In this document: positions 1-4,807 of the stretch, in pieces
Layout: each line of letters starts with the position of its first letter
Position numbering within the stretch: position 1 is the stretch's first letter
Source of the DNA: a virus
Lineage: Duplodnaviria > Heunggongvirae > Uroviricota > Caudoviricetes
Length of the DNA: 4,807 bases
Virus record (IMG/VR): IMGVR_UViG_2690316347_000013
Strand: one strand, 5' to 3'
Notes under the pieces: model-generated
What the model was told of the DNA's origin: nothing
Databases searched by the model: none
The model's input: only the letters and a program-made list of their open reading frames with translations
Program-made: the position numbers and the translations under genes

Positions 1-36
1 TGAAGTGGCACACTGAATTTGGCCACCTGAACAGAG
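1..36. repeat. IS911 left terminal inverted repeat (IRL)
   Basis: TGAAGTGGCACACTGAATTTGGCCACCTGAACAGAG pairs with the reverse complement of 1214-1249 (TGAAGTGGTCAACAAAAACTGGCCACCGAGTTAGAG). The first 8 bases and the GGCCACC block are identical. Confidence 0.8.
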
Positions 37-72
37 GTGATATGCTCACCTCAGAACAACACAGGTGCTCCA

Positions 73-1249
<1,177 letters not shown>

Positions 1250-1264
1250 GAAGCAGTTTTTACG

Positions 1265-1819
1265 TCAAAAAGCAATAACTTTTTTCTCTATACCAAAAGC
1301 CATAACCATTGGTTTGTACAAAATAAATTCTGCCACCTTTAGCCAATGCTCAATGCGTCTTTCACAGGTTCTTAAACTCCATTTCGGGTGTGCATCATTC
1401 AGCAGTTCAGCCATTTTGCGTTTGGTCATCCCCCGCCCCTCATACCGTTGCCGAAGGACGCTAATCAATCCTGGATGCTCTGCCAGCACCTCACTTATGA
1501 CCCGATCAATACATAACGCCTCTGCATCAGTACAATGCGCCAGCCAGCTCTTTTGCTTACCGTTAATCATATCCCGCAAAAAAGCCTCAAGTTCAGACTT
1601 GTTCAGACCTGCTTTTTTCATCCTCCGGAGCGCCTCGTTAATTGCCGTTTTTGTCAGCTTTTTAGAGGTCAACATCAGGTTAAACATATTCCCCGTCTTA
1701 CCGCCACCAATATACGACCAGCGCCCCCACATACGTAGTTTTCCCTGAATCCAGACACTTTCCAGCGTGGTGAGACGAAGGTGTTCTCCGCTTTTTCCTG
1801 TATTCGTTGGGTAAATCAT
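1265..1819 (-). CDS. Phage late-gene antiterminator Q-like protein (184 aa)
   Basis: ATG at 1819 overlaps the upstream gene stop as ATGA, with AGGAGG 7 nt upstream. Protein starts MIYPTNTGKSGEHL... and contains an MWGRWSY motif and a C-terminal GMTKRKMAELL...RRIEHWLKVAEFIL region that resemble 82/21-type Q proteins as I remember them. Its position directly after a YbcO-like gene is typical for Q. The track ORF start at 1939 is rejected because it overlaps the upstream gene. Confidence 0.6.
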   Translation of the reverse strand: MIYPTNTGKSGEHLRLTTLESVWIQGKLRMWGRWSYIGGGKTGNMFNLMLTSKKLTKTAINEALRRMKKAGLNKSELEAFLRDMINGKQKSWLAHCTDAEALCIDRVISEVLAEHPGLISVLRQRYEGRGMTKRKMAELLNDAHPKWSLRTCERRIEHWLKVAEFILYKPMVMAFGIEKKVIAF

Positions 1820-2106
1820 AAATATCCCTCCTTTCTCCAGATTTCTTGTGTGCGAAAAACACCTTCTGCATGCATCAGGCGTAATTCTTCTTTGGTGTAA
1901 TCGCTGGTTTTTACCCGCCCGTCGATTAAATCGTGGCACGAGCTACAGGCAATCGCTGCCTGCATATCGTGTGGCTTTATCGCTGTTCCGCACGTTCCCG
2001 CCAGTCGGTAATGCGCCAGCACAGACGTTTCCGGATCGTGATTGCAGTAGCCAGGAATTCTGACGGTGCACATCTGCCCCCGCGCCGCTTTACGTAAATC
2101 CACCAT
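1816..2106 (-). CDS. ybcO: YbcO-like DUF1364 putative nuclease (96 aa)
   Basis: MVDLRKAARGQMCTVRIPGYCNHDPETSVLAH...CSSCHDLIDGR closely resembles DLP12 YbcO (same length, Cys/His-rich). Its start overlaps the upstream stop as TAATG at 2104-2108. Confidence 0.75.
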   Translation of the reverse strand: MVDLRKAARGQMCTVRIPGYCNHDPETSVLAHYRLAGTCGTAIKPHDMQAAIACSSCHDLIDGRVKTSDYTKEELRLMHAEGVFRTQEIWRKEGYL

Positions 2107-2705
2107 TACGCAAACTCCAGCAGCTGCGCGGCCACATTTTCGACTTGTTCCGGAGAGGAAAATTTACGGAACAGAATCCAGTTCCACAGCACATTCAGAA
2201 CAGATTTATAAACCTGCTGAAACTCGGTTTCGTCCATATTCGCAAACGCGATAGATTTCGCCCGACACCCACGGCTACCGTCCGGATAAAAATGCTCGGT
2301 GTAAAATCCGGCCTGAATGGCTACCCACTCGCGGAAAGCCTCAAACGACTTTAGCAATGCCGTATCACTGGTTCTGCGTGTCGCAACTGTATTCAGATAT
2401 TGCTCTGCGGCTTCGCTCAGAGCTGGCGTATGTTCCCGGCCTACTGATTCACACAGGTAATCAACGAAACCGGACACCAGTTTTCGTTCGCGAGGCGTGA
2501 TCGCCCCACCGACCGGAGTCCAGTAATCGAAACCCAGTTGCAGGAGTTTGAAAAAACGCTTGTGGAATGCGTAGTTACACACACGCTTAAAGTCTGCGTG
2601 TATCCACTCACCTATTTTGATTTGATGCAGAAAATCGCAACTCTCCGGCGTCGCCGGGAGAAGTAATCCGGAAGAGGTTTGTTTGACCAGTTGTATATGT
2701 GCCAT
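2106..2705 (-). CDS. DUF1367-family phage protein (199 aa)
   Basis: ATG at 2705 with GGAGA 6 nt upstream gives MAHIQLVKQTSSGLLLPATPES...FHKRFFKLLQLGFDYW, the motif pattern I associate with DUF1367 proteins of enterobacterial prophage nin regions. The TTG at 2747 used by the ORF track has no ribosome-binding site. Confidence 0.65.
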   Translation of the reverse strand: MAHIQLVKQTSSGLLLPATPESCDFLHQIKIGEWIHADFKRVCNYAFHKRFFKLLQLGFDYWTPVGGAITPRERKLVSGFVDYLCESVGREHTPALSEAAEQYLNTVATRRTSDTALLKSFEAFREWVAIQAGFYTEHFYPDGSRGCRAKSIAFANMDETEFQQVYKSVLNVLWNWILFRKFSSPEQVENVAAQLLEFA

Positions 2706-2743
2706 CGGCTTTCTCCGGTGGCACGGTGTTACACAGCAGGAGT

Positions 2744-3031
2744 TCAATCCTGCTCAAGATTGTAGATGAGTTTATTCTTCAGCAAAAGCAGAAAACCAGC
2801 CTTAAAACCAATCTCTTTCAAAACCCGTAATGATGTGACAAATTCGTCCTCACGCAAAATAAAACCGTCCGTCAGAAGTCCATTACAAAAATAAAATAAC
2901 ACAGCACCGCTCTTCCTTTGTTGAGATTGCAAACATCTAATGCGGCAATGGCTGACAATCGCTCCATTCTCAACGCGCACAGCATAGAGGCCATTTTCAC
3001 TAAAAATTTCACGCAATTCTTCGATTTTCAT
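2744..3031 (-). CDS. Hypothetical 95-aa protein, AT-rich orphan gene
   Basis: ATG at 3031 with GGAAGGA about 8 nt upstream; TGA stop at 2744-2746. Protein MKIEELREIFSENGLYAVRVENGAIVSHC... has no motif I recognise. Codon usage is visibly more AT-rich than the neighbouring genes. It occupies the position that rem holds in the K-12 Qin prophage, but I cannot confirm homology. Confidence 0.55.
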   Translation of the reverse strand: MKIEELREIFSENGLYAVRVENGAIVSHCRIRCLQSQQRKSGAVLFYFCNGLLTDGFILREDEFVTSLRVLKEIGFKAGFLLLLKNKLIYNLEQD

Positions 3032-3112
3032 CTTCAGAATCCTTCCAGATAAATAGCTCTCCCCTGTTCGGGGTCCATCCCTCTTCTCCCTGCGCGCTAC
3101 TTAAGTGAGTCG

Positions 3113-3140
3113 ATTCTATCTGCGAAGGTGCGCGAATCAA
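3113..3140 (-). promoter_or_regulatory. Candidate sigma70 promoter for the 95-aa gene (TTGATT-16-TAGAAT)
   Basis: On the minus strand, TTGATT (3140-3135) and TAGAAT (3118-3113) are separated by 16 bp, immediately downstream of the hok terminator. A small CCCC-GAACA-GGGG hairpin lies in the predicted 5' UTR (about 3061-3075). Confidence 0.4.
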
Positions 3141-3150
3141 ATTCACCGGA

Positions 3151-3203
3151 AATAAACAACAAAAAACCCGCCGAAACGCTGAGAGATCACAGCGATGGGC
3201 GGG
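3151..3203 (-). terminator. Rho-independent terminator at the 3' end of the hok mRNA
   Basis: Minus-strand hairpin CCCGCC...GGCGGG (3203-3167, with inner CGCTG/CAGCG pairing) is followed by TTTTTTGTTGTTTATT (3166-3151). Confidence 0.65.
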
Positions 3204-3211
3204 TTAAGTGC

Positions 3212-3224
3212 GGGTGCGTTGAGG
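3212..3224 (-). other. hok mRNA 3' fold-back-inhibition (fbi) element
   Basis: Minus-strand CCUCAACGCACCC is complementary, with one bulged C, to the predicted mRNA 5' end GGGUGCUUGAGG (3606-3595). This reproduces the 5'-3' pairing known for hok mRNAs. Confidence 0.6.
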
Positions 3225-3280
3225 ATGCCTGACACATCAGAGGTGGGCGGGGATGGGATCAGCTCCCCGCCCGGTCACTC

Positions 3281-3436
3281 TTACTTCCTGGATTCGTAGT
3301 CTACGAAGACAGCGACCTCCGTCTGGCCGGTTCGGATTCGTACCTCACAGAGGTCTTTCCTCGTTACCAGTGCCGTCACTATGACGGTTAAACAGATGAC
3401 GATCAGGGCGATTAACATCGCCTTTTGCTGCTTCAT
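3281..3436 (-). CDS. hok: Hok-family type I toxin (51 aa), HokD/Gef-like
   Basis: MKQQKAMLIALIVICLTVIVTALVTRKDLCEVRIRTGQTEVAVFVDYESRK is close to HokD/HokC as I recall them. AAGGAG lies 9 nt upstream of the ATG at 3436. Confidence 0.9.
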   Translation of the reverse strand: MKQQKAMLIALIVICLTVIVTALVTRKDLCEVRIRTGQTEVAVFVDYESRK

Positions 3437-3493
3437 AGCCTGCTTCTCCTTGCCTTTCGGCATGTAAGAGGCTAACCTACATGTGCAAAGCAT
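3281..3493 (-). CDS. mok: Mok, an in-frame N-terminally extended reading frame overlapping hok (70 aa)
   Basis: ATG at 3493 with GAGG 8 nt upstream. The N-terminus MLCTCRLASYMPKGKEKQA resembles MokC (MLNTCRVPL...KEKRA) as I recall it, and the frame is shared with hok. Confidence 0.65.
   Translation of the reverse strand: MLCTCRLASYMPKGKEKQAMKQQKAMLIALIVICLTVIVTALVTRKDLCEVRIRTGQTEVAVFVDYESRK
3450..3478 (+). promoter_or_regulatory. sok promoter (TTGCCT-17-TAACCT)
   Basis: The plus-strand sequence cTTGCCTttcggcatgtaagaggcTAACCT aligns position for position with the plasmid R1 sok promoter region as I recall it (cTTGCGCaaagcgcggtaagaggcTATCCT). Confidence 0.55.
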
Positions 3494-3558
3494 GAAATTG
3501 GCCTCAGATTAATGTTAAGCGTCTTGCCGGACGCGTAATGTTAACTGGGGCTTTTCTC
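3485..3558 (+). ncRNA. sok: Sok antisense RNA (antitoxin), about 70 nt
   Basis: The predicted start, about 7 nt after the -10 box, lies antisense to the mok start codon and ribosome-binding site (3491-3505). A stem-loop GTTAAGCGTC/GACGC..TTAAC at 3514-3545 is followed by the T-rich CTTTTCTC. Ends are approximate. Confidence 0.5.
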
Positions 3559-3612
3559 TATCTGCCTTTTGGTGTTCATGCCTGAAGCAGATAGCCTCAA
3601 GCACCCGCAGTC

Positions 3613-3642
3613 ATTCTACTTACCTCGCCAATATGAAATCAA
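3613..3642 (-). promoter_or_regulatory. Candidate hok/mok mRNA promoter (TTGATT-18-TAGAAT)
   Basis: Minus-strand TTGATT (3642-3637) and TAGAAT (3618-3613). The predicted start near 3606 coincides with the conserved GGGUGCUUGAGGCU mRNA 5' end, which is followed by an 8-bp stem (3594-3587 with 3565-3558). Confidence 0.5.
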
Positions 3643-3663
3643 TCAGAAAGGTGCCCCATAAAA

Positions 3664-4350
3664 TCACTCCTTCTCTTCTTTACCGTAGTGGAGTTGACCA
3701 ATTTTGATAAGAGGGCGTCCCTGAGATTTGCGGTGTAGATTGGTATCGCGCAGAGAATACACACAGCCACAATATTCCTGCTGATAGAATTTTTCGCGCT
3801 TGCTGATTTCAATCATACGGGACGAGCCGCCCTGCTTGCGCCAGTTATAATCCCAGTACACCATGCCCGGATAATGCGCGACGGCTCGCCGCCCACAGTC
3901 GTTAACCTGCTGCATATTTTTCCAGCGTGAAATGCCCAGTGAACTGCTGATCACACTGAAACCATTTTCAGCGGCGTACAGCGCTGTCCGCTCAAAACGC
4001 ATGTCAAAACACATGGTGCAACGGATCCCTCGTTCGGGCTCCCATTCCATTCCTTTGGCTCGTTCAAACCAGTTGTCTGTGTCGTAATCAGCATCAATAA
4101 ACGGCACGCCGTGTTGTTCAGCAAAGCGAATATTCTCATCCTTACGAATTAAATACTCTTTCTGAGGATGAATGTTCGGGTTGTAGAAAAAGATGGTGTA
4201 GTCGATTCCCGAGGCCTGAAGCGCCTCCATCACCTCACCGGAACATGGAGCACAGCAAGAGTGCAGTAGTAGTTTGTTTGCCCCGTTTGGGAGCTCCAAT
4301 TTGGGCCGTTTGAAATCAGCAACTGTCATAAATATGTTTATTGGGGTCAT
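3664..4350 (-). CDS. queH: QueH-like epoxyqueuosine reductase (DUF208 family), 228 aa
   Basis: Family hallmarks are visible: [37 protein letters not shown] and FYQQEYCGC. Start is ambiguous between ATG 4350 and ATG 4329; neither has a clear Shine-Dalgarno sequence. Confidence 0.75.
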
Positions 4351-4497
4351 AAAAATATCAAAGAGTGTAGCATTAGAACGGGGCTATCGGAAACAGATGT
4401 GTGACTGCTCCCCGCCCTTTCGGGTGGTCTCCTGATGATTTGAGGGTGCAGAAATCCCTCCGGTTAAGGATTAAATTTTTAACAGTGCTAAATTTAA

Positions 4498-4656
4498 TTA
4501 TTCAGTTCTGGATTTTGTCGCCCTGCGTATCCGCGCTTTCGCGTTACGCTCAATCTGTATCAGCTTTTCTATATTTCTCCGCCTTTCCTGTTCCTCCTGG
4601 CGCAATAGCCTTACATCATCTGCCAGTCTGGTTTCTCTTTTTGCCACAGAGAGCAT
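4498..4656 (-). CDS. Doubtful small basic ORF (52 aa), possibly a gene remnant
   Basis: ATG at 4656 to TAA at 4498-4500, MLSVAKRETRLADDVRLLRQEEQERRRNIEK.... There is no convincing ribosome-binding site and rare Arg/Ile codons are abundant. The frame stays open upstream to 4743 (…RCKICGAVVEPFDW) but without a usable start codon. Confidence 0.15.
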   Translation of the reverse strand: MLSVAKRETRLADDVRLLRQEEQERRRNIEKLIQIERNAKARIRRATKSRTE

Positions 4657-4743
4657 CCAGTCAAACGGCTCCACAACCGCACCGCAGATTTTACAGCGGA
4701 CCTGACGCTCTTTTTCGTCAACCCGTACTGAGGTAGCCTGAGT

Positions 4744-4772
4744 TTAACGGACACTCCTTCCTGAAATAGAAT
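4744..4772 (+). promoter_or_regulatory. Possible promoter for the plus-strand gene at 4793 (weak -35, TAGAAT -10)
   Basis: TAGAAT at 4767-4772 with TTAACG/TTTAAC about 17 bp upstream, correctly placed ahead of the ribosome-binding site at 4781. Confidence 0.25.
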
Positions 4773-4792
4773 GGCATCAGAAGGAGCTAATA

Positions 4793-4807
4793 ATGAGCAG
4801 AAAAACC
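4793..4807 (+). CDS. 5' end of an unidentified plus-strand gene (MSRKT...), truncated by the window
   Basis: AAGGAG at 4781-4786 lies 6 nt before ATG 4793. Only 5 codons are visible. Confidence 0.35.

Follow-up and report, generated by a model that had tools for sequence, protein, structure and literature searches.

A rem homologue behind hok/sok in a lambdoid prophage, very probably encoding an antirepressor of a DicA-type switch

Between a hok terminator and the downstream nin genes of a lambdoid prophage lies a short AT-rich ORF, and the question raised by this locus is whether the ORF is an uncharacterised gene brought in as cargo, as the original prediction had it, or a working part of the prophage's own regulation. 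We analysed it in a stretch of 4,807 nt of viral DNA, which is called the window in what follows.

The reading frame and its family

The ORF encodes 95 aa on the minus strand (2744..3031), with its ATG at 3031 and its TGA at 2746-2744. As predicted, it is preceded by a good ribosome-binding site, the Shine-Dalgarno sequence GGAAGGA (3040..3046, minus strand), which ends 8 nt before the ATG and is almost invariant in 22 distinct leaders. BLASTP comparison with Rem of K-12 (b1561, cryptic prophage Qin) showed 68% identity over 80 residues (E = 2e-34), a hypothetical protein of an O145 prophage was 81% identical, and the window protein matched phrog_340 at 6e-20. The exact 95-aa sequence is held in a public collection as protein P0001 (Shigella sonnei and others), where it was counted on 999 contigs, belongs to a 90%-identity cluster of 82 member sequences and carries a precomputed assignment to Pfam PF27490.1, PF27490 being named 'Rem'. 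A local Pfam-A search with the window protein returned no match, the Pfam copy being older than PF27490, and in the NCBIfam search Hfq (0.12) and SocB (0.0099) appeared merely as sub-threshold noise, a long way short of their cut-offs. The gene is also widespread: rem DNA was found in about 950 of the 5426 complete E. coli genomes, a relative is encoded on 455 viral contigs in IMG/VR, and GenBank phages have the homologue under the labels rem, Rem or 'prophage antirepressor'. Judged by these matches, the gene is already known and the window ORF is a member of the Rem antirepressor family, and the clear homology to a known phage protein overturns its earlier description as an orphan with no recognisable motif. 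The Rem antirepressor is carried by Shigella-type prophages and by those of many pathogenic E. coli, including Shiga-toxin-producing (STEC) strains.

The family itself is small. Only 57 matches were obtained when 1.84 billion representative proteins were searched with a profile, and the named matches and the genome loci were all from Enterobacterales. The C-terminal family core follows the pattern G..L.Y...G..GF.LR.DEFVTSL..L.E...AG, and the window protein retains each of its invariant and near-invariant columns; the first ~35 residues, a helix and a beta-hairpin, are an addition specific to the Rem subgroup that is absent from members of 59-60 aa. With the window protein, a PDB sequence profile search returned no match, and structure comparisons revealed no structural relative able to support a binding mode; a first AF2 model, built on a shallow alignment, had a pLDDT of 56 and was too poor for use.

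The rem ORF is a real coding gene under purifying selection on the protein. Compared with 30 distinct related alleles, the window allele had dN/dS ratios of 0.11-0.31 at dS values of up to 0.5, and the mean ratio over all pairs was 0.25. At dS of about 0.45, ratios were 0.15-0.3. The frame was retained in all but a few loci, with a usual length of 86 aa. Two proteins of the public collection, P0078 and P0149 (127 aa), are DicC-Rem fusions in which the first ~49 residues of DicC are joined in frame to Rem from residue 6; P0078 was counted on 8 contigs. These fusions indicate that the whole stretch from dicC to rem has been deleted in some genomes.

Position in the prophage and the partner repressor

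The rem ORF shares the minus strand with all of its neighbours, and together they are arranged like a lambdoid early-right operon. The right-edge ORF (4498-4807), which runs off the window, corresponds to a 118-aa hypothetical protein beside a DUF977 gene in the sibling locus L001 (10799-11155). It is followed by queH (4350..3664; Pfam 1.9e-65, phrog_3217) and by a complete hok/sok locus immediately upstream of rem (3281..3606; Pfam and Rfam), consisting of the hok CDS (3436..3281; Pfam HOK_GEF) and the sok region (3431-3606; Rfam sok RF01794, 117 bits). Downstream of rem are genes for DUF1367 (2705..2106), YbcO/DUF1364 (2106..1816) and a DUF1133 Q-like protein (1822..1265), and an IS911 copy, 99.4% identical to annotated copies, occupies positions 1-1258 on the plus strand. 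QueH is a prophage-encoded epoxyqueuosine reductase that sits between the replication region and hok/sok, a tRNA-modification gene as phage cargo, and among the fetched loci it was observed in window-type prophages only. The insertion point of IS911 is just past the 3' end of the DUF1133 Q-like gene, and the otherwise identical sibling locus carries IS1 at about the same place; this site may be an insertion hot spot. The source of the window is probably a Shigella-type genome.

Comparisons between loci showed that the surroundings of rem change while its place does not. Among 79 loci, hok was located at most 700 nt upstream of rem in 60, and the gene that follows rem was YdfU/DUF968 in 46 and DUF1367 in 26. 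The gene is thus a fixed element between variable neighbours, and the suspicion that synteny would reveal variable cargo was not borne out. It does not lie in the immunity region but downstream of the replication genes, where it follows a terminator and has a promoter of its own.

The repressor that would be its partner lies outside the 4.8-kb window and was deduced from sibling loci. The sibling locus L001, identical to the window over 2700-3200 by megablast, carries an intact gene for a 135-aa DicA-like repressor, together with a Cro-like gene and ydaT, 4.6 kb upstream of rem. Of the fetched loci, 46 were informative, having 7.5 kb or more of sequence upstream, and a full-length DicA-like gene was present in 41 of these, always divergent and 3-8 kb from rem; the five loci that did not have it were all IS-ridden and Shigella-type. 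One Rem type was found with four repressor immunity types, whose HTH regions are 44-62% identical to one another while the segments 51-72 and 91-end are common to them at 55-82% identity. Strict co-variation of Rem and repressor is ruled out by this pairing, which fits the cross-reactivity reported for the Gifsy antirepressors (PMC3121763) and suggests that Rem, like those, may recognise a conserved part of the repressor.

What such a pairing could mean is indicated by published work. In K-12, Rem expression increased DicA-repressed transcription from dicBp 165-fold (Ragunathan et al. 2023, J Bacteriol 205:e00129-23, PMC10448788). The filamentation and growth arrest caused by Rem require dicB or dicF, and both are gone in a Qin deletion, the overexpression phenotypes being lost on deleting Qin, or dicB plus dicF (PMC10448788). 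On this genetic evidence, which concerns K-12 Rem only, Ragunathan et al. proposed Rem as an antirepressor of DicA (PMC10448788); a 2024 preprint states that K-12 Rem relieves repression by 'an unknown mechanism' (PMC11430063), and both reports give the signal that induces rem as unknown (PMC10448788, PMC11430063). DicA, with 135 aa and no RecA cleavage site, is a repressor of the family that includes the Gifsy repressors. The latter are inactivated by small antirepressors through binding (Lemire et al. 2011, PLoS Genet 7:e1002149, PMC3121763), and physical binding between antirepressor and repressor has been shown for the Gifsy pairs only (PMC3121763).

The fixed place, the purifying selection and the DicA-like repressor upstream together indicate that rem belongs to the lysogeny switch, not to defence or anti-defence cargo. 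The original prediction had favoured the latter, an independently acquired moron for superinfection exclusion, defence or anti-defence that takes no part in the prophage's own switch, and several of the features it invoked are real. The ORF is AT-rich as described, with a GC content of 39.6% (GC3 39.6%) compared with 45-52% in the neighbouring genes, a value in the bottom 0.8% for windows of 288 nt taken outside the IS element; it has its own promoter, forms a separate module with a mosaic joint at the -10 hexamer, and adjoins the cargo-like hok/sok and QueH. An indirect effect on defence is also conceivable, because the derepression caused by Rem in K-12 turns on DicB, for which protection against some phages has been reported (PMC10448788, importance statement). 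The separate module therefore stands, but the cargo gene does not: position and presence of rem are fixed, it co-occurs with a DicA-type repressor, PADLOC returned no family at E <= 1 for the window protein or for two homologues, and the K-12 homologue, proposed as an antirepressor of DicA, has no effect in a Qin-deleted strain (PMC10448788). We therefore regard a moron dedicated to defence as very improbable.

Given the homology, the family membership, the selection, the synteny, the co-occurrence with DicA-like repressors, the real promoter and the lack of a LexA box, it is highly probable that the ORF represents rem in a Qin/Rac/Gifsy-like lambdoid prophage and encodes a small antirepressor of a DicA-type switch. 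Transcription would start at the gene's own sigma-70 promoter, which follows the hok terminator, and would pass through a highly conserved leader. Homology to K-12 Rem, together with the analogy of the Gifsy antirepressors, suggests a mechanism in which the 95-aa protein would bind the short (135-aa), non-cleavable DicA-type repressor and remove it from its operators, and the early operons would be derepressed as a result.

Promoter, leader and flanking hairpins

The hok mRNA terminator, directly after which the promoter was correctly predicted to lie, is a two-tier hairpin at 3204..3161 on the minus strand (-24.7 kcal/mol, z = -5.1), followed by a U-run (U6), as seen by folding and by comparison with K-12. 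Compared with K-12 and O145, it contains a 23-nt loop insertion that forms a second, inner hairpin (CGCUG...CAGCG). The sigma-70 promoter found by the promoter scan, TTGATT-16-TAGAAT (3113..3140, minus strand), consists of the hexamers TTGATT (3140..3135) and TAGAAT (3118..3113). It agrees with the consensus at 9 of 12 positions and is good, though not the near-consensus promoter that had been claimed. Two such sites occurred in the scanned region, a number that does not exceed chance expectation (0.9 +/- 1.0); the real support comes from the comparison of loci. TAGAAT is invariant across 82 loci, and homology between prophage types ends exactly at the upstream edge of this -10 hexamer; seven unrelated classes of upstream sequence each supply a TTGnnn, 16 nt from TAGAAT in six classes and 18 nt in one. 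An invariant -10 joined to a TTGnnn from seven unrelated classes would be very unlikely unless the promoter was used, and this pattern across loci argues that the rem promoter is real. The same two hexamers, spaced as TTGATT-18-TAGAAT, were also observed upstream of hok/sok at 3613-3642 (minus strand), where they probably form the promoter of the hok/mok mRNA.

No LexA box (CTGT-N8-ACAG) was found within two mismatches in 3040-3160, and with neither dinI nor a LexA box before rem, the gene is probably not wired to the SOS response. The conserved pattern of promoter and leader was absent from the literature that could be searched.

Taking the transcription start to be near 3106, the predicted 5' leader is about 70-75 nt long (3032..3106, minus strand). 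Almost no variation occurs in a block that starts with CTTAAGTAGCGCGC and extends from 3105 to the ATG. The leader diverges by 3-4%, the CDS by 15% and its third codon positions by 22%. Among E. coli genomes, 712 records have 95-99% identity to the leader by itself, whereas 861 have 80-90% identity to the 501-nt region. Leader comparison identified a 14-codon upstream ORF at 3034..3078 on the minus strand (MDPEQGRAIYLEGF and a stop codon), which may be translated from a GGGAG Shine-Dalgarno of its own. This stop lies 2 nt before the rem ATG in the window and overlaps the ATG (TGATG) in other alleles. Most leader variants have the upstream ORF, but K-12, L021 and L036 carry a broken version and L037/L047 a frameshifted one, and in L048/L072 it continues in frame into Rem. 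The fusion (MDPEQGECYLSGRILLM-KIEEL...) results from an extra G in the leader, which was observed in L048, L063, L065, L066, L067 and L072-L075, and the loci of this class also carry a 2.06-kb insertion between hok and rem. The peptide of the upstream ORF as the main constraint on the leader was ruled out, since K-12 and several other loci break or shift the ORF yet keep the leader hairpin.

This small hairpin in the 5' UTR, CCCC-GAACA-GGGG at 3073..3061 on the minus strand, is present as predicted, being seen both by folding and in the leader alignment. By itself it is not significant (z = -0.96), and it is paired in 97.7% of the cells of the alignment of 22 distinct leaders, with loop variants GAACA, GAGAA, GAAAA, GAGCA and AAACA that are mostly of the form GNR(N)A. 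Compensatory pairs were not found in the leader alignment, in which the only changes were one-sided, from C to U (G-U). A further helix of 8 bp could be formed in the leader by UAAGUAGC and GCUAUUUA, and the fold of the whole leader is not significant (z = -1.4). Structure in the leader is thus plausible, though unproven. The hairpin resembles lambda boxB; a nut-like boxA/boxB site was considered and rejected as a classification, since the boxA-like sequence is too far away and not conserved, and some of the loops begin with A.

After rem, a second hairpin, AGCAGGA-UUGAAC-UCCUGCU (2735..2754, minus strand), was recognised by folding and by K-12 comparison. It has a free energy of -11 kcal/mol (z = -3.0) and no U-run, and the stop of the 95-aa allele lies in its loop. 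The window has GCAGG/CCTGC where K-12 has GCGGG/CCCGC, which is a compensated change. About 60 nt past the normal rem stop are well conserved, and CATCTACAAT within this stretch is invariant (window 2735-2790, minus strand); in addition, TTGCTG-15-TACAAT in this stretch may be a weak promoter directed towards the nin genes downstream.

With a leader 4-6 times more conserved than the CDS, and conserved hairpins both before and after the ORF, one could suppose that the conserved element is mainly RNA, a regulatory RNA or a transcription signal for the nin genes, and that the ORF is incidental. This supposition is largely refuted by the purifying selection on the protein, with dN/dS of ~0.25 at dS of ~0.45. 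The motifs that distant Rem homologues have in common exist only at the protein level, the Rfam scan matched sok only and nothing in the leader, and the leader shows neither a significant fold nor compensatory covariation, so we give it scarcely any credence.

In addition to the protein-coding function of rem, the leader may have a role of its own. It might be a post-transcriptional element that decides when the antirepressor is made, and thus the missing sensor of the Rem switch, a proposal that we put forward tentatively and would not call likely. Control could be exerted by translational coupling of rem to the upstream ORF or by a small RNA. Several GGA motifs occur in the leader, one of which overlaps the Shine-Dalgarno sequence, and a GGA-recognising regulator such as CsrA is a further candidate binder. 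If true, a sensor in the leader would explain the induction of DicA-type prophages without SOS wiring. While the gene itself adds little to what is known, its regulatory part is useful as a handle on the inducing signal: the search for the inducer is narrowed to a defined promoter with an invariant -10 and interchangeable -35, no LexA control and a leader of ~70 nt, and the much stronger constraint on this leader than on the protein makes the induction of DicA-type prophages testable by reporter fusions.

The frameshifted allele and known antirepressor systems

Alignments showed that the window allele has lost one nucleotide from a run of five T in intact alleles, leaving T4 at 2792..2795 on the minus strand; intact alleles read GCTGGTTTTTCTGC and the window allele reads GCTGGTTTTCTGC. 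This deletion in the Shigella-type rem allele is a new detail, and P0003 (86 aa) is the same allele without it. The frame shifts after residue F80, so that the last six residues, SAFAEE, are replaced by 15 others, LLLLKNKLIYNLEQD, while the conserved core is intact; translation passes the ancestral TAA (2774..2772, minus strand) and ends at the TGA inside the conserved hairpin. The new tail, residues 81-95, is disordered in the AF2 model.

These changes raise the alternative that the gene is dead, the C-terminal frameshift having inactivated the antirepressor in a decaying, IS-ridden Shigella-type prophage of which the ORF is a remnant. The deletion changes residues 81-86 and adds nine more, and the prophage is visibly degraded, with IS911 in the window and IS1, IS2 and IS600 in the sibling locus. 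Other frameshifted, truncated and fused rem alleles are common in databases, and inactivating an inducer of toxic early genes would benefit the host. The window allele could indeed be inactive, given its 68% identity to the tested protein, a 4-residue insertion and the frameshifted C-terminus. However, the shift begins past the last conserved family residues, A78 G79 F80, and the minimal family members of 59-60 aa end only 5-6 variable residues past this A-G-F motif, so the protein may still work. In addition, the allele is common, as the size of its cluster and its count of contigs attest, and its promoter, leader and start codon are intact. We consider a dead gene unlikely, and the 95-aa allele may still be active as an antirepressor.

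Frameshifts of this kind were seen more than once. At least three independent ones, each at a site of its own, lead to one and the same alternative frame, and the shifted alleles all finish with ...KLIYNL(EQD/ARG), their stop being the TGA in the loop of the post-rem hairpin. They are the 95-aa window allele, 92-aa K-12-like alleles (cluster of 102 member sequences) and a 91-aa S. flexneri allele, as observed in proteins P0001, P0044/P0045 and P0138. The recurrence could be chance, or it could reflect recurrent selection for an altered or inactive Rem.

Among known systems, the closest is Rem of K-12 Qin. The order hok, terminator, promoter, leader, rem, nin genes is the same, as are the invariant -10, the nearly identical leader, the lack of a LexA box and the divergent gene for a 135-aa DicA-type repressor a few kb upstream. 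In contrast to K-12 Rem (83 aa), the window allele has 95 aa with a longer, frameshifted C-terminus, and its 4-residue insertion (SQQR) lies in the central loop between strands 2 and 3. The -35 and the sequence upstream of it also differ, the partner repressor is of another immunity type than K-12 DicA (48% identity in the HTH region), and the upstream ORF, which is broken in the K-12 leader (MVP and a stop), is kept in the window.

A more distant parallel is offered by Tum of phage 186, Ant of P22 and AntC of N15, in which a repressor-binding protein encoded outside the immunity region induces the prophage (PMC3121763), as Rem would do. These proteins are larger and unrelated to Rem, Tum and AntC are LexA-controlled, and domain, profile and structure searches with the window protein detected no sequence or fold similarity to the three.

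The Gifsy antirepressors GfoA, GfhA and GftA, and FsoA of Fels-1, are small proteins that bind and inactivate short, non-cleavable repressors of the GfoR/DicA family (PMC3121763), and the published link of GfoA to the Rem family is a two-step PSI-BLAST. A scan of the genome contigs with a single peptide pattern recovered nine loci, the LT2 Gifsy prophages not being among them. In one Salmonella locus (L084), the gene for a 59-aa PF27490 member immediately follows a dinI homologue and has a perfect LexA box, CTGTATATTTATACAG (7596-7611), ahead of it, in a prophage with a 132-135-aa HTH repressor, P22_Cro and YdaT; this is the arrangement that Lemire et al. describe (PMC3121763). The window rem differs from the Gifsy operon in having neither dinI nor a LexA box and in following hok. 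Like rem, the genes for the Gifsy antirepressors follow a terminator downstream of the replication genes and do not belong to the immunity region, and a Gifsy antirepressor can act on heteroimmune repressors, which parallels the association of one Rem type with four repressor types.

Follow-up and report, generated by a model that had tools for sequence, protein, structure and literature searches.

Does a Hok-like reading frame in a prophage riddled with insertion sequences (IS) belong to a complete type I toxin-antitoxin locus, or is it what remains of one? Here, we describe the analysis of a 4,807-base stretch of viral DNA (IMG/VR record IMGVR_UViG_2690316347_000013; hereafter the window), and conclude, with a probability of about 0.88, that an intact hok/mok/sok type I locus of the hokW/sokW type occupies 3642-3160 on its minus strand, in an IS-riddled, Qin-like Shigella/E. 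coli prophage. Every element of the locus is present, intact and conserved, and each has its predicted pairing. A preliminary description of the same DNA, made from the letters alone, had proposed a complete locus of plasmid R1-type architecture at 3150-3607. Its completeness and architecture are borne out by family models, by folding of full-length and truncated RNA beside an R1 control, and by covariation across 66 loci; the elements that it listed are found at the positions given or beside them, well above chance, and the hok promoter falls outside that range, at 3642-3613. The locus is of a kind already known: it is nearly identical to the annotated and experimentally studied hokW/sokW, and its protein is named HokD in RefSeq.

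The window is a fragment of a lambdoid prophage, taken from its nin region, with an insertion sequence at each side. A complete IS911 (about 1-1249; orfA/orfB with an A6G frameshift site) comes within 15 nt of the stop of a Q-like gene, and the left end of an IS600 (4729-4807) is identical in 79/79 nt to the ends of annotated IS600 copies. These flanks indicate a Shigella-type genome and a disrupted prophage. All genes between IS911 and IS600 lie on the minus strand, namely the Q-like DUF1133 gene (1265-1822), a YbcO/DUF1364 gene (1816-2106), a DUF1367 gene (2106-2705), a 95-aa rem homologue (2744-3031) whose product shares 68% identity with Rem of K-12 Qin, the hok locus, and directly upstream of hok the gene queH for epoxyqueuosine reductase (3664-4350; Pfam QueH, 1.9e-65). 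Shigella flexneri SFBU1023 and 'E. coli' FDAARGOS_943 carry the window segment at 99.6-99.8% identity, and at the FDAARGOS_943 locus (99.8% identical) the prophage around hok carries IS1, IS2, IS600 and pseudogenes. The queH-hok junction occurs in 675/5426 complete E. coli genomes; no paper on prophage-borne QueH in E. coli was found in the open literature. A second promoter-like site, TTGATT-16-TAGAAT (3113-3140, minus strand), shares both hexamers with the hok promoter and precedes the rem-like frame; its -10 region is conserved upstream of K-12 rem.

The hok toxin gene (3281-3436, minus strand) encodes 51 amino acids and has a Shine-Dalgarno (SD) sequence, GGAG, at 3449-3446. Its product matches Pfam PF01848 (HOK_GEF; 4.3e-23) with 81 bits against a cut-off of 22, retains the conserved Cys, Thr, Leu and Glu positions, and is exactly the protein of RefSeq WP_014532198.1, 'type I toxin-antitoxin system toxin HokD'. 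The mok frame (70 codons; 3281-3493, minus strand) is in frame with hok and ends at the same stop codon. Its AUG (3493-3491) stands 8 nt downstream of the SD sequence GAGG (3505-3502), a layout that matches annotated mokW and mokC. A comparable mok is found in 57/74 family loci, in frame with hok in 30 and in the +1 frame in 27. The Tyr47 codon of Hok lies within CUACGAA (3292-3298, minus strand), which is also the anticodon-loop sequence of tRNA-Arg(ACG). CUACGAA is the context in which A-to-I editing by TadA has been reported for hokB and also, at the corresponding Tyr, for hokC, hokD and hokE.

The promoter of the hok/mok mRNA, found by promoter scan at 3613-3642 (minus strand), lies 22 nt past the queH stop codon and comprises -35 TTGATT (3642-3637), an 18-nt spacer and -10 TAGAAT (3618-3613); the -10 hexamer aligns with TAGAAT of hokW, TATAAT of hokC, TAGGAT of hokB and TATGAT of R1. 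Transcription probably starts at G3606, the first base of the conserved GGGUGCUUGAGG, so that the mRNA would have the 5' end GGGUGCUUGAGGCU (3606-3593). The first 12 nt are the tac element, GGGUGCUUGAGG (3595-3606, minus strand), which pairs with fbi or, in the Rfam structure and by RNAalifold, with ucb; the tac region is identical to that of hokW in 14/14 nt. Between tac and ucb is a 5' hairpin (nt 13-49; 3558-3594, minus strand) of 8 Watson-Crick and 2 G-U pairs, matching the 8-bp stem-loop that had been seen behind the 5' end, and compensatory changes occur at several of its pairs among 66 loci. The ucb element, or anti-SD box, AAGCCCC (nt 54-60; 3547-3553, minus strand), pairs with the mok SD sequence in the closed fold and with tac in the open fold; in the minimum free energy (MFE) fold its C57, C58 and C60 pair with G105, G104 and G102 of the mok SD sequence. 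The Sok-target hairpin (mok SD/dcb stem, nt 102-139; 3468-3505, minus strand) has the loop CUUUGCA and holds the mok SD sequence and AUG. It is present in the Rfam alignment and forms in the tac/ucb-constrained fold of truncated RNA, and the U-turn (YUNR) motif of its loop, here UUUG, is found in 30/65 family loops.

The leader as a whole matches Rfam RF01794 at 3606-3431 (minus strand) with 117 bits (gathering score 59; E 4e-27) over model positions 1-157 of 157. Since the match is on the hok-sense strand and begins with tac, it is evidence for the mRNA leader and not directly for an antisense RNA. The model, named 'sok', spans the hok mRNA from +1 to the hok AUG and thus represents the hok leader rather than Sok RNA; strand calls made from it are therefore misleading.

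Downstream of the hok stop codon, the GC-rich hairpin that the preliminary description had noted (3245-3272, minus strand) has 9 bp, a 10-nt loop and a predicted energy of -19.4 kcal/mol, and a post-stop hairpin is found in all 66 aligned loci. Presumably, it is the terminal stem of the active mRNA left by processing, about 362-364 nt long. In R1, the corresponding stem protects the truncated mRNA, which is abolished by stem-weakening mutations (PMC9841398). The fold-back inhibitory element fbi, CCUCAACGCACCC (nt 383-395; 3212-3224, minus strand), follows, with a bulged C at 3218. A terminator had been described as closing the transcript, and a terminator-like hairpin (3205-3166) with U6 (3165-3160) is indeed present (together 3160-3205, minus strand; -22.3 kcal/mol), but in an atypical two-tier form that corresponds to the K-12 hokD terminator with a 23-nt loop insertion. 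A simple terminator scan of 3050-3750 found none, because the loop exceeds the limit of the scan, and the terminator was assessed by folding instead. The 23-nt insertion, CCATCGCTGTGATCTCTCAGCGT (about 3173-3195, minus strand), is specific to the window lineage and makes an extra 5-bp hairpin.

Homology to phage-borne hok cassettes stops at fixed points in the window, 3199-3202 and 3626-3661. The first is about 10 nt 3' of fbi, and the second corresponds to -20 of the hok promoter in Stx phages or to the queH stop in mEp460-like phages. These fixed ends suggest a mobile cassette of about 425-460 bp. As the homology to phage copies stops shortly past fbi, the terminator would belong to the Qin-type context and not to the mobile cassette, and with this context-specific, insertion-bearing terminator the 3' end assigned to the primary transcript is tentative.

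The predicted antisense gene lies on the plus strand. Its putative promoter (Psok; 3450-3478) has -35 TTGCCT (3450-3455), a 17-nt spacer and -10 TAACCT (3473-3478), in the position equivalent to TTGCGC-17-TATCCT of R1 and with the R1-like layout that had been claimed for it, and would start transcription at about 3485. The consensus promoter scan did not flag Psok, which matches 7/12 consensus positions, the same number as the R1 sok promoter, and it was assessed by alignment to R1 and sokW. The region is identical in 43/44 positions to the sokW promoter region, which itself matches the consensus no better and in which mutation abolishes antitoxin activity (PMC8621323). The predicted Sok RNA of ~71 nt (3485-3555, plus strand) maps onto the annotated sokW misc_RNA of phage 933W, with a terminator arm identical in 43/43 positions. 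Its predicted fold (-30.2 kcal/mol, z -4.8) leaves the 5' tail single-stranded and continues with a long, imperfectly paired terminator hairpin, which has a 16-nt extension common to the hokD/hokW clade, and with a CUUUUCUCU tail. This RNA is complementary to nt 52-122 of the hok mRNA, which include the mok SD sequence and AUG, so that Sok would lie over the ribosome-binding site and start of mok as the preliminary description had proposed.

A transcript of 451 nt (3606-3156, minus strand) was folded, giving -191.5 kcal/mol against -138.7 +/- 6.0 for shuffled sequences (z = -8.8); 0/100 shuffles folded as well. The MFE fold pairs nt 1-12 (tac, 3606-3595) with nt 383-395 (fbi, 3224-3212) through 12 bp with one bulged C, at probabilities of 0.97-1.0 for every pair, which agrees with the 12-bp, one-bulge pairing of the two transcript ends expected from reading the letters. 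The same fold has the mok SD sequence base-paired with the GCCCC box (nt 56-60), the arrangement of the closed R1 mRNA with its elements as defined previously (PMC9841398). The positive control was an intact R1-type locus (L011), 100% identical to the queried parB sequence; two other R1 candidates were set aside (L004, cut by IS150, and L005, without tac). In full-length RNA, the closed tac/fbi fold is favored over a forced tac/ucb fold by 13.1 kcal/mol for the window and 16.6 kcal/mol for R1. Truncation at the base of the post-stop hairpin (to 364 nt; 361 nt for R1) removes the tac/fbi clamp, and the open tac/ucb fold, with the Sok-target hairpin presenting the mok SD sequence and AUG, then lies 1.6 kcal/mol above the optimum (5.5 kcal/mol for R1). 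The near-optimality of the open fold is seen only by constrained folding, the plain MFE structure of the truncated RNA being a local 5' hairpin for the window and R1 alike. In this test, the predicted closed and open folds of the window RNA behave the same way as those of R1.

The two alternative pairings were also followed across the family. An alignment of 9 Hok proteins had no stretch conserved enough to search by; the comparison set came from a DNA pattern scan on the conserved Psok/hok-SD block (one genome per species, 120 stretches), and is accordingly biased towards loci that keep this block. Requiring a tac motif and an intact toxin frame, 74 distinct hok loci were extracted, and in most of them the best duplex for the first 12-14 nt is formed 45-57 nt past the stop codon. 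The two sides vary together: tac GGGUGCUUGAGG co-occurs with fbi CCUCAA-C-GCACCC, GGGUGCUUGAGA with UCUCAA-C-GCACCC, GGGUGCCUGAGA with UCUCA-U-GGCACCC, and GGCGCUUGAGG with CCGCAAGCGCC. In an alignment of 66 loci from other species, 87.2% of the cells of the tac/fbi helix are paired, compared with 31-58% when the partner is slid by 1-3 columns, and compensatory changes are found at pair 4 (UA to CG, 40 vs 25 sequences) and pair 12 (GC to AU, 28 vs 16); the distal half of the helix is undercounted here, because the position of the bulge shifts between subfamilies. What RNAalifold recovered from the same 66 loci was the tac/ucb hairpin, in which tac position 7 (column pair 7/72) shows UA to CG covariation; it did not return tac/fbi, which was therefore tested as a named structure and sequence by sequence. 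Covariation thus ties one set of tac nucleotides to two alternative partners, which is the signature of the hok switch.

Among known systems, hokW/mokW/sokW of Stx2 phage 933W (Sakai prophage Sp5; AF125520) is 91.9% identical to the window locus over nt 1-395, and the cassette 3202-3626 is 92% identical to its counterpart in 933W and in further Stx phages, in which hok, mok and sok all carry annotation. The two loci have identical tac, ucb, fbi region and Sok terminator arm, an in-frame mok and the 16-nt Sok hairpin extension, and their Hok proteins are one residue apart (R50 vs E50). They differ in the hok -35 region, in the post-stop hairpin, which is remodelled in the window, and in the terminator after fbi, present in the window and not in 933W. 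Their positions differ as well, with the window copy in the queH-rem interval of the nin region and hokW near the right end of the 933W genome. Experiments have shown hokW/sokW to be a toxin/RNA antitoxin pair that requires RNase III and Hfq and helps the phage to be released (PMC8621323).

In K-12, hokD (relF) of the Qin prophage occupies the same slot upstream of rem, with a Hok 90% identical to that of the window and with the same fbi and core terminator. Homology to the window starts only at the hok SD sequence, immediately after relE, so K-12 hokD is without the promoter, tac, ucb, Sok target, mok start and sok. The contrast that had been drawn with hokD of Qin therefore holds, the window keeping its own promoter, mok and sok. 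The accompanying statement that queH takes the position of relBE is correct as loose synteny (the upstream neighbor is queH in the window and relBE in K-12), but in Qin relBE replaced the 5' half of hok as well as the upstream neighbor. The window locus is the untruncated counterpart of K-12 hokD, and shows the form that this remnant had until relBE took the place of its regulatory half. Loci of hokD type that are intact and encode the K-12 protein occur elsewhere as well (for example L039, L088 and L107).

More distant systems retain the same plan. R1 hok/sok (parB) has the same order and spacing of elements and a processed mRNA that nearly equals the predicted window species in length (361 nt vs about 362-364 nt), at 62% nucleotide identity and 41% Hok identity. 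It differs from the window in its +1-frame mok, in its shorter Sok hairpin and in tac (GGCGCUU, against GGGUGCUU in the window), with fbi and ucb changed to match. E. coli hokC (gef)/mokC/sokC has 78% Hok identity, an in-frame mok, and the same tac sequence. In K-12, hokC is without the Sok hairpin extension and an IS186 ~20 bp past its stop codon has removed the fbi region, and hokA, hokC and hokE all have IS150 or IS186 insertions flanking or cutting them.

From its likeness to R1 and hokW, we infer that the window locus may be functional, being transcribed, processed and toxic and having a biological role. By homology with R1, a moderately strong promoter would give a stable mRNA of about 395-450 nt. 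In the full-length RNA, tac would be clamped to fbi and ucb would mask the mok ribosome-binding site, permitting neither translation nor Sok binding. Slow 3'-exonucleolytic trimming to the post-stop GC hairpin would remove fbi; tac could then pair with ucb, the target hairpin would present the mok SD sequence and AUG, and translation of mok would drive coupled translation of hok. While the short-lived Sok was being made from the opposite strand, it would pair with the target, and RNase III would cleave the duplex. Once Sok synthesis stopped, Hok would be made and the inner membrane damaged. Neutralization of Hok by Sok, duplex cleavage by RNase III and killing upon Sok decay have been described only for the relatives R1 and hokW (PMC9841398, PMC8621323).

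Candidate roles for such a module are maintenance of the prophage, assistance in lysis (as for hokW) and exclusion of other phages. It is possible, if on balance doubtful, that the module is active and serves not in prophage maintenance but as an aid to host lysis at induction, as hokW/sokW does, or in superinfection exclusion by abortive infection. In favor of such a role, hok shares its strand with the early genes of the nin region, so that read-through from upstream would run against Psok. Against it, the prophage looks non-inducible in this lineage, with terminase and head genes disrupted in L001, and the genomic position is not that of hokW in 933W.

It is unlikely that the locus is an intact-looking but silent relic, carried passively in a decaying prophage and neither killing nor stabilizing. 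IS911 and IS600 interrupt the prophage within the window, the FDAARGOS_943 locus has the further insertion sequences and pseudogenes given above, and in a host prophage degraded in this way the module may be under relaxed selection. Several chromosomal hok loci are likewise reported to be silent, intact-looking copies among them lacking post-segregational killing (bioRxiv 10.1101/2025.08.07.668861, citing Pedersen and Gerdes). What argues against a relic is that neither reading frame and none of about 12 cis elements carries a disabling change, that the regulatory elements are identical to those of the experimentally active hokW/sokW or one position off, and that R1 hok is toxic from a single chromosomal copy (PMC9841398). 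That the resemblance is due to chance, or that a hok pseudogene has been mistaken for a complete locus, is hardly conceivable and is refuted by the E values of 4e-27 and 4e-23, the fold z of -8.8 and the 92% identity of the cassette to hokW.

For an intact, hokW/sokW-type locus in this position, a further mode of control is conceivable. There is no terminator between queH and the hok promoter, and hok is on the strand of the early rightward genes in the nin region. It is a long shot that early-operon read-through at induction collides with the convergent sok promoter, may give 5'-extended hok transcripts and so couples Hok release to induction; if true, Hok would be released by transcriptional interference and not by Sok decay alone, and the lineage-specific 23-nt insertion in the terminator might in addition adjust read-through into rem.

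As one more prophage-borne hok/sok copy beside the thousands catalogued, the locus has little import beyond annotation. For annotation it is of use, in that automatic pipelines call only the Hok coding sequence (as HokD) and leave mok, Sok and the cis elements unannotated. S. flexneri SFBU1023 (CP182556.1) has at least three hok loci, of window type (L056), hokB type (L020) and intact hokD type (L088). Its two hokD/hokW-type copies have the Sok hairpin in common and differ in the Sok 5' tail and the target loop, so cross-talk between them would be limited.

Follow-up and report, generated by a model that had tools for sequence, protein, structure and literature searches.

A queH gene for a predicted cobalamin-independent epoxyqueuosine reductase, carried next to hok/sok on lambdoid prophage DNA

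Introduction

Why would a lambdoid prophage carry a gene for the last step of queuosine (Q) synthesis, the reduction of epoxyqueuosine (oQ) in tRNA, when its host already has an enzyme for this purpose? The passage of PMC4646009 that cites Frey 1988 describes this final step in E. coli as cobalamin-dependent. An earlier note on the DNA analyzed here, a stretch of 4,807 nucleotides from a Caudoviricetes record (the window), had instead attributed one of its reading frames to a cobalamin-independent family, DUF208/QueH, and regarded the gene as prophage cargo. This family was reportedly defined by Zallot et al. in 2017 (ACS Chem Biol 12:844).

Results

Layout of the prophage remnant

What the window holds is the remnant of a prophage, 3.5 kb long and severed by IS911 (1-1249) and by IS600 (from 4729; Table 1). 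The two ORFs of IS911 match Pfam HTH_Tnp_1 and rve, and homology to the intact relative prophage L001 picks up again at 1250, with IS911 joining the prophage DNA 15 bp past the stop codon of the Q-like gene, at a site that in intact relatives is occupied by tRNA genes and the lysis cassette. At the opposite end, homology to L001 stops at 4733; the gene truncated here by IS600 is intact in L001 (20835-21191) and encodes 118 aa in intact relatives. Along the direction of transcription, truncated phrog_1621 is followed by queH, hok/sok, orf95, the DUF1367 (NinB-like), YbcO and DUF1133 (Q-like) genes and finally IS911. Thus, the placement of queH between nin-region genes and hok, as previously suggested, is wrong, with truncated phrog_1621 located upstream and hok/sok, then nin/Q-type genes, downstream. 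The DUF1133 gene, the coordinates of which are those of NCBI's annotation pipeline PGAP carried over from L001, also matches PHROG 753 ('anti-termination protein Q-like').

The hok/sok locus directly downstream of queH was on the other hand recovered with both protein and RNA models, the latter exceeding the Rfam gathering score of 59 for RF01794. With the Hok ORF and the sok/hok-leader RNA both present, the sequence is that of a type I toxin-antitoxin system. A mok-like reading frame overlaps the hok CDS and reaches 3493, and a promoter-like site for hok, TTGATT-18-TAGAAT at 3642-3613 (-), starts 22 nt past the queH stop codon; the match to the NCBIfam Hok subfamily amounts to 54 bits, under the 73-bit cut-off. 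The notion of prophage cargo likewise holds, as queH resides on lambdoid prophage DNA beside hok/sok.

Table 1. Features of the window (positions count from its first letter).
Feature	Position	Strand	Basis and remarks
IS911 (IS3 family), complete copy	1..1249	+	99.8% identity over 1249 nt to annotated IS911 in L173
DUF1133 gene, Q-like late antiterminator	1265..1819	-	Pfam DUF1133 3.8e-107, Phage_antitermQ
YbcO/DUF1364 putative nuclease gene	1816..2106	-	Pfam YbcO 7.7e-45; PHROG 131, HNH endonuclease
DUF1367 (NinB/Orf-like) gene	2106..2705	-	Pfam DUF1367 3.3e-95; PHROG 319, NinB/Orf recombination mediator
Small phage ORF orf95, 95 aa	2744..3031	-	PHROG 340 (unknown function) 6e-20; hypothetical in L001
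hokD-type Hok toxin CDS, 51 aa	3281..3436	-	Pfam HOK_GEF 9.8e-23; PGAP 'HokD' in L001
hok mRNA leader and sok antisense region	3431..3606	-	Rfam RF01794 sok, 117 bits, E 4e-27
queH CDS, cobalamin-independent epoxyqueuosine reductase homologue	3664..4329	-	221 aa and stop; Pfam QueH
Extended -10-like element TGCTACACT, putative queH promoter	4364..4372	-	34 nt upstream of ATG 4329
phrog_1621 gene, 3' part	4498..4733	-	IS600-truncated, ~40 N-terminal codons gone
IS600 left end, runs off window	4729..4807	+	79 nt with 100% identity to where annotated IS600 begins in L173

The queH gene and its product

The minus-strand ORF at 3664-4350 is intact and comprises 228 codons. The second ATG, at 4329 (Met8), is however most likely the true queH start, considering that chromosomal homologues start there without any ATG upstream; hence, the reading frame described earlier exists, whereas the length of its product is probably 221 rather than 228 aa. 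PGAP likewise calls a gene of 221 aa, and codons 1-10 hold three of the four amino-acid polymorphisms found among prophage copies. No Shine-Dalgarno sequence is visible upstream of either ATG 4350 or ATG 4329. In PHROGs, the corresponding family, phrog_3217, is listed with 'unknown function' and modelled from an internal Met, leaving out the CCAPC motif.

A profile search with the ORF translation returned Pfam PF02677 (QueH) with 220.6 bits (E 1.9e-65; cut-off 23.5 bits), residues 27-201 covering profile positions 1-174 of 175, while NCBIfam models gave no match to the QueH protein. The translation displays the QueH motifs, namely the stretch at residues 27-37, FFYNPNIHP (54-62), RCTMCF (110-115) and YCGC (193-196), and all seven cysteines that are invariant across the family (C32, C33, C36, C111, C114, C194 and C196), as assessed with an alignment of 49 sequences down to 35% identity and with 65 representatives of 50%-identity clusters. 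The residues expected to ligate the [4Fe-4S] cluster and adjacent iron of QueH are also in place, as are N59, E65, R69, E106, R110, R118, K144 and Q191, and the conserved sites are devoid of lineage-specific substitutions in prophage QueH.

Among known structures, QueH of T. maritima (PDB 7lc5) matches at E 5e-22. Congruent with this, an AlphaFold2 model of the prophage protein (pLDDT 94.6, pTM 0.90) was matched by Foldseek to 7lc5 with E 3.5e-14, a TM-score of 0.92 (normalised on the target) and an rmsd of 1.2 Å over 179 columns, the next-ranked matches being TtuA-type enzymes at E 1e-5 only. The two proteins appear to share the fold and the Cys set CCxPC, RCxxC and CGC, but T. maritima QueH has Asp13 (CCAPD) where the prophage form has Cys (CCAPC), the latter being the family consensus at this position (58 of 65 representatives), and it is without the conserved C-terminal tail of ~25 aa. 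Sequence, conserved residues and the predicted structure all place the protein in the QueH/DUF208 family, and the profile search and the alignment of Cys and metal-binding residues that the earlier note had proposed thus agree with its call. The call is correct, yet PGAP database annotation already makes it: the gene is 100% identical at the nucleotide level to that of PGAP 'QueH' WP_012421537.1. Base composition gives no sign of foreign origin, since GC (0.486) and GC3 (0.541) of queH are similar to those of the neighbouring genes.

A putative promoter ahead of queH

Upstream of the gene we detected TGCTACACT, the only match in the window to TGCTA[C/A]A[C/A]T, vs 0.14 expected by chance. The same motif is found 33-35 nt ahead of the start in prophage, Klebsiella IncF plasmid, Citrobacter-like and Enterobacter-like chromosomal loci, with the spacer between motif and start having diverged among these loci. 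This 9-nt element and its conservation hint at a putative promoter belonging to queH itself; a generic sigma-70 scan of the minus strand upstream of queH gave no site. Homology between different prophage arrangements starts ~50 bp upstream of ATG 4350 (~70 bp of ATG 4329). Terminator-like sites are missing from 3200-4807, and thus between queH and its neighbours. As the remnant is cut by IS911 and IS600, queH of the window would be transcribable only from its own or from IS-derived promoters. A riboswitch or structured leader was also considered and rejected, as an Rfam gathering scan of the window yielded sok only; folding of 4300-4500 (-) is unremarkable (z = -1.8).

Distribution and origin

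Among 5426 complete E. coli genomes, 995 (~18%) carry the gene under the PGAP name QueH, and queH is also carried by an isolated temperate phage, the sole such phage, in which it is annotated as hypothetical. Among plasmid records, 302 match queH, ~99 of these from Klebsiella, IncF plasmids included, and the Klebsiella plasmid copies are nearly all full length among the matches listed, while E. coli IncF plasmids hold fragments only. Two Klebsiella plasmid contexts were examined and contain no hok; in one plasmid, queH lies between CBASS/NACHT genes and a dGTPase. In nearly all loci queH and sok/hok remain paired, with variable flanks. The related prophage L173 retains the DUF977 ... hokD-DUF1367-DUF1364-DUF1133 frame but fills the slot of queH with other genes, and the gene is thus present in some and absent from other, otherwise similar phages.

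Prophage QueH falls inside the group of chromosomal Enterobacteriaceae proteins, being 89-91% identical to QueH sequences ascribed to C. koseri, K. oxytoca and Enterobacter, the cluster representatives of which reside in ordinary chromosomal-looking contexts. More broadly, chromosomal QueH of 79-91% identity occurs in Providencia, where queH adjoins tmcA/purC/bamC, in Photorhabdus and in Citrobacter/Klebsiella- and Enterobacter-like genomes, and a gene named QueH is present also in Proteus, Erwinia and Pantoea. At the genus level, QueG is found in several of the QueH-bearing genera. With QueH being an ordinary chromosomal gene in such genera and QueG occurring in several of the same, a second, B12-independent reductase would be common rather than exotic. 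The previous statement that enterobacteria normally use QueG instead therefore applies to E. coli, but not to the order.

Selection on prophage copies

All 80 full-length prophage copies are intact. They represent 18 nucleotide alleles vs 6 protein alleles, third codon positions account for 30 of the 34 variable sites, and pN/pS is 0.01-0.05. Prophage queH copies are hence under strong purifying selection, a signal that could be partly older than the capture by phage.

Pathway partners, tRNAs and codons

queG, proposed earlier as a gene to look for in the host genome, was found in each of the 5426 complete E. coli genomes. The window itself is without other queuosine or deazaguanine genes, as had been observed before, and the relatives agree: dpdA, tgt, queA and queC/D/E annotations are absent from the 40.7-kb stretch holding L001, and no DpdA/TGT-family transglycosylase or preQ0 genes are annotated in an 18.7-kb stretch of an E. 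coli 042 prophage or a 16.7-kb stretch of phage HannyBb. tRNA genes are also missing from the window, and those of the prophages examined, Gly(UCC), Thr(UGU), Arg(UCU) and Met/Ile(CAU), include none with a GUN anticodon, which excludes phage-encoded tRNAs as substrates of QueH. NAU/NAC codons are not used in a peculiar way by the prophage, with an NAU fraction of 0.55 (vs 0.65 for six host genes of the flanks, a small sample) and an NAY share of 0.149. Late genes resemble early genes in NAU/NAC usage, so that this comparison carries little information on Q-decoded codons.

Discussion

As the best reading of these data we propose a cobalamin-independent epoxyqueuosine reductase that is self-expressed and directed at the tRNA of the host. 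The 83-91% identity to chromosomal QueH suggests that the prophage protein would reduce oQ-tRNA to Q-tRNA, and we consider it likely that queH encodes a functional enzyme, captured with its own promoter and mobile with hok/sok, which matures host Q-tRNA without B12. In such a scheme, the gene would have been acquired from an Enterobacteriaceae chromosome along with its extended -10 type promoter, and a compact queH-hok/sok module would circulate in the variable slot of lambdoid prophages between replication genes and the nin/Q region, with a sister copy on Klebsiella IncF plasmids. QueH, as an Fe-S enzyme independent of cobalamin, would turn the oQ that occupies position 34 in tRNA-Asp, -Asn, -His and -Tyr of the host into Q. 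E. coli has tgt and queA among its core genes; since host Tgt and QueA would supply oQ-tRNA for the carried QueH, the phage would need no further queuosine gene. QueG requires cobalamin and E. coli is without de novo cobalamin synthesis, and QueH may therefore enable Q-tRNA formation without B12, allowing the lysogen to finish Q-tRNA when B12 is unavailable. A B12-independent role of prophage QueH in Q-tRNA is thus plausible; what we infer is that the enzyme is active and its promoter functional, that the lysogen expresses queH and that fitness may gain from it.

The gain from having Q over oQ is uncertain, considering that the host has QueG and that queG deletion left growth unaffected in the one assay found (PMC11841063). 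The same observations would fit queH as a neutral passenger, active or inactive but without advantage, kept by its linkage to hok/sok post-segregational killing and by a frequently recombining prophage slot. Congruent with such passive maintenance, queH and sok/hok travel together in nearly all loci, every E. coli host genome examined has queG, the prophage around the window queH is decaying, and the fragments on E. coli IncF plasmids demonstrate that decay of the gene does occur. Linkage to hok/sok can however not prevent point mutations, and the low pN/pS, the lack of any disrupted copy among the 80 full-length ones, the invariant catalytic residues and the full-length genes kept on Klebsiella plasmids, where hok is missing from both of the contexts examined, render neutral carriage unlikely. 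We regard as very unlikely that QueH instead serves the phage cycle, being made chiefly at induction via early-right read-through, keeping Q-tRNA fully mature and so tuning NAU/NAC decoding in late genes. Indeed, queH shares its orientation with the genes for replication and with Q within the delayed-early region, no terminator separates it from upstream genes, and it is carried by an isolated, presumably viable temperate phage; but the NAU fraction and NAY share are unremarkable, with late genes resembling early ones, and tRNA turnover within a lytic cycle is short. Moreover, queH is intact in IS-severed remnants like the window, where early read-through is impossible, and plasmid copies have no lytic cycle at all.

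Hardly credible is a repurposed enzyme of phage-host conflict, which would either act on DNA that contains a 7-deazaguanine or an epoxide, or alter the modification of position 34 in tRNA and thereby escape or set off a defence or toxin aimed at tRNA. Such a role would be in line with the gene being borne by the mobilome in hosts with QueG, with the CBASS/NACHT and dGTPase neighbours in a Klebsiella plasmid, and with Q-tRNAs being the targets of colicin E5. Yet this defence-island association is a single case, and PADLOC gave no match for QueH or its neighbours, by which we rejected membership in a defence system. Colicin E5 cuts Q-free tRNA equally (PMC1635277), so Q status is not recognised by this nuclease, and the link to it was discarded. 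The action on 7-deazaguanine-containing nucleic acid that had been envisaged earlier is unsupported, as the prophage is without dpdA, tgt, queA and queC/D/E, and the protein is ~90% identical to chromosomal QueH of Enterobacteriaceae, without lineage-specific substitutions at conserved sites.

The preferred reading, a host-directed epoxyqueuosine reductase, can be set against known systems. As an enzyme, pathway or kind of element, prophage queH is not new. What sets it apart from known QueH is its place on a lambdoid prophage, its linkage to hok/sok and a host in which QueG is already present. With QueG (YjeS) it is predicted to share the reaction and the substrate, from oQ34-tRNA to Q34-tRNA, but QueG has an unrelated fold and a cobalamin/[4Fe-4S] cofactor, and is core where queH is accessory (5426 vs 995 of 5426 genomes). 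MetH and MetE are a B12-dependent and a B12-independent isozyme pair in enterobacteria, and QueG and QueH similarly would be two unrelated enzymes that catalyse a single reaction, with cobalamin required by QueG alone; QueH of E. coli is however supplied by mobile elements rather than by the chromosomal core. bor and lom of lambda are lambdoid prophage morons, or lysogenic-conversion cargo. Like these, queH occupies a variable slot as a lone accessory gene, missing from otherwise similar prophages. It may have a promoter of its own, but it has no flanking terminator that we could find and encodes a housekeeping-type tRNA-modification enzyme instead of a surface or virulence factor. Queuosine-pathway genes are also present on phages as clusters of DpdA with FolE/QueD/QueE/QueC, which contain a transglycosylase and both make preQ0-type bases and insert these into DNA (Hutinet et al. 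2019, PMC6884629), whereas the queH prophage has the last, tRNA-specific step only, without a transglycosylase. The viruses surveyed in that study contained no QueA, QueG or QueH (PMC6884629), and our literature searches combining QueH, DUF208 or epoxyqueuosine reductase with phage and E. coli found nothing on phage- or prophage-borne QueH.

Conclusion

Phage annotation could be corrected on two counts, the function and start of phrog_3217 and the hypothetical label in the isolated phage. If the enzyme is active, about one fifth of sequenced E. coli and many Klebsiella plasmids would hold a mobile, cobalamin-independent route to Q-tRNA beside the B12-dependent core enzyme, a natural genetic system for differences between oQ and Q in vivo, and tRNA-modification enzymes would join the list of temperate-phage cargo. 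It is a more tentative thought, and one we hold to be rather unlikely, that mobile QueH, on prophages and on Klebsiella plasmids with IncF plasmids among them, is selected as a 'B12-independence' or conflict trait because, with cobalamin scarce, Q over oQ at tRNA position 34 alters translation or susceptibility to tRNA-directed attack. Such scarcity might for instance follow loss of the B12 receptor BtuB or competition for B12 in the gut. Were this selection true, the last queuosine step would be a lysogenic-conversion function, and a physiological effect that distinguishes oQ from Q would be at hand for the first time.

Identity and start of the queH product

The minus-strand frame described in the earlier note exists and is open throughout, and its translation contains all four listed motifs: an 11-residue motif (residues 27-37), FFYNPNIHP (54-62), RCTMCF (110-115) and YCGC (193-196). 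Residues 27-201 match positions 1-174 of the 175 in Pfam PF02677 (QueH) at 220.6 bits (E 1.9e-65; curated cut-off 23.5 bits), and T. maritima QueH (7lc5) was matched by sequence only at E 5e-22. An AlphaFold2 model generated from an input alignment of 49 sequences (mean pLDDT 94.6, pTM 0.90) can be superposed on 7lc5 (TM-score 0.92, normalised on the target; rmsd 1.2 Å across 179 columns). TtuA-type [4Fe-4S] tRNA thiolases come next among the fold neighbours, with a match weaker by nine orders of magnitude. Within the 49-sequence QueH alignment, which spans down to 35% identity, C32, C33, C36, C111, C114, C194 and C196 are invariant, together with N59, E65, R69, E106, R110, R118, K144 and Q191. 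The T. maritima enzyme carries CCAPD whereas the window protein has CCAPC, with Cys36 in place of the Asp, a difference that represents no loss since Cys is the family consensus here (58 of 65 representatives). Thus, with profile, fold and invariant Cys all of QueH type, the family call holds: neither another family nor a loss of the Cys motifs was detected. This identity is already public, through PGAP and as 'MULTISPECIES: QueH [Enterobacteriaceae]' on at least 1000 contigs.

Translation most likely starts at the second ATG, at 4329 (Met8), giving 221 aa, as chromosomal homologues start at the position aligned with Met8 and lack the more upstream ATG, PGAP gives a 221-aa product, and of the four amino-acid polymorphisms seen between prophage copies three fall within codons 1-10.

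Anatomy of the remnant and expression signals

The window contains a prophage remnant of ~3.5 kb, from which the early operon and the late region have been cut away; the exact IS911-remnant-IS600 arrangement is absent from all complete E. coli genomes in the collection, and the IS load points to a Shigella-like source. Upstream of queH, the phrog_1621 gene has lost its first ~40 codons to IS600. IS911 is located 15 bp beyond the stop codon of the Q-like gene (DUF1133), at a place where intact relatives have the beginning of an array of tRNA genes, and the lysis cassette. The order along transcription is truncated phrog_1621 gene, queH, hok/sok, orf95, DUF1367 (NinB-like), YbcO and DUF1133. Hence, queH does not lie between nin-region genes and hok as previously stated: the nin-type genes sit downstream of hok, and none upstream of queH. 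The adjacent hok/sok locus is real (Pfam HOK_GEF 9.8e-23, and an Rfam sok match), with a hok promoter-like site starting 22 nt past the queH stop codon. A mok-like frame overlaps the hok locus, and the stem-loop 3' of the hok stop codon resembles the fold-back element at the 3' end of hok mRNAs.

Features of the window and of related loci
Sequence	Feature	Position	Strand	Remark
Window	IS911, complete	1-1249		
Window	Prophage DNA	1250 to ~4730		99.8% identical to prophage of E. coli FDAARGOS_944
Window	GC-rich stem-loop	3240-3280	minus	GGGCGGGGA...TCCCCGCCC
Window	hok locus with mok-like frame	3281-3493	minus	mok-like frame of 70 codons
Window	sok	3431-3606		117 bits
Window	queH frame	3664-4350	minus	228 codons
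Window	Extended -10-like element	4364-4372	minus	TGCTACACT; in short alignable segment upstream of queH
Window	IS600, left end	4729-4807		
FDAARGOS_944 prophage (L001)	tRNA genes	17102-17412		
queH-bearing prophage (L088)	tRNA genes	6203-6356		
Phage HannyBb (L002)	queH	8001-8687		
Related prophage (L173)	queH slot, DUF977 to hokD	9014-11589		DUF4406, ead/Ea22-like, DUF7167, two hypothetical genes
Klebsiella IncF plasmid (L089)	queH	7010-7678		
pKp2177_2 (L090)	queH surroundings	1-10140		

The prophage arrangements are alignable from ~50 bp upstream of ATG 4350 (~70 bp upstream of ATG 4329). TGCTA[C/A]A[C/A]T is found 33-35 nt ahead of the start in four kinds of locus (the prophage, a Klebsiella IncF plasmid, and a Citrobacter-like and an Enterobacter-like chromosomal locus; loci compared with the window L089, L090, L091, L092), with a diverged motif-to-start spacer in all four; the window holds a single match versus 0.14 expected by chance. 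This putative promoter is probably native to queH, captured together with the gene and presumably in use. It would account for any queH transcription in the window, where IS600 has severed the gene from the phage early operon, as a gene that brought its own promoter would remain transcribable in the remnant. A generic promoter scan returned no promoter ahead of queH on its strand and no terminator, no Shine-Dalgarno sequence is evident before queH, and an Rfam scan and folding revealed no riboswitch upstream.

Distribution and origin

queH DNA is present in 995 of 5426 complete E. coli genomes, mostly at 95-99% identity (1014 chromosomal placements, 3 on plasmids), and PGAP labels the E. coli gene 'epoxyqueuosine reductase QueH'. 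The FDAARGOS_944 and E. coli 042 copies reside in lambdoid prophages, flanked by replication genes (ydaU/ydaV, DUF977) and hokD, and the isolated temperate phage HannyBb carries the gene at the equivalent place, labelled hypothetical. A second small ORF is called across the queH 5' end in the HannyBb annotation. IMG/VR holds 188 matching stretches. Across 84 loci compared, queH and the sok/hok region are constant while both flanks vary, and in a related prophage other small genes occupy the queH slot; queH-hok/sok is therefore a mosaic module within a variable cargo slot. The window protein belongs to phrog_3217 of PHROGs ('unknown function'), whose profile begins at Met41 and leaves out the CCAPC motif.

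Plasmid matches comprise 302 records, ~99 from Klebsiella, and nearly all of the Klebsiella matches among those listed are full length, as on the IncF plasmid, where queH lies 1.2 kb downstream of IncFII repA. E. coli plasmid matches are mostly fragments. Many of these plasmids keep only residues 114-172 at ~61% identity, often near record position 2.3 kb, suggesting one common locus at which a copy has decayed. On the Klebsiella plasmid pKp2177_2, the genes on one side of queH are a CBASS-like set (DncV-like cyclase, E1-like ThiF, JAB) and a NACHT protein, with a dGTP triphosphohydrolase on the opposite side, a defence-island-like setting; upstream of queH, this plasmid is nearly identical to a Citrobacter/Klebsiella-like chromosomal locus (L091).

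The assertion that enterobacteria use QueG instead stands for E. coli (queG in 5426 of 5426 complete genomes) and fails for the order, as QueH proteins 79-91% identical are named for Erwinia, Photorhabdus, Providencia, Proteus, Pantoea, Rahnella, Ewingella and Dickeya, and also for Citrobacter koseri, Klebsiella oxytoca, Enterobacter spp. and Escherichia albertii. At genus level, which does not imply the same genome, QueG also occurs in Photorhabdus, Pantoea, Rahnella, Morganella, Serratia and Citrobacter. Providencia queH adjoins tmcA, purC and bamC, and the gene lies among ordinary chromosomal genes in Photorhabdus, Citrobacter/Klebsiella-like and Enterobacter-like contigs. In a neighbour-joining tree, prophage QueH nests in the Enterobacteriaceae clade (C. 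koseri and K. oxytoca 91%, Enterobacter 89-90%, E. albertii 89% identity), with the Klebsiella IncF plasmid copy as sister (93%). This nesting, together with the plasmid, phage and chromosomal copies, indicates that queH was recruited locally and moves among chromosomes, plasmids and phages inside one family.

Selection, substrate and function

All 80 full-length copies, drawn from both IMG/VR and genome loci, are intact, representing 18 nucleotide alleles and only 6 protein alleles. Third codon positions account for 30 of the 34 variable sites. Pairwise pN/pS ranges from 0.035 to 0.049 and falls to 0.012 once the first ten codons are excluded. As linkage to hok/sok cannot yield such a pattern, the coding sequence is under purifying selection. 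This opposes the notion of a neutral passenger held by hok/sok, as do full-length plasmid copies with no hok in the contexts examined; the decayed fragments on E. coli IncF plasmids indicate that queH can be lost, and we consider such a passenger doubtful. A role in the lytic cycle, tuning NAU/NAC decoding, is very unlikely, being unsupported by codon usage and at odds with the persistence of queH in prophage remnants and also on plasmids, where there is no lytic cycle. We give hardly any credence to action on deazaguanine DNA, or to a defence or counter-defence role: the single defence-island neighbourhood, on pKp2177_2, offers thin evidence in favour, while the prophage has no partner genes, PADLOC gives no match and the protein is ~90% identical to chromosomal QueH of Enterobacteriaceae. 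Moreover, the modification is not recognised by colicin E5, the nuclease known to act on Q-tRNAs (PMC1635277).

Other queuosine and deazaguanine genes (tgt, dpdA, queA, queC/D/E) are absent from the prophages examined, and so is any tRNA with a GUN anticodon. Host epoxyqueuosine (oQ)-tRNA is the only available QueH substrate. In queH-bearing prophages, the interval from the Q-like gene to the lysis genes contains two to four tRNA genes; these tRNAs (Gly-UCC, Thr-UGU, Arg-UCU and a CAT-anticodon tRNA annotated Ile) include no queuosine substrate. E. coli does not synthesise the corrin ring de novo. Its final queuosine (Q) step was shown to be cobalamin-dependent (PMC4646009, citing Frey et al. 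1988), and QueG is one of four cobamide-dependent E. coli enzymes (PMC11841063). With host oQ-tRNA the only available substrate, QueG dependent on cobalamin and no de novo corrin synthesis, the prophage protein most likely functions as a cobalamin-independent oQ-to-Q reductase, and from its 83-91% identity to chromosomal QueH we infer that it is catalytically active. The weak point of this proposed function is the putative benefit of carrying queH; oQ and Q are not known to differ in any established physiological respect. Deletion of queG had no growth effect in the only assay located (PMC11841063).

Our literature search found no paper on QueH as phage or plasmid cargo, and a 2019 survey of viral deazaguanine genes reported no QueA, QueG or QueH homologues in the viruses analysed (PMC6884629). 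The window thus presents a known enzyme family, correctly called, in a little-noticed carrier, with no new mechanism. The phage annotations of phrog_3217 and HannyBb can be fixed, and the oQ/Q ratio in lysogens without B12 is a cheap, decisive readout. There, QueH would convert host oQ-tRNA to Q-tRNA without cobalamin, and Q-tRNA maturation would thereby be freed from the B12 supply.
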